Shown here piece after piece: positions 1 through 64,000 of a stretch of 64,000 nt of DNA. Within the stretch, counting starts at the first letter, position 1. Each line of letters begins with the position of its first letter. The stretch is taken from IMG/VR virus record IMGVR_UViG_3300025413_001239, one strand, 5' to 3'. The translations under genes and the position numbers were made by a program. The notes below the pieces were generated by a model. The model saw only the letters and a list, made by a program, of their open reading frames with translations, did no database searches and had not been told where the DNA came from. Origin of the DNA: a virus. Lineage: Duplodnaviria > Caudoviricetes.

Positions 1-29
1 ACGAAAGAAATTACTTTTTACAAAGTTAT

Positions 30-551
30 TTGTATTTAGGTTTTTATGATAGTGATAATACGTTAACACAAAATTTAGTTACTGAAATTGAAATGTATTG
101 TGGTTTAAATAAAGGAAATAATGGTGATTTTTTAGATTCAACAGCTGCTCAGTCAATTAATTATTCAGTTGGTCATCCAAAATTAGCTTCAGCAATTCCA
201 GTAAGATTAATAGTTTCTAACCCTTTAAAAATAAATAATGGATTTTATGAAGGTTATAATATTTATGATTATAAGAGTGATTATTATTTAACACCATCAA
301 AATACTTGTATATGAAAGCTAGTTTTTTTAACGCTAAAAATGGTAAAACAATTAACTTAATGACTGAAAAAAAGCCATATACAATTGATGAGTTGGTTAA
401 TAAATTATACACTAGATATAAGCTTTATAAAAACGAATTTGGTTATTATTATGAAATTGATAATACTTACTCAAGTAATGTATTTATTAACAATAATATA
501 CCTAATTTACCAAATATTACTGTAAATCTTTATCAAATACAATCGTTGTAA
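30..551 (+). CDS. Hypothetical virion-module protein (start may lie upstream of the window)
   Basis: 173-aa ORF, stop overlaps next start, in structural gene run. Confidence 0.6.
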   Translation: MYLGFYDSDNTLTQNLVTEIEMYCGLNKGNNGDFLDSTAAQSINYSVGHPKLASAIPVRLIVSNPLKINNGFYEGYNIYDYKSDYYLTPSKYLYMKASFFNAKNGKTINLMTEKKPYTIDELVNKLYTRYKLYKNEFGYYYEIDNTYSSNVFINNNIPNLPNITVNLYQIQSL

Positions 552-1294
552 TGGAATTAATAAAAAGACAAATATCGTTAGAAGAATCGACAGATAGAAA
601 TTATAATAGTCCAACCTATGGAACTATTACAGCAACTTCTTTCTATATTAATGTAATGTTAACTCAAGACATTGAAAATTTAGGTATTTTTACAGATATT
701 GATTATATTTCTAGTAGTTCATATACACAAAACATAAACGACTATAATGTAAAAAAAGTTGGTGTTAAAGTTTATGATTTTTATACAACAAATAATAAAT
801 TAGTTACTGGTCGTACAGAATCACATTTAACAGATGTTAGAACATATAGTTCAAAATCCCCATATCAGGTTGGTTTTAATGTAAATTCTGAGACATATAT
901 TGATTTTAAGGGTAATACAATTAACGGTGTTGATAGGGTAACGTCCATTTCGGACCCAATAACATATGTATTTGGTACCGATAAAGATGACCCAAATATT
1001 GGTAATACTAATCAAAAAAGTGGTCTTTTATATCAAGACTATAGTGCCACAAATTTAACACATATATCATATATTGGACAAGGATGGAATGAAACAAATA
1101 TATCATTATCAGCATTAACAAAAATAAATGATTACACATTTGGAATAACTTCTGTACCAGTAGTTAATAGTGATGTTTTTATTGACAGAGGAATAACAAA
1201 CGTATTTGAACCACACTTAAAATTATCTGAAGTAACTAATTTAGGCGAATTGGAAAGGTATGGTAACGGATATTTTAATTTAACAACAACATAA
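551..1294 (+). CDS. Putative virion structural protein
   Basis: 247 aa, T/N/S-rich, coupled to neighbours; C-terminal L..LERYGNGYF. Confidence 0.6.
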   Translation: MELIKRQISLEESTDRNYNSPTYGTITATSFYINVMLTQDIENLGIFTDIDYISSSSYTQNINDYNVKKVGVKVYDFYTTNNKLVTGRTESHLTDVRTYSSKSPYQVGFNVNSETYIDFKGNTINGVDRVTSISDPITYVFGTDKDDPNIGNTNQKSGLLYQDYSATNLTHISYIGQGWNETNISLSALTKINDYTFGITSVPVVNSDVFIDRGITNVFEPHLKLSEVTNLGELERYGNGYFNLTTT

Positions 1295-1314
1295 AAAAAT
1301 AAAAAAAATAAAAT

Positions 1315-2223
1315 ATGGCAACAGGAACTTATGGCATAGTTAGACCATCGGATGTATCAACAGATGATATCGAAGTCTTTTATACTTATACCCCTTCAAG
1401 GGACAAACAAAGCAATGGATTAACTAAAATAGCTAATTCAAGTGATGTTTTAATAAAGGTTAATAATCCAAATAATACAAATGGTGGGTTTGAAATGTTT
1501 GGTGGGTTATATACACTTAAATTACCAGTATCAATATTTAATACTGCTGGTATTTATACGGTTATAATTAAACCAATTGAAATTAGAACAACAATCACGG
1601 ATGTTGGTGTTTTGTCAGCATATCCAGATGTTAGAGGTTTAGTATTTGATTCATCAATTATACCAACAAATTTAGCTAATAGATTTGCAAATAATGGTCT
1701 TATTGGTTATAGAATTGAATATTTAGATACAACAAAATCTGATAGTAAAGTTAATAATACCTTTACGATTATAACATCTAATAATCGTGCTGAAGTTGTA
1801 AATCAAAACTTAACTAATTCAAACCAAAAGGCTGTTAGATATCGTTTTAATGATAATTCAACATTAGTTTTTTGTACTATTACCCCAAATTCAGCATCAA
1901 GTGTAAATCCGAATGTATTTCCATTTATTGGACAACCAAATCAAAATGTAATTATTACTAATACATTTTTTAACCCTATTATGGTTGAAATTGAATTAGT
2001 TAATTATGATATTGAAACACTTGCCTACGGTATATTTGGTAATCAAAGTAAATCCACAGAAGATGGAATTTATACAATATATAACTTTAATAATCAAATC
2101 TTTGCACAATATGACCTATATGAAATTAAAGATGCTTTCACTGGTGTACCTTTATTTGATATTAGAGAACAAAGAAATAATATAGATTTCACAAAGAATT
2201 TTAATTCGGTAACAAAAGTTTAA
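1315..2223 (+). CDS. Putative baseplate/virion structural protein
   Basis: 302 aa, A-rich leader, structural operon context. Confidence 0.6.
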   Translation: MATGTYGIVRPSDVSTDDIEVFYTYTPSRDKQSNGLTKIANSSDVLIKVNNPNNTNGGFEMFGGLYTLKLPVSIFNTAGIYTVIIKPIEIRTTITDVGVLSAYPDVRGLVFDSSIIPTNLANRFANNGLIGYRIEYLDTTKSDSKVNNTFTIITSNNRAEVVNQNLTNSNQKAVRYRFNDNSTLVFCTITPNSASSVNPNVFPFIGQPNQNVIITNTFFNPIMVEIELVNYDIETLAYGIFGNQSKSTEDGIYTIYNFNNQIFAQYDLYEIKDAFTGVPLFDIREQRNNIDFTKNFNSVTKV

Positions 2224-2225
2224 TT

Positions 2226-4280
2226 ATGGCTAGTAATAGAATAAAAGTTTTAGGTTATGCTCAAAAAGTAGTATATGAGGACCAAGTCCAATATACACCA
2301 TACACCCCAGATTTAGTTGGTTTTCAATTAGCTAGTAATGGTGGTACCCCTCTATTTACGATGGGTAACTTTTATGTTACAACAAACCTTGAGCCAAAAG
2401 TTAATAAAGTATTTGTAACCAATAATCAATCTAATTATAAGTCATTAAATGATATTAATTCTACTGGACAAGATATTCAAGTATTATTAGATAATAATAA
2501 TATTGTTGTTTTAAATCTTGATAAAACAAATTTATCTAATTATGCATTATTTAATTCACTTTCTGAATATGTTAGGGTTGCATTAGAAAATATTATCACA
2601 AATTGGCCAGCTGCTTTATATGTTAAACCATTATATGCGTTACCACCAAATTATTCAACTCAAAGTGGTGTTACATTTCAAAATTATTCATTCAATAATC
2701 TTACAAGTGTTTCCACTTTTGCCATTAATACAAATGTAATAGTTAATAATTTTCAAATAAACTATTTAGCTAGTGGTTCATTAGAAAAAACTTTTAACTC
2801 AACTAATTCATTAAGAAATATTGCGTTAAATTATTCACAATATTCAATTTTACTTAATGGGGTAGAGTACCCTATTTTAGGTTTTACTGGTTCCACACAA
2901 ATATCTAATGATTATATATATCTTTCAGTTAGTGGTGATGTATTTTCTGGTGCTGTTAGTGGATATAATACGTATCACATTAAACCAAATACTACACAAG
3001 AAAATTTATTTTATAATTCATTACCAAATTTTGAATATTATTTATTAAATAGATTATCAAATCCTTTATTTACAGCAACTTTTAGTTTTTCAGTTAAAAC
3101 CGATTCTGGTGGTATAGCTTATACAACAAATAGTGTTACTTGGCCAACTAGTGATGGGTACAATATTGATTTTGATTCAGATGCTTATACAGATTATGCA
3201 ACCAATTTATTAAATATTTCAACAAGTTATGATGATACAACTGGTAATTTAATGGTTAGATTCCTTGTAACAGAATCAATAACTGAATTTGATACATCAA
3301 GTGTTTATTTAGGTGATTTAGACCAAGATTCTACCGACCAAAAAATGAATAAGACACTAACCATCTATGGTGTTGAATACGATGAAATAAATAATTACAT
3401 ACAAGGTATTAGATTTGTTAATACTGTATCATATGATAAAAATAATAATACACCAGATATCTATTTAAAAAGTATTGCGAATATTTTAGGTTGGGACTTA
3501 GTTTCATCTATTTTAGAGAATGACTTATTAAGAAGTTATGTAACCCCTAACAAATCAACATATGCTGGGCATGGTGTTGGTTTAACGTTACAAGAAGCTG
3601 ATACTGAACTATGGAGAAGAATTATATTAAATTCACCTTGGATATGGAAATCAAAGGGTACTAGAAAAGCTATTGAATTTTTATTTAAGTTTATAGGTAC
3701 ACCTTCTGGTCTAATCACATTTAATGAATACGTTTATGCCGCTGAAGAATCAATTGATGTTGATTTATTTAAAAGTGTTTTAGCTTTAAATAAATTAAGT
3801 ACTGATATATCAAATTATCCTATAGATTTAAACGGAAACCCTAAACCATTAATTAACACATCATCAATTTACTTTCAAAGTAATGGGTTATGGTATAGGG
3901 AAACTGGGGGTGCCAATTCAATGTTAGATATAACAACAGGTAACAATCCACATATTGGACCATATGACGGTGGTTCAACATATTTAAATCAATTTAAAAC
4001 ACTTATACCTAATTTTAGTGCTGTAACCGTAAGTTCACAAACTGTTACAACAGTCACTCTTAATATGTTTACAAATTATAATTCTGGTACGTTTGACTTT
4101 TATAGTGGTGATACTTATATTAAGGTAATTGATTCAAAAAATATTGATATAACAGCATCTGGTACTACTATATCAATAATTGATGACCCATATAATCGTT
4201 TAGAATTTAACTGTAACGAGTGTCCAATACCTAATGATACAAAATCATTAAGTATTCTAATAAAAGGTAATAAAAGGTAA
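2226..4280 (+). CDS. Putative baseplate wedge subunit (P2 gpI / T4 gp7-like)
   Basis: LWRRIILN-PWIWKSKGTRKAIEFL resembles the Y/W-x-x-KGT-x-x-A-I motif of wedge proteins. Confidence 0.55.
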   Translation: MASNRIKVLGYAQKVVYEDQVQYTPYTPDLVGFQLASNGGTPLFTMGNFYVTTNLEPKVNKVFVTNNQSNYKSLNDINSTGQDIQVLLDNNNIVVLNLDKTNLSNYALFNSLSEYVRVALENIITNWPAALYVKPLYALPPNYSTQSGVTFQNYSFNNLTSVSTFAINTNVIVNNFQINYLASGSLEKTFNSTNSLRNIALNYSQYSILLNGVEYPILGFTGSTQISNDYIYLSVSGDVFSGAVSGYNTYHIKPNTTQENLFYNSLPNFEYYLLNRLSNPLFTATFSFSVKTDSGGIAYTTNSVTWPTSDGYNIDFDSDAYTDYATNLLNISTSYDDTTGNLMVRFLVTESITEFDTSSVYLGDLDQDSTDQKMNKTLTIYGVEYDEINNYIQGIRFVNTVSYDKNNNTPDIYLKSIANILGWDLVSSILENDLLRSYVTPNKSTYAGHGVGLTLQEADTELWRRIILNSPWIWKSKGTRKAIEFLFKFIGTPSGLITFNEYVYAAEESIDVDLFKSVLALNKLSTDISNYPIDLNGNPKPLINTSSIYFQSNGLWYRETGGANSMLDITTGNNPHIGPYDGGSTYLNQFKTLIPNFSAVTVSSQTVTTVTLNMFTNYNSGTFDFYSGDTYIKVIDSKNIDITASGTTISIIDDPYNRLEFNCNECPIPNDTKSLSILIKGNKR

Positions 4281-4288
4281 TAATTAAA

Positions 4289-7200
4289 ATGATAAATTTA
4301 TATAATAACACAAACTTAAATTATAACCCACCATTTAATATCATTTTAAATCCAAATGGTAATAGTGGTGAAATGTTTATTGTTACACCAGATGAAACAT
4401 GTACATTAAATATTTCATTTGATTATCTTTTCAAATTTGATTGTGCTGATTTACTTAGTTATACCAGAACTGGCAATAATTTATTAAGTTTGTTTGAATC
4501 AATAGGTGCATCAGTATCACTTAATTTATTAACAACAAATGATAAAAAAGTTACATCAACATCAGTATATAATGAAACATTTTTTAAACCAATTGGTGTT
4601 GGAAATATGTTTAATTACCTTAATAATTTAAATGGTGCATCTTCTGGATTTTTCTTATGTGGTGAAATTGGTAATGACCCAACGTGCCATCCGTTAACTA
4701 TTGATAATGCTAGTTCAACAACTTGTTCATTAGTTTTACCATCCATATATACAAGTTTACAAAATGAATATGGTTCTAAAATAACAAAAAGTTTTAACCC
4801 CTTAATTATTTCTGGTTTATCATCTACTTGGTCTAAATATAGTAAAGATATAACAGATTCAGCCATAATTAATAAAATTATTAATAAAAATATTAATATA
4901 AGTGTTGAAGTTAGTGGTACCGTTATTAATACATATGTTTTATTGGATAATATAGTAATTAAAAGAAATTGTACACATATTAGTGAAAATGATATTTTTG
5001 TATCTAAATCTCCAGGTTTTAATCTTAAAAAAGTTGTTGATAATAAAAAATCTTGGGTTTTAAATAAAAATGCTGAGGAAAGAGCGTTCAATGTTCCAAA
5101 TATTACCAATTTATTAACAAAAAGAGAAACTGATTATACAATAAATAATGGTTCACTTGTTCTTAATTCAAAAGAAATTGATTTAAATCTTGATATTTCT
5201 AAAGCTGTTGAAACAGATGTTTGGACATATATTGTTAATAATCCATGTATTTTAACTGGGTATAATGTTGACACAAAAATTGTCACTAAACAAGTCAGCA
5301 CACCAATTTATTCATCTGGAACTATTATATGTAGTGCACAATCGGTTAGTGTTTGTATTAGTGATGGTTGTGGTGATAAACCAATTAATATTAATGCGTT
5401 AACAACACAACCATTAAGCTTGGTGAAAACGGTTGAAAATTTTGAAGCATATGTTGAATCAGAATTGGTTGACGGTAAAAATAGAAAAATAATTTCATCA
5501 TATCCAACACTTAGATTACTCTATGATAGGTATATAAATAGTTTAGATTATTGCGGTACAAAATCAAATAATTTTGATTATTTTAAAATGATTAATTTCA
5601 CTAATCTTATTGGTAATTATTGGGTTGACTTAATTGAACAAGTAATGCCAGCAACAACCATTTGGAATTCAACAAAGGTTTATGGTAATACAATATTTGA
5701 TTCACAAAAATTTCAATATAAACCAAATACATTATTTTTTGGTACCGCTAGTACTTATAATCAAGTATTAAGTCCATGTACAGGTGTAACTTGTGGTGTT
5801 GATGTTAAAACAAGTGTAATCTTAAGTGGGTCAAGTAATATTTCAGAATTCTTAAGTCCAAAAACAAATAATGATTTTAGTAATGCTTATTTAATACAAT
5901 ATAATAGTGGTTCAGAATTTATTGGTTCTGTAACTAAAACAGTTAATTTCACATGTAATATTGAATTATCAACAAACACTACAAATGCTTTACCTAATAA
6001 TACAGGTGGTATTTGTAATACAATCCTAAGTAGTCCAAATGGTGCTGTTAACTATTCATTAAGTGCTAAATCATCAAATTCAATCATACAAAGTGGTCAG
6101 GGTGTAATGGTTCTTCCAATATTTAATAATTTATCAGCTGATACTTACACATTAACTGTTACGGATATTTATGGTTGTCACCAAAACTCAACATTTGTTA
6201 TTTCATATAACCCTTGTGTATTAACATTTACATCGGTTAACACTAATTCATTTAAGGGTATGAATAATGGTTTCGTTACTATTTCAAATATTAACGATAC
6301 TGGATTAGTAACTGGTTATACATTAACAAGTGGTGCGACAACAATAAGTGCTGGTACATTTAATAACCAAAACAATAACCAACAATTATCTTTAACAATT
6401 GCTAATTTATCAGCTGGAACTTATTCACTAACACTAACTGATAATTATGGTTGTAACGTAACTAGTGGTGTAACAATTAATGAAAATCCTTGTATTTTAA
6501 GTACTACAGCATTATCTGTACCATTTACACAATTTGATGATGGTACTGGAACTGGTTCCATAACTCTTAATGTTACTAATGCTTACGGTATACCTAGTTC
6601 AATACCAGCTGGTAACCCTCAACCAACATCAATCCAATCACCTAATTTAGGTGTATCATATACTGTAAGTGGTATAACAACAAATAAAACTGGGACAATT
6701 AATGATGTTAATAATCATACCGAAGGTAATTTAAGTGCTGGTGCTTATAATGTTAAATTTATCGATAATTCAGCTATAGGTTGTTATTCTAGTACGACAC
6801 TATCCATACCAAAAATAACATATAGTGGTTATGCTGGTTATTGTGAAATTGCAACCGCTGACTTTAAACTTAGGGAGTTTATAACTGGGTTTAGTTCACC
6901 AGTTTTATCATATTGGTTTCCAACAACTAAAAATGGTGGTAAAAATAGAATTTATGTTTTATTTAACGTCAATTCTAATTCAACTAATACTATTACTTCT
7001 AATATTTATTATCTTGACAATTCAAATGATTTTATTAAATCAACAACACCATACACACCATATTTTACTAGTTCAGATTTTAAACCAATTGGTACATATA
7101 ATGGGAATACGGTTAATAATTTTTATAAAAACGCTATATTTGATGAAAATAATAACAATATATATTTTTGTGGCGAAAATAGCATAAATCCAAATAGTGG

Positions 7201-8767
7201 TGCTAATAGCATAAATCCAAATAATGGTGGTTTGGATGTTTATGATATTGATACAGATACATGGGTTGGTACAATACCTTATGGTTCAAATGATACTAAT
7301 GATAGACAAGTTTTATATTCATACTCAACAAATGTAAATAATAAAACAATTAAATTCATTGTTGTAAATAATTCAAAAATAGACCGTGGTGGTGGTGCTT
7401 ATGGTGGTGGCTTTACCGTTTACCAAGCTAATACAATAAAACCTTATTTACAGAATCCAACAAAAAATAGTTTAGTATCATTTGATATTGTCTTAGATGC
7501 AGGTAATAATATTACCTATAAGGATTATTTTTATAATGGTTCACTTTATCTTGGTTTGTTCATAAAAGTTGGTGACTATTACTGGAGTTGTCCTGGTGGT
7601 AGTGTTAATAACGCTGGTATACTTATTTTCGCTTTAGAGGCTAGTGATAGTGCTAATAATATTAAACCAGTTAACCCAGCTGACCCAGCACTTCTCCCAA
7701 ATCAATCAAAATTTATAAATGGGAAGTATTGGGGTTCTATTTTTTATGATGAATCATACCATAAAGTTTATTTTTCTGATTTTGGCTCTCAAACAATATC
7801 AGTTTATGATGTTACAAATGGAAATAATATTGGTGGTGGTGGTAAACTTTTGAAAGAGATAGACATTAGTAAATATAATTCTGGTTATAATTCCGATTTC
7901 TCTAATCTTAATTATGTTCCAATTACTTATGTAACTTTAGACCCAATTGATAATAATACTTTATATTGTACAGTTCAAATGAATGACCCATCAGATGAAG
8001 AAACTCCAAGGTGGAGTAATACATATGTAATTGATAGAGATAAATCAGTTTTTAAAAGACTTATCAAAGGTTTTTATGCTTTAAATACTTCAGTTGTAGA
8101 TGATGGTTATGATACTAAGAGTCTTATGTCTGTTAATAATGGTGAGGGTACATTAAGTATTTATAATAATAGATATAGTGGTTATACAACTGGTAATTAT
8201 ATTTATACATCAATGATGAGGTATAAAAATGGTACACCAGATACTAGTCTTTCTGATAAGGGTATTCTTAATAAAATTAATCAAATAGATGCGTATGGTA
8301 CAACAGCAACAACTGTAAATACAAATATTTTTGAGGTTACTAATCAATATAAAAATAAAATTAGTGCACCAAAAGTCATAAGTGGTGCTTGTCTTACTAC
8401 GTCTTTTGCTAGTGCAAGTACTAATACGATAGCTAATACTACTACTCAACAAAGTGTAAATTTCCAAATGCAATTTGACCCAACTGTTTACAATAATAGT
8501 AAAATATCGAATTTTGTTGTATCACTATATGATGCTTCTAACGGACCAATCGGTTCCCCATCAACTGGTGTAACATACAGTTATTCAACAGTAAATTATA
8601 ATGGTGGATATATTGATGATATTCTAACTTCAAGTACACAATATTTTACATCGAATACAGTTGCTTATAAAATACATTTGGATTATTATAGTGGAAGTAC
8701 TATTACACCTAGTAATAAAATAACTGGTTATACATATAATGGTCCGACAAATACCAAAAATCCATAA
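4289..8767 (+). CDS. Large virion protein with SprB-like repeats (tail fibre/adhesin-like)
   Basis: 1492 aa; three NLSA(G/D)xY-x-(L/V)-x-(V/L/F)-(T/I)D..GC repeats; beta-rich C-terminal part. Confidence 0.6.
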   Translation: MINLYNNTNLNYNPPFNIILNPNGNSGEMFIVTPDETCTLNISFDYLFKFDCADLLSYTRTGNNLLSLFESIGASVSLNLLTTNDKKVTSTSVYNETFFKPIGVGNMFNYLNNLNGASSGFFLCGEIGNDPTCHPLTIDNASSTTCSLVLPSIYTSLQNEYGSKITKSFNPLIISGLSSTWSKYSKDITDSAIINKIINKNINISVEVSGTVINTYVLLDNIVIKRNCTHISENDIFVSKSPGFNLKKVVDNKKSWVLNKNAEERAFNVPNITNLLTKRETDYTINNGSLVLNSKEIDLNLDISKAVETDVWTYIVNNPCILTGYNVDTKIVTKQVSTPIYSSGTIICSAQSVSVCISDGCGDKPININALTTQPLSLVKTVENFEAYVESELVDGKNRKIISSYPTLRLLYDRYINSLDYCGTKSNNFDYFKMINFTNLIGNYWVDLIEQVMPATTIWNSTKVYGNTIFDSQKFQYKPNTLFFGTASTYNQVLSPCTGVTCGVDVKTSVILSGSSNISEFLSPKTNNDFSNAYLIQYNSGSEFIGSVTKTVNFTCNIELSTNTTNALPNNTGGICNTILSSPNGAVNYSLSAKSSNSIIQSGQGVMVLPIFNNLSADTYTLTVTDIYGCHQNSTFVISYNPCVLTFTSVNTNSFKGMNNGFVTISNINDTGLVTGYTLTSGATTISAGTFNNQNNNQQLSLTIANLSAGTYSLTLTDNYGCNVTSGVTINENPCILSTTALSVPFTQFDDGTGTGSITLNVTNAYGIPSSIPAGNPQPTSIQSPNLGVSYTVSGITTNKTGTINDVNNHTEGNLSAGAYNVKFIDNSAIGCYSSTTLSIPKITYSGYAGYCEIATADFKLREFITGFSSPVLSYWFPTTKNGGKNRIYVLFNVNSNSTNTITSNIYYLDNSNDFIKSTTPYTPYFTSSDFKPIGTYNGNTVNNFYKNAIFDENNNNIYFCGENSINPNSGANSINPNNGGLDVYDIDTDTWVGTIPYGSNDTNDRQVLYSYSTNVNNKTIKFIVVNNSKIDRGGGAYGGGFTVYQANTIKPYLQNPTKNSLVSFDIVLDAGNNITYKDYFYNGSLYLGLFIKVGDYYWSCPGGSVNNAGILIFALEASDSANNIKPVNPADPALLPNQSKFINGKYWGSIFYDESYHKVYFSDFGSQTISVYDVTNGNNIGGGGKLLKEIDISKYNSGYNSDFSNLNYVPITYVTLDPIDNNTLYCTVQMNDPSDEETPRWSNTYVIDRDKSVFKRLIKGFYALNTSVVDDGYDTKSLMSVNNGEGTLSIYNNRYSGYTTGNYIYTSMMRYKNGTPDTSLSDKGILNKINQIDAYGTTATTVNTNIFEVTNQYKNKISAPKVISGACLTTSFASASTNTIANTTTQQSVNFQMQFDPTVYNNSKISNFVVSLYDASNGPIGSPSTGVTYSYSTVNYNGGYIDDILTSSTQYFTSNTVAYKIHLDYYSGSTITPSNKITGYTYNGPTNTKNP

Positions 8768-8801
8768 TAAAATAATTAAACTTAATACATATTTATAATA
8801 T

Positions 8802-9044
8802 ATGCCATTAGTAATAAAAAAAATAGAAGGTAAGTTTTTGGATAATTATGTAAGTAATATACCAATATATAGTATGTTATCCGCCACAATACAAAATAGC
8901 GATTATATAAATGTTAATGGTGAAATATTTTTTTTACAAAACTATTCAAAAGTTAATACGTTAACACAAGGAAAAACCTTATTAAGTTATGGTTTAAAAA
9001 ATAATTATAATTTACCAACCTCAGTTTTACAATTGTCATACTAA
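8802..9044 (+). CDS. Hypothetical protein
   Basis: 80 aa, preceded by TATTTAT motif, coupled to next ORF. Confidence 0.6.
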   Translation: MPLVIKKIEGKFLDNYVSNIPIYSMLSATIQNSDYINVNGEIFFLQNYSKVNTLTQGKTLLSYGLKNNYNLPTSVLQLSY

Positions 9045-11719
9045 TGAGATATCAAGAAAGAATATATGAACAAACAAATACCTTTGCTAGAAATAAAAGC
9101 GTTAATATCGTTAATACTAGTTCAGATATTTCTGTATTTTATGCACCACAATTTGATATAAGTGGTGCAACTAAGGTACAATGCGGTGATGTTCAATTTA
9201 CACTTAGTGGATTCCCATATAATTCATATTTAACAGCTGCAACAAATTCATGTATTGGTGTAAATCTACCAATTAGTTGTTTCACGGGTTCTACTTGGAA
9301 TACAAATATATACACAGATAACTCACTAGCTTATAGTGGAACTTTTTATACAAGTAACACAATCACTGGTGTACCAACCGATAATCAATTCGTTCAATCC
9401 GTTCAGGATGGTTTTAATAGTTTAGGTTATCAATACACACTTAGTGGATACACATTTGACTTAGCTAAAATTTATGGTGTTCAAAACGTTAAAATAGACA
9501 TAGATGTTTTCGCTAATTATAACTATGTGGCACCATTTACATGTCCATCAAATTATGTTACAAACCCTAGCAATGATGGTTGTCAACAAGTAAATGTCTA
9601 TACAAATGGACCATCATATAATGGTTCTGGTTCGACAATACAATCTGGTTCCACAGATGCAACATATTGTAGAGATGGTGCTTATTTTTATGATGATATT
9701 GCAAATTTAGGACCATACCCATTATCATATAACCCTAGTGGTAATTTAATTAATAGTACTGGTGGTACAATTACGGCTTTAAATATTAGTAATGGTGTAC
9801 AAAGTAACAGTTTTTGGTATAATTCTGGTAATCCAACAGATGGTAGACTTAATAAAATAGGTTTATCAGCAACAACTAATTCATTTGTTGGTTTCAGTAA
9901 GTGTTTAAATATTCTTAGTGGTGGTACATACTATATTGGCCTTGCTGCCGATAATGATGCTCAATTTAGACTTAATGGTCAATTAATTGTTAATCTTACA
10001 GGTACAACACTACAAAATTTTAAAAGGTGGAGTGTTTTTAAAGTTAATTTACTTTCTGGACAAAACATAATTGAGATGCTTGGTGAGAATCTAGATGCTG
10101 GTTCGGCATCTTCTTTTGGTGCTGAAGTTTATTACCCAACAAATTATGCAACTTTAACTGGTGCTACGACCACTGGTTCAACACAAGCAAATGCAATCTT
10201 TTCAACTAGTAGTTATGTTGGTAAAACTTGGGATATAGGCACTAATTTAGGTTATTCATGTCCAAGTGGTTTTGCTTTAAATACATGTGCAACCGCTTAT
10301 ACGTGTACTCAAATTTTAAGGGCACCTTACTCACAGATATGTACTGGTAATTGTGCTGGTGATGAATTTCAAATATTAAGCCAAGATTTACCATCAATAA
10401 ATAATGCGAGTAATGGTGTTTATATTTTAGACCCAACAACTGGTACAACAATACCATTCACATTTAATTTTACTGGAAATACAAATACATTCATAACTAA
10501 TAATGCAACATTTAATTATGAAATTTATCCATTCAACCCAACTTTAAATTTATTTACTGTACCACCAATTTATTCAAGCTCTAACATATCCTATTCAGCA
10601 TTCTCTGGAACAAATGTTTTAACACAAAGTATAAACTTTAGTGCCTCAAGTGATGGTGATTACTTAGTTAAGGGTTATACAATTGGTGATGCTGGTACAA
10701 AATACTTAAATGCTTTAGGTAAAAAAATAAACACAATGGATTATGTTAGTAGCAAAACATCTAATTTTTATAATCCACAAGTTGATTTTTATTTTGTTGC
10801 AATTTATAATGCTGATACACCTAATTTTACACAATCACAAGCACAATTAATTGATAATGCGACCACTGGTAGTTTAGCATTATCACAACAAGTAATAATT
10901 GTTGGTCAAAATAATAATAACTATACAAATACTGGTAGTACCTTTACATTAACAAATACTTATAATGGTCAACCAATTATTACATTAAATGGTTTAGTTT
11001 TAGCTAGTAGTTATGATTACATACTTAGTGGTCAAGTTTTAACTTTTCTTGGTACTATATTAAATGGTGATGTTATTACAGTAACATATAACACAACTAA
11101 CTCTATTGTTTTAACTTCAGATTCATTATACTTAAACACAACAATACCTAGTGGTAGAACTGGAAATCAAGGCAATAATAAATACTATTATAACACAACA
11201 ACTGGTAAGTATGAAATTTATACACAAAACGTTCCAGTTGTTGGTTCAACAATAATGGTTATACTAAATGGTGTCACATTAGTAAATAATATAGATTATT
11301 ATCAATCCACAACAAACCCAAATAGAATAATCCTTAATGGTATTATTATGAAAGGTGATTTAATTGTAATAATATATAATCCAAAGGCCAGTATTGTTAA
11401 CGGAATTTACCAAAATAATAATATATTAAATTGGTCAATTGCACACGGCCCAATGGGTAATTATGGTCAATTTGATATACAATATAGTAGCAATATTACC
11501 TTTACAACATATACAACTAGTAGTACAATACCTTATAATACTAATGTAACAGCTTATAGTGGTGTTTTATCACTAACTGGTAATGCTGGTACTAATTTAT
11601 ATTATAGGGTTAAAAACACAAAGAGTTACCCATCTAAATGTGGTGACCCAATAGTTAGTGTTGCTTATAGTGAAACAGTACCAATAACAATTTTAAGTAA
11701 TGGATTAAATAGTTACTAA
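9044..11719 (+). CDS. Virion structural protein with PA14-like segment and xNG-x-x-L...DY repeats
   Basis: 891 aa; YIGLAADNDAQFRLNG; ITLNGLVL..YDY and VILNGVTL..IDY repeats. Confidence 0.55.
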   Translation: MRYQERIYEQTNTFARNKSVNIVNTSSDISVFYAPQFDISGATKVQCGDVQFTLSGFPYNSYLTAATNSCIGVNLPISCFTGSTWNTNIYTDNSLAYSGTFYTSNTITGVPTDNQFVQSVQDGFNSLGYQYTLSGYTFDLAKIYGVQNVKIDIDVFANYNYVAPFTCPSNYVTNPSNDGCQQVNVYTNGPSYNGSGSTIQSGSTDATYCRDGAYFYDDIANLGPYPLSYNPSGNLINSTGGTITALNISNGVQSNSFWYNSGNPTDGRLNKIGLSATTNSFVGFSKCLNILSGGTYYIGLAADNDAQFRLNGQLIVNLTGTTLQNFKRWSVFKVNLLSGQNIIEMLGENLDAGSASSFGAEVYYPTNYATLTGATTTGSTQANAIFSTSSYVGKTWDIGTNLGYSCPSGFALNTCATAYTCTQILRAPYSQICTGNCAGDEFQILSQDLPSINNASNGVYILDPTTGTTIPFTFNFTGNTNTFITNNATFNYEIYPFNPTLNLFTVPPIYSSSNISYSAFSGTNVLTQSINFSASSDGDYLVKGYTIGDAGTKYLNALGKKINTMDYVSSKTSNFYNPQVDFYFVAIYNADTPNFTQSQAQLIDNATTGSLALSQQVIIVGQNNNNYTNTGSTFTLTNTYNGQPIITLNGLVLASSYDYILSGQVLTFLGTILNGDVITVTYNTTNSIVLTSDSLYLNTTIPSGRTGNQGNNKYYYNTTTGKYEIYTQNVPVVGSTIMVILNGVTLVNNIDYYQSTTNPNRIILNGIIMKGDLIVIIYNPKASIVNGIYQNNNILNWSIAHGPMGNYGQFDIQYSSNITFTTYTTSSTIPYNTNVTAYSGVLSLTGNAGTNLYYRVKNTKSYPSKCGDPIVSVAYSETVPITILSNGLNSY

Positions 11720-11745
11720 TATTTACAAATAAACAAAAACAAATA

Positions 11746-11752
11746 TATTTAT
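11746..11752 (+). promoter_or_regulatory. Phage-specific (late-type) TATTTAT motif (representative site)
   Basis: Also at 8790, 15869, 23843, 27016, 28882, 40807, 44716, 45911, 46636, 52418, 55630, 61786: before virion genes, endonucleases and tmRNA. Confidence 0.65.
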
Positions 11753-11769
11753 AATAAAAAAGAATAGTT

Positions 11770-13926
11770 ATGTCATATATAATACCAAGTACTTCACCAT
11801 TTGTTTCAATTAAATTAACCGATGTTGGACGTTCACAACTAGCACAAGGTCAATTAACTTTTTCATCTTGGGCGATTGGTGATTCAGAATTAGATTATAG
11901 TAGAGAAGCATTAGTTAACGCAAACCCAAGTGACCCAATTCTATCATTACCTTCTAAAGTTTTTAGGACTTTTGATTTACAACCAAATATTAAATCTTTT
12001 ATCACAACAGAAGGTGGTTCAAATTTAAATCCTATAACATCGGCAAACTTAAATGTTGTCGTTGCAACTGTTAATAATCAAGCCACAGAAAGAGGATTCT
12101 TTGTAAATAATACGACATACTACTCAACACAAACTGGTTCACCATATACCCTTGATGTTACAACTATACCAAATTCTGGAATAACTGGTGGTACTTCTGT
12201 TATTGTGAATTATGGTTTAAATATTTCAACTGGTAATTTTGTTAGACTTAAATTATCAACTAATATCGGTACAGCACAATATGATTCATTAACAAGAAAT
12301 ACGCACCCAGCTGCAAATCTATGGTATAAGATTCAATCAACTGGTATTACAAATACTGGTAATGTTATTTTAAATTTAGATAGAACTTTACCTAATTTTT
12401 CAATATATAGTGGTAATTCATTTGCTTATTTTTACCCTAATGGTGAAGTTGCTGATACTTTTGGTAGTTCAAATTCAACAGCTTATTGGGATAGTGGTAC
12501 ACTTTCTTTTGATTCAGCAACAAACATTACATGTTCAGATGTTAAAGTTTGGAATATGAATAATGTTTGGACTGAAAATTTAGCTGGTGTAACTGGTCTT
12601 TCAACAACTCAATTATATGAAGACTATACTAGGTTTGGTTCATATACATATACTGGAACTAAAAACCCATATTTAGAGTATTTAACAGTTACTAGTAATT
12701 CAACAACTAATTCGATTAACTGTAATGGTATAGGTAATAGTTATTTAGATACTATCAGTAAATCATTATCAATAATACATTACACAAATAATACGATTTC
12801 TAATTTATACGGTGACTTCTTTTTTATTGACACTATAAATAATAAAGTTGTTAATATTACAATACCAGATTTAATGTACCATAATATTGGATACAGTTCT
12901 GCCTCTGGTAAAACAATGGGAATGTCATTTGTATCTAGTGGTACAACACAAACGATTGGGAATAGCGATATCCAATATATGACATTAATCGAAAACCCAA
13001 CCTATCTTAGCGGTTCATCAGCACCACAAGTTGTTGGTAAAGTTTTCCCACAATTAAAAATGGTTGTAATTGATAATGATGAAATTGTCGCCGCATTATC
13101 CTATAAGTCAAATAGAAACTGGACACTTCCACCATTAGCGGCCACACTTACAGCACCAGTTGGTGCCACAGGCGTATTAGGAATTGGTGAAACAATGTAC
13201 TTAACATATGCACTAGATAATACTTCTGGAAGTGGATATACACCAACATTACCATGTCAATCCTACATAAAGATTACAAATAGTACTACAACATCAAGAG
13301 ACGTACAATTTCATATTTCACAACAAGGTTTATTACCTTATATGAGAAAAATTGAAAATGCTGGATATGATGGTTTAGGTTTTTATGCAACAAACTTTAA
13401 GTTGGTTTATCAAATGATTGATGACCCTAATGCAAGACCTGACCCAGCAATGTGGCAAGTTTACGATTTCACATCAACAGCAATTACTAGTGTTGCAGGT
13501 CAAACAATTGACCCAATATTATTAGAAAATCCAATACCGTTAGCTAATGGTTTTATATTAACCGCAGCAATTAATACGGCATCAACGACTTATGATATAA
13601 CGCAAAGTCTAGGTATGGCACCAAATTCTAATTCAAATATTTTACAATTTGGTGATGAAAGATTCTTCTATGGTAATTTAACAACATATATTGGTTCAAA
13701 TATATATAAAACAATATTTGATATTAGCATAAATTCAGCACAATTTTCTGAAACTACGAATCCTACTAGAAGTAAGCTACCATCAACTAATCCACCACCA
13801 ATTGAAGTTTCTGAAGTTGGTATATATGATAATAACAATAATTTGGTTGTAATTGGTAAATTAAGCGAACCAGTACAATTAACTAAAAACGATACAGTAA
13901 TGTTCGAATTGTCGCTAGATTTCTAA
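11770..13926 (+). CDS. Baseplate/tail-fibre attachment protein (tail-collar-like termini)
   Basis: N-term KLTDVGRSQLAQG, C-term VSEVGIYDNNNNLVVIGKL. Confidence 0.55.
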   Translation: MSYIIPSTSPFVSIKLTDVGRSQLAQGQLTFSSWAIGDSELDYSREALVNANPSDPILSLPSKVFRTFDLQPNIKSFITTEGGSNLNPITSANLNVVVATVNNQATERGFFVNNTTYYSTQTGSPYTLDVTTIPNSGITGGTSVIVNYGLNISTGNFVRLKLSTNIGTAQYDSLTRNTHPAANLWYKIQSTGITNTGNVILNLDRTLPNFSIYSGNSFAYFYPNGEVADTFGSSNSTAYWDSGTLSFDSATNITCSDVKVWNMNNVWTENLAGVTGLSTTQLYEDYTRFGSYTYTGTKNPYLEYLTVTSNSTTNSINCNGIGNSYLDTISKSLSIIHYTNNTISNLYGDFFFIDTINNKVVNITIPDLMYHNIGYSSASGKTMGMSFVSSGTTQTIGNSDIQYMTLIENPTYLSGSSAPQVVGKVFPQLKMVVIDNDEIVAALSYKSNRNWTLPPLAATLTAPVGATGVLGIGETMYLTYALDNTSGSGYTPTLPCQSYIKITNSTTTSRDVQFHISQQGLLPYMRKIENAGYDGLGFYATNFKLVYQMIDDPNARPDPAMWQVYDFTSTAITSVAGQTIDPILLENPIPLANGFILTAAINTASTTYDITQSLGMAPNSNSNILQFGDERFFYGNLTTYIGSNIYKTIFDISINSAQFSETTNPTRSKLPSTNPPPIEVSEVGIYDNNNNLVVIGKLSEPVQLTKNDTVMFELSLDF

Positions 13927-13939
13927 ATAAATTAATAAC

Positions 13940-15133
13940 ATGGGATATAATAATAGTTCAACAAATTTAAGTTTAAACGCAAAATTAACACCGTTAGGTA
14001 GACAAAAAATAATAACTAATGATAATGGTCTTATAACTTATTTTAGTCTTGGTGATTCTGATGCAAACTATAACGCAGCACTACCATTAGTGTCTGGTCA
14101 AGTACCAACATCTGGTGGTAATATAGGTGCAAATTCATCATCAACCAACAGTGTTGGTTTTAACTATATGATAAATAGCATGCTTATAGTTGATTCTACT
14201 GGTGCGACACAAAAAATGGTTGAACCACAATCTTCTGGTGTTACATTAACTTATAATTCAGTTGGTTTTAACACAATTACTTCTAATAATTTAACAACAA
14301 ATATTATTAATAGAAATAATAATAACACCGACCCATTAGTTAATTTATATTATAGCTTTAATTTATCATTAAATTCTACAAGTGATACAACATTAACTGG
14401 CGTAACATCAGCTGATGGTGGTTACTCAGATACAGCATTAAGTGGTTTAGCGGTATCAAATATTTTAGCAATTGGAATTAATAATTCACAATATGGTGAA
14501 ATGCTTGACGGTAAAGCAATTAGACTTACCCTAAATACACCATCCACAGCATTTACTATTTATAGTACTTTTGAAAATATAAATATTCCATTAGCTACTC
14601 AAGATGCTAATTATTCAGACCCATCAAATGATGCCGAATTATTTGGTAATATTGCATTTTTAGTTTCTGATAATATTATGAAACCTAATGGTGGTAATTC
14701 ATCATTAAGTTGGGCAACTGGTTTTAATACGGTAAAACCATTTAGTGTTAATAATAAGAGTCTTTTAAATAGAAGCACAAATACCAATATAAATTTAACT
14801 GCGGATACTATTGTTGGTATTGCTTATTTAGATAAGGGCTTTTTGGTTATTACACACCCAACAATAGTTAATAGTTTTAGTGCTGTAACATCAACAACGG
14901 TTAGTTTTAATAGTGTTTCAACATCTGTTCAGCAAAATATCACATGCATAGCTGGTAGAGGTGAATTTGGTGCTTCAAATAATACAACATTTACTATTGC
15001 GGATACACCTAGAATTACCGAAGTTGGGTTATATGATTTAGAAAATAATCTGATAGCTATAGCAAAAACAGATAGACAATTAGTTAAAAATACCAACGAT
15101 TTCTTTGCGTTATCAATAAATTTAACATTATAA
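13940..15133 (+). CDS. Paralog of the preceding baseplate/tail-collar-like protein
   Basis: Same termini: KLTPLGRQKI..F(S)LGDSD and ITEVGLYDLENNLIAIAK. Confidence 0.55.
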   Translation: MGYNNSSTNLSLNAKLTPLGRQKIITNDNGLITYFSLGDSDANYNAALPLVSGQVPTSGGNIGANSSSTNSVGFNYMINSMLIVDSTGATQKMVEPQSSGVTLTYNSVGFNTITSNNLTTNIINRNNNNTDPLVNLYYSFNLSLNSTSDTTLTGVTSADGGYSDTALSGLAVSNILAIGINNSQYGEMLDGKAIRLTLNTPSTAFTIYSTFENINIPLATQDANYSDPSNDAELFGNIAFLVSDNIMKPNGGNSSLSWATGFNTVKPFSVNNKSLLNRSTNTNINLTADTIVGIAYLDKGFLVITHPTIVNSFSAVTSTTVSFNSVSTSVQQNITCIAGRGEFGASNNTTFTIADTPRITEVGLYDLENNLIAIAKTDRQLVKNTNDFFALSINLTL

Positions 15134-15175
15134 ACTTTATTTTTTTAAATAAGGTTTTATATTGACTTAAAAATT

Positions 15176-15829
15176 ATGCAAGAAAATATAAATGAAAACA
15201 ATCTAATTCTTGGTTTAGATGTTTCAACTAAAACAATTGGTATAGCTCTTTTTGAAGATAAAGACGGTAAAGGTGATTTAAAATTATTACATCATGTAAC
15301 CCCAAAAGTGAAACTTGAAAAAGATTCAAAAATGGAAGAGTTATTTGAGAAAGCAAGAATTTTTGAAAAAGAATTCTTAAATGATTATGCCGATATGGGT
15401 ATAACTAGGGTTATTATTGAAGAACCTCTACTTCAGTCAAATAATGTTTACACAGTAGCAACACTTCTTAGATTTAATGGTATGATAGCTAGGTCGGTTT
15501 ATGAAACCCTTAATATTGTACCAGATTTTATTTCATCAAATGATGCAAGAAGATATGCTTTCCCACAACTATTAGCTGTTAGAACAACCAAAAAAGATGG
15601 AACAAAAAAATTAGATAAAGAAATTTCTAAGGGTACACCAGTATTATTTGGTGGTCATGATTTTGATGCTGATAAAAAGATGATTATTTGGGAACTAGTA
15701 TCCGACCTTGAACCACAAATTGGTTGGCTTTACGACAAGAAAAACAAATTAAAAAAAGAAAACTTTGATATGGCTGATGCTTTTTGTTCAGTACTTGGTT
15801 ACATGAAAAGAGAAGGACTGTGGAAATAA
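15176..15829 (+). CDS. ruvC: RuvC-like Holliday junction resolvase
   Basis: ILGLDVSTKTIG, IIEEP, DMADA acidic catalytic motifs. Confidence 0.75.
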   Translation: MQENINENNLILGLDVSTKTIGIALFEDKDGKGDLKLLHHVTPKVKLEKDSKMEELFEKARIFEKEFLNDYADMGITRVIIEEPLLQSNNVYTVATLLRFNGMIARSVYETLNIVPDFISSNDARRYAFPQLLAVRTTKKDGTKKLDKEISKGTPVLFGGHDFDADKKMIIWELVSDLEPQIGWLYDKKNKLKKENFDMADAFCSVLGYMKREGLWK

Positions 15830-15880
15830 AAATACGCAAGTAAAAGAATCTTTTCTCACATTTTCGTATATTTATAATAT

Positions 15881-16669
15881 ATGGAAAATAAATTTTTAAG
15901 AATTTTAAGTAAAGAACCAATTTGTTGCGTGTATTCAGTAACTAATAAAATAAATGGTAAGATTTATATTGGCCAATCAATTGATGTTGAACGCAGATGG
16001 TCTCAACATAAATATGGTAAAGGTAATTTAATATTAAAAAATGCTATAAAAAAATATGGTATTGATAATTTTGAATTTACAATTTTAGAGAAAGTTGATA
16101 TTGATAATAAAAGTAAAAATGATATTATTGAACTATTAACAATCATAGAACAAAAATGGTTTGATTTAAAAAAACCTTACTTAAAGGAAAATGGTTATAA
16201 TATTCAAAAGACATCCAAACCAAATTTAACACCTAATAAAGATTATAATTTTGGTCAAAAAATAAGTAAAATTAAAATCGACAATAACCATACTGGTAAA
16301 CCTTTAAATCAATATAATTTAAACGGTGATTTAATAAAAGAATGGAAATCAGCGGCTGAAATTGAAAGAGTCTTGGGGTTTAATGCTGAAAATATATCAG
16401 CATGTTGTTTAGGTAAAAGTAAAACATCAAATGGCTTTATTTGGAAATTTGTTGGTATTAAATTAACTGAACTTGAAATAATTAATTCAAAAGTTAAAAT
16501 AAGAAAAAAGAAAAAAGTTGCAAAATATTCATTAACTGGTGAATTAATTGAAGTATTCGATTCATTAATAGATGCAGCTAAAAATGTTGGTTGTCCACAA
16601 TATCAAATTTCAAAAGTTTGTACTGGTGTACAAAAAACATGTAGAAATTATAAATGGGTTTTTATATAA
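15881..16669 (+). CDS. Free-standing GIY-YIG homing endonuclease with NUMOD1 repeats
   Basis: CVYSVTNKINGKIYIGQS; two QYNLNG..I/F-x-S-A-x-E-A-type domains. Confidence 0.85.
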   Translation: MENKFLRILSKEPICCVYSVTNKINGKIYIGQSIDVERRWSQHKYGKGNLILKNAIKKYGIDNFEFTILEKVDIDNKSKNDIIELLTIIEQKWFDLKKPYLKENGYNIQKTSKPNLTPNKDYNFGQKISKIKIDNNHTGKPLNQYNLNGDLIKEWKSAAEIERVLGFNAENISACCLGKSKTSNGFIWKFVGIKLTELEIINSKVKIRKKKKVAKYSLTGELIEVFDSLIDAAKNVGCPQYQISKVCTGVQKTCRNYKWVFI

Positions 16670-16679
16670 TAAATCGGTT

Positions 16680-16739
16680 ATGGCTGATGCACTAACGTGT
16701 GTTGTTGGATATATGCGTAAAAATAATTTTTGGAAATAA
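16680..16739 (+). pseudogene. Orphan second copy of the ruvC 3' end
   Basis: MADALTCVVGYMRKNNFWK* versus ruvC end MADAFCSVLGYMKREGLWK* (15770-15829): same 60-nt length, 10/19 identical. Confidence 0.85.
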
Positions 16740-16775
16740 TTTGTTTTTATTTATTATTTCCCGTAACTTTGCCTT

Positions 16776-17744
16776 GTGGCATACTTAATAGATATATTTG
16801 AATCATTTTTAGGTGAATACAGAAAGTATAACGAAGATTCTCAGCAGGCATCTTTCGATTGTCCCTCATGTTCAATCGATAAAGGTATGCCAGATGGTGA
16901 TGGTAAAGGCAACCTAGAATTAAATTACCAAAAAAACGTATTTAAATGCTGGGTATGTAAGGACACTCACTATATGAGTGGTTCCATCATAAAATTAATT
17001 AAAAAATACGGTTCTGAAAAAAATCTAAGAGATTATAAACTCTTTAGACCAGATGCTTTTATAACTAATGAAGATAAAGAACACATTAGTATAACCCTAC
17101 CCGAAGGATATAAAAAATTATCCGAATGCAATTCAAAAGACTTTAAGTCAACATTAGCCCTAAATTACTTAAAAGAACGTAATATAACCGATGATATTAT
17201 CAAAAAATTTGATATAGGTTATACTTATAGGGGTAAATTTTTTAATAGAATCATAATACCATCATATGATGAGGATGGTGTATTAAATTACTTTATAGCT
17301 AGATGGTTTGATAAACAATACGGTGCTATGAAGTATTTAAACCCAACCGTTGAAAAACAATCAATTATCTTTAATGAACAAAAGATAAATTGGGATGCGA
17401 ATATCTACTTAGTAGAAGGTGTTACCGACCATATTGTGGTACCAAATTCAATTCCAATGTTAGGGAAATTTATATCCCCAAATTTACATTATAAATTATA
17501 CGAAAAAGCCAAAGCAAATATTATTATTCTATTGGATGGTGATGCTGTTGATGATGCGATTAATTTGTATAAAAAACTTGATTTTGGTGATTTAACTGGT
17601 AGGATAAGAATTTGTTTCCCACCAGAAGATTATGACCCAAGTCTTATTAATGAAAAATTTGGTAAACGTGGAATAATTAAACTTTTAAGCTATTCTGATA
17701 AGCTTGAAAAAGCTATCCAACTTGAAATACTTGGAAGTAAGTAA
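16776..17744 (+). CDS. DNA primase (Zn finger + TOPRIM)
   Basis: CPSC...CWVC zinc finger, LVEGVTD, LLDGDA; GTG start. Confidence 0.85.
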   Translation: MAYLIDIFESFLGEYRKYNEDSQQASFDCPSCSIDKGMPDGDGKGNLELNYQKNVFKCWVCKDTHYMSGSIIKLIKKYGSEKNLRDYKLFRPDAFITNEDKEHISITLPEGYKKLSECNSKDFKSTLALNYLKERNITDDIIKKFDIGYTYRGKFFNRIIIPSYDEDGVLNYFIARWFDKQYGAMKYLNPTVEKQSIIFNEQKINWDANIYLVEGVTDHIVVPNSIPMLGKFISPNLHYKLYEKAKANIIILLDGDAVDDAINLYKKLDFGDLTGRIRICFPPEDYDPSLINEKFGKRGIIKLLSYSDKLEKAIQLEILGSK

Positions 17745-17753
17745 AAAATTTCG

Positions 17754-17761
17754 TATATTTG
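17754..17761 (+). promoter_or_regulatory. Bacteroidota-type TAnnTTTG -7 promoter (representative site)
   Basis: Also at 16764, 22379, 22963, 33204, 33709, 38227, 39277, 41790, 42502, 43218, 43297, 47980, 49263, 51643, 59992, 62429, all just upstream of starts. Confidence 0.8.
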
Positions 17762-17777
17762 CAATAAATTTAAATAA

Positions 17778-18560
17778 ATGAGTAATGCAAAAGTTTGGGA
17801 TTCGATAATTTATCTTGAACCCATTCAACACAAATACCACCATAGAGTAACTGGTAAAATTTATAAATCAGTTACCACAACCCTTTCGTCAATAGAACCA
17901 CACTTTGATGCTGAGGCTGTATCGTTAGCTATAACTAAACAATTAGATACCGTTAAGCAAGAAAGATACATCGGTATGAGCCAACAACAAATTCTTGATT
18001 ATTGGCAAATGCTTAATGATGAAGCTAATGAGTATGGAACAAAGGTCCATAACATTATGGAAAATTACTTATTAGCCAATAAATGGTATTTTCCAAAGGA
18101 TGATGAAGAAGGTAGATTTGAACAAAGAGTTATTGATTCATTTAATGAGTTAAAAATCGATGAAGGTCAAACTATGTGGCCAGAAAGAATCCTCTTCAGT
18201 GAACAATATGAATTGGCTGGTATGAGTGATTTAATTGTTGATATTGATGATGTTTTTTTTGATATTGGTGATTATAAAACAAATAGGGTTTTTAATTTTT
18301 ATAACCCATACGGTTACGAAACCCTACACCCACCTTTCCAATATATGCAAAACTGTCAATGGAGCATTTATACACTTCAATTATCTGTTTATGCTAGAAT
18401 GTATGAATTAGAATTCCCTAAACGTAAGTGTAGGCAAATCTATGTTATGTATTGGGATAAGGAAAAAATGACGTTCCAAAAAATACAAATAATGTATATG
18501 AGATTAGAAGCACAGAAGCTAATCGAAATGCACCACTATAACTTAATGAAATCGATTTAA
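17778..18560 (+). CDS. PD-(D/E)XK exonuclease
   Basis: GTKVH, AGMSDL, IGDYKT, YTLQLSVYA motifs. Confidence 0.8.
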   Translation: MSNAKVWDSIIYLEPIQHKYHHRVTGKIYKSVTTTLSSIEPHFDAEAVSLAITKQLDTVKQERYIGMSQQQILDYWQMLNDEANEYGTKVHNIMENYLLANKWYFPKDDEEGRFEQRVIDSFNELKIDEGQTMWPERILFSEQYELAGMSDLIVDIDDVFFDIGDYKTNRVFNFYNPYGYETLHPPFQYMQNCQWSIYTLQLSVYARMYELEFPKRKCRQIYVMYWDKEKMTFQKIQIMYMRLEAQKLIEMHHYNLMKSI

Positions 18561-18563
18561 ACT

Positions 18564-18821
18564 ATGATAAAAAACAATAACCCTATTCTTGGTGAGGTTA
18601 AAGAAGAAAAAATAATTGATAATAGAGGTGTTAGATATGACCCTTTTAATTTAAATGAAAATACACCAATGTTTAACCCAATTTCATTAAAATTAGTTAA
18701 TGAATGGAAGGATGGTTTTTATTTACATGATGATTTGATACATGGTTTAGAAAAACAAACATTAATGCGTGTTGTAAATAATGAAATAGTTGAATTTTAT
18801 AAATTAGAGAAAGTAAAATGA
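18564..18821 (+). CDS. Hypothetical protein
   Basis: 85-aa ORF coupled to sbcD. Confidence 0.6.
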   Translation: MIKNNNPILGEVKEEKIIDNRGVRYDPFNLNENTPMFNPISLKLVNEWKDGFYLHDDLIHGLEKQTLMRVVNNEIVEFYKLEKVK

Positions 18822-19636
18822 GTAAAATTAAAGTTATTATACATGTGGCTGATATTCACATTAGGACATATAGGTTCCATGATGAATATAAGACCGTTTT
18901 TAAGAGGTTTATTGACCAAGTAAAGGATTTGGTCAAGGATTACACTAGAGACGAAATTAGGGTGGTTATTGCAGGTGATTTGGTGCATCAGAAGATTGTT
19001 ATATCCAACGAACAACTTATACTTGGTACTTGGTTTATAAGACAACTAGAAATGATTGCACCAGTTGTAATTATTGCTGGTAATCACGATTTGCTTGAGA
19101 ATAATAAGGATAGGGTTGATAGTCTTACACCCATGGTACAGTTCTTACCAGATTCAGAAGTTAATTACTTTAAGGAAAGTAAATGTTACTTAGACAATAA
19201 TATTGTTTGGTGTATTTATAGTATATTTGATGGTAATGCTAGACCAGACATAGAATCTGCTAAGGAACAATTTGGTAATGACAAGACTTATGTTGGCTTA
19301 TTCCATGCACCGCTTTTAAATGCTAAAACAGACATCGGATATGAAATTGACCATGGTGCATCGTTAGAGATATTTGGGGGTTGTGATATGGCTCTTTTGG
19401 GTGATATTCATAAGAGGCAATCATTTAATCATAATGGTATTCAAATTGCTTATCCAAGTTCATTAATTCAACAGAATTTTGGTGAGAATGTATCAAAGCA
19501 TGGATTCCTTTTATGGGATGTTGAAAGTAAGCGGTTTACTGAGCATGATGTTGACAATGAAAATTCATTTTATAACTTTAAAATCAAATCCTTAGATGAT
19601 TTGGATAATAATGCTGAAATAATAACCAATTTATAA
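18818..19636 (+). CDS. sbcD: SbcD/Mre11-like metallophosphoesterase nuclease
   Basis: ADIH, GDLVH, GNHD, GDIH motifs; adjacent to SbcC. Confidence 0.85.
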   Translation: MSKIKVIIHVADIHIRTYRFHDEYKTVFKRFIDQVKDLVKDYTRDEIRVVIAGDLVHQKIVISNEQLILGTWFIRQLEMIAPVVIIAGNHDLLENNKDRVDSLTPMVQFLPDSEVNYFKESKCYLDNNIVWCIYSIFDGNARPDIESAKEQFGNDKTYVGLFHAPLLNAKTDIGYEIDHGASLEIFGGCDMALLGDIHKRQSFNHNGIQIAYPSSLIQQNFGENVSKHGFLLWDVESKRFTEHDVDNENSFYNFKIKSLDDLDNNAEIITNL

Positions 19637-19638
19637 AA

Positions 19639-20010
19639 ATGGAAATACCTAAGGAACTTAGAAATGAGATATACATGTACTGTAATACAAATAAGATTAC
19701 AGACTATGATGCTTTTATACTAAAGTGTATAAAACAAGGTTTCACGGTTGAAAAATATGGTGCTGCACCAGCCTTTAAAGAAAAAATAGTTGAGAAGATT
19801 GTTGAAGTAGAAGTTGAAAAAGTTGTTGAAAGGGTTGTTGAAGTACCTATTAATGTTATAGACTCAGAATTGGGTGAAAAGTATAAACAATTACTTGATG
19901 AATTTGAAAAGTTTCGTGAAGAAAGTGTTAAGTTATCAAATGAAAATGAATCACTAAAAGTTCAATTAACAGAAAAAAATAAGAAAAAAGCAGACATTTA
20001 TGGAGAATAA
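19639..20010 (+). CDS. Hypothetical coiled-coil protein
   Basis: EKIVE/EKVVE/ERVVE repeats. Confidence 0.6.
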   Translation: MEIPKELRNEIYMYCNTNKITDYDAFILKCIKQGFTVEKYGAAPAFKEKIVEKIVEVEVEKVVERVVEVPINVIDSELGEKYKQLLDEFEKFREESVKLSNENESLKVQLTEKNKKKADIYGE

Positions 20011-22354
20011 GATAAGTATATCACCGTATTCAAAAATTAAGGTTCAATGGTCTGATAGACCTGAAAACTATAGTAAAGAAGGTAAAAATAAAATAAAAAA
20101 TCACTTTGCTAAGAAGTATGGGTTAAATAAAAATAATATTGATGTTATTTATAATCCTGTTAAGTTTAATGAATCTGGTGATGCAATTGAAATAACTGGT
20201 GCAAACATTGAGAATATCATGGACACAACTTATCAACGTGAGTTGATGAAAGAGTGGCTTAAACGTGAAAATAAAACTATTGATTTTAATAGGATATTGA
20301 ATCTTGATGATAAAGTTAATGGTGAGTTAAACCTTGATGATACCAGCACTCGACATAACACTTGGTCCATCAAGTGGCTTATGATTAACAACTTCTTATC
20401 TTTTGGTGAAGAAAATTATGTTCCCTTTAACAAGTTAAGGGGTTTAACGGTTGTTAATTCAATCCCATCAAATACTGGTGGAAAAACTTCATTAACTATT
20501 GATTCATTAAAGTTCTTACTACACGGTAACACAACCAAAACAGATAAGAATGAAGAAATCTTTAATACCTATTCTGATAAGAATGACCTTGTTGTTAGGG
20601 GTATGATAGAAATTGGTGGTGAAGAAATCATTATCGAAAGAAAAATGAAAAGAACCGCTAAAAAAGGTGGTGGGTGGACCGTAACCAATAGGGTTAATTA
20701 CTATGAGTTGTTACCAGATGGTGAGGAAAAGGCTCTTAATGAAGAGGATGCAACTAGAACAACAGCAAAATTAAGAGCTACTATTGGTAGTGAAAAGGAT
20801 TTTGAAATGCTTGTATTAGCAACTGAGAAAAATTTGGATGACCTTATTGGCTTAACAACAACTGAAAGTGGTAAAGTACTTACTAGACTTATCGGTCTTG
20901 AGGTTATTGAAATGAAAGAAGCTGTTGTTAGGAAGATGTATAATGAATTTGATAAAAAGAAAAAATCAAATGAACATGATGTTATTACATTAAATGATGA
21001 TATTAACGAACACCTTCAAAAAATTGAAATTTGTGAGGGTATTAAAGAAACATTAACCAATAGACATCAAGAAACGCTAGATAAGATTGAAAGCTTACGA
21101 ACTGAAAATGATAGACTTTTAAATAGTAAGATTACTGTTGATGTTGTCATAAGCGCATTAAACCCATCAAAACTTCAAAATGAGGTTGACCAAATAACTG
21201 AGTCTGGTAAAACTATTAAATCTAAAGCGGATGATTTAAAAAATAGAATTAATGAGATTGGTAATCCAGACTTTGATGAAGATTATTATCATAAGTTAAC
21301 ACTTGAAAGAAATAAGGTACTTATTGACTTAGGTTTAAAAAAAGGTGAAATTACTAGGTTAGAGAATAATATTAAGAATCTAATTGATGGTGGTATTTGT
21401 AAGTCATGTAATCGTAAACTTGATGATGTTGACAACACAGAACACATAGAAGCACATAAGAAATCAATTGAAGATTTAACGATTGTTGTCAATGAGTTAT
21501 TATCTAAAGAAACGGTTGTTAAGGATGAGTTATCTGGGATGGTTGAAGTTAAGACTTTAGTTGATACTAAAATTAAACTTGAACTTGAAAAAGATAGGGC
21601 TGAAGTTGAGGTTGGTTCATTGAGAAATAAGGTTGTTGATAAGATGAATGACCTTAAAAAGTATAAGCTTAATGAACAAGCTATTGAATTTAATAGGAGT
21701 GTTGATGCTGAGGTATCAATGGTTAAAACCAACATTCAAGTTGAAGAAAAAACAAGAGATGATATTTTCTCTAAATTAGAGAAAATTAAGCAAGACATTA
21801 ATCTTAACATCCAATCAATCGATGCTAAAAACAAATTAATAGAACAAATTAAGAAAGAAGAAGAAATTGATAAAATATTTAAGGTTTATATTGAACTATT
21901 TGGTAAAAAAGGCATTAGCAAGTTAGTACTTAGGTCAGTGTTACCAATTATAAATTCTGAGGTTGCAAGGCTTCTTGAGGATGTTTGTGAATTTGAGGTT
22001 GAAATATTTATTGATGATAAGAACGATGTACAATTCTTATTAATTAAAGATGGTGTGTCCAAATTGCTTAAATCTGGTAGTGGGTTTGAAAAGACAGCAG
22101 CTAGTTTAGCGTTAAGAGGTGTTTTAGGTAAGATATCAACATTACCAATGCCTAATTTTATAACGTTTGATGAGATTTTAGGTAAAGTTGCTAATGAAAA
22201 CATTGACAAGTTAAAGCCACTATTTGACAAGATATCAAATATGTATGAGATAGTATTTTTAATTACACATAACGATATAATTAAGGATTGGGCCACTAAA
22301 ATTCTAACAGTTATTAAAGAAGGCAACATATCAAAGGTTAATTTATTAAAGTAA
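20000..22354 (+). CDS. sbcC: SbcC/Rad50-like SMC ATPase
   Basis: Walker A-like NTGGKTS, CKSC zinc hook, SGSGFEK signature, FDE Walker B, ITH. Confidence 0.9.
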   Translation: MENKISISPYSKIKVQWSDRPENYSKEGKNKIKNHFAKKYGLNKNNIDVIYNPVKFNESGDAIEITGANIENIMDTTYQRELMKEWLKRENKTIDFNRILNLDDKVNGELNLDDTSTRHNTWSIKWLMINNFLSFGEENYVPFNKLRGLTVVNSIPSNTGGKTSLTIDSLKFLLHGNTTKTDKNEEIFNTYSDKNDLVVRGMIEIGGEEIIIERKMKRTAKKGGGWTVTNRVNYYELLPDGEEKALNEEDATRTTAKLRATIGSEKDFEMLVLATEKNLDDLIGLTTTESGKVLTRLIGLEVIEMKEAVVRKMYNEFDKKKKSNEHDVITLNDDINEHLQKIEICEGIKETLTNRHQETLDKIESLRTENDRLLNSKITVDVVISALNPSKLQNEVDQITESGKTIKSKADDLKNRINEIGNPDFDEDYYHKLTLERNKVLIDLGLKKGEITRLENNIKNLIDGGICKSCNRKLDDVDNTEHIEAHKKSIEDLTIVVNELLSKETVVKDELSGMVEVKTLVDTKIKLELEKDRAEVEVGSLRNKVVDKMNDLKKYKLNEQAIEFNRSVDAEVSMVKTNIQVEEKTRDDIFSKLEKIKQDINLNIQSIDAKNKLIEQIKKEEEIDKIFKVYIELFGKKGISKLVLRSVLPIINSEVARLLEDVCEFEVEIFIDDKNDVQFLLIKDGVSKLLKSGSGFEKTAASLALRGVLGKISTLPMPNFITFDEILGKVANENIDKLKPLFDKISNMYEIVFLITHNDIIKDWATKILTVIKEGNISKVNLLK

Positions 22355-22405
22355 ATTTTTTTATTTGATAAAAACATCTATATTTGCATCTTAAAATTTG
22401 ATAAA

Positions 22406-22918
22406 ATGAAATTTAGAGATTACTGTTTAGTGCTTATGGGTAAGAATGATAATTTTTTACCAGAAATTATTAAGGTTTCCGAATCTAAACCAAACGTTTT
22501 AGATGCTACTGGGATTGTTATAGCAACCTTTACATCAGCGATGGAAGTTGAAGAACTTACAGATTATTTTAAAACAAACGATAGGAATTTTTTATTGTTT
22601 GATTTAGATAAAAACCATTCTGGTTTTCACATTACGAAGGATAAAGTACATCAAGGCTTATTTGGTTTTTTAGGTGGTGATAGAGAACAGTATCTAAAGG
22701 AAAAAAGTGAAGAATTGCTTCATGAATTAGAAGTTAATGGTGATGGTGTTACTACATATACAAACGAAAATGATATAAAATTAAAACTGCCAATTGATAA
22801 TATTGATGACTTGACACCCAAAGAAAAAGATGAATGGATTAATATCATAATAGATAAAGGTGTTGATAAACTCTCCGATTACGATAAGAAATTACTGGAT
22901 AAATTATCGAATGATTAG
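22406..22918 (+). CDS. Hypothetical protein
   Basis: 170-aa ORF after TATATTTG promoter. Confidence 0.65.
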   Translation: MKFRDYCLVLMGKNDNFLPEIIKVSESKPNVLDATGIVIATFTSAMEVEELTDYFKTNDRNFLLFDLDKNHSGFHITKDKVHQGLFGFLGGDREQYLKEKSEELLHELEVNGDGVTTYTNENDIKLKLPIDNIDDLTPKEKDEWINIIIDKGVDKLSDYDKKLLDKLSND

Positions 22919-22996
22919 TAAATAAATACCAGGAAAAAGTTTGACTTTTCATAATTTTTTCGTATATTTGCATATCTGTAAGATAATAATAATATA

Positions 22997-23842
22997 TTGA
23001 AATATGAAAAATTAATGGTAAATAAGTTTGTGAATTTTGAAGATGAGGATTGTTTAGTAAAGTACTTTAAGGATGTTAGAAAATCTAAAATTTTAACTTT
23101 AGATGAAGAAGTTAAGATTGCTGAAGAGATAAAATCTGGGAATTTAGATTCGGTGGATATTTTGGTTAAGGCTAATTTAAAATTTGTTGTTTCTATAGCA
23201 AAAGAATACCAAAATCAAGGATTACCACTATCTGATTTAATTAGTGAGGGTAACTTTGGTTTAATAAAAGCGGCAACAAGATTTGACCACACTCGTGGGT
23301 TCCGATTTATATCCTATGCCGTTTGGTGGATAAGGCAATCAATCATTCAAAGCCTTAACGATAATGCTAGAATGGTACGTTTACCAGCAAACATAATTAA
23401 CAAATTGAATAGTCTTAAAAAAGAAATCGAAAAGTTTGAATCAGATAATGAACGTGAACCAATTTATGGTGATATATTAGATGAAAATTCTGAAGCTGTC
23501 GACTTAACCATTTATTCTAGGTGTTCATCATTAAACGATATTATCAACGAAGATGGTGATGAACTTATCGATTTAATATCATCACCTAACGATGATGATA
23601 AATTGATTGTTAATGATAAACTTAAAAATAAAATCAATGAAACTCTTTCAATACTAAGTGAAAGAGAACGAATCATAATTGAAAATTATTATGGTATAAA
23701 CACTGATTGTGAACCAATGACACTTGAGGTCATAGGTGAAAAGTTTTCATTAACTAAAGAAAGAATCAGACAAATTAAAGAAAAATCCCTAAGAAAATTA
23801 AGACACAATGCTCATAATTTATACAACTTAATTAATGAGTGA
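22997..23842 (+). CDS. Sigma-70 family RNA polymerase sigma factor (RpoD/RpoS-like)
   Basis: LVKANLKFVVSIAKEY, DLISEGNFGLIKAA.RFD, FISYAVWWIRQ, TLEVIG..ERIRQI. Confidence 0.92.
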   Translation: MKYEKLMVNKFVNFEDEDCLVKYFKDVRKSKILTLDEEVKIAEEIKSGNLDSVDILVKANLKFVVSIAKEYQNQGLPLSDLISEGNFGLIKAATRFDHTRGFRFISYAVWWIRQSIIQSLNDNARMVRLPANIINKLNSLKKEIEKFESDNEREPIYGDILDENSEAVDLTIYSRCSSLNDIINEDGDELIDLISSPNDDDKLIVNDKLKNKINETLSILSERERIIIENYYGINTDCEPMTLEVIGEKFSLTKERIRQIKEKSLRKLRHNAHNLYNLINE

Positions 23843-23854
23843 TATTTATATAAT

Positions 23855-25150
23855 ATGAAATTTAAGTTTAGCTTTTTAGTTGCTTTAGCTGCCACACTTG
23901 TTGCAGGCTGTTCCGCTTACTATTCAGTTTTTGGTCTTAGTCAATTATTCGCTGGTGCCAGTCTTTCAGTTATACTTATGGCATCTAGTCTTGAATTTAG
24001 TAAAGTAATAGCTGTTAGTATTTTAGAGAAGTATTGGAATAAAATTGGTAAAACCTTAAGAGTTTATTTAATTATTGGTGTTACCATTTTAGTTTGTATA
24101 ACATCCGCAGGTATCTATGGTTTTCTATCCAATGCCTATCAAAAAACAGCTTCTAATGTCGAAATGTCAGATGCTGCTTTAGGTGTTCTTAATAATAAAA
24201 AATCACTATTTGAAAAAAATATTACAGATAACCAAAAAATAATTGAAACAAAATCCAATAGAGTATCACAACTATCAAACCTTAGAAATGTTCAAGAAGG
24301 TAGAATTGATGCGGCTATTACAAATTCAAATAAAAACAAAGCTAGAGCAGATATTGATGCATCTTCCAAAGAGGTTCAATTATTAAATAGCGAAATTGAC
24401 GTTTTAAACGCTAAAAACGCCGTGTTATCTGACTCAGTGAATGTTTATGCTAATAAGGCAATTGAGGTCAAATCTAAGGCTAATTCAACTAGTGAAATAG
24501 GTCCATTGAAGTACCTTGCTCAATTGACTGGTTACCCAATGGATAAAATCATCAACTGGTTTATCCTTCTTTTAATTTTTGTATTTGACCCATTAGCGGT
24601 TGCATTGGTTGTTGCGACTAATAAGGTCCTAGAAATTGAAAAAGAAAATACTGAGACTAAAGAAGACGATGGTATATATGGTGTAGACTTACAACCATGG
24701 CCACCCACGCCAATGCATGCGATACTAACAAAAAATACAACAAGAGAAGAACCGCCATTTGTAAGTGACGATTTTCAAATAGGTCCAGATGGTGCGTATG
24801 AATACATTGAAGAACCACCATTTGAAGAAGAAGCTATAGAAGAACCAATTATTGAAGAACCAATTATTGAAGAACCAATTATTGAAGAAGAAGCTATAGA
24901 AGAATTCATAGAAGAACCAACAATAGAACCAACAATAGAACCAATAATAGAACCAGCAATAGAGGAGCCAATTATTGAAACTAAAGTTGAAGAACCAGTG
25001 GTGTATAAGCCTGATTATGTCATTCCAAATGGTAAGATTAAACTTGAAGACATAAAAGAAAAAAAGTTAGAAACCAATAGAGGATTTTCTAAGGATATAC
25101 CAACAATTAAAAATACAGTAGAACACATTGGTGTTAATAAATATCGTTAA
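23855..25150 (+). CDS. Multi-pass membrane protein with coiled coil and acidic EEPII repeat tail
   Basis: Three N-terminal and one later hydrophobic helices, coiled coil, E/P/I repeat. Confidence 0.65.
   Translation: MKFKFSFLVALAATLVAGCSAYYSVFGLSQLFAGASLSVILMASSLEFSKVIAVSILEKYWNKIGKTLRVYLIIGVTILVCITSAGIYGFLSNAYQKTASNVEMSDAALGVLNNKKSLFEKNITDNQKIIETKSNRVSQLSNLRNVQEGRIDAAITNSNKNKARADIDASSKEVQLLNSEIDVLNAKNAVLSDSVNVYANKAIEVKSKANSTSEIGPLKYLAQLTGYPMDKIINWFILLLIFVFDPLAVALVVATNKVLEIEKENTETKEDDGIYGVDLQPWPPTPMHAILTKNTTREEPPFVSDDFQIGPDGAYEYIEEPPFEEEAIEEPIIEEPIIEEPIIEEEAIEEFIEEPTIEPTIEPIIEPAIEEPIIETKVEEPVVYKPDYVIPNGKIKLEDIKEKKLETNRGFSKDIPTIKNTVEHIGVNKYR
24825..24980 (+). repeat. 15-nt coding tandem repeat (EEPII-type)
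   Basis: GAAGAACCAATTATT and variants repeated about ten times in frame. Confidence 0.85.
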
Positions 25151-25164
25151 AATTTATCTTATAA

Positions 25165-25779
25165 ATGGAAATTAATAATCAATATGTGTTACCAGATAAT
25201 AATTACATAAAAACCGAAACAACTAAAAAATCAATTATCCTTGGTAATTTTTCTGCGAGTCCAGATAAAAATTACGTAAAGTGGACGAGTAGATATAACA
25301 GTAATTATAAAAAGACTGCTGCATTTACGATAGATATTAGTGGTTGTGTTTATAATCACTTTGACCCAATTTATTATTCAAATATCCTTGGAAATATTGA
25401 TTTAGATAAAAGAAATATTGTTATTTTACTGGAGAATGAAGGTTGGTTAACTAAAAATGTTAATGAAAATAAATTTATTGATTGGGTTGGTCATATTTAT
25501 AATAGAGATGGTGTTATAGTTGAAAAAAAATGGCGTGGACAATCATATTGGGCCCCTTATTCTGATGAACAAGTAGTTTCAACTATAAAATTAATCACTA
25601 AATTATGTGCTGATTATAACATAAATAAAGTTGCAATTCCACATAATACAAAAATAGATAACCCCGATGAATACGAAGGTATTTTTTATAAGAGTAATCT
25701 AGAAAAACATCATACTGATTTAAGTCCAGCTTGGTCGTGTGAAGATTTCAAAAGTAAATTAGAAGAATATGAAAAATAA
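25165..25779 (+). CDS. N-acetylmuramoyl-L-alanine amidase-like protein (first Zn-ligand His absent)
   Basis: AAFTIDISG, IVILLENEG, YSDEQ, IPH, HTDLSP; IILGN where IxxH is expected. Confidence 0.6.
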   Translation: MEINNQYVLPDNNYIKTETTKKSIILGNFSASPDKNYVKWTSRYNSNYKKTAAFTIDISGCVYNHFDPIYYSNILGNIDLDKRNIVILLENEGWLTKNVNENKFIDWVGHIYNRDGVIVEKKWRGQSYWAPYSDEQVVSTIKLITKLCADYNINKVAIPHNTKIDNPDEYEGIFYKSNLEKHHTDLSPAWSCEDFKSKLEEYEK

Positions 25780-26221
25780 AGAATTGCTTAACGAGCATGA
25801 ACAAACCAAAATGATGCTTGAATTCATTAGAAGTAACAGTTCTAAAAGAATTATCCAAGAAAGTGACGATGTTATTTCACCATCAGAAAATGATTCAGTA
25901 TACACTGATGAATTAAAGAAATTATCTGATACGGTAGACCCAAGAGTTCAAATAAGTAAATTTAAAATTTACCCTAGAGATAGAGATGTTCAATTGGATG
26001 GTAGATTGGATTCTGGTGTTAATTTCTTCATGTCAACCAAGGCCATGAAATTAAAGATTTCAATAACAGATGACCAAGGTAAAACTGCTGAAATTTATTT
26101 AGATGATGAATTACTTTCAACTATTCAAAAGTTAAATGGTTATTATGAAAATTGGACTAGAGAATGGGCGACAAAGTTAACTACTGAATATAAACCAAAG
26201 AATAATACCAACCAAAATTAA
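25769..26221 (+). CDS. Hypothetical protein
   Basis: 150 aa, overlaps previous stop. Confidence 0.6.
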   Translation: MKNKELLNEHEQTKMMLEFIRSNSSKRIIQESDDVISPSENDSVYTDELKKLSDTVDPRVQISKFKIYPRDRDVQLDGRLDSGVNFFMSTKAMKLKISITDDQGKTAEIYLDDELLSTIQKLNGYYENWTREWATKLTTEYKPKNNTNQN

Positions 26222-26225
26222 TCTT

Positions 26226-26612
26226 ATGCAAAATTTAAATATTAAAAGGTTATTGGTTGACATAATACTCATAGTTGGTATTTTTATTGCAATTTTTATT
26301 GGGTATAAAATATATAACAAATCTGATAATTCAACACCAGAACAACTTAAACAAACACTTATCGAAAATAAAAAAATTCAAGATAAGATAGATTCTATTA
26401 GTAGATATAATAAATCACTTATGAATAGAATATATAGTTTAGAGGTTGCTCAAACTGATGTTTATGATGTTATAAATCAAAATAATTCTTTAATAAAAGA
26501 AAATACTAATAAATTAGATAAATTAAAAAAATCATATGAAGAAAAAATTGATTCTGTTAACAACTATTCTATTTACCAGCTTGATAGCTTTTTCACAAAG
26601 CGATACCCTTAA
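26226..26612 (+). CDS. N-anchored membrane coiled-coil protein (i-spanin-like)
   Basis: One N-terminal TM helix then coiled coil; overlaps next gene. Confidence 0.45.
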   Translation: MQNLNIKRLLVDIILIVGIFIAIFIGYKIYNKSDNSTPEQLKQTLIENKKIQDKIDSISRYNKSLMNRIYSLEVAQTDVYDVINQNNSLIKENTNKLDKLKKSYEEKIDSVNNYSIYQLDSFFTKRYP

Positions 26613-26952
26613 GATAACTAAGAGAGCTGGTATTGGTGCTATTAAAGACATATTAAAAAAAGATATGTTAGAACATGAGGTTAATTCTTTAAATAAAAAT
26701 ATAAGCATTTACCAAGATAATTTAAAATTAAAGGATAGCATTATTACATCAAAAACAACTGAAATTAATCTATTTAAGTTAAGAGATACAATGTCTCAAA
26801 AAATTATTTCATTGAACGATGAACAAAAAAACAATCTAAATAAATCAATTAAAGAATTGAATGATGAACTTAAAAAAGAAAAGAAGAAAGTTACCATAAC
26901 AACAATTGGTGGTATCGCACTTGCTTTTTTAGTTTATATGATTGCGAAGTAA
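26536..26952 (+). CDS. Signal-peptide coiled-coil protein with C-terminal TM (spanin-like)
   Basis: MKKKLILLTTILFTSLIAFS signal, coiled coil, C-terminal hydrophobic helix; no lipobox Cys. Confidence 0.45.
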   Translation: MKKKLILLTTILFTSLIAFSQSDTLKITKRAGIGAIKDILKKDMLEHEVNSLNKNISIYQDNLKLKDSIITSKTTEINLFKLRDTMSQKIISLNDEQKNNLNKSIKELNDELKKEKKKVTITTIGGIALAFLVYMIAK

Positions 26953-26977
26953 TAATATTTACGAATAAACTATTAAA

Positions 26978-27002
26978 TGGGACTTAAAAAGTCTCATTTT
27001 TT
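26978..27002 (+). terminator. Intrinsic terminator
   Basis: TGGGACT-TAAAA-AGTCTCA followed by T run. Confidence 0.6.
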
Positions 27003-27042
27003 GTTTAAATACGTATATTTATATAAAAACAAATATTTCTAA

Positions 27043-27279
27043 ATGAAAATTAAAGAAGATATAACAAAATCTGACATTGATAAGGGTATTAAAGTTTTTA
27101 TTGATAGTTCTGCATTCAAATCAAAAATTGAGAAAATTGTTAAAGATAGACTTAAAAATGAAAAAGAATTGGAGGACAAAGTTGTTGAAATAACAAAAAA
27201 TGTATTAACACAATTATATAAAACACTTTGGACCAAACGTGGTTTCTGGAAAAGTGGTCTTTCAAATAAAGCAGATTAA
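27043..27279 (+). CDS. Hypothetical protein
   Basis: 78 aa after TATTTAT motif. Confidence 0.65.
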   Translation: MKIKEDITKSDIDKGIKVFIDSSAFKSKIEKIVKDRLKNEKELEDKVVEITKNVLTQLYKTLWTKRGFWKSGLSNKAD

Positions 27280-27281
27280 AT

Positions 27282-28871
27282 ATGAAAAAGGTAAAAATAA
27301 CCGAATCACAGTATAATAAATTATTTACTAGTAATTTAGATGAATCAACAGAAGTTAAAGGTGGAATAAACAGAGTTAATAAACAATTTAAAAAAGCTTT
27401 CGCTGGTTCTGGTGTTAAGAATTTATCTGAAGATAACTTTGATATTAAAGCACCTATACCAGGTATTCCAAACTCAAAAATGAAAATGCAGAAAGAACCA
27501 TCAAGTCTTGATGAAAACATTTTAAATCCAGAGGTTCAACAAGCTGTTAGTCATCTTATCCATAACATATGGTTAAACCCATCACAACATGGCTTAAGTC
27601 CATTTTTTAAACAAAATGGTATAACTTGGGGTGATATTATGGATTATTTAACAGCTGTTGGTGTTGTTAGTGGTGTTGCTGGTGGTGGAATTAAATTAAG
27701 AAATTATTTTAATACAAAATTTAATAAAAACCCAAAAATCGCTGAAAAAGAAAAAGAACTTGAGGTTAAAAAAATAGCTGATGATATAGCTAAAGATAAA
27801 AAAGCACCTTGGAATAAAATAAATAATCAGGCTCCTTCTGCTAACACCTATAATCCAAATAGGTTTAAGCCACTTACATCAACATCTAATGATGAAAAAG
27901 CAGCAATGATGCCATACTTAGACCCAGATAATGAGGGTATGCCATTTTTGCCAGATGACCCAAACTATACAAATCGCTCAACCTCTAACGACCCAGAAGA
28001 TTTAAAGCCATACTTAGACCCAGATAATGAGGGTATGCCATTTAAAAATACTGACGAACAATTTAGTCCAGAATCGGAAAATAATCAAATGTTTAAACCA
28101 GTTGGGATGAATAAGGATATTGTGATTTTAAATGGACCAGATGGCTTATATGTATTTGATTACGATAATCTAAAATTAGATGGGTTAAACGCTAATCAAC
28201 TTGCACAATATGTTAATAAAAACTTTAAATCATTATCAAGAGGTAGAGGTTTAAAAGATTTAGATACTGGCATTGATTTAATTAAAATGGATGAAAAGTT
28301 AAGGGAAAAATTAGCTGTTATTTATGGTAAAGATAAACAATTCGTTCACTTATTAAATAGAGTTGAAGAAATGACTGGTGCTGCTAGTTCTGGTGCATTT
28401 ACTGGTCCTTTAGGTGGTTCTGGCAACGGCCCAAAGATTGATAAAAATAATACACCAGCAAATGCTTTAATTTCAGATGAGGAAGAATTTCTTGGTGGTA
28501 AAAAAATCGAAGAAATGACAACAGCCTCTACTGGTAATGCACAATCTAGTGCCTCTGGACAATATGTTCAACCAGCTATTTGGGCTAAAAATGAAAAGAA
28601 TTTTGCTGGTAATAAAAAAACTCAGTACCCTAACGGTGAAATGGTTAAATTTGACCCATGTACTAGACTTAACAATAATAAATCAGCCCAAAATGGTAAG
28701 TGTAGTCAAGGTGCGGTAGATAATGTTGTTAAAACATATAAAACGAAGGATTCTGTAATTTCAAAAGCAAATACAACAGTATATGAAACAATTGCAAAGA
28801 AGACTGGTAAAAGTGTAAAAGAAGTTAAAAGAATTATTGAAACAAAAGTTCTTAAGAACAAACCTTTATAA
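27282..28871 (+). CDS. Putative head-internal protein
   Basis: MKKVKITESQY start, low complexity, EEM-x-(T/G)-A-x-S-G repeats. Confidence 0.5.
   Translation: MKKVKITESQYNKLFTSNLDESTEVKGGINRVNKQFKKAFAGSGVKNLSEDNFDIKAPIPGIPNSKMKMQKEPSSLDENILNPEVQQAVSHLIHNIWLNPSQHGLSPFFKQNGITWGDIMDYLTAVGVVSGVAGGGIKLRNYFNTKFNKNPKIAEKEKELEVKKIADDIAKDKKAPWNKINNQAPSANTYNPNRFKPLTSTSNDEKAAMMPYLDPDNEGMPFLPDDPNYTNRSTSNDPEDLKPYLDPDNEGMPFKNTDEQFSPESENNQMFKPVGMNKDIVILNGPDGLYVFDYDNLKLDGLNANQLAQYVNKNFKSLSRGRGLKDLDTGIDLIKMDEKLREKLAVIYGKDKQFVHLLNRVEEMTGAASSGAFTGPLGGSGNGPKIDKNNTPANALISDEEEFLGGKKIEEMTTASTGNAQSSASGQYVQPAIWAKNEKNFAGNKKTQYPNGEMVKFDPCTRLNNNKSAQNGKCSQGAVDNVVKTYKTKDSVISKANTTVYETIAKKTGKSVKEVKRIIETKVLKNKPL
27911..28043 (+). 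repeat. 37-nt exact direct repeat, 96-nt period (PYLDPDNEGMPF)
   Basis: GCCATACTTAGACCCAGATAATGAGGGTATGCCATTT at 27911 and 28007. Confidence 0.9.
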
Positions 28872-28903
28872 AAAACTTAGATATTTATTATAAAATAACA
28901 AAC

Positions 28904-30493
28904 ATGGATAAAAACATAATCAAGGATTATTTATCAAGTACTTTCTTAAGTGAAGCAAAAAAAGATGCTAAACCAAAAGATAATAATGGTAAATCAACTA
29001 AAGTTGTTAATATTGCTGAACCAACACAAGAAAAAAAAGCTGCTAAAGGAACACAAGGTGTACCTGGTGTTAAGGTTACTGATAAGTACAATAAACAAAG
29101 TGGTAAATCTAATAAAGAAGGTGTTGGTGCTATTGCTAAGGATATGAAAGCTTACGAAGCCCCATTAACTAAGCCAGATGCTAACGCTAGTGAAATGTCA
29201 CCTAACAAATTCAACTATAAAGACGATAAAGAAAAAACATATCATGATGAAGTCGAAATCATGAATGGTATGGAAATGCTTCAATACGATAGAACACCTG
29301 ATGATAACTTTAGAGATAGAGCTATGGAAGCAATTGAAGGTAGTTCAAGAATGGGTAATAACCCAGATTGGGCTAACGTTGTTGTTAAGGGTTGGGGTGG
29401 TGATAAAGAATTTGGTAAGAATCTTGTTAAGAGAATCAAAGCTTCTTCTAAGAAACGTTCAGAACAAACTCCAACTGCTTGGATGCAAGGTAAAAGTAAT
29501 GTTGTTGACGTAAAAGATAATGGTCATAAACCTTATGCACTTGAAAGTTTTAACAAAAAATCAACAATTAAAGAAGACATGAATAACCAATTACAAGCTT
29601 CTGAAATAGTAACAAATAAAAATGAAAATGCTCTACAAGAGTCAAATAAAAATAAAAAACAACCAATGAAAAGACTTAAATTTAAAAAAGAATTTAACGG
29701 CGTAGGAAACGCACTTAAATTAATCCCTGAAAGCTACAAAGTAGATAATAAGGTGTTTGAAATGACTGACGGTAACGAATCTTATAAAGTTCGTTGGGAA
29801 GGTTCATTAACTGAAGGTGCAGCTGTTATATTAACTGCTTCCGATAAAAAAGTTGTTAACGAAGACATTCAAAGAATGAAAGCTTTATTCAATTACAAAT
29901 CTGAAGACACTCTTGGTGTTGTTAAGGGCAAAGCTAGAGTTGATGAAAATGCTAAATTTACCGATGTTTGGAATAAAACAAAAAACCTTCTTAGCGAATC
30001 TTTTAATGATGATGAACTTGAAGGTCCAGAAGAATGGGAAGACGCTGTAAAACACGCCCCAGAAGCTAAAAAACACATGGTACAACCAAGTTCAATGGAA
30101 AATGGTCACCAAGCACCAGCACCAAAAGAAGGTATTTGGGGTAAAGAAAAAATGGCACATTCTCCAGAAGGTAAAAAACACATGGTACAACCAAGTTCAA
30201 TGGAAAATGGTCACCAAGCACCAGCACCAAAACAAGGTCATTGGGATGAAATCAAAATTAAAGGTACAACTGGTGTAAAAAATACTGCATCAAAAGAAAT
30301 TACAAGTCAAGCTAAAAAACAAACAACAGCTGAATTTGGTAGTGCTTTAAAACATGCACCAGAAGCAACTAAAAATATTCAAGGTTCAGCCCCAAAAGAT
30401 AAACAAGCATCTAAACCTAAAACAGGTGATTGGGATACAGCTAAAAAAGGTCAAGCTCCAGAAGCGAGTAAAAACTTAAAAAAAAAAGCATAA
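28904..30493 (+). CDS. Putative head-internal/scaffold-like K/E-rich protein
   Basis: 529 aa, TATTTAT motif upstream, internal repeats. Confidence 0.5.
   Translation: MDKNIIKDYLSSTFLSEAKKDAKPKDNNGKSTKVVNIAEPTQEKKAAKGTQGVPGVKVTDKYNKQSGKSNKEGVGAIAKDMKAYEAPLTKPDANASEMSPNKFNYKDDKEKTYHDEVEIMNGMEMLQYDRTPDDNFRDRAMEAIEGSSRMGNNPDWANVVVKGWGGDKEFGKNLVKRIKASSKKRSEQTPTAWMQGKSNVVDVKDNGHKPYALESFNKKSTIKEDMNNQLQASEIVTNKNENALQESNKNKKQPMKRLKFKKEFNGVGNALKLIPESYKVDNKVFEMTDGNESYKVRWEGSLTEGAAVILTASDKKVVNEDIQRMKALFNYKSEDTLGVVKGKARVDENAKFTDVWNKTKNLLSESFNDDELEGPEEWEDAVKHAPEAKKHMVQPSSMENGHQAPAPKEGIWGKEKMAHSPEGKKHMVQPSSMENGHQAPAPKQGHWDEIKIKGTTGVKNTASKEITSQAKKQTTAEFGSALKHAPEATKNIQGSAPKDKQASKPKTGDWDTAKKGQAPEASKNLKKKA
30067..30232 (+). 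repeat. 61-nt exact direct repeat, 105-nt period (KKHMVQPSSMENGHQAPAPK)
   Basis: Identical at 30067-30127 and 30172-30232. Confidence 0.9.
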
Positions 30494-30504
30494 GTGAAAA
30501 CCAA

Positions 30505-30786
30505 ATGGATGAAGCTTATAGACACAAAGTAAATAAAAAATATAAATACTTTGCGGTTAGAAAAGCTGATAATAAAATCTTAACAGGGTTTGAATTGATT
30601 AGTGATGTTGAAAGCCTTAAGTACTATGCTAAATTAGATATAATCGACTTAGAACAAAATCCAAAAGATTACAAACTACTATCAAAAGAATTCTTATTAA
30701 GAAATGGTATTGACCCATTTAATTGGGATAATTGGATTAAAACAGATGTTCCAAATAATGATGAAAATCCAGAAGTAACAAGTTAA
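30505..30786 (+). CDS. Hypothetical protein
   Basis: 93-aa ORF followed by terminator. Confidence 0.6.
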   Translation: MDEAYRHKVNKKYKYFAVRKADNKILTGFELISDVESLKYYAKLDIIDLEQNPKDYKLLSKEFLLRNGIDPFNWDNWIKTDVPNNDENPEVTS

Positions 30787-30798
30787 AATATTTAAAAT

Positions 30799-30826
30799 AA
30801 AAGCCCCAGAATTTCTGGGGTTTTTT
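30799..30826 (+). terminator. Intrinsic terminator
   Basis: AGCCCCAGA-ATT-TCTGGGGTT plus T run. Confidence 0.8.
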
Positions 30827-30893
30827 ATTTATTGTTGATATTTATTAAATGTATAGATATTGATTCTTTTTATGTCTGTAGTATACTAGTGTT

Positions 30894-31364
30894 ATGATAA
30901 ATAAAAATAAAACTTTAGAGCTCTTGAACTACATTAACAAACCGATGAGTAGAGAAAACATCGCAATACTATATACTAATAACAATATTAAGTATGAGAA
31001 ATGCGAGTTATTTAACGATTTTATACAATCGTTAATGATGCTTATTTTTGACACTTATATGGGTGATGACATAACTAACCCAACGGAACAAAAAAACCAT
31101 TTTAAATGGTGTTGGAATAAAAATGTGGATAACTTTAAAAAAGAAGGATTAATTATAGGTGATTACAAATCCTATAGTTATTTTATGGAATTTATGTGTG
31201 ATGTTTATTATCCAATAACCAAAAAAGAAAATCCACAATCAACTAAAAATTTACTAAAATTATGGGCCTTTATATTTGATTATAATAACCTTAAGAGTAA
31301 ATCAGATATTGATACACTAATCGAGGTTTATAAAATGTTAGATAATTCAATAACATTAAATTAA
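30894..31364 (+). CDS. Hypothetical protein
   Basis: 156-aa ORF. Confidence 0.65.
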   Translation: MINKNKTLELLNYINKPMSRENIAILYTNNNIKYEKCELFNDFIQSLMMLIFDTYMGDDITNPTEQKNHFKWCWNKNVDNFKKEGLIIGDYKSYSYFMEFMCDVYYPITKKENPQSTKNLLKLWAFIFDYNNLKSKSDIDTLIEVYKMLDNSITLN

Positions 31365-31411
31365 CCTATATAAACACTTGATTTTTTAAAATGTTTTAAT
31401 AAATTGTATTC

Positions 31412-31645
31412 ATGGATGCAAATAGAATTATTCAAATCGTGATAACAGAATTATCACTAGAAAACCTAAAACTTCAAGAATCTCTTGAAGTTGCAATAAA
31501 TAATGCTGAAACTATTGATGACAAAGTTAAAACTGTCAAAGAAATACTAGAAAAGATAGTAATTAATGAATCATCGTTAGTTAAGTTTCAAGCATTAGTT
31601 TCAAATAAAAATGATTTAAACCAAAAAGAAGATGGAAAAATTTAA
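31412..31645 (+). CDS. Hypothetical coiled-coil protein
   Basis: 77 aa, overlaps next gene. Confidence 0.55.
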   Translation: MDANRIIQIVITELSLENLKLQESLEVAINNAETIDDKVKTVKEILEKIVINESSLVKFQALVSNKNDLNQKEDGKI

Positions 31646-31817
31646 AGAATTAGAAGCAGCGGTTGCTTCAATGAAAGATGACGTAACTAAGTTTTACGAA
31701 AAGAATAACAGTTCAGCTGGTGTTAGAGTTAGAAAAACTCTTCAACTAGTTAAAGAACTTTCACAAGAAATAAGAAAGGAAATTTCTGAACAAAAAAGAG
31801 AAACAAAAACTGTATAG
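31632..31817 (+). CDS. Histone H1-like nucleoid protein (Hc1 family)
   Basis: D..KFYEK.N.SAGVRVRK.LQ.VK.L.QEIR matches Bacteroidota Hc1-like proteins. Confidence 0.7.
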   Translation: MEKFKELEAAVASMKDDVTKFYEKNNSSAGVRVRKTLQLVKELSQEIRKEISEQKRETKTV

Positions 31818-31819
31818 TA

Positions 31820-32032
31820 ATGTTAATTAATGTTTTTGATAGAATACTAATAATTTTGTTTTTTATGGCATTTTTTAATTCTGTAAGACACACATATTAT
31901 TTTATTCAAGCTTGGGTGACCTCAACAAATGAGGAACCCGTTAAATATAAAATATCCGATAAATCATTGTTTTTGTTAGGTGTATCAATTGCTTATATAC
32001 TTACAACAATTTTTACTGGTATAAAACTCTAA
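31820..32032 (+). CDS. Small two-TM membrane protein
   Basis: Two hydrophobic helices. Confidence 0.6.
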   Translation: MLINVFDRILIILFFMAFFNSVRHTYYFIQAWVTSTNEEPVKYKISDKSLFLLGVSIAYILTTIFTGIKL

Positions 32033-32041
32033 AAATTAAAA

Positions 32042-32794
32042 ATGGCAAAAATACAACAAACCCTAGATGCACTGCAACCTTATGTTATTGGTATTAGATA
32101 CATAGATGGTATGACGGTTGTTGATACAATTTTTAAAACTGGTTGGACACTTCCAGAATCTAAAACAATTAAAAAGGCTAAGGGTAATGATGAAAGTCTT
32201 AATTATTTTATGATTTTCAGTGATTTAAATGGTATCGGTCTTGATGAGATTTTAGATTATGTTTCAAACGTTATAAAAATAAATGTTGACCGTGAAAAGA
32301 AACATGAACTATTAAAGACTAAAGTAAACGAACTTAAAGAATTCTTCAAGAAACATACACTAGAAGATTTATCAAGGTTAAAATTTATCTTAAAAGAAGA
32401 AGAATTGATGCCAGAACTAAATGATTTCGATGTTGATGAACCAATTGAAGAATTAATCGAAGAAACAGTTTATACATCACCAGGTGTTTCAGTTATGGAA
32501 TCTGACGGTGATATGATTAAATACAACGCTGGGGAACAAGAAGCTATTCAAAATCACGTTGAGAATTTAACTGAAGAAGATAAAGAAATACTCGCTGAAG
32601 AAGCTAGAGCCGCTAATTATAGAAAGATGAAAGAAGCTGAAAAATTAGATGGTAAAATAAAGACAAAACAAAGGGTTGAATTACCACCAAGAAAAAAGAT
32701 AGCTGAAGCGATTATGTCAAATACACTTATGCCAGATTGCGATTGCGGAGAATTAGAAGCTTGTGAAAAATGTATAGAATTTAAAGACCTATAA
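32042..32794 (+). CDS. Hypothetical protein with C-terminal CxC..CxxC
   Basis: 250 aa; CDCGELEACEKC. Confidence 0.65.
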   Translation: MAKIQQTLDALQPYVIGIRYIDGMTVVDTIFKTGWTLPESKTIKKAKGNDESLNYFMIFSDLNGIGLDEILDYVSNVIKINVDREKKHELLKTKVNELKEFFKKHTLEDLSRLKFILKEEELMPELNDFDVDEPIEELIEETVYTSPGVSVMESDGDMIKYNAGEQEAIQNHVENLTEEDKEILAEEARAANYRKMKEAEKLDGKIKTKQRVELPPRKKIAEAIMSNTLMPDCDCGELEACEKCIEFKDL

Positions 32795-32796
32795 CT

Positions 32797-32824
32797 AAAA
32801 ACCCCAGATTTACTGGGGTTTTTT
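32797..32824. terminator. Bidirectional terminator between convergent genes
   Basis: AAAACCCCAG-ATTTA-CTGGGGTTTTTT. Confidence 0.8.
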
Positions 32825-33150
32825 TATTCATTATTAAAAGCTCTTTCTAAAGTTTCTTGTGCCGTATGTGTTACCCATACACCACCTGTTGATAACAATC
32901 CGTGTAAAAATACACTTAAATAAAAATTATTAATTGATAATGGGGTTTGATTCTTAGTTATAATCAATATACTTGAGATTACAAAACCCATCCAAGTACC
33001 TAAACACATTGGACAAGTAAATAACTTATATAAGCTGTAACCACCAGTTCCAAATCTAGCTAATGTATTTCTGAAACCTTCAAAAATTGAACCGTAAATT
33101 AAATTGTTACAAGCACCGTAACAAACCAAAATAAACATTAATGTATTCAT
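32824..33150 (-). CDS. DUF1360-like membrane protein
   Basis: LFTCPMCLGTWMG plus TM helices; likely start MNTLMF at 33150. Confidence 0.55.
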   Translation of the reverse strand: MNTLMFILVCYGACNNLIYGSIFEGFRNTLARFGTGGYSLYKLFTCPMCLGTWMGFVISSILIITKNQTPLSINNFYLSVFLHGLLSTGGVWVTHTAQETLERAFNNE

Positions 33151-33226
33151 ATATTTTTTTAAACAATTATAGTGTTTTACTTGAAAAAATAAATACTTGT
33201 GCGTATATTTGTAAAAAATCATAAAA

Positions 33227-33451
33227 ATGAAATTAAAAGATGATATTATATCTAAAGAGGTTTTATTAGTTGAACAAGAAAATCAAAAAGAAATGTATAA
33301 AACTGCAACCAAAAAGGTTCAGTTTATTAATCAAATAAAAAATGGGTTGGGTGAGGAAATTAAAAATAACCCAAATCAAATAAAAATAATTGAGAAATCA
33401 TTTGGTGAAAAAGTTAAATTATTTTTTAAGAGAATTTTTACAAAATTTTAA
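33227..33451 (+). CDS. Hypothetical protein
   Basis: 74 aa after TATATTTG. Confidence 0.6.
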   Translation: MKLKDDIISKEVLLVEQENQKEMYKTATKKVQFINQIKNGLGEEIKNNPNQIKIIEKSFGEKVKLFFKRIFTKF

Positions 33452-33452
33452 A

Positions 33453-33680
33453 ATGACATACGATATACTAATAAATACAATTTCTGAAATTGTTAATAAC
33501 GATAATATAAATAAGGATGGGCTTATATTAACATATATGCTTCCAGATGATATTCATAAAAGTCTCAATAAAGAATTATTCTATAAAACAAGAGAGGTTG
33601 GGGTTAACTTTACACAACCAGATGAATATGAAGTTGAAATAGCTGGGATAATTATAAAGTTTTTTAAAAAAAGTTTATAA
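33453..33680 (+). CDS. Hypothetical protein
   Basis: Start re-called to MTYDIL, 2 nt after the previous stop. Confidence 0.55.
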   Translation: MTYDILINTISEIVNNDNINKDGLILTYMLPDDIHKSLNKELFYKTREVGVNFTQPDEYEVEIAGIIIKFFKKSL

Positions 33681-33750
33681 AAAAGTTGCAAAATCCAATT
33701 TAATGTCGTATATTTGTAATCTAAGAATAAAAAACAAAAAAAATACGATT

Positions 33751-34242
33751 ATGAGTACTTTATTAAAAGCTTTACAAACTAATGACACCATTACAACTAA
33801 TGGTATGGCAACTAACAGTTCGTCATTGAACCATTGTGTAAACCTATTCTTCCAAATAGGTGCGATGAGAGGTAAGGATAAACAAGTACTTATTAATACA
33901 TTCGTTAAAGCATACAACGAAGATGCATTAACCGCTATGAAGTTATTGTTCTGGTCTCGTGACATCCGTGGTGGTGCTGGAGAAAGACAAATCTTCAGAG
34001 ATGTTATCAAATACATGGCTGAAAAGCATACTGAATCCTTAGCTAAGAACCTTTCATTAATTCCAGAATACGGAAGATGGGATGACTTGTTACAATTAAT
34101 TGGTACAAAGCTTGAGAACCAAGCGTTGACCCTTATTAAGGGTGGTCTTGAAGCTGGTAAAAAAGCTAAGGATTTATTATCTATAATAGATTCATTATCG
34201 GATTCTGAATGTGCTAAATTAATTACTGACTTTTCGGTTTAA
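33751..34242 (+). CDS. DUF2828 TROVE/Ro60-like protein, N-terminal fragment
   Basis: TNGM.T.SSS, RDIRGGAGER..F, PEYGRWDDL; start re-called after the TATATTTG promoter. Confidence 0.8.
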   Translation: MSTLLKALQTNDTITTNGMATNSSSLNHCVNLFFQIGAMRGKDKQVLINTFVKAYNEDALTAMKLLFWSRDIRGGAGERQIFRDVIKYMAEKHTESLAKNLSLIPEYGRWDDLLQLIGTKLENQALTLIKGGLEAGKKAKDLLSIIDSLSDSECAKLITDFSV

Positions 34243-34948
34243 AATTATTGAAATTATTAGAATTTAATTGTGTTAAATAAGATTTTCTAGTAATTTCTGA
34301 ACGTTCTTTTAAAATGTTTGGGTTAATATTAGGGTTTAATTTACAATTATCCCCATGAAATCTTTTAAAATTTCCACCATCACATTGTTTATTACAATGT
34401 TCACATGTTAGTTTTGGTGTTAATTTTCTAGAATTACTGATAGATATTTTTCTTTCATCGGTACATGGACCAGTTGATTTACATTTTTTACCCTTATTAT
34501 GTGCAGGTTTACCCTTACGAATTAACGACAAAGCATTCGAGTATATATCAGAAATCCCAATAATCCAACCGTTAGGTATTGGTAGCTTAGGGTCATGATA
34601 AATTTGGGTATTAGTCATTGGATGGTTAATTAATATTAAACCTTCATTACCAAATAATGCTTTAGAAATTGTTTTATTTATAAATTTACCATTTCTATTA
34701 GCGTTTGTTCGTGTTAGAACAGAATGTTCATGGTTTATTGCGTCAATCTTATTATTAAATATTTTAGTTATTTTTATAATAAATGAATTTAAACCATATT
34801 CCTTTATAAGTTTATGGATATGTTTTGAGGATGTAAAGTATTTGTTCCATAAATCATTAGGGTTACAACCTTTGGCATATCTTACTCCGTAATAATATTG
34901 ACCAGTTGGTTTAAAAATAAGTTTGTAAGTATAAGGTATAGTTTCCAT
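34223..34948 (-). CDS. GIY-YIG-like homing endonuclease splitting the TROVE-like gene
   Basis: YTYKL..YYYGVR..YFTSS; NUMOD3-like HNKGK; C-terminal CEHC..GNFKRFHGDNCK. Confidence 0.75.
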   Translation of the reverse strand: METIPYTYKLIFKPTGQYYYGVRYAKGCNPNDLWNKYFTSSKHIHKLIKEYGLNSFIIKITKIFNNKIDAINHEHSVLTRTNANRNGKFINKTISKALFGNEGLILINHPMTNTQIYHDPKLPIPNGWIIGISDIYSNALSLIRKGKPAHNKGKKCKSTGPCTDERKISISNSRKLTPKLTCEHCNKQCDGGNFKRFHGDNCKLNPNINPNILKERSEITRKSYLTQLNSNNFNNFKPKSQ

Positions 34949-35020
34949 ATTTAAGTTTTAAGTGGATGCCGTAATTATCTATTAATAAATATAACAATAT
35001 TTAGTTAAAACTAAATAAAT

Positions 35021-36115
35021 ATGATAAATAAAGAAAAATTAAGAAAAATCTTACAAAAAAAAGTTTTAGACTCGTCTTTGCTCGCCAAATGGTTGCCACG
35101 TCCAAACATTGGCAACCGTGAAAGAAAAGCACAATCTCGTGTTGTTAGAAATTTCTTGGGGTTAACACCTAAAGAATACAGAAAGACACTTGTTGAATTA
35201 TCTAACACAGTTGAACAATTGATGTGTGCTAAGGAATGGTCTAAAATCGAGTACTCTAAGTTGCCATCAAAAGCAATGTCAGATTACATGAAGGCTTTCT
35301 CTAAGAATGACTTGGCTCGTTTCCAAGCTTATTTGACTTCACTTGAAAAGGGTGAAACTAAGATTAACGCTGCGGCTTTGTTCCCATACGATGTTACAAA
35401 GAACATGACACATGGTAATTCAAGAGGTGCTGATGCACAATGGAATGCGTTGCCAAACTACATGGAAAACAACAACGAAAGAGTGTTGCCAGTAGTTGAC
35501 GTATCAGGTTCAATGGGTGACCCAGCTGGTCAAAATGCGACTGTTACATGTCTTGATGTTGCGATATCTTTAGGCCTTTACATTTCCGAAAGAAATGCTG
35601 GTATATTTAAGGATGCATTCGTAACATTCTCCAACCACCCAACGTTGCAAATTCTTAATGGTACCTTATCAGAAAGGTATAACCAATTGGCTCGTGCTCA
35701 ATGGGATATGAATACTAACTTAGAAGCAGTATTTCAATTGATTTTGTCTAAAGCAAAAAAATCAAACGTTCCAGAAAACGAGATGCCAACAATGATAATG
35801 ATATTATCAGATATGCAATTCGATGTAGCTACTCGTTCTGGTTGGGGTAGTACAAGTACATGGAACCCTAATGCTCAACAAATGATTGAGAAGGAGTACG
35901 CAGATGCTGGTTATACAACTCCTAAGATTGTTTATTGGAATCTTAACAGTAGAAATACTGATACCCCAGTACATTTTGATAAGGTTGGTACGGCCTTGGT
36001 TTCAGGGTTCAGTGGTTCCTTATTAAAGAACTTATTGGGTGGTAAAGACCTTACACCATTAAGTATGATGTTTGAAGTAGTAAATAGCGAACGTTACGAA
36101 GCTATTAAAATATAA
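35021..36115 (+). CDS. DUF2828 TROVE/Ro60-like protein, C-terminal fragment with vWA domain
   Basis: LLAKWLPR, VEQLMC, KLPSKAM, MIDAS DVSGSM, SDMQFD, VYWNL, VSGFS. Confidence 0.85.
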   Translation: MINKEKLRKILQKKVLDSSLLAKWLPRPNIGNRERKAQSRVVRNFLGLTPKEYRKTLVELSNTVEQLMCAKEWSKIEYSKLPSKAMSDYMKAFSKNDLARFQAYLTSLEKGETKINAAALFPYDVTKNMTHGNSRGADAQWNALPNYMENNNERVLPVVDVSGSMGDPAGQNATVTCLDVAISLGLYISERNAGIFKDAFVTFSNHPTLQILNGTLSERYNQLARAQWDMNTNLEAVFQLILSKAKKSNVPENEMPTMIMILSDMQFDVATRSGWGSTSTWNPNAQQMIEKEYADAGYTTPKIVYWNLNSRNTDTPVHFDKVGTALVSGFSGSLLKNLLGGKDLTPLSMMFEVVNSERYEAIKI

Positions 36116-36127
36116 TTGCTTATATAT

Positions 36128-36270
36128 AAAGATGTTTCCAGCAACTTAAAAATCTTAAACTGTTAAAAAAGGAAACGTGGGCGTTTTAGTATTGTTTCAA
36201 CCCTTTAAAATTTTTTTTATTTGAAACAACCTTCCGAACTGAGTTAGAAGTAAAATGCTCCTACATCTTG
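36128..36270 (+). ncRNA. Structured ncRNA element A (Y-RNA-like candidate)
   Basis: AAGATGT/ACATCTT outer stem, TCCAGCAA motif, inner GGGCGTTTTA/TAAAATGCTC and TTGTTTCAA/TTGAAACAA stems; directly after the TROVE gene. Confidence 0.6.
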
Positions 36271-36281
36271 TTATAAGCTAT

Positions 36282-36313
36282 AAAAAAGAATCATAGTAAT
36301 ATGGTTCTTTTTT
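36282..36313 (+). terminator. Intrinsic terminator
   Basis: AAAGAATCATA-GTAA-TATGGTTCTTT plus T run. Confidence 0.7.
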
Positions 36314-36367
36314 AATTTATACTATTTACACTTTAAAATAAAAGTAGTATTTTTAATCAAAACATAT

Positions 36368-36556
36368 ATGATGACAGTTGTAGTTAAACCAATTGATGAA
36401 TACAAGAGTAAGAAATTTAAAGGTAAAGTACTAAGTGAATATATAGTTTATCAAATGATAAATGGTATGCCAATAAAAGCTGATACAGCATTAGGTGATA
36501 ACGCTAGAGATATTCTAATCGCTAAATACTTAAAAGAAAATAAAAATAAAAAATAA
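36368..36556 (+). CDS. Hypothetical protein
   Basis: 62 aa, coupled to next ORF. Confidence 0.55.
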   Translation: MMTVVVKPIDEYKSKKFKGKVLSEYIVYQMINGMPIKADTALGDNARDILIAKYLKENKNKK

Positions 36557-36756
36557 TGAAAACACTTAAGAATTTAAAAAAAGGCACGTTTGTTAGAGTA
36601 TCAGACGTTGAAGCCGAATCAAGAGTTAAGCTAAAATCTGAATGGGCTTACGCACCAAAAAGCGAATGGAAAAAATCCGATAATCAACCTGAAGAAACAA
36701 CAGAAACTGTGCAAACGGTTGAATCTTCAACTAAAAAAACTAAAAAGAAAAAGTAA
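36556..36756 (+). CDS. Hypothetical basic protein
   Basis: 66 aa. Confidence 0.55.
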   Translation: MKTLKNLKKGTFVRVSDVEAESRVKLKSEWAYAPKSEWKKSDNQPEETTETVQTVESSTKKTKKKK

Positions 36757-36758
36757 AA

Positions 36759-37091
36759 ATGGAAACAACAGAAAAATCGTACCCACTAGTGTTAGTGTTT
36801 TACGTTGATAGAGAAACAATGAAAAACTATGAATTAATGAAAGAATTTTCAGAATCGGTCAATTATATGATTGAAGCTAAAAATTTTAAAGTAATGGCAT
36901 TCTTTTTACCAACAGATGGTGAAGAAAGAATTGAATGTATCAATCCTTTAGTTGCACCAAAAGAACAAATGGATAAAGTCGATAAATTAATAACCGATAT
37001 TTCTAAGAATTTTGGTATTGGTGATGAAATAAATTTTGAAGAAATTCAATCAGGAGATGAACCAGAAAATACAAAACAAGAAAATCTATAA
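36759..37091 (+). CDS. Hypothetical protein
   Basis: 110 aa. Confidence 0.6.
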   Translation: METTEKSYPLVLVFYVDRETMKNYELMKEFSESVNYMIEAKNFKVMAFFLPTDGEERIECINPLVAPKEQMDKVDKLITDISKNFGIGDEINFEEIQSGDEPENTKQENL

Positions 37092-37269
37092 TATAGATTT
37101 AAATTTAAAACATTTATCAGCGGAAGAGCAAAAAGGAAAAATTGATGAACTTATAGATAACCTAAAAAATAGATTTGAAAAGATTGATAGTTCTAGATAT
37201 AATGCATTAACTGGCTCATCCATAAATGAGGATGTATTCTTTCCAAAAAGAGATATACCAAATAAGTAG
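37036..37269 (+). CDS. Hypothetical protein
   Basis: 77 aa, overlaps previous ORF. Confidence 0.45.
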   Translation: MKKFNQEMNQKIQNKKIYNIDLNLKHLSAEEQKGKIDELIDNLKNRFEKIDSSRYNALTGSSINEDVFFPKRDIPNK

Positions 37270-37329
37270 TTTTACATCTTCAATCGAATAAACTCTTCCT
37301 TCGATTGAGGTACTGGCCCATACAATTGT

Positions 37330-37545
37330 ATGGACCATCTGGAGGATATTAAAAATATGACAAATCAAGAAAAAGCGGTTTTATATGACCAACTAATCCG
37401 TGAAAGCGATGCATTACAACGTGAGAATTCAAAATTAAAATCTGAGTATGTAACTAACATACCGCCAGAGGTTCAACAAAAAATTGATAAAAACAATAAA
37501 AGAATATCTATTCTAGTTGGTCAATTTGAAAATTTATTACGCTAA
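37330..37545 (+). CDS. Hypothetical coiled-coil protein
   Basis: 71 aa. Confidence 0.55.
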   Translation: MDHLEDIKNMTNQEKAVLYDQLIRESDALQRENSKLKSEYVTNIPPEVQQKIDKNNKRISILVGQFENLLR

Positions 37546-38237
37546 GGTCTAGTACTGGTTTTCCAAATCTTTCGATATGGCCAACCAGTTTTTTTATGTA
37601 TGAGTTCATACATCAGAGATGCTGTAGCTGGGCTTGCCGTACCCATAAACATAAGACTCTTTATTTTTTGTTTATGTGATATTTTAGCGAGTGTATGGTG
37701 AAGCCTTTGCGCATCTTTAATATTCTTACAAATCACCATATCAAATTGTTCTTCATTATGAATCAACAGTTTATTATGTACAACAATTATTTGTTTAACC
37801 ATGTTCTTTTTAAACGCATTTGTAAATAGTTTTTTTACGACAGCTTCAATTGTTGGTCTTTTAGCCTTAGGATTGTTCCCATATATCCAAAATTCTTCCT
37901 CAACTTGATAGTCTTCAGATGCTAAAATTGTCCAATCACCAAGTGGTTTTTCCGTGTAAGTTCTACCAAAATTATCCCTAACAGTCCTAAATACATCATC
38001 AGGTTCTGTTGGCTTAGTTACACATATTCTAAAATTAACTGGCACAATTTTTTCAGTGTTTATGTATTTCTTTGGAAATTTAACTGATTGATTCTTATCA
38101 ATTAAATTATGATAATGCTTAAAACAAGTTTCTTTTTTTCCACTTCTATGAAGTGTTTTTTTATACTCACCGTTACTTAATAACACAACTCTATAAACCA
38201 TTTTTTGTTTTTTAAACAAAATAGCGTATATTTGCAA
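37542..38237 (-). CDS. Hypothetical protein
   Basis: 231-aa minus-strand ORF filling the gap; true start probably internal (MVYRVV). Confidence 0.6.
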   Translation of the reverse strand: MQIYAILFKKQKMVYRVVLLSNGEYKKTLHRSGKKETCFKHYHNLIDKNQSVKFPKKYINTEKIVPVNFRICVTKPTEPDDVFRTVRDNFGRTYTEKPLGDWTILASEDYQVEEEFWIYGNNPKAKRPTIEAVVKKLFTNAFKKNMVKQIIVVHNKLLIHNEEQFDMVICKNIKDAQRLHHTLAKISHKQKIKSLMFMGTASPATASLMYELIHKKTGWPYRKIWKTSTRP

Positions 38238-38253
38238 AAAATAAATAGGTACT

Positions 38254-39264
38254 ATGTCGAAAAGAGATTATTATGAAATTTTAGGACTTACAAAAACAGC
38301 AACAGCTGATGAAATTAAAAAGTCTTATAGAAAATTAGCTATGACACATCACCCAGATAAAGGTGGTGATGCTGAAGCCTTTAAAGAAATTACCGAAGCA
38401 TACGAAGTTTTATCTGACGATGAAAAGAAACAAAAGTATGATAGGTACGGTCACGCTGGTCCACAACAAGCCTATGACCCAATGACTGACTTTATGCGAA
38501 AAACTGGTTTCGGTTTTGGTGGTAAACAACAAAATAAAGGTCAAAATATGAACTTAACAGTTAAATTGACCCTTGAAGAAATATTTAATGGAACAACCAA
38601 AAAGTTTAAATACACAAAAAAAACTGATTGTAAACCTTGCTCTAATAAAGGTGGGTTAGGTGTTAAACCTTGTAGCCATTGTAATGGTGCTGGGGTTGTG
38701 ATGGAAGTCTTTAGAACACCATTCGGTGAAATAAGAAACGCATCACCATGTTCTGTTTGTCAAGGTGAAGGAAACACCTATGAAACAACATGTATTACAT
38801 GTGGTGGTAACGGTACAATAAACGGTGACGAACATATTGATGTAAATATTCCAATGGGTGTTGCTGAAGGAATGTCATTTGTAATGCAAGGAAAGGGTCA
38901 TTCCGTTAAGAATGGTGTGGCTGGTGATTTAATCATAACAATCGTTGAATCCAAACATGATAAGTTCTTTAGAGTTGGTAATGATTTAAAAATTAAACTA
39001 TCATTAGACTACTATCAATTAGTTCTAGGTGATAAAGTTGAGATTCCAACAATTGATGGTGGTAAAATAAGAGCCACAATTAATCCATATACTAAGGTTA
39101 ATGAAATACTTAGAGTACCAACTAAAGGTATGAGACAACTAAATAGCAATAATAGAGGTGATATGCTTATTGAAATTGATTTAAATATCGATGATAAGAT
39201 TAGCACTGAGGAATTGGATATTATCAAACAATTAAAAAATATTAAAGAAAAAGTTGTTAGTTAA
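38254..39264 (+). CDS. dnaJ: DnaJ chaperone
   Basis: DYYEILG J domain, HPD, four CxxCxGxG-type repeats. Confidence 0.95.
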   Translation: MSKRDYYEILGLTKTATADEIKKSYRKLAMTHHPDKGGDAEAFKEITEAYEVLSDDEKKQKYDRYGHAGPQQAYDPMTDFMRKTGFGFGGKQQNKGQNMNLTVKLTLEEIFNGTTKKFKYTKKTDCKPCSNKGGLGVKPCSHCNGAGVVMEVFRTPFGEIRNASPCSVCQGEGNTYETTCITCGGNGTINGDEHIDVNIPMGVAEGMSFVMQGKGHSVKNGVAGDLIITIVESKHDKFFRVGNDLKIKLSLDYYQLVLGDKVEIPTIDGGKIRATINPYTKVNEILRVPTKGMRQLNSNNRGDMLIEIDLNIDDKISTEELDIIKQLKNIKEKVVS

Positions 39265-39306
39265 TAATTTTTTTTGTATATTTGCAGAAATTAAATTAAA
39301 AATAAT

Positions 39307-39735
39307 ATGGCAAAATTTGAAGAAGTGTTTGAGGACACAAGAGCGTTATTTACCGATTTTATTGCTAAGATTGATTCATTAAATGAAGTTAATGTAAACA
39401 TCCTAGCGGTGAACAAACTAAAAGAAATTGGTAAGATTAGTAAAACTAACGACTTACTTAAGTATGAAACTGATTACGATGTTTACATCTTTTTGAACGA
39501 AAGAGTATTTGAACAATTGGATGAAGAACAAAAGTTGATGGTTGTTGAAGAATTGATAGCACAAATTTACTTTGATGCTGAGAAGGGTAAAGTAACCCTC
39601 ATTAAACCAGACTTTACCACCTTTAGTCTTTTACTACAAAAGTATGGTTCTGAGAAGTGCTTGAATCTAAAGAACCTTATAAAGGAAATCTTTGGTAGCG
39701 ATGCTCAAACTGATGCTGAAAATAACGTTGAATAA
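39307..39735 (+). CDS. Putative phage metallopeptidase-fold protein
   Basis: D..IFLNE.VF..LDEEQ...VVEELI...KPD; HE..H not intact. Confidence 0.4.
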   Translation: MAKFEEVFEDTRALFTDFIAKIDSLNEVNVNILAVNKLKEIGKISKTNDLLKYETDYDVYIFLNERVFEQLDEEQKLMVVEELIAQIYFDAEKGKVTLIKPDFTTFSLLLQKYGSEKCLNLKNLIKEIFGSDAQTDAENNVE

Positions 39736-39986
39736 TGACACGAGAAGAAATACAAGAAATAAACCCAGATGCATTACTTTGTGATGGGTTTGACGAAGCG
39801 ATAATCGGTATGGCTGAGCGACCTAATCTTGGCCCTATCGTAGCTTACTCGGTTGAAAAGATGCTAGACATTATGATAGCACGTGACGGTATGACATACG
39901 AAGAAGCTCTTGAGTACTTCGATTATAATATCGCTGGTGCTTGGTTAGGTGATAATACACCAATTTACATTAAAACTGAATTTTAA
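39735..39986 (+). CDS. Hypothetical protein
   Basis: DGFDEAIIG, EEALEYFDYNI.GAWLG..TP. Confidence 0.65.
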   Translation: MTREEIQEINPDALLCDGFDEAIIGMAERPNLGPIVAYSVEKMLDIMIARDGMTYEEALEYFDYNIAGAWLGDNTPIYIKTEF

Positions 39987-39989
39987 AAA

Positions 39990-40685
39990 ATGATAACACA
40001 AGATTTTAACGAATACGCAAAGAAACACTTTGGCGTATCAGATACCCAATTACGTGATTGGGAAGTTTTACAAAGTAAAATTTATGGTGGTGCAACAGCA
40101 TCATTAACCCCTTACGTTCTTGAGGAAAGAGAACTTAGGGTAACACAGATTGATATTTTTTCCAGAATGATGATGGACAGAATCCTCTGGTTAGCTGGCC
40201 CCGTAAATGACAGAATGTCAACAATCGTTCAAGCACAACTTATGTTCTTGGATAACTTGGAAGTAAAAGACATTATATTGCATGTAGACTCACCAGGTGG
40301 TTCGGTTAAGTCAGGTCTTTCAATTGTTGATGTTATGAATTACGTTTCATCTGAGATAGTAACAATTAACACTGGTATGGCCGCTAGTATGGGTAGTATC
40401 CTTTTAGGTGCTGGTACAAAGGGTAAACGTTATACATTACCATCCAGTCGTGTAATGCTTCACCAAGTGTCATCTGGAGCTGAGGGTACGTTAGCCGATA
40501 TTAAAATATCTATTGCTGAGGCTGAAAAATATAATAATAAGTTATTTGGGATGCTTGGCGAATATACCAACAAGACACCAGAACAAGTTATGAGTGATGC
40601 TAGTCGTGATTTTTGGATGGATAGCAATGAGTCAGTTGAATATGGGATAGTTGATGCGGTAATAACATCTAAAAAAAGAAAATAG
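39990..40685 (+). CDS. clpP: ATP-dependent Clp protease proteolytic subunit
   Basis: SPGGSV, GMAASMG (Ser), MLHQ (His), RDFWM (Asp). Confidence 0.95.
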   Translation: MITQDFNEYAKKHFGVSDTQLRDWEVLQSKIYGGATASLTPYVLEERELRVTQIDIFSRMMMDRILWLAGPVNDRMSTIVQAQLMFLDNLEVKDIILHVDSPGGSVKSGLSIVDVMNYVSSEIVTINTGMAASMGSILLGAGTKGKRYTLPSSRVMLHQVSSGAEGTLADIKISIAEAEKYNNKLFGMLGEYTNKTPEQVMSDASRDFWMDSNESVEYGIVDAVITSKKRK

Positions 40686-40691
40686 TTATTT

Positions 40692-40724
40692 AAATAAGGT
40701 TAGTAATAGTTACTAACCTTATTT
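40692..40724 (+). terminator. Hairpin/terminator after clpP
   Basis: AAATAAGGTTAGTAA-TAG-TTACTAACCTTATTT perfect inverted repeat. Confidence 0.65.
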
Positions 40725-40833
40725 TAAAAAATCAACATAACTAAAATTTTCATAAAAACGTTCTGGTTTTTTTGCACTATAATTTGGATTTTACTTAAAA
40801 GTCTAATATTTATTTATAAGTTCTTTAAAATAT

Positions 40834-41183
40834 GGGGATACAATGTATTGATTAGGTATAGTCGTACAGTGTAAGCATGTAGTGCTAGATGGAAGCACTT
40901 AAATCTCGCTATTAAAACAAGAAAAGACAACGATTTAATCGTATCTGAAAATTTCCTTGATGAGGCTGTTTACAGCTTCGGTGGAGAGTTAGCTGTAGCC
41001 TAAAACAGCAATAGTGGTAATCCACTTGATGATGGTAAATCCATTAAATAGTGTTAGAACACTGGTGAGACCAAATTCACCTTAAAAAGTAAGGAAAGAT
41101 TCGCTGGGTTATAAAACCTAGATAAACATGTAGAAAGCTCTAGAAGAATACTTAAGACACGGACTCATTCTCCGTTATCTCCA
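40834..41183 (+). ncRNA. ssrA: tmRNA
   Basis: GGGGATA/TATCTCC acceptor with G3-U wobble and A discriminator, T-arm ACGGA/TCCGT, internal ORF ending ELAVA*. Confidence 0.85.
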
Positions 41184-41305
41184 CTCTCATCAAGATTCCA
41201 CCTAACTCACCTAGGGATTGGAACTAATAACCCCTCGCAAGTCGCTTTGTTGGGGGTTTAACTTATTAAAATAAAAAAGGGCCTTTAAAAGCCCTTTTAA
41301 TTTTT

Positions 41306-41452
41306 TTAATTACCTTGTTGTACTGTTGGAACTGTTACGTTTACTTGTGCTGTTGGTTGGTTAACAATAGTGGTTGTTGTAGTTGTTGTAGTTGCTACAT
41401 CTTTTTTACCACCTTTACATCCACATCCGAAGAGTTTTTGTTCTAATTTCAT
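41306..41452 (-). CDS. 48-aa small protein MKLEQKLFGCGCKGGKK-T-rich
   Basis: Below ORF-track cut-off; own TATTTAT motif upstream on the minus strand and terminator-like hairpin downstream. Confidence 0.6.
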   Translation of the reverse strand: MKLEQKLFGCGCKGGKKDVATTTTTTTTIVNQPTAQVNVTVPTVQQGN

Positions 41453-41537
41453 AGTTCTTAATTTTTTAAATTTGTTATTTATCTATAAATAGATTTACTT
41501 TAAAAATAAATCGATAATATTTTAATAAATATACATA

Positions 41538-41747
41538 ATGTTTTATAAAAGGAAATACTCAGTAACAATACTTGATGAAAAATGGTCCCAAATGCAGGAT
41601 TCATTAAAGCTCTTTGTAATACCTAGGATAGATGAAATGGTCTATATGGAGAATCATAAGAAGTACTTTAAGGTTATAAATGTGATTCATTATCTAAATA
41701 ATAAACAAGGAATTTTTATCATAGTTAAACCCTTTGAAAATAAATAA
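41538..41747 (+). CDS. Hypothetical protein
   Basis: 69 aa. Confidence 0.55.
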   Translation: MFYKRKYSVTILDEKWSQMQDSLKLFVIPRIDEMVYMENHKKYFKVINVIHYLNNKQGIFIIVKPFENK

Positions 41748-41760
41748 AAAATATTTTTAA

Positions 41761-41800
41761 AAAAACTTGACAAATTAAAAAACTTTTCGTATATTTGCAT
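41761..41800 (+). promoter_or_regulatory. Repeated strong promoter cassette of the RNA operons
   Basis: AAAAACTTGACAA(A)TT(A/C)AAAAACTTTTCGTATATTTGCA near-identical at 41761, 43268 and 62401. Confidence 0.75.
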
Positions 41801-41842
41801 ATAATTATTAAAGTAGTTCTTATACATAAAAATATTTCTAGA

Positions 41843-42015
41843 AAAATGGTTACGGCAACGTAAAAAAAAAATTCTACTATTGAAGGGGCTTGGCCACTCC
41901 CACGTCACCATTTATGGTGGATAAAAGCTGAAAAGTAAGTGGCACCTGTTATGATGGCAGTTTAAATCTAATCCTTGTAGTGGTAGCAAGCCAAAATAAC
42001 ACAAAAACCATTTTG
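41843..42015 (+). ncRNA. Structured ncRNA element B
   Basis: AAAATGGTT/AACCATTTT outer stem, TACGGCAA motif, inner stems CTACTA..AAGG/CCTT..TGGTAG, GCCACT/AGTGGC, CACCAT/ATGGTG. Confidence 0.6.
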
Positions 42016-42027
42016 AGAAACTTATTA

Positions 42028-42089
42028 AAGAATCAGTTCAGCAAATTAAACAATTTTTTTATCTGAAACAAAAAAACAAAATGATTCTG
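42028..42089 (+). ncRNA. Structured ncRNA element C
   Basis: AGAATCA/TGATTCT stem, TTCAGCAA motif, T7-ATCTGAAAC-A7 hairpin. Confidence 0.65.
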
Positions 42090-42094
42090 AAATT

Positions 42095-42168
42095 TACGTC
42101 ATTGGTGTAATGAGCACGTGCCCCCACATGGGGGGGGTTTAGACCAGTATCAAATCTGGATGACGTAC
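42095..42168 (+). tRNA. Degenerate tRNA-like gene (anticodon unassignable)
   Basis: TACGTCA/TGACGTA acceptor, D- and T-arm-like hairpins, C5/G8 anticodon arm not canonical. Confidence 0.5.
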
Positions 42169-42169
42169 T

Positions 42170-42206
42170 TGCGAGGTGGAGCAGTAGTAGCTCGCTAGGC
42201 CCGTAA
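42170..42206 (+). pseudogene. 5' half of an initiator-type tRNA-Met
   Basis: TGCGAGGTGGAGCAGTAGTAGCTCG resembles the fMet 5' half; no T-arm follows. Confidence 0.6.
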
Positions 42207-42213
42207 AATACAT

Positions 42214-42285
42214 TGCGCTGTAGAGAAGTAGTATCTCGCAAGCCTCATAAGCTTGAAATCATTGGTGCAAATCCAATCGGCGCAT
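42214..42285 (+). tRNA. tRNA-Met (CAT)
   Basis: Full cloverleaf; CAAGC-CTCATAA-GCTTG; T-loop TGCAAAT. Confidence 0.85.
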
Positions 42286-42290
42286 CATAT

Positions 42291-48321: not shown

Positions 48322-49237
48322 GCAAATCTTAAGAGAAAACACTGAGAAGAATATTTTAGGTATTACCGTAACAAGACCTAATCAAGAGTTGATTATTATG
48401 AGAGGAATCTCTGGTAGTGGTAAAAGCACAATGGCTAAATCATTAGTTAAGGGTGGTGTCATACATTCAACCGATGACTTAATAGAAGCAACTGGTGATT
48501 ATAATGGATTCTTTGCTAAAATGATAGAAGCAAATAACTTTGCTGATTTAAGTCGTATGCACTCTAATAACCTCAAGAATGCGATGAAATCTATGGATAA
48601 TGGTATAAGTCCAGTCATAATAGATAACACGAATTTAAGACCTAGTGAGGCTAAACCATACGTAATGTATGCGTTAGAGATAGGCTATGCTGATGATAAT
48701 ATTAAAATTGTTGATGTTGGTACTGGTGGGTTAAGTGCTGAAGCTTTAGCGGCTAGAAATTCTCATGGTGTTCCATTAGAGAATATTCAACGAATGATTA
48801 ATACTTATAATGGTGTCGGCCCTTTAACTCTCAATAAAATTATTGAGGCTAGTGACATGTATAAATCATCTAATGTTTTATATTCTTGTGTTTTATTAGA
48901 TGATAATTCACGTAATTTATTATTATTAACATTTGCCGATGTTATACCGAATGGATGGAAAACGATAGCACATCATATGACAATTGTTTTTGGTAAGGGT
49001 ATTGACGATAAAAATGAGTTGGGTAAAGAAGTTGTATTAACAGTTACAAACGTTGGATGGAATGATAAAGCAATAGCTGTTTTGGTTGATGGTTATCCAT
49101 CTAAAAATGCTAATCCACATATTACATTAGCTATTAATCCAGATGGTGGTAAACCTAAGGATTCTAATGAAATTACAGATTGGAAAAAAATTAGACCATT
49201 TAAAATAAATGGTGTTGTGACAGAAATTAAAAAATAA
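48305..49237 (+). CDS. Polynucleotide kinase (AAA_33-like) fused to 2H 2',3'-cyclic phosphodiesterase
   Basis: MRGISGSGKST, IIDNTN, RNSHGVP; HHMTI and PHITL 2H motifs. Confidence 0.8.
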   Translation: MKKVIKQILRENTEKNILGITVTRPNQELIIMRGISGSGKSTMAKSLVKGGVIHSTDDLIEATGDYNGFFAKMIEANNFADLSRMHSNNLKNAMKSMDNGISPVIIDNTNLRPSEAKPYVMYALEIGYADDNIKIVDVGTGGLSAEALAARNSHGVPLENIQRMINTYNGVGPLTLNKIIEASDMYKSSNVLYSCVLLDDNSRNLLLLTFADVIPNGWKTIAHHMTIVFGKGIDDKNELGKEVVLTVTNVGWNDKAIAVLVDGYPSKNANPHITLAINPDGGKPKDSNEITDWKKIRPFKINGVVTEIKK

Positions 49238-49247
49238 ATTTGTTTGT

Positions 49248-49658
49248 TTGGTTTCTATTCTGTATATTTGCAAAAAGTTTTTTATGACAAAAGAAGAAAG
49301 AAGGCTTGACCTAAGCGGTAAGCTATTAAAAATGGGTGAGTCTTTAATATTAGAGGGTCGAGATTCTATGGATGGTTGTGTCATGGAAACTGGTAGTGCG
49401 TTAATTTTATTGGCTAATATCATTGAATCAGAAGATGATATGTTTGTTTTTGGTGAATTTGTATCTATGTTTTCAGCTAAGAAAGTATTAGAGGAAATGG
49501 AAAATAAGAAAAAACCTAATACAACTGAAGATTTACTAAAGGAAATTCTTGATTCATTTAAGAATGTCGGTAGTGATTTACCAAAAGAAACACCCAAAAA
49601 GACTCGTAGACCAAGAAAAAAAAGAAACGACAATGATGAACCAGAATCTGGTTCATAA
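49248..49658 (+). CDS. Hypothetical protein
   Basis: 136 aa; likely start MTKEER after TATATTTG. Confidence 0.55.
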   Translation: MVSILYICKKFFMTKEERRLDLSGKLLKMGESLILEGRDSMDGCVMETGSALILLANIIESEDDMFVFGEFVSMFSAKKVLEEMENKKKPNTTEDLLKEILDSFKNVGSDLPKETPKKTRRPRKKRNDNDEPESGS

Positions 49659-49681
49659 TTTTTAATATTAAAAAATAAAAT

Positions 49682-50272
49682 ATGTTAGCAATAGTAGAAT
49701 ACATAAAGAAAAATGGTTTAGATAATGCTATCGAAACTTTTAATTTAAAGGCTAAATTATACGAAAATAAGGTTCACATTAAATATGACCAAATAGGTTC
49801 GGATATGTCTCTTAAGGAGGTTCAAGAATGTCGTGGACTTATCCTAGATAGAAATACATTTGATGTAATCTCAATGTCCTTTTTCAAGTTCTTTAATAAC
49901 GGTGAAACTAATGCTGCTAAGATAGACTGGGATACAGCTCATGTATTTGAAAAAGTTGATGGTTGCCTTGATGAAAATACGTTGATAACGACTAATGAAG
50001 GTGTTAAAACGATTAAGGAAATTTGTGAAGAAAAACTTAATTGTAAAGTCTTGTCATATTGGGTTAATAGTAATGAGATTATCTTTGATGATATAATTGG
50101 ATGGTCAATTAAGGATAATATTAATGATTGGTATGAAATTAAATTGGATGACGAAACTTCAATTAAACTGACTGGTAATCATAAGGTTTGGTTACCAAAG
50201 CTAAATTGTTATAGACAAGTTTCAGATTTAACGGAAGCGGATGAATTCTTATTAAGTACTAAAAAAAATTAA
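49682..50272 (+). CDS. T4 Rnl1-like RNA ligase N-extein plus split intein N-half
   Basis: ECRGLI, FFKFFN, EKVDG|CLDENTLI (block A), LTGNHKVW (block B). Confidence 0.85.
   Translation: MLAIVEYIKKNGLDNAIETFNLKAKLYENKVHIKYDQIGSDMSLKEVQECRGLILDRNTFDVISMSFFKFFNNGETNAAKIDWDTAHVFEKVDGCLDENTLITTNEGVKTIKEICEEKLNCKVLSYWVNSNEIIFDDIIGWSIKDNINDWYEIKLDDETSIKLTGNHKVWLPKLNCYRQVSDLTEADEFLLSTKKN
49964..50272 (+). mobile_element. Split intein IntN (102 aa)
   Basis: Starts at Cys after KVDG; blocks A and B present; ends at stop. Confidence 0.85.
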
Positions 50273-50658
50273 ATTCTGGCAGCAATGTTTCAAATTTAGA
50301 AAAACGAATTGGTTATACTTTAGATAATTTAAATATTAAATTTGAAACTCAATATTTAATTAATAGGTTTTCTTATGATTATTATATCAATGATATAAAT
50401 TTATTAATAGAGGTTAATGGTGATTTTTGGCGTGCTAACCCAATAAAATATTTACCTGATGATATATTACCATTTCCGAAAAGTATTGAAATTAAAGCCA
50501 AAGATTTATGGTTAAAGGATAAACGAAAGAATGAATTAGCGATTAAAAATGGTTTTAATATAGTTACAATTTGGGAAATGGAGATTAATAATTTAAATAG
50601 TGTTGAACTTGAAATATTTTTGTTAAATAAATTAAATAACTTTATAAATGGAGACTAA
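50263..50658 (+). pseudogene. Start-less Vsr/DUF559-like endonuclease remnant
   Basis: Open frame SNLEKRI..FSYDYYI..LLIEVNGDFWRANP..KD..KNELA..GFNIVTIWE; no start codon; H of the usual FWH is R. Confidence 0.75.
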
Positions 50659-51610
50659 CGTAGTTAAAATAAAATCAATTAAAAAAATTGATTCTAATTC
50701 GAAAAGATATGACATACAAACAAAATTAACTAATAACTTTTTCGCTAATAATATTCTAGTTCATAACTCGATGATGCAAGTTTATTGGGACCCTTACGCT
50801 AATAAGTGGTTTGCTGGAACTACAGGTACTGCCGAAGGTGAGGGTGAAGTAAACAATAAGTCTGGGACAACGTTTAATGATTTGTTTTGGCAAGTTGTAA
50901 ACGACAAAGCTCCAAATATGCTTAGGTGGTTAAATAAGTTAAAGCATTGCACGTTTGTGTTTGAATTAACAACACCTTATAACATTGTGGTTAAGCCGCA
51001 TGGTGAATCTAGTATTACACTTTTAGCTGCAAGAGATAATCAAACACTTAAAGAGTTAAGGTATATTGATTTAAAGGTATTAGCAACAACTTTTGGTGTG
51101 CCAATAGTTAAATTATTCGACTTAAAAGCTAAGAACTTTGGTGACTTGATTAGAACATTTGAAGGAATGCCATGGTCTGAAGAAGGTTATGTCGTAATGG
51201 ATGAAAACTTCAATCGTGTTAAAGTTAAGAACCCAGCATACTGCGCTGTACATTTACTAAAAGGTAAATCAGCTGAACATAACATTTTAACAATCGTTAA
51301 GTCTAACGAAATTGAAGAATTCGCATCAACTTTCCCAGAAAGAAAAGAAGAATTATTTAAGCTTAAGGCCAACTACGATTTGTTGAATGCAAAGTTAAAT
51401 TCAGTGTGGGATGAACTAATACCAAGAAAGCCTAAAAACATAACAGCTAATGAAAAGAAGTTGTTTGCGGCTGCTGTATTTGAAGTTTGTAAGAAGCATA
51501 AGGTTGATAATTTCACTGGGTTATTCTTCCAATTGGAAGCTGGTAAAATAGAATCAGTTGATGAGTATTTGATGGAATATGACAATAAAAAGTTGTACCA
51601 TATACTTTAA
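50648..51610 (+). CDS. Split intein C-half (40 aa) plus RNA ligase C-extein
   Basis: YDIQT..NNFFANNILVHN|S; FVFEL, EEGYVV, RVKVK ligase motifs. Confidence 0.85.
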   Translation: METNVVKIKSIKKIDSNSKRYDIQTKLTNNFFANNILVHNSMMQVYWDPYANKWFAGTTGTAEGEGEVNNKSGTTFNDLFWQVVNDKAPNMLRWLNKLKHCTFVFELTTPYNIVVKPHGESSITLLAARDNQTLKELRYIDLKVLATTFGVPIVKLFDLKAKNFGDLIRTFEGMPWSEEGYVVMDENFNRVKVKNPAYCAVHLLKGKSAEHNILTIVKSNEIEEFASTFPERKEELFKLKANYDLLNAKLNSVWDELIPRKPKNITANEKKLFAAAVFEVCKKHKVDNFTGLFFQLEAGKIESVDEYLMEYDNKKLYHIL

Positions 51611-51670
51611 AAAATAAATTTGGTGGAATGAAAGTTCCACCTTATTTTTGCACTCTAAATAAAATAAACA

Positions 51671-52402
51671 ATGACAATTAAGCAAATTTTCGATGAAATC
51701 GCAAGCGAATCATCTACGAACAAAAAAGTTGAAATCCTTAACAAGTATAAAGACAATGACTTATTAAAGAGGGTTCTGTATTTGGCTAATTCACCTCGTA
51801 TTAAGTTTTATATCAAGCAAATTCCAGAGTATGAATCTGGTCCATTTAATCAAGACTTATCAGTTGGTTTGGATAGCTTGAGTCCATTATCCTTAAGGCA
51901 ATTAACTGGACATGCTGCCATAAATCACTTAGCTGCAACTCTTGAGTTTTGTAGCGAAGATGATGCTTATATCATCGAGCGTATCATCGAAAAGGATTGC
52001 AAAATTAATTTGGGTACTTCACTTATTAATAAAGTATTTCCTAAACTAATTGAAGAAACACCTTACATGGGTGCTAAGGCTTTTGATGAGAAATTAGCTA
52101 AGGCTATATTTAAAGATGGTTCAGCTTTAAGCCAAGTTAAGATGGATGGTCGTTATTGCAATGCTGTAATAGCGAATAATTCAGTTGATATGGAAAGCCG
52201 CCAAGGTGAACCAACGCTATTAGGTGATGCGTATTTTATAAGCGAATTAAATCAGCTTAAGGATTGCGTTTTAAACGGTGAGTTGACAATGAAGTGTATT
52301 GAATCTAAATTTACTTTTAATAAAGACGATTTAATCGAAATTGACGGTATTAAATATACCACCAAAGAAATAAAAAATAAATTTTTACCATTAATTGAAT
52401 AA
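51671..52402 (+). CDS. ATP-dependent DNA ligase, N-terminal fragment
   Basis: KMDGRY (motif I), SRQG, LNGEL (motif III) then a non-ligase tail. Confidence 0.85.
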   Translation: MTIKQIFDEIASESSTNKKVEILNKYKDNDLLKRVLYLANSPRIKFYIKQIPEYESGPFNQDLSVGLDSLSPLSLRQLTGHAAINHLAATLEFCSEDDAYIIERIIEKDCKINLGTSLINKVFPKLIEETPYMGAKAFDEKLAKAIFKDGSALSQVKMDGRYCNAVIANNSVDMESRQGEPTLLGDAYFISELNQLKDCVLNGELTMKCIESKFTFNKDDLIEIDGIKYTTKEIKNKFLPLIE

Positions 52403-52440
52403 AATGAAAGTTCAACATATTTATAAATAAATATAAATTT

Positions 52441-53337
52441 ATGTATGTAACTTATTTAATTATTTATAATGGTGATAAATTACCACCATTATATATTGGG
52501 TCAACTAGTTTAGAAAAAATAGAGAATGGGTATCGAGGGTCAATCTCATCGAAGAAATATAAAAATATTTTTAAAGAAGAGTTAAAAAGTAATTTTAACC
52601 TATTCGATGTTATCATTCTATCAAAACATGAAACTAGAATTGAAGCATTGGAAATGGAATTAGATTTACAAAAAAAGTTTGATGTGGTAAAATCAAATAA
52701 ATTTATGAATCAATCCTTAGCATCAGTTAATGGCATGTTTGGTATGGATGTAAATGGTAAAAATAACCCAATGTTTGGTAAGAAACATTCAGACAAAACA
52801 AGAAATGTACTAAAGGAAAAACGTGGAAATAATAAACGATATGAATTAACCGATAAACATAAAGAAATTATTAGTAAAACACACGCTAATAAAGTTATTT
52901 CTGAAAACACAAAAAAATTAATTTCAGATAAATTAAAGGGTAAATACATAGGTAAAGATAATCCTATGTTTGGTAAAAAACATAGTGAAGAGACTAAAAT
53001 TAAAATATCTAAAAGTAACAGTGGTAAAATTAGAACAGATGAATTCAAACAAAGAACATCCGAATTAAATAAGGGTAAAATTATTTCTGAAGATACCAAG
53101 ATAAAAATATCTAGGGCTAAAATCGGAAAAAAACGTACTTCTTTTAGTAAAGAGTGGCGAGAAAATATATCTAAAGCTAATAAAGGTAGAATTCTTAGTG
53201 AAGAAACTCGAAAAAAACTGAGTAAACCAAGAGAATCAACAAAATCGGTATGCCCATATTGTGGGTTTATTGGTGGTGGCGGTAATATGAAACGCTATCA
53301 TTTTGAGAATTGTAAAATAAATAAAAATAAGGTATGA
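52441..53337 (+). CDS. GIY-YIG (Seg-like) homing endonuclease with NUMOD3 repeats
   Basis: VTYLI..LYIGST; NPMFGKKHS repeats; CPYC..NMKRYHFENCK. Confidence 0.85.
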   Translation: MYVTYLIIYNGDKLPPLYIGSTSLEKIENGYRGSISSKKYKNIFKEELKSNFNLFDVIILSKHETRIEALEMELDLQKKFDVVKSNKFMNQSLASVNGMFGMDVNGKNNPMFGKKHSDKTRNVLKEKRGNNKRYELTDKHKEIISKTHANKVISENTKKLISDKLKGKYIGKDNPMFGKKHSEETKIKISKSNSGKIRTDEFKQRTSELNKGKIISEDTKIKISRAKIGKKRTSFSKEWRENISKANKGRILSEETRKKLSKPRESTKSVCPYCGFIGGGGNMKRYHFENCKINKNKV

Positions 53338-54164
53338 ACATTAATTCTAATGAAATAAAAAAAATAATAGTTAATAACGATGGTAGTCTTGAAATATTGA
53401 CAATGAAGGGTATATCTCGTTACGAGAGCAACGGCATCATAGCATCTCTTATTTCAATTAGAAAGAAAGAATTAGATGGTAAGGATGTACGCAAGGAAAT
53501 ACTTGAGTTTGAAAAAGAACACATGGTTTATCAAACAGCGTTGGATTCAATTATTTTCACTGCTTGGGATATGATAACACTTGAAGAATATACTGCCGCT
53601 AAATCAGTTAGACAATATCGTGAAAGATACGCTGAATTGGTTGCGCTATTAAACGCTAATAATTTTACCAATCTTTCAGTTGTTGAAACAAAAGAGGTTA
53701 AGACTTATGAAGAAGCTATTGAACACTTTCAAGAGGTTTTAGCTAGAGGTGAAGAAGGTACAATACTTAAATCATCTAAGGGTGCTTGGAAAGACGGTAA
53801 ACCTAACCATCAAATTAAGCTAAAAAAAGAAATTAATCTTGATTTAAAAATTGTAGGTTTTAATTACGGAACGGGTAAAAATAAAGACGTTATATCATCC
53901 ATTGATGTTGAGAGTTCAGATGGTTTACTTAAAACGAGCCCGACAGGAATTAATGAATCTATGATGAAATTTATCACAGAAAATCAGGATAAACTTTTGA
54001 ACACTATTATTGAGGTAAAGTGTTCTGGGTTGTCAAAGGATTCAGATGGTAATTATTCTTTGTTACACCCAGTATTCAAATCTTTACGTACTGATGAAAA
54101 GAGTATTGCTGATTCATTAGATGAGTGTATTAAAATAGATAAAGCTGCTATGGGGTTATCTTAA
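53334..54164 (+). CDS. ATP-dependent DNA ligase, C-terminal fragment
   Basis: SRYESNG, FTAWD, EEGTILK (IV), KLKK (V), SLLHPVF..R.DEK (VI). Confidence 0.85.
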   Translation: MNINSNEIKKIIVNNDGSLEILTMKGISRYESNGIIASLISIRKKELDGKDVRKEILEFEKEHMVYQTALDSIIFTAWDMITLEEYTAAKSVRQYRERYAELVALLNANNFTNLSVVETKEVKTYEEAIEHFQEVLARGEEGTILKSSKGAWKDGKPNHQIKLKKEINLDLKIVGFNYGTGKNKDVISSIDVESSDGLLKTSPTGINESMMKFITENQDKLLNTIIEVKCSGLSKDSDGNYSLLHPVFKSLRTDEKSIADSLDECIKIDKAAMGLS

Positions 54165-54342
54165 CGGCGTACCAACCAATATACATTTTATTAGCAATTA
54201 ATACTTCTTTTTTAATTGTATTTCCTTGGTATATTGGTTTACCATTATTGTAATAAGATTTTCTTAATGCCTTCGTTGGTAAACCATTTGTTTTACATAT
54301 TGTTTCAAAATTACCGTTACACATGAACATAAGTAAGTTTAT

Positions 54343-54759
54343 TTGTTAAAAAAACAATGGGTGAAGAATAATCATCAAGGTGTAAATGAATATCGTAAAA
54401 ATTACTATTTAAATAATAAAGAAAAAATACTAACAAAAAATAAAGAATGGAATAAAAAAAATGCGCATATTGTATCTTGGCGCACCATTTTGAAATCGCA
54501 ACTTAGGAGAATGGGTAATAGTAAAGAAGGAAAAACAATTGATTTATTAGGGTATTCAGCGTTAGAACTGAAAAACCATATCGAATCCTTATTTACTGAA
54601 GGTATGACTTGGGATAATCATGGTGAATGGCATATTGACCATAAAATACCCGTAACTAAATTTGAAAAAAATGTTCCTCCACATATTGTAAATGCGTTAA
54701 ATAATTTACAACCATTATGGGCGAACGAAAACAGAAGTAAATATAATAAAATTTTATAA
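54343..54759 (+). CDS. HNH-type endonuclease (WHIDH family), probably 5'-truncated
   Basis: MTWDNHGEWHIDHKIP..NLQPLWANENRSK. Confidence 0.7.
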   Translation: MLKKQWVKNNHQGVNEYRKNYYLNNKEKILTKNKEWNKKNAHIVSWRTILKSQLRRMGNSKEGKTIDLLGYSALELKNHIESLFTEGMTWDNHGEWHIDHKIPVTKFEKNVPPHIVNALNNLQPLWANENRSKYNKIL

Positions 54760-54775
54760 ATTAAAAATAATTGAA

Positions 54776-55609
54776 ATGACAAGTAAACGACATATCGGGT
54801 TTCCATCTATTGACCAGTTTAAGACAGTTGTCTCCAACATCAATAGAAGACACAATTTTGTTGGTTTGGATGCCAACGGTGATGCAATTTATGACCCATC
54901 AAAACCTAAGCCAAAGCTTAAGTTTAAGGGTACGGTAAAACTACATGGTACCAACTTCGGTGTATGTTATAATGACATCGCTGGATTATGGGCACAATCT
55001 AGGGAAAATATAATCACCTCCCAAAAAGATAATGCTGGCTCCGCTTTTTTTGTTGAGTCCAATACAGAAGCTTTCTTGGATTTATTTAACCAAGTAAAGA
55101 ATAAGTTAAATTTGGATTTGACTCAAAACACAATTTCAATTTATGGTGAGTGGGCTGGTAAGGGTATTCAAAAGTCTGTTGCGATTTCCAATTTGGATAA
55201 GTCTATGTTTATTTTTGGTGTTAAGATTACACCTCATCCAAAGGATGAAGATGATAAGACACCAGCTTATTGGGTTGATTCGTCATACCTAAGGAACCAT
55301 GAGCATAGGATTTACAATATTGAGGATTATGAGACTTATGAGATTGAAATCGATTTCAATTATCCTCAATTGGCTCAGAATAAGCTAATTGAAATGACTA
55401 TTGCTGTTGAGGATGAATGTCCTGTTGGTAAAGCCTTTGGTCATGTTGCGTTAACAGACAATACAGCATATGAAGAAAATGGTAAAATTTGGTTTGAACG
55501 AGAAAATAGTTTTACAGATATATTAAAAAATCAATTAATTGATGAATTTAGAATACTTCGTAATAAATATCCGATAGGTATAAATAAAATATTTTTTACT
55601 ATTCTATAG
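54776..55609 (+). CDS. Rnl2-like RNA ligase, N-terminal fragment
   Basis: VKLHGTN (motif I), QSR, IYGEWAG (III), FIFGV; ends after ECPVGKAFG with an unrelated tail. Confidence 0.8.
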   Translation: MTSKRHIGFPSIDQFKTVVSNINRRHNFVGLDANGDAIYDPSKPKPKLKFKGTVKLHGTNFGVCYNDIAGLWAQSRENIITSQKDNAGSAFFVESNTEAFLDLFNQVKNKLNLDLTQNTISIYGEWAGKGIQKSVAISNLDKSMFIFGVKITPHPKDEDDKTPAYWVDSSYLRNHEHRIYNIEDYETYEIEIDFNYPQLAQNKLIEMTIAVEDECPVGKAFGHVALTDNTAYEENGKIWFERENSFTDILKNQLIDEFRILRNKYPIGINKIFFTIL

Positions 55610-55652
55610 TCTTTTATACAATACCCAGATATTTATAAATAAAGATAAATAT

Positions 55653-56648
55653 ATGGAAAAAAAATTTGTTGTGTATCGAACAATTTATTCTGGTGATAGA
55701 TTACCGAAATATTACATTGGTTCAACTAGTTTAGAAAAGATAAAATCTGGTTATTATGGTAGTGTCAGAAGTAAAAAATATAAAGATATTTTCTATTCTG
55801 AATTAAAACTACATCCTAATTTATTTAGTATTGAGATTTTGTCATACCATGATTCTAGGAATGATGCACTTTCAGAAGAATTATTACAACAAATTAAACA
55901 CAATGTTGTTGAGTCGGACGAATACTTTAATGAAAGTTTTGCTAGTATAAATGGTTATTTTGGTAGACATGTCAAAGGCATTAGCCATCCAAAATTTGGT
56001 TTATCAAATTACAAAATTTGGATTAATAAATATGGTTTAGATATTGCTAATGAAAAATTAAAAGTTTATTTAACGAAACAAAGTATATCTAACGGCGGTA
56101 AGAATAATCCAATGTTTGGTAGAAATAAAGAAGTTGTTGCAATTGATGTAAATAGCGGTCTGAAGGTTCGTGTAAATAAAGTCGAGTTTGATAATCGAAT
56201 TGATTTATCTGGTCATACACTTGGATATGTTACGGTTATTGATAAATCAACTGGTGAAAAAATAACGATTAATAAATCTAATTATAACTTAGAAAAACAT
56301 TTACATCATAACACAAATAGAAAACATAATGATACAGTTAAAGCTAAACTCTCAAAAATTAGAAAGGGTTTAATAACCGCTAAAGATTGGGATGGTAATT
56401 ATTATCGGGTGAGTAAAGATGACCCTAGATTTGAATCAGGTGAATTATCAAATATTTTTAGTAAACGTTGGATAGTTGTTGATAATTTTGGTAAGAAATA
56501 TAATGTTATGAATATTAAAAAATTTATGAAAAGTAAAAATATTCATTTTAATGAAAAAATTATAATTAACTCTGATGGTAGTGTAACAAATCATAATGTT
56601 AAAAAATATAATTCATTAAATGGTTGGAATTTAAAATGTTTAGATTAA
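55653..56648 (+). CDS. GIY-YIG (Seg-like) homing endonuclease, paralog of 52441
   Basis: VVYRTIYSGDRLPKYYIGSTSLEKI..GY.GS..SKKYK. Confidence 0.85.
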   Translation: MEKKFVVYRTIYSGDRLPKYYIGSTSLEKIKSGYYGSVRSKKYKDIFYSELKLHPNLFSIEILSYHDSRNDALSEELLQQIKHNVVESDEYFNESFASINGYFGRHVKGISHPKFGLSNYKIWINKYGLDIANEKLKVYLTKQSISNGGKNNPMFGRNKEVVAIDVNSGLKVRVNKVEFDNRIDLSGHTLGYVTVIDKSTGEKITINKSNYNLEKHLHHNTNRKHNDTVKAKLSKIRKGLITAKDWDGNYYRVSKDDPRFESGELSNIFSKRWIVVDNFGKKYNVMNIKKFMKSKNIHFNEKIIINSDGSVTNHNVKKYNSLNGWNLKCLD

Positions 56649-56660
56649 AAATAAAATAAA

Positions 56661-57143
56661 ATGTATAAAATTAAATTAATTAGTGGTGGTTCGTCTGAAC
56701 ATCAAGAAGAAATTAACAAGGTTATTGATTTGGATATAAATACAATCGGTGAGGGTATTGTTTTCTCTTATTATGCTGAGGATGGTGAGGTTTATCGGTT
56801 CAAATCTAAGGGAACTAAACACTCAAAGGCTTCTAAAGTTACAACACTTAAGCCAGTTGATGATGCTAAAATCAATAACATTATTGAAACTGTTAATAAG
56901 GTTTGTGTTTCTTGGAGACTTGAGCAAATGCTTGACAAGACCTTTGACCTTATGAATGGTGGTACCATTGACATCAAAAGGCTTGGTGATTTTATTAGAA
57001 ATGTTATCGCCGATATTCTTAAAGAAGAATTGGAAACAATAGCTGAGGCTGGCCTTGAACCTAAAGACATTAATGCTAAGGTTTCTGAGAGATGTCGAAA
57101 TTACTTTTTTCAAAAACAAAATGAAGAAGTTGGGCTTGTTTAA
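56661..57143 (+). CDS. Rnl2-like RNA ligase, C-terminal fragment
   Basis: IGEGIV (motif IV), FKSKG.KH (motif V), DILKEE. Confidence 0.8.
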   Translation: MYKIKLISGGSSEHQEEINKVIDLDINTIGEGIVFSYYAEDGEVYRFKSKGTKHSKASKVTTLKPVDDAKINNIIETVNKVCVSWRLEQMLDKTFDLMNGGTIDIKRLGDFIRNVIADILKEELETIAEAGLEPKDINAKVSERCRNYFFQKQNEEVGLV

Positions 57144-57202
57144 AGCCTGACTTTTACTTTATTTACTAATTTAAAAGATTTATTATATTAAAATAAAAAA
57201 TT

Positions 57203-57415
57203 ATGATACAAAACAAAGTTTTAAAACTAAAACAAGCCGCAACACTTGCGAACGGTGTTAATTTTCCAGCTGGTCAAGAGATTGAAATAGTTATGGATGT
57301 GGTATATATTGGTGGATTTCCATTACCCCCAAACATGCAAGGTAATATGCTAAACTGGATTAACAATAATCCAAATTTATTCACAGAAACAACAATGAAA
57401 TGGAGCAAAAATTAA
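57203..57415 (+). CDS. Hypothetical protein
   Basis: 70 aa. Confidence 0.55.
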   Translation: MIQNKVLKLKQAATLANGVNFPAGQEIEIVMDVVYIGGFPLPPNMQGNMLNWINNNPNLFTETTMKWSKN

Positions 57416-58077
57416 AGACTGGTTATGAGTGGTGTTTAGAGGAAAGACTTAGACTTCTAAGATTATCTCAATGGCCAACACAAGAAGCATTCTTTGCTGA
57501 TTCATATTATGAAGAGAAAATAACCTTTGCTGATTTTTCTGAAAGGATTAAAGAATGTGATGTTAAACCTAATTCTATACCGAGAAAAACTGAGATGTAT
57601 TTGGAATATCGTATGTATGGATTAGTTGCGTATCAATTATCTGGAACGATACATGCTGGTATTCAGTTCGGTCATGCAGTTGTTGAATATGGACAATACG
57701 TAAAGGACATTCCACTATTTGAAGCAGTTTATGATAAATTCGCTAATAAGGATAAGACTTTTATAATTCTTAATGGTGGAACTACTAATGAGAATCCAGA
57801 AAGACTTGGCACTCTTCAACAACATGCGCAAGCTCTAAAGGATAATCTTGTATTATTTGCTGAGTTTAGGGAACCAGATTTAAATGATGCTTTAACAGCT
57901 ATTGTTTTCTTAGTGGATGAAAGAGTCTTTAAAAAAGACTTGTATCCAGATTTTGTTAGAGATGAAAAGGCTAGTTGGTCAAGAAATGAAATTCAATATC
58001 GTGAATGGCTTGAAAAAATTGGGGGTGAAAGAAATGTTTTCTTAAGAAGTTTCTTACCAAACTTTAGATTAGCATAA
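57400..58077 (+). CDS. Pth2-like peptidyl-tRNA hydrolase
   Basis: HAGIQFGHA, TFIILNGG, FREPDLNDALTAI. Confidence 0.7.
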   Translation: MEQKLKTGYEWCLEERLRLLRLSQWPTQEAFFADSYYEEKITFADFSERIKECDVKPNSIPRKTEMYLEYRMYGLVAYQLSGTIHAGIQFGHAVVEYGQYVKDIPLFEAVYDKFANKDKTFIILNGGTTNENPERLGTLQQHAQALKDNLVLFAEFREPDLNDALTAIVFLVDERVFKKDLYPDFVRDEKASWSRNEIQYREWLEKIGGERNVFLRSFLPNFRLA

Positions 58078-58114
58078 TATTGATTTATTTTTTAGTATTC
58101 GTATAGTTATTTAT

Positions 58115-58672
58115 ATGGGTATTATTGAAAATCAAGTTTTGGATTATCTCAAAAAGAATTATAGTGTTAAGAACTTTAGGTTTTTACATGAGGTTAATAA
58201 AGAATATGAGTTTGGTGTAAACATTGTTGATTCAAATTGTTTAATATTTGATATAGACTTTGTAACATCTGAAAATACTTTTGTTAAATGGGCTGAAATG
58301 TTTGATTTTAGTCGTAAGGACTTAGAATGGCTCACAGCTTATTTACCAAGAAAACTTAAAACAAAATGGTCTGTTGAATTAGCTCAAGATTTATCATGGC
58401 ATACTACTTTTGATGTTGAATCATTTAATAAGATTTTAGATATGCTAATGCTTGAGTTAAACACTAAAGTATTTGATGATTTAAAACCCAAGATAAAAAC
58501 ACCTGAGGAATTATTGAGCGTTATGAGGTGCATTGGTTATGGGTTAACAGCAACGTATTACGACCCAAACAACTTTTTACCCTTTAAAAATTTTATATCG
58601 TTACCATTCACGGAAGTTTTAAATGAGCGAAAAATTAACCATAACTGGCAAGATTGGGTTCGAACCAATTAA
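58115..58672 (+). CDS. Protein containing a gp23 major-capsid-like segment
   Basis: RKLKTKWSVELAQDL..MLELNTKV resembles T4 gp23 RQLKAAYSIELAQDL..IMLEINREV. Confidence 0.55.
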   Translation: MGIIENQVLDYLKKNYSVKNFRFLHEVNKEYEFGVNIVDSNCLIFDIDFVTSENTFVKWAEMFDFSRKDLEWLTAYLPRKLKTKWSVELAQDLSWHTTFDVESFNKILDMLMLELNTKVFDDLKPKIKTPEELLSVMRCIGYGLTATYYDPNNFLPFKNFISLPFTEVLNERKINHNWQDWVRTN

Positions 58673-59144
58673 CAAAACCAAGAAGCATGAATCACAGGCC
58701 TCTTGGAAACGTATTGCCATGGTTTTCTTCGGTGGTGACATTTCTGATTACTATGCTTGGTTTATAAACAAGCGATATAATTTAGAGCTTGTAAAACCGC
58801 TTAGGGGTGGCCATATTTCGTTTATAAATGACCATGTGAGGGATATGATTAAAAATTGTAATTGTGATGAGGAAGAGGCTAATATTGCTTGGGATAACGC
58901 AAAGGCTAAGTGGGATGGAATTTATATTCCAATAACACTTGATTTATCACCTAGAACTAACGAAAAGCACTGGTGGTTAAATATACCAACAGATTCTTGT
59001 GAAATTTTTAATACTATCAGGCGAGAGGTAAATTTAGGACCACCGACATATAGGTACCACATGAGTATTGGTTATGCGAACGAAAAATGGTTGTCACATT
59101 CACGTTACATACATAGTTGTGTAAAATCTGGTTTAATAAAATGA
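58623..59144 (+). CDS. 2H phosphoesterase family protein
   Basis: GHISF and YHMSI HxS/T motifs. Confidence 0.65.
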   Translation: MSEKLTITGKIGFEPINKTKKHESQASWKRIAMVFFGGDISDYYAWFINKRYNLELVKPLRGGHISFINDHVRDMIKNCNCDEEEANIAWDNAKAKWDGIYIPITLDLSPRTNEKHWWLNIPTDSCEIFNTIRREVNLGPPTYRYHMSIGYANEKWLSHSRYIHSCVKSGLIK

Positions 59145-59258
59145 ATAAAGTAACACCAATTACACCACAAGAGGCAAAAGATGAAATTGAAAAGAATTTT
59201 CCAGATTTTGTTATTGAAGGTAAAAGAAAATAATAATAATTAAAAAAAAAGAGAAAAA

Positions 59259-59981
59259 ATGAAAAAAACGCTTATCACATTAATGTTAGTATTCAGTGCA
59301 TTACTAACATTTGCACAAAACACAATTACAATTAAGCACACGTATTATACAATTGAAGCGTATGATACCGCACACAGGTCTGAACTTATTGGGTTTTATA
59401 TTCAGACTAAAGAGCATGCTCTTATATCGATGGATAAGACAAGTGCTATTGACAGGTCATCAGTTGGTGTTTTTAAACAAGACCCTTTAATTCCACTTTA
59501 TATCCAAGAAATAGTAACTAATGATGTTTATTCTGATTGGAATAAAGCTCATAAGAATCAAAAAGTAGATAAGGGGCATCTAGTACCTTATTCAGCGATG
59601 GATTTTAATTTAACAGCAGCTTTAGAAAGTATGTATCTTGAAAATACATGCCCACAGGCACCCAGATTCAACGAACATCAATGGGAACAAGTTGAAATGT
59701 ACGTTCTAAAGACTGTATCACCACAATATGGTGATGTTAAAGTTTGGACTGGCGTTTTAATTGATGATAAAAAAGCGTTAAGGATTGGGCCATTATATAT
59801 GCCAGATTTTTATTGGAAAGTTATTGAGTATGTAAAGGATGGTAAAAAGGTTCAAGAAGCTTGGCTTGGCGTTAACAATTGGAGTAACGCTGATACTGAC
59901 CCAACACACATCGCAACTAGTGTCGCAGCTGTAAAACAAAAGGTTTCACAGTATTATCCAAAAATAAAGTTGGATTTCTAA
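59259..59981 (+). CDS. Signal-peptide DNA/RNA non-specific endonuclease (NucA-like)
   Basis: Signal peptide; DKGHL, NTCPQ..FN..WE.VE, VWTG, PDFYWK. Confidence 0.85.
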   Translation: MKKTLITLMLVFSALLTFAQNTITIKHTYYTIEAYDTAHRSELIGFYIQTKEHALISMDKTSAIDRSSVGVFKQDPLIPLYIQEIVTNDVYSDWNKAHKNQKVDKGHLVPYSAMDFNLTAALESMYLENTCPQAPRFNEHQWEQVEMYVLKTVSPQYGDVKVWTGVLIDDKKALRIGPLYMPDFYWKVIEYVKDGKKVQEAWLGVNNWSNADTDPTHIATSVAAVKQKVSQYYPKIKLDF

Positions 59982-60158
59982 AATAAATCCATATATTTGC
60001 ATAAATGATTTGGGTAATTTAAATTAGTATTGAGATTGAAACATTAAAAAAACTAAGGTTTATTGAGCGAAAATCAATAAGGGAAATAATGAGTATAATG
60101 AAAATAAATCAAACTAAATATTACCATTATATCAATTTATAATTAAATAAAAAATAAA

Positions 60159-61181
60159 ATGGGCGGTAGGGCATTAAAAGGTGGTACTTTTACTAGAAGG
60201 TATGAAAGACAAGAGTTCGATGATATAAGTAAGGAATTAACAGAAAGACTTAAGTTAACTTTCAAGCGTGTTGATGTTCCATTGTTTTATAAAAACAAGG
60301 GAACATTTGGTGATGCTGATATTCTTGTTTCATTAGATGGGTTAGAAAATGGGTTTAATATGCGTGAATTTATAGTAAATGAATTTAAACCTAATGAAAT
60401 ATTTCATAACGGTAATTGTTGGTCCTTTGACTATAAGGAGCTACAGGTAGATATAATCACAGTTTCTGTTGAACATTATGACTCAACGTTCAACTATTTA
60501 TCATACAATGACCTGGGAAATTTAATTGGGAGACTAGCGCATGGATTTGGGTTGAAATATGGCCAGACTGGTTTATTTTATGAACATGAATTTAAGGGTA
60601 GTAATATTGGTACTATTATGGTATCTAAGAATTATCCTGAAATATTCAAATTTCTTGGTCTGTCATATGACAAATTTGTTGATGGTTTTGAGTCACTTGA
60701 GGAAATCTTCATTTATATTGCTGAATCACCATACTTCAATTGGAAAAAGTATCAGTTTGAAGAACTTAACAAGATTAACCGTGACCGTAACAAGAAAAGA
60801 GCTTCTTACACAGCCTTCTTAGAATGGGTTGATTTACATGCCGCTGATGAAAATCACGAGTATAAGTTTGCTGAGGATAAATCAACATACTTCAATATGA
60901 TTAACGATGCGTTCCCAGAAGCGGACATCGTAACACAAGTTAGAAGACTTGAATACTTAGAGTGCAGAAAGCTTTATGTTCAATCTAAATTTAACGGTGG
61001 TGATGTAATGAGAAAGTATGGCCTTGAAGGTAAGAAATTGGGTGATGCGTTAAGTGGTTTTAAAAACTATATAACCGCTGAGTATGATTCATATAATGAT
61101 TATATTATACATACCGATGCTTTCGATATTTATATGGAATTTGAAGGGTATTTGAGTAAACATGAATTGGAAGTTAGATGA
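60159..61181 (+). CDS. Pol-beta-like nucleotidyltransferase
   Basis: FGDADILV, QVDII, GLKYGQTGL. Confidence 0.55.
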   Translation: MGGRALKGGTFTRRYERQEFDDISKELTERLKLTFKRVDVPLFYKNKGTFGDADILVSLDGLENGFNMREFIVNEFKPNEIFHNGNCWSFDYKELQVDIITVSVEHYDSTFNYLSYNDLGNLIGRLAHGFGLKYGQTGLFYEHEFKGSNIGTIMVSKNYPEIFKFLGLSYDKFVDGFESLEEIFIYIAESPYFNWKKYQFEELNKINRDRNKKRASYTAFLEWVDLHAADENHEYKFAEDKSTYFNMINDAFPEADIVTQVRRLEYLECRKLYVQSKFNGGDVMRKYGLEGKKLGDALSGFKNYITAEYDSYNDYIIHTDAFDIYMEFEGYLSKHELEVR

Positions 61182-61432
61182 GAATAATATATATAGATAA
61201 ATCGTTACAATGTGATACAACACATGATAATATTCAATTAATTGATGGTAAAATATATCATTGGTGTGTTAAAACAGAAATGTTAAAACATAATGAAACA
61301 TTGCAGTTATTCTTAAAACGAAAAACAGCTTATGTGAATTTAAAAAAACCAGAAATTAATACTATATTAATTTATGATGTGGTACCAATTGAATCAGCCT
61401 TAATGGTAAGGTATGCTTTAATTACTACTTAA
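61178..61432 (+). CDS. Hypothetical protein
   Basis: 84 aa, overlaps previous stop. Confidence 0.5.
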   Translation: MRIIYIDKSLQCDTTHDNIQLIDGKIYHWCVKTEMLKHNETLQLFLKRKTAYVNLKKPEINTILIYDVVPIESALMVRYALITT

Positions 61433-61751
61433 AAAATGGGTTATCTCGCAATAAGAGTTCGATGGTTTCATCGAGCTTTTTGCATGTTTGTTGGAACCCA
61501 ATTACTTCTTCATCACTTAACCTAAAGAATTCATTCTTTGCAAGCGTTTGTTTATAGTTGTATTTTGCGTGAAGCATTGCTTCAACTTTCTTATAGTTTT
61601 TAGATTCATAAGTATTAAGAATTGAAAGCTTATTCGAATTTCCAGTTTGCAAATTCTTAAGTCTTTGTTCTGCTGGATTCTTTGAAACACCAATCTTATG
61701 CGCTTCATCGCCATTCTTGTCCACCTCTAATATCAAGTATACATAACCCAT
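61425..61751 (-). CDS. T5orf172/MUG113 GIY-YIG-like protein
   Basis: YVYLI..HKIGVSKN..RLKNLQTGN..VEAMLH..EFF. Confidence 0.75.
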   Translation of the reverse strand: MGYVYLILEVDKNGDEAHKIGVSKNPAEQRLKNLQTGNSNKLSILNTYESKNYKKVEAMLHAKYNYKQTLAKNEFFRLSDEEVIGFQQTCKKLDETIELLLRDNPFFK

Positions 61752-61796
61752 ACCAAATAATATGGATTTATGTTTAAATTGTAAATATTTATTGGT

Positions 61797-62384
61797 ATGA
61801 GAAAATTAATAAAAAAACTCTTAAGGGAAAATTTGTATGAAGCTATCACACAAAAACCAATGTTTGCTAGAGGTGTTGAACATCAAATTTATTTATCAAA
61901 GTCAGACCCAAATATAGTCTTTAAAGTTGGATACCCTAAATCTGTTGATAGATTCGTATCGGTGTTTACATCTAATCCTGAGTATTTTCCAAAAATTTTT
62001 AAAGTTGGTAATTTAACATGGCAGGGTAAACCATTTAAATATGCTAAAATTGAAAGACTAAATACTGAAAGAGTCATTAGTGAGTGGAATTATATTACTG
62101 GTAAATTAGATGAAGTTGGTATATTAGATACTGACTCAAATTTATTAGAAGATGTTAGCGATATTTTTAAATCGGCCATAACTGAAGATTCAGAATATGA
62201 AACGTATATTACATCTAAACTACAACAGCATGATAAAAAAGCCTACAAGTTATTCATAGATTGGCTTAATTTTTTACATCATGTAAATTCGATAGTTGAA
62301 CCAGTAAAACATAAAATTCTTGATATTCATAAGTATAATTTTGGTTATGATTCCAGTGGTAAAATGAAGTGTTTAGACATATAA
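61797..62384 (+). CDS. Protein-kinase-like fold protein
   Basis: ARGVEHQIY, VFKVG, LDIHKYNFG, CLDI. Confidence 0.55.
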   Translation: MRKLIKKLLRENLYEAITQKPMFARGVEHQIYLSKSDPNIVFKVGYPKSVDRFVSVFTSNPEYFPKIFKVGNLTWQGKPFKYAKIERLNTERVISEWNYITGKLDEVGILDTDSNLLEDVSDIFKSAITEDSEYETYITSKLQQHDKKAYKLFIDWLNFLHHVNSIVEPVKHKILDIHKYNFGYDSSGKMKCLDI

Positions 62385-62473
62385 AAAAATATTTTTAAAA
62401 AAAAACTTGACAATTCAAAAACTTTTCGTATATTTGCAGTATATTTATTAAAAGAGATTAAAAGATAACAAAA

Positions 62474-62554
62474 ATGAGAAATTTAAACAACATATTGGTC
62501 CTTGTGTTATGTGTGCTAGTGTTAACTAGTTCTACTGGGTATTCCATGTTTTAA
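62474..62554 (+). promoter_or_regulatory. Leader peptide 2 (26 aa, Leu/Val/Cys) of a putative attenuator
   Basis: MRNLNNILVLVLCVLVLTSSTGYSMF between promoter (62429) and terminator; antiterminator AGTTCTACTGGGT inside the leader. Confidence 0.75.
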
Positions 62555-62578
62555 ATTTAACATTTAAAAATAATTGAG

Positions 62579-62609
62579 AAGCTCAGTCCGAAAGAACTGA
62601 GCTTTTTTT
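62579..62609 (+). terminator. Attenuator terminator 2
   Basis: AAGCTCAGT-CCGAAAGA-ACTGAGCTT plus T run. Confidence 0.85.
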
Positions 62610-62611
62610 AT

Positions 62612-62683
62612 GTGCCTTTGTCCGAGCGGTTTAGGTAGAGTTCTGCAAAAGCTCTTACGGCGGTTCAAATCCGTCAAGGCACT
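62612..62683 (+). tRNA. tRNA-Cys (GCA)
   Basis: GTGCCTT/AAGGCAC, U73; GAGTT-CTGCAAA-AGCTC. Confidence 0.9.
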
Positions 62684-62910
62684 CTTTAAAATTAAAAACA
62701 ATGGAAAAAAAATGACATCAAAAAAGCATTGTATAAGGAAAAGCCATTAGCCACCTTATCACATTATGAAGAAGGATGGAATTGGCATAACCGAAACCTA
62801 CCCAACCATAAGTGGAGAGAGTATAAGAGTTGGAAGTATAATAGAAAAACTAAGTGGAAATGAAAAAGAGATTTGATGCCTTGTAACACTCTAATGTGTA
62901 ACAATGCAAA

Positions 62911-63180
62911 ATGAAAAAAATGAACAAGAAGCTGTATGATAGAACAGTTGACAACAAAACGTACAAGTTATGCCATTATCAACAAGAAAATATTTGTTGT
63001 TTAAGATGTGCGAAAAGAAGAAGAAGAAATTATTTTTATTATGACTATGACGGTGGGAAACATTGTTATCCAAGTTGGAAATTAGTAAGTAAAAATAAGA
63101 AGCAATGGATGCCAAAAAAACTTAAGATTGAGGAAGAAAAACCCAATCGTTGGTATAGTAGAGGTGACATTACTTGGTAA
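62911..63180 (+). CDS. Small basic protein (CxxC, SWK..QW motif)
   Basis: CCLRC, YPSWKLVSKNKKQW. Confidence 0.55.
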   Translation: MKKMNKKLYDRTVDNKTYKLCHYQQENICCLRCAKRRRRNYFYYDYDGGKHCYPSWKLVSKNKKQWMPKKLKIEEEKPNRWYSRGDITW

Positions 63181-63276
63181 TTGCGACATCAAGACATATT
63201 AAAGTGTCGTGATAGGTTTAAAAGTTACAAATTGTTGCAATAATTGCGACATTTCACCAGATAAATGGTGAAATAT

Positions 63277-63361
63277 GGGGGTGTGGTGGAATGGTAGACA
63301 CGCAGGTCTTAAAAACCTGTGGACCGTAAGGTCCGTGTGAGTTCGACTCTCATTGCCCCTA
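63277..63361 (+). tRNA. tRNA-Leu (TAA)
   Basis: CAGGT-CTTAAAA-ACCTG, long variable arm, A73. Confidence 0.9.
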
Positions 63362-63376
63362 CACAACTGTGTTTCT

Positions 63377-63470
63377 GATAGGGTTGCTCAGTAGGAGCTC
63401 CAGTAAACCTTATCCGTTGATGAATAGTGGTCATGACATGAGTTCATTTTTCTGGTACGACAATCCAGAA
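63377..63470 (+). ncRNA. Three-hairpin intergenic RNA of unknown class
   Basis: GATAGGGTT/AACCTTATC, ATGAA/TTCAT, TTCTGG/CCAGAA. Confidence 0.4.
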
Positions 63471-63473
63471 TAC

Positions 63474-63561
63474 GGCCCTATGAGCAAATTGGTAAAGCTT
63501 GCGGTCTAAGAAACCGTGGAAAACATTAGAAACGTTCTCAGTTCAAATCTGAGTAGGGCTA
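63474..63561 (+). tRNA. tRNA-Leu (AAG)
   Basis: GGCCCTA/TAGGGCT, GCGGT-CTAAGAA-ACCGT, long variable region, A73. Confidence 0.8.
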
Positions 63562-63563
63562 CT

Positions 63564-63785
63564 ATGAGTTTTAATTTTGATGAAAAGAAAATTGGTGATA
63601 TAGTTCAGATGACGGATTATTTTATAAGTATAAATCCTAGTGAACATATTCAGGAATTTAAAGATTGTGAAGGCGAAGTTATTGGTTATAGTGATGAAGG
63701 TTATACTGATTACTTAGATGTTAGATGGCAACCTAGTGGGTTAAGATATGGTTATCATTGGGTACATTTAAAACTAGTCCAATAA
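63564..63785 (+). CDS. Hypothetical protein
   Basis: Start re-called to MSFNFD just after the tRNA. Confidence 0.55.
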   Translation: MSFNFDEKKIGDIVQMTDYFISINPSEHIQEFKDCEGEVIGYSDEGYTDYLDVRWQPSGLRYGYHWVHLKLVQ

Positions 63786-63958
63786 TGGCTAAAAAAGTAT
63801 CAAAAGAAGTTCAGATTAAACATTCTGAGGATTATGTTGAATTTCTAATTAAGCGGTTAAATTCTAACAACTATAAGTTAGCAGCAACTAAGGAAGAGTA
63901 TGCGGCAACTAAAGCTAAATTAGATAAAGAGCGATTGATACTTAAGTTGTTAAAATAA
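63785..63958 (+). CDS. Small basic hypothetical protein
   Basis: Start re-called to MAKKVSK. Confidence 0.55.
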   Translation: MAKKVSKEVQIKHSEDYVEFLIKRLNSNNYKLAATKEEYAATKAKLDKERLILKLLK

Positions 63959-63959
63959 T

Positions 63960-64000
63960 GGGGGTATGCTGGAAATGGTATACAGCTACGGTTTAGACCC
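63960..64000 (+). tRNA. tRNA-Leu (TAG), truncated by window end
   Basis: GGGGGTA, CTG-GAAATGGTATA-CAG, TTTAGAC loop. Confidence 0.75.

Follow-up and report, generated by a model that had tools for sequence, protein, structure and literature searches.

A split intein interrupts motif I of a predicted Rnl1-type RNA ligase and flanks the remnant of a Vsr-like homing endonuclease gene

Nucleotide positions 49682–51610 of the window (the whole stretch of DNA analyzed, 64,000 nt, IMG/VR virus record IMGVR_UViG_3300025413_001239) display a fractured gene for a predicted Rnl1-type RNA ligase, the product of which is most likely rebuilt by protein trans-splicing. The ligase sequence is interrupted by a naturally split intein whose halves are on separate open reading frames, and between the halves is the remnant of a homing endonuclease gene. 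The locus is a new and well-documented case of a layout known since 2009 rather than a new kind of system. Its features are as follows.

49636–49656, + strand: terminator-like hairpin at the 3′ end of the preceding gene; upstream limit of the unit with both ligase halves
49682–49963, + strand: N-extein, first 94 aa of the predicted Rnl1-type RNA ligase (matches to PF09511 and phrog_562), C-terminus E-K-V-D-G
49964–50272, + strand: IntN, 102 aa and TAA stop codon (Intein_splicing, Hint), with Cys1 in block A and T-G-N-H in block B
50261–50270, + strand: A8 run and deletion junction, where the end of IntN runs into codon 180 of what was the endonuclease gene
50263–50658, + strand: EDxHD (Vsr-like) homing endonuclease remnant of 131 codons, limited to the nuclease domain and recognized by similarity to the L081 endonuclease
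50648–50767, + strand: IntC, 40 aa with its own ATG (Pfam Intein_splicing and NrdJ-1 matches), ending in H-N (blocks F and G)
50768–51610, + strand: C-extein, Ser+1 and 279 further ligase aa (phrog_562, E-value = 3e-24; T4 Rnl1 structures 2c5u and 5tt6)
51622–51641, + strand: terminator-like hairpin followed by a T-run, directly 3′ of the C-extein gene

The source of the window is a giant lake phage. The open reading frame at positions 49682–50272 has 94 aa of ligase sequence ending in EKVDG, followed by 102 aa that start with CLDENTLI and include TGNHKVW. The codon of the motif I lysine (K91) is at 49952–49954, in the N-extein, and the TAA stop codon is at 50270–50272. The open reading frame at 50648–51610 starts with METNVVKIK; its ILVHN ends at residue 40 and is followed by SMMQ, the beginning of 280 aa of ligase sequence. 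The intein halves are therefore separated by a stop codon after IntN and by an ATG of IntC's own at 50648, which overlaps the stop codon of the nuclease remnant. The same stop after IntN, the same separate IntC start and a split at the same codon are found in seven relatives (L006, L010, L011, L016, L017, L018 and L081). Within positions 48200–51800 of the + strand only two terminator-like sites are present; these flank the ligase unit and there is none between the two halves, thus both open reading frames are probably co-transcribed. No ribosome-binding site is recognizable before the IntC ATG or before the ATG of the N-terminal half at 49682. At gathering thresholds Rfam finds tRNAs only in the window, thus no group I or group II intron accounts for the split.

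The host protein is predicted from sequence to be a T4 Rnl1-type RNA ligase that is cut between the Gly and Ser of motif I (K-V-D-G-S). The N-extein match to PF09511 has a score of 28.6 bits, the cutoff being 28.3. In L001, an intein-free ortholog, KVDGS aligns with K99-E-D-G-S of T4 Rnl1. A reading of the T4 Rnl1 alignment places motifs III, IV and V in the C-extein, with FEL/FEF, EGYV/EGYV and KVK/KIK paired. In about 70 related phage contigs the ligase is uninterrupted; here the sequences comparable to the N- and C-exteins abut with a gap of 0 nt, and KxDG is followed directly by S or T. Residue +1 is Ser in all intein-bearing alleles tabulated, and Ser or Thr in the empty alleles. The intein is thus a true insertion, precise and in frame, that is absent from the empty-site orthologs, and the proposal of the earlier note that the split bisects motif I KxDGS of an RNA ligase is borne out. 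That note also considered an RNA ligase host to be unusual. The fractured genes listed in 2009 indeed include no such host, but metagenomes show it to be common, with hundreds of clusters.

A gene for a kinase/phosphoesterase healing enzyme is located one gene upstream of the locus, in keeping with a tRNA-repair pair. Rnl2 is a second RNA ligase of this phage. The Rnl2 and DNA ligase genes of this genome are each split by GIY-YIG genes, without an intein.

IntN matches the Pfam families Intein_splicing and Hint, and IntC matches positions 120–155 of the 155 positions of Intein_splicing. Each of blocks A, B, F and G has been retained, as in a class 1 intein with a Hint fold. Cys1, T70 and H73 (T70-G-N-H73) are invariant in eight aligned IntN sequences, and Cys1 is at the head of IntN in all relatives tabulated. 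IntC ends in FFANNILVHN and is followed by S; H39, N40 and S41 do not vary among the aligned loci. In the PDB, the NrdJ-1 split intein is the top match for either half. For IntN this was seen with a profile (8ubs, E-value = 3e-11), whereas NrdJ-1 was not among the PDB matches of the single IntN sequence at E ≤ 1. For IntC the E-value is 4e-4 with the single sequence and 3.7e-10 with a profile. The net charge is −7 for IntN and +4 for IntC. These properties agree with the original description of a naturally split intein with a 102 aa IntN and a 40 aa IntC. The further suggestion that the pair may be a new orthogonal split intein is doubtful with respect to NrdJ-1, as the IntC sequences are about 60% identical by a hand count on the alignment; a degree of cross-reaction with NrdJ-1 is to be expected.

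Both the intein halves and the ligase parts are under purifying selection. The dN/dS values are 0.04–0.34 for IntN, 0.04–0.31 for IntC and 0.08–0.18 for the exteins; the extein value is 0.09 when compared with L001, which is the closest intact allele. Between the two loci that have no endonuclease the values for the intein halves are 0.057 and 0.068.

The cassette is mobile and far younger than the host gene. Between the window and L081 the dS of the cassette is 0.17–0.28 and that of the extein is 1.42, and seven intein alleles require seven changes on the extein tree. The IntN clade comprises 277 cluster representatives (E ≤ 1e-10), nearly all split. Most of the clade occupies motif I in several ligase families, and ligase motif I is the insertion site in about 85% of the cluster representatives with the best scores. 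No contiguous intein was present among 13 matches of the IntC search, and the exhaustive IntN search gave one contiguous form, P0170 (520 aa). The IntN hits number 555 in all.

The frame at positions 50263–50658 is open for 131 codons, has no ATG, GTG or TTG start and is in the −1 frame relative to IntN. At the stop codon frequency of the window the probability of such an open frame by chance is about 1e-5. The translated sequence displays a weak similarity to DUF559 (Pfam) and matches endonuclease families in PHROGs. A blastn search of the phage collection gave an 88 bp match of the nuclease remnant to Campylobacter phages only, and no close relative of the stretch was detected in that collection. 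In L081, a close relative, an intact gene for a 310 aa Vsr-like (EDxHD) endonuclease is located between the intein halves. The remnant is 86% identical to residues 180–310 of this enzyme, and residues 1–179 (the DUF7487 region) have no match anywhere in the window.

Alignment of the nucleotide sequences shows how this part was lost. Positions 1–589 and 581–1677 of the locus align with L081 positions 1741–2329 and 2919–4015, respectively, and both edges of the lost segment in L081 read TAAAAAAATT. A length of 589 bp is missing between the two TAAAAAAATT repeats, and with it the upstream region as well as the start codon and 179 codons of the gene. In addition, the general-base His is replaced by Arg57 (CGT at 50431–50433), while E50, D54 and D86 are kept. 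This position is His in all four full-length or frameshifted relatives aligned, and it corresponds to H69 of Vsr and H213 of I-Bth0305I; H213A and D222A were the substitutions chosen for inactivated I-Bth0305I constructs (PMC3239194). The endonuclease encoded in the window is thus predicted to be dead, its N-terminal part being deleted and its general base replaced. The selection statistics alone are no proof of this, since the remnant dN/dS relative to L081 (0.34) is no higher than that between intact endonucleases (0.12–0.48) and the frame is still open.

The loci form a series of decay. An intact, free-standing endonuclease gene is found between the halves in L081, L006, L010 and L011; the gene is frameshifted in L016, half-deleted and altered at the active site in the window, and absent in L017 and L018. 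A decayed, start-less Vsr/DUF559-like frame had been recognized in the earlier note, to which the deletion and the His to Arg change can now be added. The start codon is indeed absent, as that note stated, but its loss is less unusual than was supposed, as loss of the endonuclease has already been described for gp41-7.

It is conceivable, though improbable, that the remnant is still in use. If slippage took place at the A8 run, IntN would be fused to the 131 aa nuclease domain, and ribosomes that terminate at the stop codon of the remnant could re-initiate at the IntC ATG, which would couple the two halves. A decaying selfish gene would then have turned into a translational control element that tunes or couples synthesis of the two ligase halves. 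The slip site would be the heptamer A-AAA-AAT directly 5′ of the TAA stop codon, with either a ribosomal −1 or a transcriptional +1A event. An A8 run followed by a stop codon is a plausible slip site, as in slippage of the dnaX and IS types, and no stop codon interrupts the −1 frame between the A-run and the one that overlaps the IntC start. This geometry is, however, a trivial consequence of the deletion between the two TAAAAAAATT repeats. The A-run is already present at the IntN end in L081, where the −1 frame leads nowhere, and L017 and L018, which are without the endonuclease gene, have no such frame. The fused nuclease would be without its general-base His and without the whole DNA-binding part. 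The downstream RNA folds somewhat better than shuffled sequences (−13.6 kcal/mol, z = −2.1), but the hairpin is weak and AU-rich and begins at the slip site itself. It is the sole candidate for a frameshift stimulator and is unconvincing.

There is also little likelihood that the halves associate by way of the intein without splicing, the intein being a dimerization handle in a non-covalent two-chain ligase comparable to the Aeh1 NrdA enzyme. The split DNA ligase and Rnl2 genes of the same genome show that the phage tolerates two-chain ligases without an intein. Yet the residues required only for splicing (Cys1, the block B Thr and His, His-Asn and Ser+1) are those found invariant in the aligned loci, with Cys1 conserved at the head of IntN throughout the relatives tabulated. 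Furthermore, without splicing, motif I would be interrupted by a Hint domain of about 140 aa beside the catalytic lysine.

It is very unlikely that the insertion broke the ligase gene and left it as a decaying pseudogene that is out of use. The neighboring endonuclease is clearly decaying and Rnl2 is present in the phage, but the low extein dN/dS relative to the closest intact allele, the retention of active-site residues that align with T4 Rnl1, the finding of both open reading frames intact and identical in five contigs from other assemblies, and the same split architecture in hundreds of clusters argue against it. Finally, although sequencing errors are typical of homopolymers such as the A8 run at the junction, there is next to no chance that the real genome has a contiguous intein or an IntN-nuclease fusion (A9), given the assemblies described below and the seven other loci with an IntN stop and a separate IntC start.

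Two other assemblies from different samples (JGI and ENA contigs) contain the entire 1929 bp stretch with 100% identity. Three shorter contigs, including a Logan contig of run SRR5260592, are 99.9–100% identical over the parts covered; the Logan contig matches over the 1040 bp that it covers. The A8 run is present in the JGI, ENA and Logan contigs. Identity across independent assemblies excludes mis-assembly of a contiguous intein, which was the artefact that the earlier note had raised against its own reading.

The preferred reading is that of trans-splicing, which would proceed as follows. The two open reading frames would be translated separately, giving an N-extein-IntN chain of 196 aa and an IntC-C-extein chain of 320 aa. 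The acidic IntN and the basic IntC may associate into one Hint fold. A thioester would form at Cys1, the N-extein would be transferred to Ser+1, and cyclization of IntC Asn40 would follow. The predicted outcome is a 374 aa ligase of about 43 kDa with motif I, K-V-D-G-S, restored. Before splicing, the lysine that is adenylylated would be on one polypeptide and motifs III–V on the other, thus ligase activity should depend on splicing.

The intein presumably arrived with a free-standing EDxHD (Vsr-like) homing endonuclease gene between its halves, and would have spread by homing. Later in this phage lineage, the 589 bp deletion and the His to Arg change at the general base would have destroyed the endonuclease; the first 179 codons, lost by the deletion, appear to represent its DNA-binding N-terminal part. 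With the endonuclease destroyed, the intein would now be immobile, and we propose that it is kept because the ligase needs it.

Fractured genes have been described for gp41-1 to gp41-8, NrdJ-1/2, NrdA, IMPDH, DnaE, DNA ligase and terminase (Dassa, London, Stoddard, Schueler-Furman and Pietrokovski 2009; PMC2677866), among which gp41-7 was reported as a locus without an endonuclease. As had been pointed out at the outset, the layout described here matches that arrangement of split inteins with Vsr-like endonucleases. The endonuclease stop codon overlaps the next start in both, and the layout is found mainly in environmental phages. The differences are that the host is an ATP-dependent Rnl1-type RNA ligase, which is outside the eight host types given there, and that half of the endonuclease is missing in the window, the deletion having been mapped by comparison with a close relative.

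The similarity of IntC to NrdJ-1 (PDB 8ubs, 9omb) includes YDIQT and NFFAN-ILVHN, and in the deposited NrdJ-1 chain, too, IntC is followed by Ser. Unlike the ligase intein, NrdJ-1 has the ribonucleotide reductase NrdJ as its host, and the similarity of the IntN halves is low. The full-length endonucleases of the relatives resemble I-Bth0305I (PMC3239194; PDB 3r3p), the EDxHD prototype, in having an N-terminal DNA-binding region and a C-terminal Vsr-fold nuclease (E, D, H, D). The gene of I-Bth0305I, however, is in a recA group I intron (PMC3239194), and the window copy differs in having no N-terminal region, no start codon and an Arg where the general-base His would be.

T4 RNA ligase 1 (RnlA; PDB 2c5u, 5tt6) is of the same family as the ligase in the window (PF09511, phrog_562), and motifs I, III, IV and V align according to a reading of the HMMER alignments. 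The upstream kinase/phosphoesterase gene would be the counterpart of T4 Pnkp. In contrast to the window ligase, the T4 enzyme is one uninterrupted polypeptide, and the similarity is remote (E-value = 5e-9 for the intact ortholog). In Aeromonas phage Aeh1 (nrdA-a/mobE/nrdA-b) a homing endonuclease gene likewise splits an essential enzyme gene and the enzyme still works (Friedrich et al. 2007, as cited in PMC3045599). According to that account, assembly in Aeh1 is non-covalent, by way of peptides, whereas covalent rejoining of the chain is expected from the split intein in the window; the intein-less pattern of Aeh1 is shared by the DNA ligase and Rnl2 of the window.

The literature covered, including PMC2677866, PMC3239194, PMC5259590, PMC3322345, PMC7824862 and a 2025 preprint on actinobacteriophage inteins, contained no description of an Rnl1-type ligase with an intein. 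The preprint describes inteins in RtcB-like and ‘tRNA-splicing’ ligases, which were identified by InterPro families.

The finding leaves the concepts of the field unchanged. The enzymes known to be fractured by split inteins now include ATP-dependent RNA ligases, with the cut at the adenylylation motif itself. The clade consists of natural relatives of the fast NrdJ-1 intein and is a pool to screen for protein engineering. The series of loci represents a dated snapshot of the homing cycle, with the intein under selection throughout, and the RNA-repair capacity of such phages would hinge on protein trans-splicing.

The RNA ligase gene of the window is divided between two open reading frames, with a third frame between them:

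49636–49656, + strand: terminator-like hairpin directly 5′ of the first open reading frame
49682–50272, + strand: N-terminal open reading frame, 196 aa; 94 aa of ligase ending in E-K-V-D-G, then the 102 aa N-terminal intein half (IntN), which begins CLDENTLI, contains L-T-G-N-H-K-V-W and ends at a TAA stop
50261–50268, + strand: A8 run
50263–50658, + strand: middle frame (the remnant), open over 131 codons, in the -1 frame relative to IntN
50648–51610, + strand: C-terminal open reading frame, 320 aa; the first 40 aa (METNVVKIK...ILVHN) are the C-terminal intein half (IntC), followed by SMMQVYWD and the remaining ligase
51622–51641, + strand: terminator-like hairpin directly 3′ of the second open reading frame

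In Pfam and PHROGs searches the outer parts match RNA_lig_T4_1 (PF09511) and phrog_562 (RNA ligase and tail fiber attachment catalyst), and the inner parts match Intein_splicing and Hint. The middle frame weakly matches DUF559 and phage endonuclease families, and the latter matches fall within the C-terminal portion of profiles that are far longer. No ATG, GTG or TTG is present in frame at positions 50263–50658, and the chance of an open frame of 131 codons is about 1e-5 at the window's stop-codon frequency. Coordinates and residues agree exactly with the description of this region in the earlier note, and the family matches are consistent with it.

The closest relative with a cassette (IntN, endonuclease gene and IntC) is the ENA contig L081. 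Its IntN is 86% identical to that of the window, and a 310 aa endonuclease is encoded between the halves, with a Cys-rich start and repeated KYGVDNV-like modules (Pfam DUF7487) in the N-terminal region and a Vsr-fold nuclease domain in the C-terminal part. The window aligns to L081 positions 1741–2329 and 2919–4015 and both L081 edges read TAAAAAAATT, which shows a 589-bp deletion between direct repeats. This deletion took out the intergenic region, the start codon and codons 1–179 of the endonuclease gene; the lost part has no match anywhere in the 64-kb window. In addition, the EVNGDFWHANP block is invariant in aligned relatives (EVNGDFWHGNP in L081) and reads EVNGDFWRANP in the remnant. A profile search aligns the changed position with H69 of E. 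coli Vsr and with the residue altered by H213A in the crystallized I-Bth0305I construct. The aligned His is taken as the general base, and inactivated I-Bth0305I constructs were made by H213A and D222A (PMC3239194). The proposal of a decayed Vsr-like endonuclease between the halves is therefore upheld.

The endonuclease is intact in four related loci (L006, L010, L011 and L081), frameshifted in L016, half-deleted in the window and gone in L017 and L018, where spacers of 100–150 bp are left. Together these present the whole decay series. The dN/dS of the remnant versus L081 is 0.34, which is no different from intact endonuclease pairs and does not decide decay; the small divergence from L081 (dS 0.17) accounts for the frame being still open. 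The endonuclease-free spacers (L017 1925–2033 and L018 3357–3498) have an unusually high G+C content compared with these genomes, and inverted repeats occur in them, e.g. GGGT..ACCC in L017. They may be control hairpins left over from the lost gene.

If the A8 run caused slippage (-1 or +1A), IntN would be fused to the nuclease stump. Such slippage is unlikely, as the geometry has a trivial origin in the deletion between direct repeats, the nuclease active site is dead, its DNA-binding part is missing and there is no convincing stimulator.

A scan of IMG/VR with the C-terminal open reading frame gave 80 related loci. In about 70 of these the matches to the ligase parts flanking the intein (N- and C-exteins) adjoin with a gap of 0 nt, and K-x-D-G is followed by S or T. 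Six IMG/VR loci (L006, L010, L011, L016, L017 and L018) and L081 are split at the same codon. The +1 residue is Ser in all tabulated intein-bearing alleles and Ser or Thr in empty alleles. KVDGS of the uninterrupted ortholog L001 aligns with KEDGS of T4 RNA ligase 1 (structure 2c5u), which is motif I with the adenylylated lysine. The FEF, EGYV and KxK segments of the C-extein also align with T4 Rnl1 and are read as motifs III, IV and V. Thus the intein is a true insertion that bisects ligase motif I, as had been claimed.

The aligned loci all share Cys1, Thr70 and His73 of block B, YDI and FFAN-IL-HN of IntC, and Ser+1. The best PDB match of both half-profiles is the NrdJ-1 split intein (8ubs), with E-values of 3e-11 for IntN and 3.7e-10 for IntC; the DnaE and gp41-1 inteins rank behind it. 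The single IntC sequence also matches NrdJ-1, with about 60% identity (counted by hand on the alignment). IntN is acidic (net charge -7) and IntC is basic (+4), as is known for other natural split inteins. These properties bear out the reading of a split intein, and conservation of residues needed only for splicing contradicts a non-covalent assembly of the ligase halves.

The dN/dS values are 0.04–0.34 for IntN and 0.04–0.31 for IntC (0.057 and 0.068 in the endonuclease-free pair L017 and L018), and both halves are under purifying selection. The exteins, with a dN/dS of 0.09 between the window and its closest empty allele, L001, are under strong constraint, which contradicts a ligase pseudogene. 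Between the window and L081, dS is 0.23 for IntN, 0.28 for IntC and 0.17 for the nuclease domain, versus 1.42 for the exteins. A maximum-likelihood tree of 63 extein sequences needs seven gains or losses for the seven intein-bearing rows; at least six of these are required by its starred branches, no improvement over shuffled labels. The low cassette dS and the repeated gains or losses mean that the cassette has moved between diverged ligase alleles, or was repeatedly removed by conversion, as homing predicts.

Mis-assembly is contradicted by independent assemblies: the exact 196 aa product is found on 18 contigs (JGI, ENA and Logan, different samples; some of 0.2–1 Mb), and of five contigs compared, two (JGI and ENA) are 100% identical over the whole 1929-bp stretch including the A8 run, and three shorter ones, one from Logan, show 99.9–100% identity over the covered part.

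The two hairpins are the only terminator-like ones on the + strand around the ligase halves, which are therefore probably co-transcribed, with separate translation. Judging from the conserved residues, IntN and IntC would come together and splice in trans along the standard class 1 pathway: Cys1 would form a thioester, the N-extein would be transferred to Ser+1, Asn40 of IntC would cyclise and an O-to-N shift would complete the peptide bond. The predicted product is a 374 aa ligase with motif I restored. Its neighbor is:

48299–49658: a kinase (AAA_33) fused to a 2H/CPD-like phosphoesterase domain, then a conserved 136 aa open reading frame directly upstream of the ligase

The kinase-phosphoesterase gene is thus one gene upstream of the ligase. 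The gene order is common to L081–L088, and tRNA genes are located near the ligase locus in the window. With these neighbors, the ligase would fit a tRNA repair role like that of T4 Pnkp/Rnl1.

An exhaustive HMMER search with IntN of 1.84 billion cluster representatives gave 555 matches at E ≤ 1e-3 and 277 at E ≤ 1e-10. With one exception, the 148 best matches with upstream sequence have an intein part that stops at most a few residues short of the protein end, which indicates split forms. K-x-[D/H]-G directly precedes the intein in 109 of the 148, and in 16 more it is displaced by 1–2 residues to either side. The sole contiguous form among these 148 is P0170 (520 aa), a ligase that carries a mini-intein at this same position. 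Its joint, ...DFLLREGG-MKLKSIRK..., has Met at the IntC-start position of split relatives; P0170 may represent either a split intein that was re-fused or an ancestral mini-intein. A minority of relatives (P0094, P0114, P0121, P0130, P0132, P0153, P0172, P0186, P0201, P0202, P0210 and others) follow K-T-D-E-x-R or T/S-R-G-D/N-G instead; these are additional sites at which this intein clade has inserted. The hosts include several ligase types, among them PF09511 and PF09414 (Rnl2-like) with a PHA02142 OB-fold N-terminus.

The layout is that of the "fractured gene" of Dassa et al. 2009 (PMC2677866), as the earlier note had recognized. That note also regarded the host and the loss of the endonuclease start as unusual. 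RNA ligase is indeed not among the eight host types of that study, and a literature search found no report of an intein in an Rnl1-type ligase; however, a locus without endonuclease was already described there, and most of the best-scoring IntN relatives sit at ligase motif I.

In other related loci, N-extein residues 1–35 are duplicated about 900 bp upstream (L007–L009, L024, L028 and L053) or C-extein ends are duplicated downstream (L058, L067, L068 and L074, the last with a Vsr-like match at 5400–5657). Such partial duplications next to additional genes suggest that other free-standing endonucleases have inserted at the two ends (5′ and 3′) of the same ligase gene.

Two further ligase genes of this phage group are interrupted:

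L004, 2796–5177: Rnl2-type ligase cut at K-L-H-G|...H-N|S-N by a related split intein, which is accompanied by a separate Vsr-like gene (276 aa); the same in L005
Window, 54740–57137: Rnl2-type ligase with an empty motif I site, interrupted further downstream
Window, 51671–54164: ATP-dependent DNA ligase in two open reading frames (51671–52402 and 53334–54164) around a GIY-YIG/NUMOD3 gene (52441–53337)

The split DNA ligase at 51671–54164 contains no intein and no Rfam intron, and its ortholog in L004 is a single 465 aa open reading frame. The window locus is not conceptually new; it is a well-resolved specimen of a large, little-described clade, and in this phage group each of the three ligase genes is targeted by selfish elements.

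Follow-up and report, generated by a model that had tools for sequence, protein, structure and literature searches.

Selfish endonuclease genes spare the genes that they invade by two textbook routes, introns and inteins. A third route, in which the unjoined halves of the protein are furnished with extra peptides, is represented by one studied case, NrdA of phage Aeh1, and was predicted by the authors of that study to be general but hard to find (PMC3045599). The window analysed here, a 64,000-nt stretch of the genome of a giant lake phage (about 340 kb), carries a DNA ligase gene broken in two by a putative homing endonuclease gene, and the question raised by this locus is whether, and by which of these routes, the ligase is kept working.

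Anatomy of the split ligase locus

The positions of the two ligase fragments and of the elements between them are given in Table 1. A sequence-only reading of the locus had described an N-fragment ending in GELTMK plus a 35-aa tail, a C-fragment with about 20 extra N-terminal residues (21 were found), a 17-nt duplication, 38 nt of non-coding sequence, and a division of the catalytic motifs with I and III on the N-fragment and IV to VI on the C-fragment. All of these were confirmed, and motif IIIa was also placed on the C-fragment.

Table 1. Features of the split ligase locus (positions in the window)
Feature	Position	Strand	Remarks
Ligase N-fragment ORF	51671-52402	+	243 aa; ends GELTMK, then 35-aa tail
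N-fragment core: helical DNA-binding domain and first third of nucleotidyltransferase domain, motif I KMDGR (Lys157), motif III NGELT (Glu204)	51671-52294	+	Structure and profile matches
Upstream copy of 17-nt direct repeat	52283-52299	+	Encodes LTMK and first tail bases
Tail, 35 codons and stop, in frame with N-fragment	52295-52402	+	Intact ligases without tail
AT-rich 38-nt spacer, N-fragment stop to endonuclease start	52403-52440	+	
Free-standing putative GIY-YIG/NUMOD3 homing endonuclease gene, 298 aa	52441-53337	+	NUMOD3 and PHROG matches; orthologues
Ligase C-fragment ORF	53334-54164	+	276 aa; 21 extra residues ahead of LTMKGISRYESNG
Head, 21 codons in frame with C-fragment	53334-53396	+	Homologous heads; start overlaps endonuclease stop
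Downstream copy of 17-nt direct repeat	53397-53413	+	Encodes LTMK and ligase G-I
C-fragment core: remaining nucleotidyltransferase domain (motifs IIIa, IV, V) and OB domain (motif VI)	53409-54164	+	Profile matches

The direct repeat, TTGACAATGAAG(T/G)GTAT, lies at both break points, has no further copy in the 64-kb window and was matched in 0 of 100 dinucleotide-preserving shuffles. In the nearest intact relatives GELTMKGISRYESNG runs uninterrupted across the break point. The endonuclease stop overlaps the C-fragment start (ATGA), and the 38-nt spacer showed no terminator-like site, from which the three frames are probably carried on one transcript. The same arrangement was present on 16 independently assembled contigs from several samples (longest, 343 kb), so the layout is not an assembly artefact. 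No match to named phages was obtained by megablast. Two further split genes were observed in the vicinity: a true fractured split-intein example in the same window (49682-51610) and, 600 nt downstream of the ligase, a paralogous second cassette with different extensions that splits an RNA ligase gene. The strategy can therefore be compared within one genome.

Conservation of the fragments, extensions and cassette

The predicted model of the N-fragment matched T4 ligase (6dt1_A) with a Z score of 20 across model residues 1-206, and its N-terminal helical DNA-binding domain matched 5wfy (Z 19.8, rmsd 1.6, 128 residues). The C-fragment, which carries motifs IIIa, IV (EGTILK) and V (QIKLK) followed by the OB domain, matched PF01068 at 1.6e-7, and its profile matched 6dt1 at E 8e-28. 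By profile the N- and C-fragments cover chain residues 21-220 and 295-497 of 6dt1, and their positions adjoin on PHROG 114 (89-302 and 300-519). Judged by these matches the window ligase is an ATP-dependent DNA ligase of the T4 gp30 type (PF04675/PF01068, PHROG 114), with predicted self-adenylation and nick sealing. It shares enzyme family and domain order with T4 gp30 and with the ligase of Cellulophaga phage phi17:2, the latter about 50% identical to it and uninterrupted; unlike the window ligase, both are single polypeptides without tail or head. Lys157 of KMDGR and Glu204 of NGELT were invariant in 20 split N-fragments (alignment A5), as were the EG..K and K.K columns in an alignment of C-fragments. 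In many lineages purifying selection on both ligase fragments is strong, with a core dN/dS of 0.10-0.16 that was equal in split-split, split-intact and intact-intact pairs.

The product of the intervening gene matched NUMOD3 (PF07460) at E 4.2e-19 and PHROG 10820 and 314. The match to GIY-YIG (PF01541; E 0.002, 18.9 bits) fell under the 22.6-bit cut-off, and the motif ..YLIIY..(10)..LYIGST.. is visible and conserved among orthologues. These orthologues, 48-80% identical, occupy the identical ligase site in other phages. The product is most readily classed as a GIY-YIG/NUMOD3 endonuclease, and cleavage activity is predicted.

The tail, with the motif E.I.IDG..Y...EI..KF, is shared by at least 45 distinct N-fragments, and 13 homologous heads share M.KS..IK.I..N.DGS(I/V/L). 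Tail and head always occur together and neither is found on intact ligases. Both are under selection: dN/dS was 0.30 for the tail (window against locus L002) and 0.45 for the head (window against locus L015), and the tails of L002 and L015 differ by synonymous changes only (dN 0, dS 0.23). The tail was modelled by AlphaFold2 as a beta hairpin and a helix (pLDDT 76-82) and the head, with moderate confidence (pLDDT 56-72), as a beta hairpin of residues 8-13 and 19-23. By structure comparison the tail lies outside the ligase fold, being unaligned to any solved ligase. The suggestion, already made from the sequence, that the extensions matter is strengthened by these findings: both are conserved families, selected and absent from intact ligases.

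The origin and wider occurrence of the extensions were also considered. They may descend from diverged duplicates of the flanking ligase, as hinted at by MAFFT and by residues compared by eye, although profile-profile comparison with hhalign was null (E 0.3, aligned elsewhere). Descent from an intein remnant received no support from profile searches. Look-alikes of the tail proposed by a language model scored at most 0.85 and reflected ligase context only. Within the paralogous endonuclease, positions 56538-56585 resemble the head (E 0.06); since this stretch aligned more closely with the zinc-ribbon-like C-terminal end of the first endonuclease, the resemblance was taken as chance. When the tail profile was run against 1.84 billion representative proteins it recovered nothing beyond its own family, giant repetitive proteins and, marginally, two small ones (P0167 and P0168, E ~1e-3), with no evidence of the tail attached to other host genes.

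The order N-fragment, NUMOD3 endonuclease gene and C-fragment with conserved head was found at 14 distinct loci. In a tree of 60 ligases split forms were interleaved with intact relatives, the nearest relatives of the window ligase being intact, and the 10 split rows cannot be explained by fewer than 8 gains or losses on well-supported branches. The endonuclease gene is thus a presence/absence polymorphism at one site of a conserved ligase gene. The number of tails, the 14 full-layout loci and the scatter of split forms in the tree argue for a single mobile unit made up of tail, endonuclease gene and head; the sequence-only reading had treated the case as unique, and on this evidence it was replaced by that of a widespread element. 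Short direct repeats of the target sequence surround the cassette at about half of the loci, with an exact 16-nt repeat at L079. Sliding identity near the junction revealed a mosaic of ligase alleles and no clear co-conversion donor tract. The endonuclease gene is frameshifted in L002/L003 and in L004/L005/L068/L069, where both fragments, the tail and the head are still open. In L015 the endonuclease gene is wholly lost; this locus was dropped as proof that the split outlives loss of the endonuclease because its C-fragment is frameshifted and the locus may be decaying.

A probable two-chain ligase and the alternatives

The same layout occurs in many unrelated phages, and the ligase therefore very probably works as two chains without splicing. 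This reading is supported by the strong purifying selection on both fragments in many lineages and by the negative outcome of the intron and intein tests given below. A mobile cassette (tail segment, endonuclease gene, head segment) would have been inserted just past motif III. The DNA-binding domain would come from the N-fragment, together with the adenylated lysine and motif III, motifs IIIa to VI would come from the C-fragment, and a single active site would be formed by non-covalent assembly of the two chains, with neither RNA nor protein splicing involved. The 35-aa tail and the 21-aa head would belong to the mobile element and not to the ligase, both being kept by selection, and homing and recombination would spread the cassette among ligase alleles or remove it. 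We consider it likely that the active site is rebuilt in this manner and that the element-borne tail and head most probably serve as aids to assembly or as stabilisers of the cut ends, as do the mobE-derived tails of Aeh1.

A more specific form of this proposal is put forward tentatively, as one that may well prove wrong: the three-stranded tail with its helix and the two-stranded head would each form half of a small split domain that holds the ligase chains together, so that the endonuclease carries its own protein-level remedy. If so, the clamp would amount to a non-covalent counterpart of the intein that is inherited as part of the cassette, a portable staple supplied by nature for split proteins; the 12-16-nt flanking repeats, allele-matched at both ends, would then mark entry of the cassette or its precise exit.

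Alternatively, the two-chain ligase may be active with its halves joined through the native domain interface, the extensions being kept for surface capping, for expression or for translational coupling of the endonuclease and the C-fragment. The head does overlap the 3' end of the endonuclease gene in most loci, and tail and head evolve faster than the core (24-56% against 46-68% identity). Conservation at the protein level, a defined motif, synonymous-only change between close relatives and the constant pairing of tail with head, never on intact ligases, make this explanation rather unlikely.

It is improbable that the split ligase is inactive and decaying, with the phage relying on the ligase of its host or on a second one of its own elsewhere. 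The fragments are full-length and open with invariant catalytic residues in at least 14 divergent lineages, and their core dN/dS is that of intact ligases; against this stand the broken C-fragment of L015 and the roughly 280 kb of the phage genome that lie beyond the 64-kb window searched for a second ligase. None was found in that window. Complete relatives (299-482 kb) mostly have one ligase only: a single PF01068 ligase was present in four of the five, and an NAD-dependent ligase was absent from all five. In four partial records of other split-ligase phages (11-17% complete) the two fragments were the sole ligase sequences. A host NAD-dependent ligase could relax the need for a phage enzyme, and this counts against the active two-chain reading, as do the moderate confidence of the head hairpin and the mismatch of the tail and head charges with the Aeh1 pattern described below.

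The smallest inteins have about 130 residues, and tail and head come to only about 56 in total. That they form an atypical or degenerate split intein which trans-splices the ligase halves, an idea also raised by Crona et al. for Aeh1, is very improbable. The tail of the window does begin with Cys, tail and head loosely resemble the hairpins of intein blocks A and F, and the adjacent RNA ligase gene carries a genuine split intein. The residue at the start of the tail, however, differs among family members (C, P, S, D, G, N, E, T), and the heads end in ..LTMK or ..LTMD followed by Gly, without His-Asn and a nucleophile. With E up to 10, neither the 33 tails nor the 9 heads searched gave any intein/HINT Pfam match, and the positive control, the adjacent C-intein of 41 aa (50648-50770), scored 1.4e-7; the earlier statement that no intein is present was borne out by these results.

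Least credible of all is a group I intron that contains the endonuclease gene and is removed from the mRNA by splicing: phage GIY-YIG genes often reside in such introns, and the repeat mismatch gives a T ending the upstream copy and a G ending the downstream copy in group I fashion, but T/G splicing would turn a conserved Gly into Cys, the exact 16-nt repeat of L079 would yield Phe instead of Val/Ile, all but 38-60 nt of the insert is coding in conserved frames, and the tail-to-head region is unconserved in L002 and L015. No match to Rfam group I introns (RF00028 and relatives) was found in 51000-55000 on either strand at E up to 10. The sequence-only reading had also excluded an intron, on the ground that 38 nt leave no room for one; its conclusion holds, but the argument is too weak by itself, since an open frame may overlap an intron core. 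What decides the matter is the conservation of tail and head at the protein level.

Known split genes and significance

The closest known precedent is NrdA-a/mobE/NrdA-b of Aeh1, a class Ia ribonucleotide reductase in which the tails contributed by mobE are essential (Friedrich et al. 2007; Crona et al. 2011, PMC3045599). In both systems the gene of an essential enzyme of DNA metabolism is interrupted, within the part for the active-site domain, by a free-standing homing endonuclease gene that overlaps the gene of the downstream fragment, the first fragment has a C-terminal tail and the second an N-terminal one, both absent from uninterrupted homologues, and the fragments work without RNA or protein splicing, for the ligase very probably so. 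The host gene here is a DNA ligase and the endonuclease is of the GIY-YIG/NUMOD3 type, whereas that of Aeh1 is HNH. The Aeh1 tails are unique to one phage, whereas those of the ligase form conserved families that accompany the endonuclease gene and are spread over dozens of divergent phages. The oppositely charged tails of Aeh1 have no counterpart, since no charge complementarity was present in the ligase sequence (the tail has 6 Lys and 7 Asp/Glu; the head, counted through LTMK, has 3 Lys and 3 Asp/Glu). Short target repeats surround the ligase cassette in about half of the loci, and the function of the two-chain ligase is a prediction.

Fractured genes that combine split inteins with a free-standing endonuclease gene have been described, including a Lake Gatun DNA ligase locus (Dassa et al. 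2009, PMC2677866). These have the same order of host N-part, free-standing endonuclease gene (some GIY-YIG) and host C-part, and are likewise found in genes for phage replication and repair recovered from aquatic metagenomes. The present locus differs in having no intein, nucleophile, block B or block G and extensions of only about 56 residues, and its ligase halves therefore cannot be ligated. Other phage genes in pieces that are associated with free-standing endonuclease genes are those of T4 topoisomerase II, gp39/gp60, interrupted by mobA, and the split gene 43 of Aeromonas phage 25 (reviewed in PMC2988022); tail-like extensions have been noted for gp39/gp60. They involve other host genes, and a conserved mobile tail/head family is undescribed for them. 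No report of an intein-less split DNA ligase was found in the literature, and we believe the predicted enzyme to be the first intein-less two-chain ATP-dependent DNA ligase, its break lying between motifs III and IIIa.

The ligase cassette provides comparative evidence for the prediction of the Aeh1 authors. Its extension peptides are conserved families that are selected, pass between alleles along with the endonuclease gene and persist after that gene has decayed. The split ligase offers a test bed for the tolerance of a nucleotidyltransferase active site to breaks, and the extensions may be a source of small natural heterodimerising tags.

Organization of the locus

The two ligase fragments and the endonuclease gene between them lie on one strand (Table). 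A 38-nt spacer follows the N-fragment, and the endonuclease stop and C-fragment start share an ATGA overlap. The middle protein matched NUMOD3 repeats (4e-19), and its GIY-YIG domain was weak yet visible. An identical arrangement was found on 16 independent contigs, the longest of 343 kb, in agreement with the fracture by a GIY-YIG gene that had been read from the sequence alone. A terminator-like hairpin (8 pairs, then a T-run) lies just 5' of the N-fragment start; because no comparable site separates the N-fragment, endonuclease and C-fragment genes, the arrangement fits a single transcript.

Profiles of the N- and C-fragment matched residues 21-220 (E 7e-32) and 295-497 (E 8e-28) of the T4 ligase chain 6dt1, and their PHROG 114 matches abut (positions 89-302 and 300-519). 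The AlphaFold2 model of the N-fragment was superposed on 6dt1_A with a Z of 20 over residues 1-206. Motifs I and III fall on the N-fragment and IIIa to VI on the C-fragment, so their earlier assignment to separate polypeptides is upheld. The fragments are the two halves of one T4-gp30-type ATP-dependent DNA ligase. No second DNA ligase was found within the 64-kb window. Among five relatives with complete genomes (299-482 kb), four had a single PF01068 ligase, and no NAD-dependent ligase was present in any.

Features of the ligase region in the window
Feature	Position	Remark
Rnl2-like RNA ligase	49682-51610	genuine split intein cuts motif I, between EKVDG and C
N-intein portion	49682-50272	375-nt gap to the other half
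C-intein portion	50648-51610	intein ends ..ILVHN, before S
Terminator-like hairpin	51622-51641	
DNA ligase N-fragment	51671-52402	243 aa
Repeat, first copy	52283-52299	
Endonuclease gene	52441-53337	298 aa
DNA ligase C-fragment	53334-54164	276 aa
Repeat, second copy	53397-53413	
Endonuclease VII / HNH-like ORF	54343-54759	138 aa; PHROG 1035, 1e-15
PF09414 RNA ligase	54776-57143	split in the same manner as the DNA ligase
RNA ligase N-part	54776-55609	54-aa tail after ECPVGKAFG
Paralogous GIY-YIG gene	55653-56648	55% identical over catalytic domain
RNA ligase C-part	56661-57143	about 27 extra residues before IGEGIVF

Three consecutive ligase-type genes of the window are thus in pieces, since the Rnl2-like, DNA and PF09414 ligases are all cut. 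The tail and head of the PF09414 enzyme, a second nucleotidyltransferase, showed no sequence relation to those of the DNA ligase, and its gene is uninterrupted in the related loci L093 and L015. The 138-aa ORF between the DNA and RNA ligases is one more free-standing nuclease gene in the hotspot. Near the ligase of a 366-kb relative (L006:1-4400) are a TnpB-like (Cas12f1-like_TNB) gene, a TnsA-like/DUF7487 gene and a LAGLIDADG-like ORF. The ligase region is a landing site for mobile nucleases in general.

Extensions and splicing

The closest named relative, the ligase of Cellulophaga phage phi17:2 (about 50% identity), is uninterrupted, and metagenomic relatives (72-79% identity) run continuously through the break point as GELTMKGISRYESNG. 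Therefore the 35-residue tail ending the N-fragment and the 21-residue head opening the C-fragment, which is followed by a second LTMK copy, are additions to the ligase; neither was present in 50 intact ligases examined, and their description as new extensions holds.

An intein was rejected. The first tail residue varies across the family, the head does not end in His-Asn followed by a nucleophile, and tail and head together have only about 56 residues. No intein or HINT family was matched by any of 33 tails or 9 heads at E up to 10, in a search that gave the neighbouring gene's C-intein (41 residues) a score of 1.4e-7. A group I intron was likewise rejected: no Rfam intron was matched at E up to 10, conserved reading frames fill the insert apart from 38-60 nt, and the stretch from tail to head is not the same in different lineages. 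Use of the T/G mismatch at the repeat ends as splice sites would turn a conserved Gly to Cys. On both counts the sequence-only reading held up.

Recurrence and mobility

With the N-fragment as query, dozens of 240-250-aa proteins were retrieved at 50-64% identity, each ending in a homologous tail; 45 distinct tails (dereplicated) have x(I/V)EKK.x.K.GE.I.IDG..Y(S/T)..E(I/F)..KF in common. At 14 distinct loci, which differ in sample of origin and in neighbouring genes, a tailed N-fragment is followed by a NUMOD3 endonuclease gene (48-80% identity to that of the window) and a C-fragment with a head. The heads have the motif M.KS..IK.I..N.DGS(I/V/L).

The duplication noted earlier, a 16/17-nt repeat, sits exactly at both break points; it occurs nowhere else in the window and in none of 100 shuffles. 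Repeats of target sequence border the cassette (tail, endonuclease gene and head) in about half of the loci: 12+4 nt in the window, 16 nt and exact in L079, shorter in L022, L006 and L015, and none in L023, L028, L085, L092 and L093. They differ by lineage, and both copies bear the residues seen in the intact ligases closest to that lineage (MK, MD or ID). Simple double-strand-break repair from a donor would give at most one recipient-like copy; this allele-matching is not predicted by ordinary homing. Recombination between the repeats would make the gene whole again.

A maximum-likelihood tree (quick search) was built from 60 ligase cores without tail and head. Its 10 split rows are dispersed, well-supported branches demand at least 8 gains or losses, and the sister rows of the window's ligase are intact. 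Endonuclease divergence (49-68% identity) equals that of the ligases in depth, with only moderate correlation (r = 0.49), and the ligase alleles are mosaics of each other. Together these suggest an old homing element gained and lost again and again.

The dN/dS of the ligase core was 0.10-0.16, alike for split-split, split-intact and intact-intact pairs, a rough estimate with dS near saturation. With intron and intein features absent in silico and the core constrained as in intact ligases, the proposed enzyme stands: very probably it is an unspliced, two-chain ligase. For the tail, dN/dS was 0.30 (window and L002), with synonymous changes only between L002 and L015 (dN 0, dS 0.23); for the head it was 0.45. 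Frameshifts disrupt the endonuclease gene in two lineages, both represented by several independent contigs (L002/L003; L004/L005/L068/L069), yet there the two ligase fragments, tail and head stay open. In L015 (1395-2680), a close relative of L002, the endonuclease gene has been lost, leaving only a 594-nt gap with one small Cys-rich ORF, and tail and head are kept. Although L015 is the one lineage with no endonuclease gene, it was not counted as support because its C-fragment also has a frameshift, with a deletion of about 19 codons; either the ligase is decaying or the assembly is wrong.

Tail and head peptides and known precedents

AlphaFold2 monomers predicted a hairpin plus helix in the tail (residues 221-238, pLDDT 76-82) and a hairpin in the head (residues 8-23, pLDDT 56-72). 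Every structural alignment to solved ligases left the tail outside. No significant match of tail or head to any family or solved structure was obtained, and profile comparison with the ligase itself was negative. Weak recurring matches were to small beta-barrel families (KOW, LSM, MscS beta-domain), a resemblance that is only a hint. Three small unrelated proteins (P0165, P0168, P0167) carry a tail-like motif (..DDTINFDGK.YTG.EFYE.Y) at their end or start; the matches are marginal (E 6e-5 to 9e-4 against 1.84 billion proteins) and may stem from the tails of further split genes or be due to chance.

In Aeh1 NrdA, tails made by the mobE insertion are essential to the split enzyme, and similar tails were predicted elsewhere (Crona et al., PMC3045599). 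The chances that the ligase tail and head help assembly are about even. Fractured genes, including one ligase, were described by Dassa et al. (PMC2677866); those genes have split inteins, whereas the DNA ligase of the window has none. The split genes named in a review of T4 mobile elements are nrdA, gene 39/60 and gene 43, the ligase not among them, and searching the literature by phrase turned up no DNA ligase described as split or fragmented. The class of mechanism is already known, from one case; new here are the host enzyme, the conserved extension peptides that move with the endonuclease gene, and the flanking allele-matched repeats.

Follow-up and report, generated by a model that had tools for sequence, protein, structure and literature searches.

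A putative leader-peptide attenuator ahead of a jumbo phage tRNA operon and its sister cassettes

Results

Organization of the locus

The window analyzed here is a stretch of 64,000 nucleotides from a giant (jumbo) phage from lake water. Near its downstream end lie a promoter cassette, a short leader ORF, an intrinsic terminator and an array of tRNA genes with small ORFs between them (Table 1), and the sequence features that an earlier note on this DNA had listed were all found at the positions it had given. The neighbouring genes received almost no annotation from Pfam or PHROGs, and megablast and tblastn searches of the INPHARED phage collection gave no match.

Table 1. Coordinates of the leader region and the tRNA array in the window
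Feature	Position	Strand	Details
Promoter cassette	62399..62441	+	CTTG at 62406-62409, 19-nt spacer, then TATATTTG at 62429-62436
Leader ORF	62474..62554	+	26 codons; encodes MRNLNNILVLVLCVLVLTSSTGYSMF
Regulatory run, codons 8-17	62495..62524	+	TTG GTC CTT GTG TTA TGT GTG CTA GTG TTA (LVLVLCVLVL)
Region 2 (antiterminator 5' strand)	62534..62540	+	ACTGGGT, pairs with 62581-62587
Intrinsic terminator	62581..62609	+	5' arm GCTCAGT (62581-62587), 3' arm ACTGAGC (62596-62602), T7 (62603-62609)
tRNA-Cys (GCA)	62612..62684	+	
Small ORF	62713..62863	+	Spans the place where relatives carry Val tRNAs
Conserved 89-aa ORF	62911..63180	+	DNA 81-89% identical to relatives G001 and G002
tRNA-Leu (TAA)	63277..63362	+	
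tRNA-Leu (AAG)	63474..63562	+	
tRNA-Leu (TAG), 5' part	63960..64000	+	Complete on contig L068 (12164-12246); window-equivalent end 64042

The promoter cassette had been described earlier as one that recurs in this DNA, and its sequence (AAAAAAACTTGACAA) was indeed present in three copies in the window, at 41759, 43266 and 62399. Its second half, ACTTTTCGTATATTTGCA, occurred exactly at the same three sites, against a chance expectation of 0.24, and the bipartite motif was found ten times on the plus strand, where seven of the ten copies end in non-coding DNA, and once on the minus strand. The promoter scan scored positions 62407-62434 at 11/12 against the sigma-70 consensus; we take the cassette also to fit the Bacteroidetes type with a −33 TTTG and a −7 TAnnTTTG element. 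It is predicted to be a strong promoter of host type, from which transcription probably starts near 62443. No promoter was found between the terminator and tRNA-Cys. Within the array, a possible promoter-like site was noticed by eye upstream of tRNA-Leu (TAA), at about 63217-63250, and the promoter scan returned positions 63217-63244 as a weak sigma-70-like site (9/12); a promoter there would count against control of the Leu tRNAs by the leader.

The sequence beyond the window was obtained from contig L068, which was found through an exact protein look-up and shares 12,204 bases with the window at 100% identity. The Val tRNA genes that the earlier note had predicted past position 64000 are absent from this contig: the array ends with tRNA-Leu (TAG), and the next tRNAs downstream form a distinct operon (Pro/Gln/Tyr/Thr/Gly) that is preceded by a leader of its own. 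In relatives, two or three Val tRNA genes (Val-TAC and Val-GAC, in some cases with a further Val-TAC) lie between the Cys and Leu tRNAs, in a segment absent from this phage. Here a leader with Val codons stands before an operon without a Val tRNA, which speaks against the attenuator reading. Judged by eye, the small ORF that spans this place reads like the front of one ORF of the relatives joined to the back of another. The 89-aa ORF gave no Pfam match.

Leader ORF and terminator

The leader ATG lies about 30 nt past the predicted transcription start, behind an A-rich 5' UTR without a Shine-Dalgarno sequence, and the ORF is probably translated. Its sensing codons agree with those noted before, namely TTA three times, TTG, CTT, CTA and TGT, together with three GTG and one GTC for Val. 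Ten consecutive Leu, Val or Cys codons stand ahead of the Cys and Leu tRNAs, and the run includes codons read by Leu-TAA, Leu-AAG, Leu-TAG and Cys-GCA, so that the proposed match between leader codons and downstream tRNAs holds for these four. The Val codons of the leader are rare ones: GTG and GTC each account for 4.5% of Val codons in phage ORFs, and GTT, which accounts for 65%, is not used in the leader at all. The best 12-residue window of the leader contains 10 Leu, Val or Cys residues, against a maximum of 6 in the phage proteins (about 15,000 residues scanned).

Searches of positions 62380-62700 with the Rfam leader families returned only Phe_leader, whose score of 19.1 bits (E = 0.78) falls short of the cutoff of 55, and no match to Leu_leader, His_leader, Thr_leader or Trp_leader reached the gathering cutoff; nor did a T-box or any other Rfam family score above its cutoff. 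Descent of the leader as a copy from a host ilv leader, which the earlier note had named as counting against its proposal, is thus not the case.

The terminator starts 26 nt past the leader stop codon, and tRNA-Cys starts 2 nt past its T run. The hairpin has a core energy of −9.8 kcal/mol, or −16.0 kcal/mol when the A-U extensions are included. A consensus terminator scanner did not list it, likely because the stem extends into the T run, and the hairpin is clearly seen in ViennaRNA folds. In the alignment of the leaders with a Cys/Val/Leu set (class C, see below), the terminator helix is 100% paired, with compensatory changes in three of the seven pairs, and none of 500 shuffles equalled this paired and compensatory state.

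Four leader classes across 33 cassettes

Relatives were found by means of the promoter DNA pattern; the adjacent 195-aa protein, used as a query against IMG/VR, found none. The resulting set comprises 33 distinct promoter/leader/terminator units from the window, IMG/VR and JGI/ENA/TARA contigs, covering the phage and its uncultured relatives. The view that the locus is a second case of a general design was borne out, since the order of promoter, codon-matched leader, terminator and tRNA recurs in all 33 cassettes, which fall into four classes. The amino acid sets of classes A to D are, in order, P, Q, Y, T, G and K; W, S, H, I, M, N and R; C, V and L; and F, E, D and A. They are disjoint and jointly cover all 20 amino acids, and the amino acids over-represented in each leader class are precisely those of its downstream tRNAs.

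The mean fraction of own-set residues was 0.69 in class A leaders and 0.77 in class B leaders, each against a background of 0.32, 0.44 in class C (background 0.15) and 0.42 in class D (background 0.21). The best 12-residue windows held 12, 12, 10-11 and 9-12 own-set residues in classes A, B, C and D, compared with proteome maxima of 11, 10, 6 and 9, respectively. Where columns of the core vary, 34 of the 60 alternative residues stay within the set, against an expectation of about 27%. In every cassette the leader ORF is followed by a hairpin and a run of 5-10 T, with a spacing from stop codon to stem of 23-31 nt where the stem is cleanly delimited; the other cases include an extra upstream hairpin. 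As sequence features, the parts and their spacing are established, as is the codon-to-tRNA match in four independent leader classes.

These data bear on the simplest alternative, that a short ORF lies by chance downstream of a promoter and ahead of a terminator that belongs to an upstream unit. Short ORFs are common in AT-rich DNA such as this, and the antiterminator discussed below is not significant for a single sequence. Against coincidence, frame, length, codon run and terminator spacing are conserved in about ten diverged class C copies, the same conservation extends over the 33 cassettes, and the density of 10 Leu, Val or Cys residues in 12 is unmatched in the proteome. Because of these comparative data, we regard coincidence as refuted in practice.

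In a second alternative, a small hydrophobic peptide or a short RNA would be the product of a self-contained gene, with the tRNAs expressed independently. The class C leader peptide, with its basic N-terminus, hydrophobic core and polar tail, looks like a signal or membrane segment; promoter and terminator both belong to the unit itself; and relatives conserve the peptide, with the frame retained and 26-27 codons in ten distinct orthologues, apart from one with 33. However, the three sister classes are hydrophilic despite a common promoter, N-terminal pattern and architecture, and each spells its own downstream tRNA set. The substitutions preserve composition rather than sequence, synonymous sites in the core are conserved, rare codons are used, and the terminator ends immediately before the first tRNA with no promoter in between. 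Taken together, these observations make a self-contained gene improbable.

In a cultured phage, Caulobacter phage phiCbK, terminators are annotated ahead of three tRNA groups. One of these groups comprises Pro/Lys/Leu/Ser tRNAs, and a hand count of the preceding gp083 (45 aa) places 23 of 44 residues in the same set; no convincing leader was found at the other two terminator-tRNA sites.

Pairing between the leader tail and the terminator

The earlier note had proposed a 13-bp antiterminator starting at 62528 and running through region 2. This pairing is present in the sequence, and ViennaRNA returned it when the 7-bp core was forced. Seven of the 13 pairs are conserved; the AGTTCT/AGAACT half (62528-62533 with 62593-62598) is not conserved in L029 and L042, two relatives with the same terminator as this phage, and is thus an extension specific to this phage. 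The complementarity between ACTGGG in the ORF tail and the terminator 5' arm is kept in every class C copy, and the 6-bp core is paired in 8/8 aligned class C leaders. GGG makes up only 6.7% of phage Gly codons, yet it is present in all eight. In relative L030 a double change gives GGCTGGG with CCCAGCC, and in L063 an unrelated terminator is matched by AGTCAGG with CCTGATT. At the level of aligned sequences, both the covariation of the terminator and the conserved complementarity of region 2 to its arm are established.

Over the cassettes, duplexes of leaders with their own arms had a mean energy of −11.0 kcal/mol, compared with −8.7 kcal/mol for swapped partners (permutation p = 5e-5), and in 31/31 cassettes the nascent RNA, folded to minimum energy, had its 5' arm paired to the ORF tail, at a position that was specific to the class. 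For the window, the claim that a stalled ribosome would favour an exclusive fold was supported in silico, in that the nascent RNA behind the ribosome reaches its lowest energy with ACTGGG paired to the 5' arm, at −11.6 kcal/mol before the 3' arm exists. Folding of both conformers on the full RNA, as had been suggested, gave −20.6 kcal/mol for the terminator and −17.8 kcal/mol for the antiterminator. Compared with shuffled tails, the window gave z = −0.8 for its own duplex and z = −1.5 for the nascent fold, and the pairing in classes B and D gave z of about +0.3 to −1.6. The conserved antiterminator core comprises only 6-8 bp, with few independent compensatory events, and these points, like the z values, count against the proposed switch.

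In class C, region 2 begins 6-12 nt past the last regulatory codon (12 in the window) and ends 11-12 nt before the stop codon in eight of nine leaders (28 nt in L063). With this geometry, a ribosome stalled early in the run would leave region 2 free, and a terminating ribosome would cover part of it. In class A and B leaders, 21-31 nt separate region 2 from the stop codon, which would place the terminating ribosome between regions 2 and 3 and not over region 2, another point against the model. RNAalifold proposed a 1:2 helix between GTCC (codons 8-10) and GGG(Y) of region 2, with 3-4 pairs. Such an anti-antiterminator is weakly indicated, because its pairs are few and invariant and the single-sequence fold differs.

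These results also address a third alternative, in which the leader senses decoding speed without classical 2:3 antitermination, and a stalled or closely trailing ribosome, with no need of the proposed helix, alters termination directly or affects how the tRNA precursor is processed or how stable it is. Such an output would agree with a codon-to-tRNA match that is strong in all four classes, with pairing that has little statistical strength in classes B and D and is only 6-8 bp long elsewhere, and with a region 2 that is not covered by the terminating ribosome in classes A and B. It accounts poorly for the conserved position of the pairing in all 31 nascent-RNA folds, for the joint change of leader and arm in L030 and L063, and for a rare GGG codon fixed in region 2. 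We consider it unlikely, though a more serious competitor than the self-contained gene.

Discussion

Proposed mechanism

We propose, with a probability of roughly 0.7, that the region is a ribosome-mediated (leader-peptide) transcription attenuator gating a phage tRNA operon. A leader rich in Leu, Val and Cys codons combined with a switchable stop suggests that the tRNAs are probably made only when those codons are read slowly. Under this model, RNA would start at the host-type promoter, and ribosomes would translate the 26-codon leader while RNA polymerase heads for the terminator. When charged Leu, Val and Cys tRNAs are plentiful, the ribosome would run over region 2 to the stop codon, the hairpin with its U7 tract would form, and transcription would end 2 nt before tRNA-Cys. 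When any of these tRNAs is scarce, the ribosome would stall within the regulatory run and leave region 2 free to pair with the 5' arm once it is made, permitting readthrough into tRNA-Cys, the Leu tRNAs and the intervening small ORFs. The outcome would be a negative feedback in which decoding demand sets tRNA output. The model takes stalling to be the cause of readthrough; it assumes that the presumed Bacteroidetes host couples transcription and translation; and it infers that the leader responds to the supply of tRNA, not of amino acids.

Extended to all four classes, the data lead us to favour, somewhat less firmly than the attenuator itself, the view that these jumbo phages carry a complete four-channel sensor of decoding capacity, in which the 20 amino acids are split among four leader-gated tRNA operons induced by slowing. 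If so, the phage would replace exactly those tRNAs in short supply, either because the host cannot keep pace with its AT-rich codon usage or because defence nucleases degrade or cut host tRNAs, and slowing one codon class should induce the matching tRNA operon alone. It has long been asked why phages carry tRNA genes and what sets their expression; here, tRNA supply would be regulated by demand, per codon family. Such a system would provide the first example of leader-peptide attenuation acting on tRNA genes and would extend a textbook mechanism of amino acid biosynthesis operons to the decoding machinery. The four leaders would also be compact natural sensors of codon-specific translation speed that could be reused as reporters, and could show whether host defences directed at tRNAs induce their replacement by the phage.

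Comparison with known systems

The tRNA clusters of T4, T5 and other large phages contain interspersed small ORFs and homing-endonuclease-like genes, and the present array resembles them in its tRNA genes interspersed with small ORFs. We know of no leader-peptide attenuator described for clusters of the T4/T5 type, and full-text literature searches found no publication on leader-peptide attenuation of tRNA genes.

The pheST attenuator, with its pheM leader, and the T-box riboswitches tie the charging machinery to tRNA status, and as in the proposed phage system the state of a cognate tRNA sets the expression of a translation component. The pheM leader controls a synthetase, whereas the phage leader would control tRNA genes. 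Unlike the phage leader, T-boxes bind uncharged tRNA directly, without a ribosome; none was detected in the whole window at the Rfam gathering threshold or in 62380-62700 at E ≤ 10.

The enterobacterial ilvGMEDA, ilvBN and leu leaders are multivalent attenuators of branched-chain operons, the leu leader with rare CUA codons. They share with the phage leader a short ORF in which Leu and Val codons form a run, an intrinsic terminator, an alternative pairing (putative in the phage) that extends over the terminator 5' arm, the sampling of several amino acids by one leader, and rare codons. They differ in controlling biosynthetic enzymes in a cellular genome, whereas the phage leader would control tRNA genes and adds Cys; moreover, there is no sequence or Rfam similarity, and the putative phage antiterminator is much shorter.

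In the trp, his, pheA and thr leaders, as proposed here for the phage, the position of the ribosome decides between terminator and antiterminator, and regulatory codons, region 2 and terminator are arranged in a similar way. In contrast to these leaders, the phage leader does not clearly contain a 1:2 pause hairpin, and its regulated product would be the gene of the sensed molecule itself, so that the feedback would act directly on the tRNA.

The Leu/Val/Cys cassette of the window

The earlier note had described, near the end of the window, a promoter, a leader ORF, a terminator and a group of Cys and Leu tRNA genes, and this sequence observation was confirmed. The promoter and the hairpin with its T7 run were both present, each of the leader codons listed was found exactly in the 26-codon ORF, and the Cys, Leu-TAA, Leu-AAG and Leu-TAG tRNA genes followed downstream. 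Moreover, comparative sequence evidence favours the attenuator reading proposed for this cassette, which is well supported, except that a sub-prediction on Val tRNAs failed and that only part of the antiterminator is conserved. From these sequences we infer a mechanism of termination and readthrough.

Features of the tRNA regions of the window and its extension
Feature	Position	Remark
Met cassette	41759-42377	promoter cassette ahead of a tRNA-Met pair; no leader ORF, no terminator
tRNA-like fragment	about 42170-42213	apparent truncated 5′ fragment
Class B cassette	43266-43500	
Class B leader	43340-43441	33 codons, rich in I, N, M, S, W, R, H
Class B terminator	about 43466-43500	
101-nt tRNA	43695-43795	Rfam, 53 bits; missed by ARAGORN
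T5orf172/MUG113-domain gene	61425-61751	− strand; homing-endonuclease-like
Class C promoter	62399-62441	
Class C leader ORF	62474-62554	26 codons
Class C hairpin + T7	62581-62609	
tRNA-Cys		starts 2 nt past the T7 run; then Leu-TAA, Leu-AAG, cut Leu-TAG
Small ORF	62713-62863	reads like a fusion of the start of one small ORF with the end of another
tRNA Leu-TAG	63960-64042	window-equivalent, on L068; last gene of the array
Hairpin past Leu-TAG	about 64043-64136	window-equivalent; L068 12247-12340

The window has a G+C content of 29.9%, carries nearly all of its genes on the + strand and gave no match in the INPHARED phage collection. It contains phage-type genes, including those for an SbcC-like nuclease, a DNA-polymerase-like protein and a T5orf172 endonuclease, together with at least 13 tRNA genes. 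Related contigs in IMG/VR are up to 160 kb long, with CheckV putting completeness at 45%, so the window phage is probably a jumbo phage. The motif CGTATATTTGCA is repeated ahead of genes, usually with TTTG or TTG about 19 nt upstream, and its strongest version, that of the cassettes, occurs at 41759, 43266 and 62399. This bipartite motif (10 copies on the + strand vs. one on the − strand) fits the Bacteroidetes −33/−7 promoter type, and the presumed host is accordingly a member of the Bacteroidetes. The homing-endonuclease-like gene lies just upstream of the Cys/Leu tRNA operon, and a homologue occupies the equivalent place in a relative's contig, G001.

Four leader classes in related phages

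Contigs of relatives were gathered by a promoter-pattern scan of IMG/VR and a metagenome collection, covering many samples including JGI, ENA and TARA records, and 38 distinct cassettes were extracted from the window and these relatives. In 33 of them, a canonical hairpin with a run of 5-10 T came after a short ORF, and stems that were cleanly delimited began 23-31 nt past the stop codon; the remaining five, located ahead of a tRNA-Met gene pair, had neither ORF nor terminator. The 33 leaders formed four classes, and the downstream tRNA genes were sorted by amino acid. Leaders of class A, made up of K, T, Y, Q, P and G, lie ahead of tRNAs for Pro, Gln, Tyr, Thr, Gly and Lys. Those of class B are made up of I, N, M, S, W, R and H and are followed by tRNAs for Trp, Ser, His, Ile, Met, Asn and Arg. 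Class C leaders (core e.g. LVLCLCVLVL) are followed by Cys, Val and Leu tRNAs, and those of class D (core e.g. FDFAFFAAEED) by tRNAs for Phe, Glu, Asp and Ala. There is no overlap among the four sets, which sum to all 20 amino acids.

The fractions of own-set residues in classes A, B, C and D were 0.69, 0.77, 0.44 and 0.42, respectively, vs. proteome backgrounds of 0.32, 0.32, 0.15 and 0.21, and cross-set fractions were low. Within 12 residues, class C leaders reached 10-11 L, V or C residues, and the phage's own proteins at most six. At the core positions that differ between relatives, the alternative residue was in-set in 34 of 60 cases (about 27% expected). It is leader composition that is conserved and not one particular peptide, which is predicted by a codon-sampling function rather than by a structural peptide.

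In eight aligned class C leaders, conservation was strongest in the regulatory run, synonymous sites included, and the 5′ untranslated region, spacer and terminator sequence had diverged. The Leu codons TTA, TTG, CTT and CTA correspond to Leu-TAA, Leu-CAA, Leu-AAG and Leu-TAG genes downstream in the window phage or its relatives. The Val codons of nine class C leaders were GTG, GTC or GTA, and one further copy (L043) had a single GTT; among the Val codons of the phage's ORFs, GTT accounts for 65% and GTG and GTC for 4.5% each. The enterobacterial leu leader likewise has rare regulatory codons.

Between promoter and leader start, many relatives' cassettes of all four classes (e.g. L038, L032, L005 and L063) have a conserved small hairpin, GGGG-(3-4 nt)-CCC, which was missing from the class C cassette of the window and may act in pausing or stability.

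Terminator and antiterminator

In the class C alignment, the terminator helix was paired in every sequence with compensatory changes at three of seven pairs, and none of 500 shuffles was as good. The hexamer ACTGGG (Thr-Gly) sits 11-12 nt ahead of the leader stop and was complementary to CYCAGT of the terminator 5′ arm in all eight leaders; its Gly codon, GGG, is a rare one in the phage (6.7% of Gly codons). In the window's terminator type, a C to T change in the arm gives a G-U pair; L030 has changed on both sides (GGCTGGG paired with CCCAGCC), and L063, with an unrelated terminator, places AGTCAGG of the leader opposite CCTGATT. The 13-bp alternative pairing proposed in the earlier note was returned by constrained folding, but its AGTTCT/AGAACT half showed no conservation in this alignment. 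A 1:2 helix was only weakly suggested.

Over all classes, the leader-to-arm duplex gave −11.0 kcal/mol for own vs. −8.7 kcal/mol for swapped partners (permutation p = 5e-5, with relatedness among sequences ignored); split by class, only A and C contributed, and antiterminator statistics were weak in classes B and D. When the nascent RNA that a stall at codon 12 would free, up to the terminator loop, was folded computationally, the ORF tail was the partner of the 5′ arm in each of 31 cassettes, at a class-specific position. This fold had −11.6 kcal/mol in the window, where the full RNA gave −20.6 kcal/mol for the terminator and −17.8 kcal/mol for the antiterminator conformer, so that the antiterminator would have to win kinetically, as is usual.

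Region 2 of the window, the ORF-tail segment ACTGGGT proposed to pair with the 5′ arm, starts 12 nt past the last regulatory codon; stalling at codons 8-16 would therefore be expected to leave it free, and a ribosome at the stop codon would partly cover it. The terminator stem, which begins 26 nt past the stop, is out of the ribosome's reach. This geometry fits attenuation.

Val tRNA genes and the end of the array

Val tRNA genes had been predicted beyond position 64000, but none was found on L068, a contig identical to the window across 12,204 bases and extending past its end. The array stops there at Leu-TAG, and neither the window nor the 8 kb past its end showed a Val tRNA. Three protein genes follow, and beyond them, at about 68120, lies a separate cassette of class A, with tRNA genes for Pro, Pro, Gln, Tyr, Thr and Gly. 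Directly past Leu-TAG, a long hairpin, AAGATGATTT / AAAATCATCTT, around a T-arm-like GGGTTCAAATCCC is followed by a T run and represents either a decayed tRNA or an operon-end terminator.

In all six relatives with enough post-Cys sequence, Val-TAC and Val-GAC, at times with a further Val-TAC, lie between Cys and Leu. The relative's contig G002 aligned to the window only at 62386-62557 and 62760-63300; the intervening 202 nt of the window (62558-62759) replace 805 nt of G002 (21049-21853), and the G002 segment missing from the window contains three Val tRNA genes. A window ORF reads as a fusion of two small ORFs (table). Since Val tRNAs are present in the relatives' operons and not in that of the window phage, the Val codons of its leader mirror the tRNAs carried by relatives.

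Other tRNA loci

In the class B cassette of the window, the terminator is followed by a 57-aa ORF and a Ser/His/Ile/Met/Asn/Arg tRNA array; its leader peptide was kept in seven relatives with synonymous changes, and its antiterminator was statistically weak. By eye, the 101-nt tRNA includes a long insert or extra arm, and its anticodon loop appears to be CCA (Trp); an ordinary 72-nt Trp-CCA gene, just upstream in relatives, is absent from the window phage. At the Met cassette, a stretch of about 130 nt, conserved in five relatives, lies ahead of the first tRNA-Met, and in it the hairpins GGAATCA/TGATTCC, GCCCC/GGGGG and CCAG/CTGG were seen by eye. In Caulobacter phage phiCbK (JX100813, 47000-53000; L073), annotated rho-independent terminators lie directly ahead of three tRNA groups. 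In the 45-aa gp083, ahead of Pro/Lys/Leu/Ser tRNAs, a hand count placed 23 of 44 residues among these four amino acids, and no clear leader was seen at the other two sites; phiCbK may offer a way into a cultured system.

Comparison with known attenuators

The region matched neither Rfam leader families nor the T-box, which places it outside the curated families. A full-text literature search found no published description of leader-peptide control of tRNA genes; the report on freshwater huge phages of Bacteroidetes (PMC9723584) gives tRNA counts and hosts without Shine-Dalgarno sequences, and does not report such control. The logic and layout of the region are common to classical leader-peptide attenuators, the nearest being the multivalent ilv leaders. 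Unlike these, it would regulate tRNA genes, in a phage.
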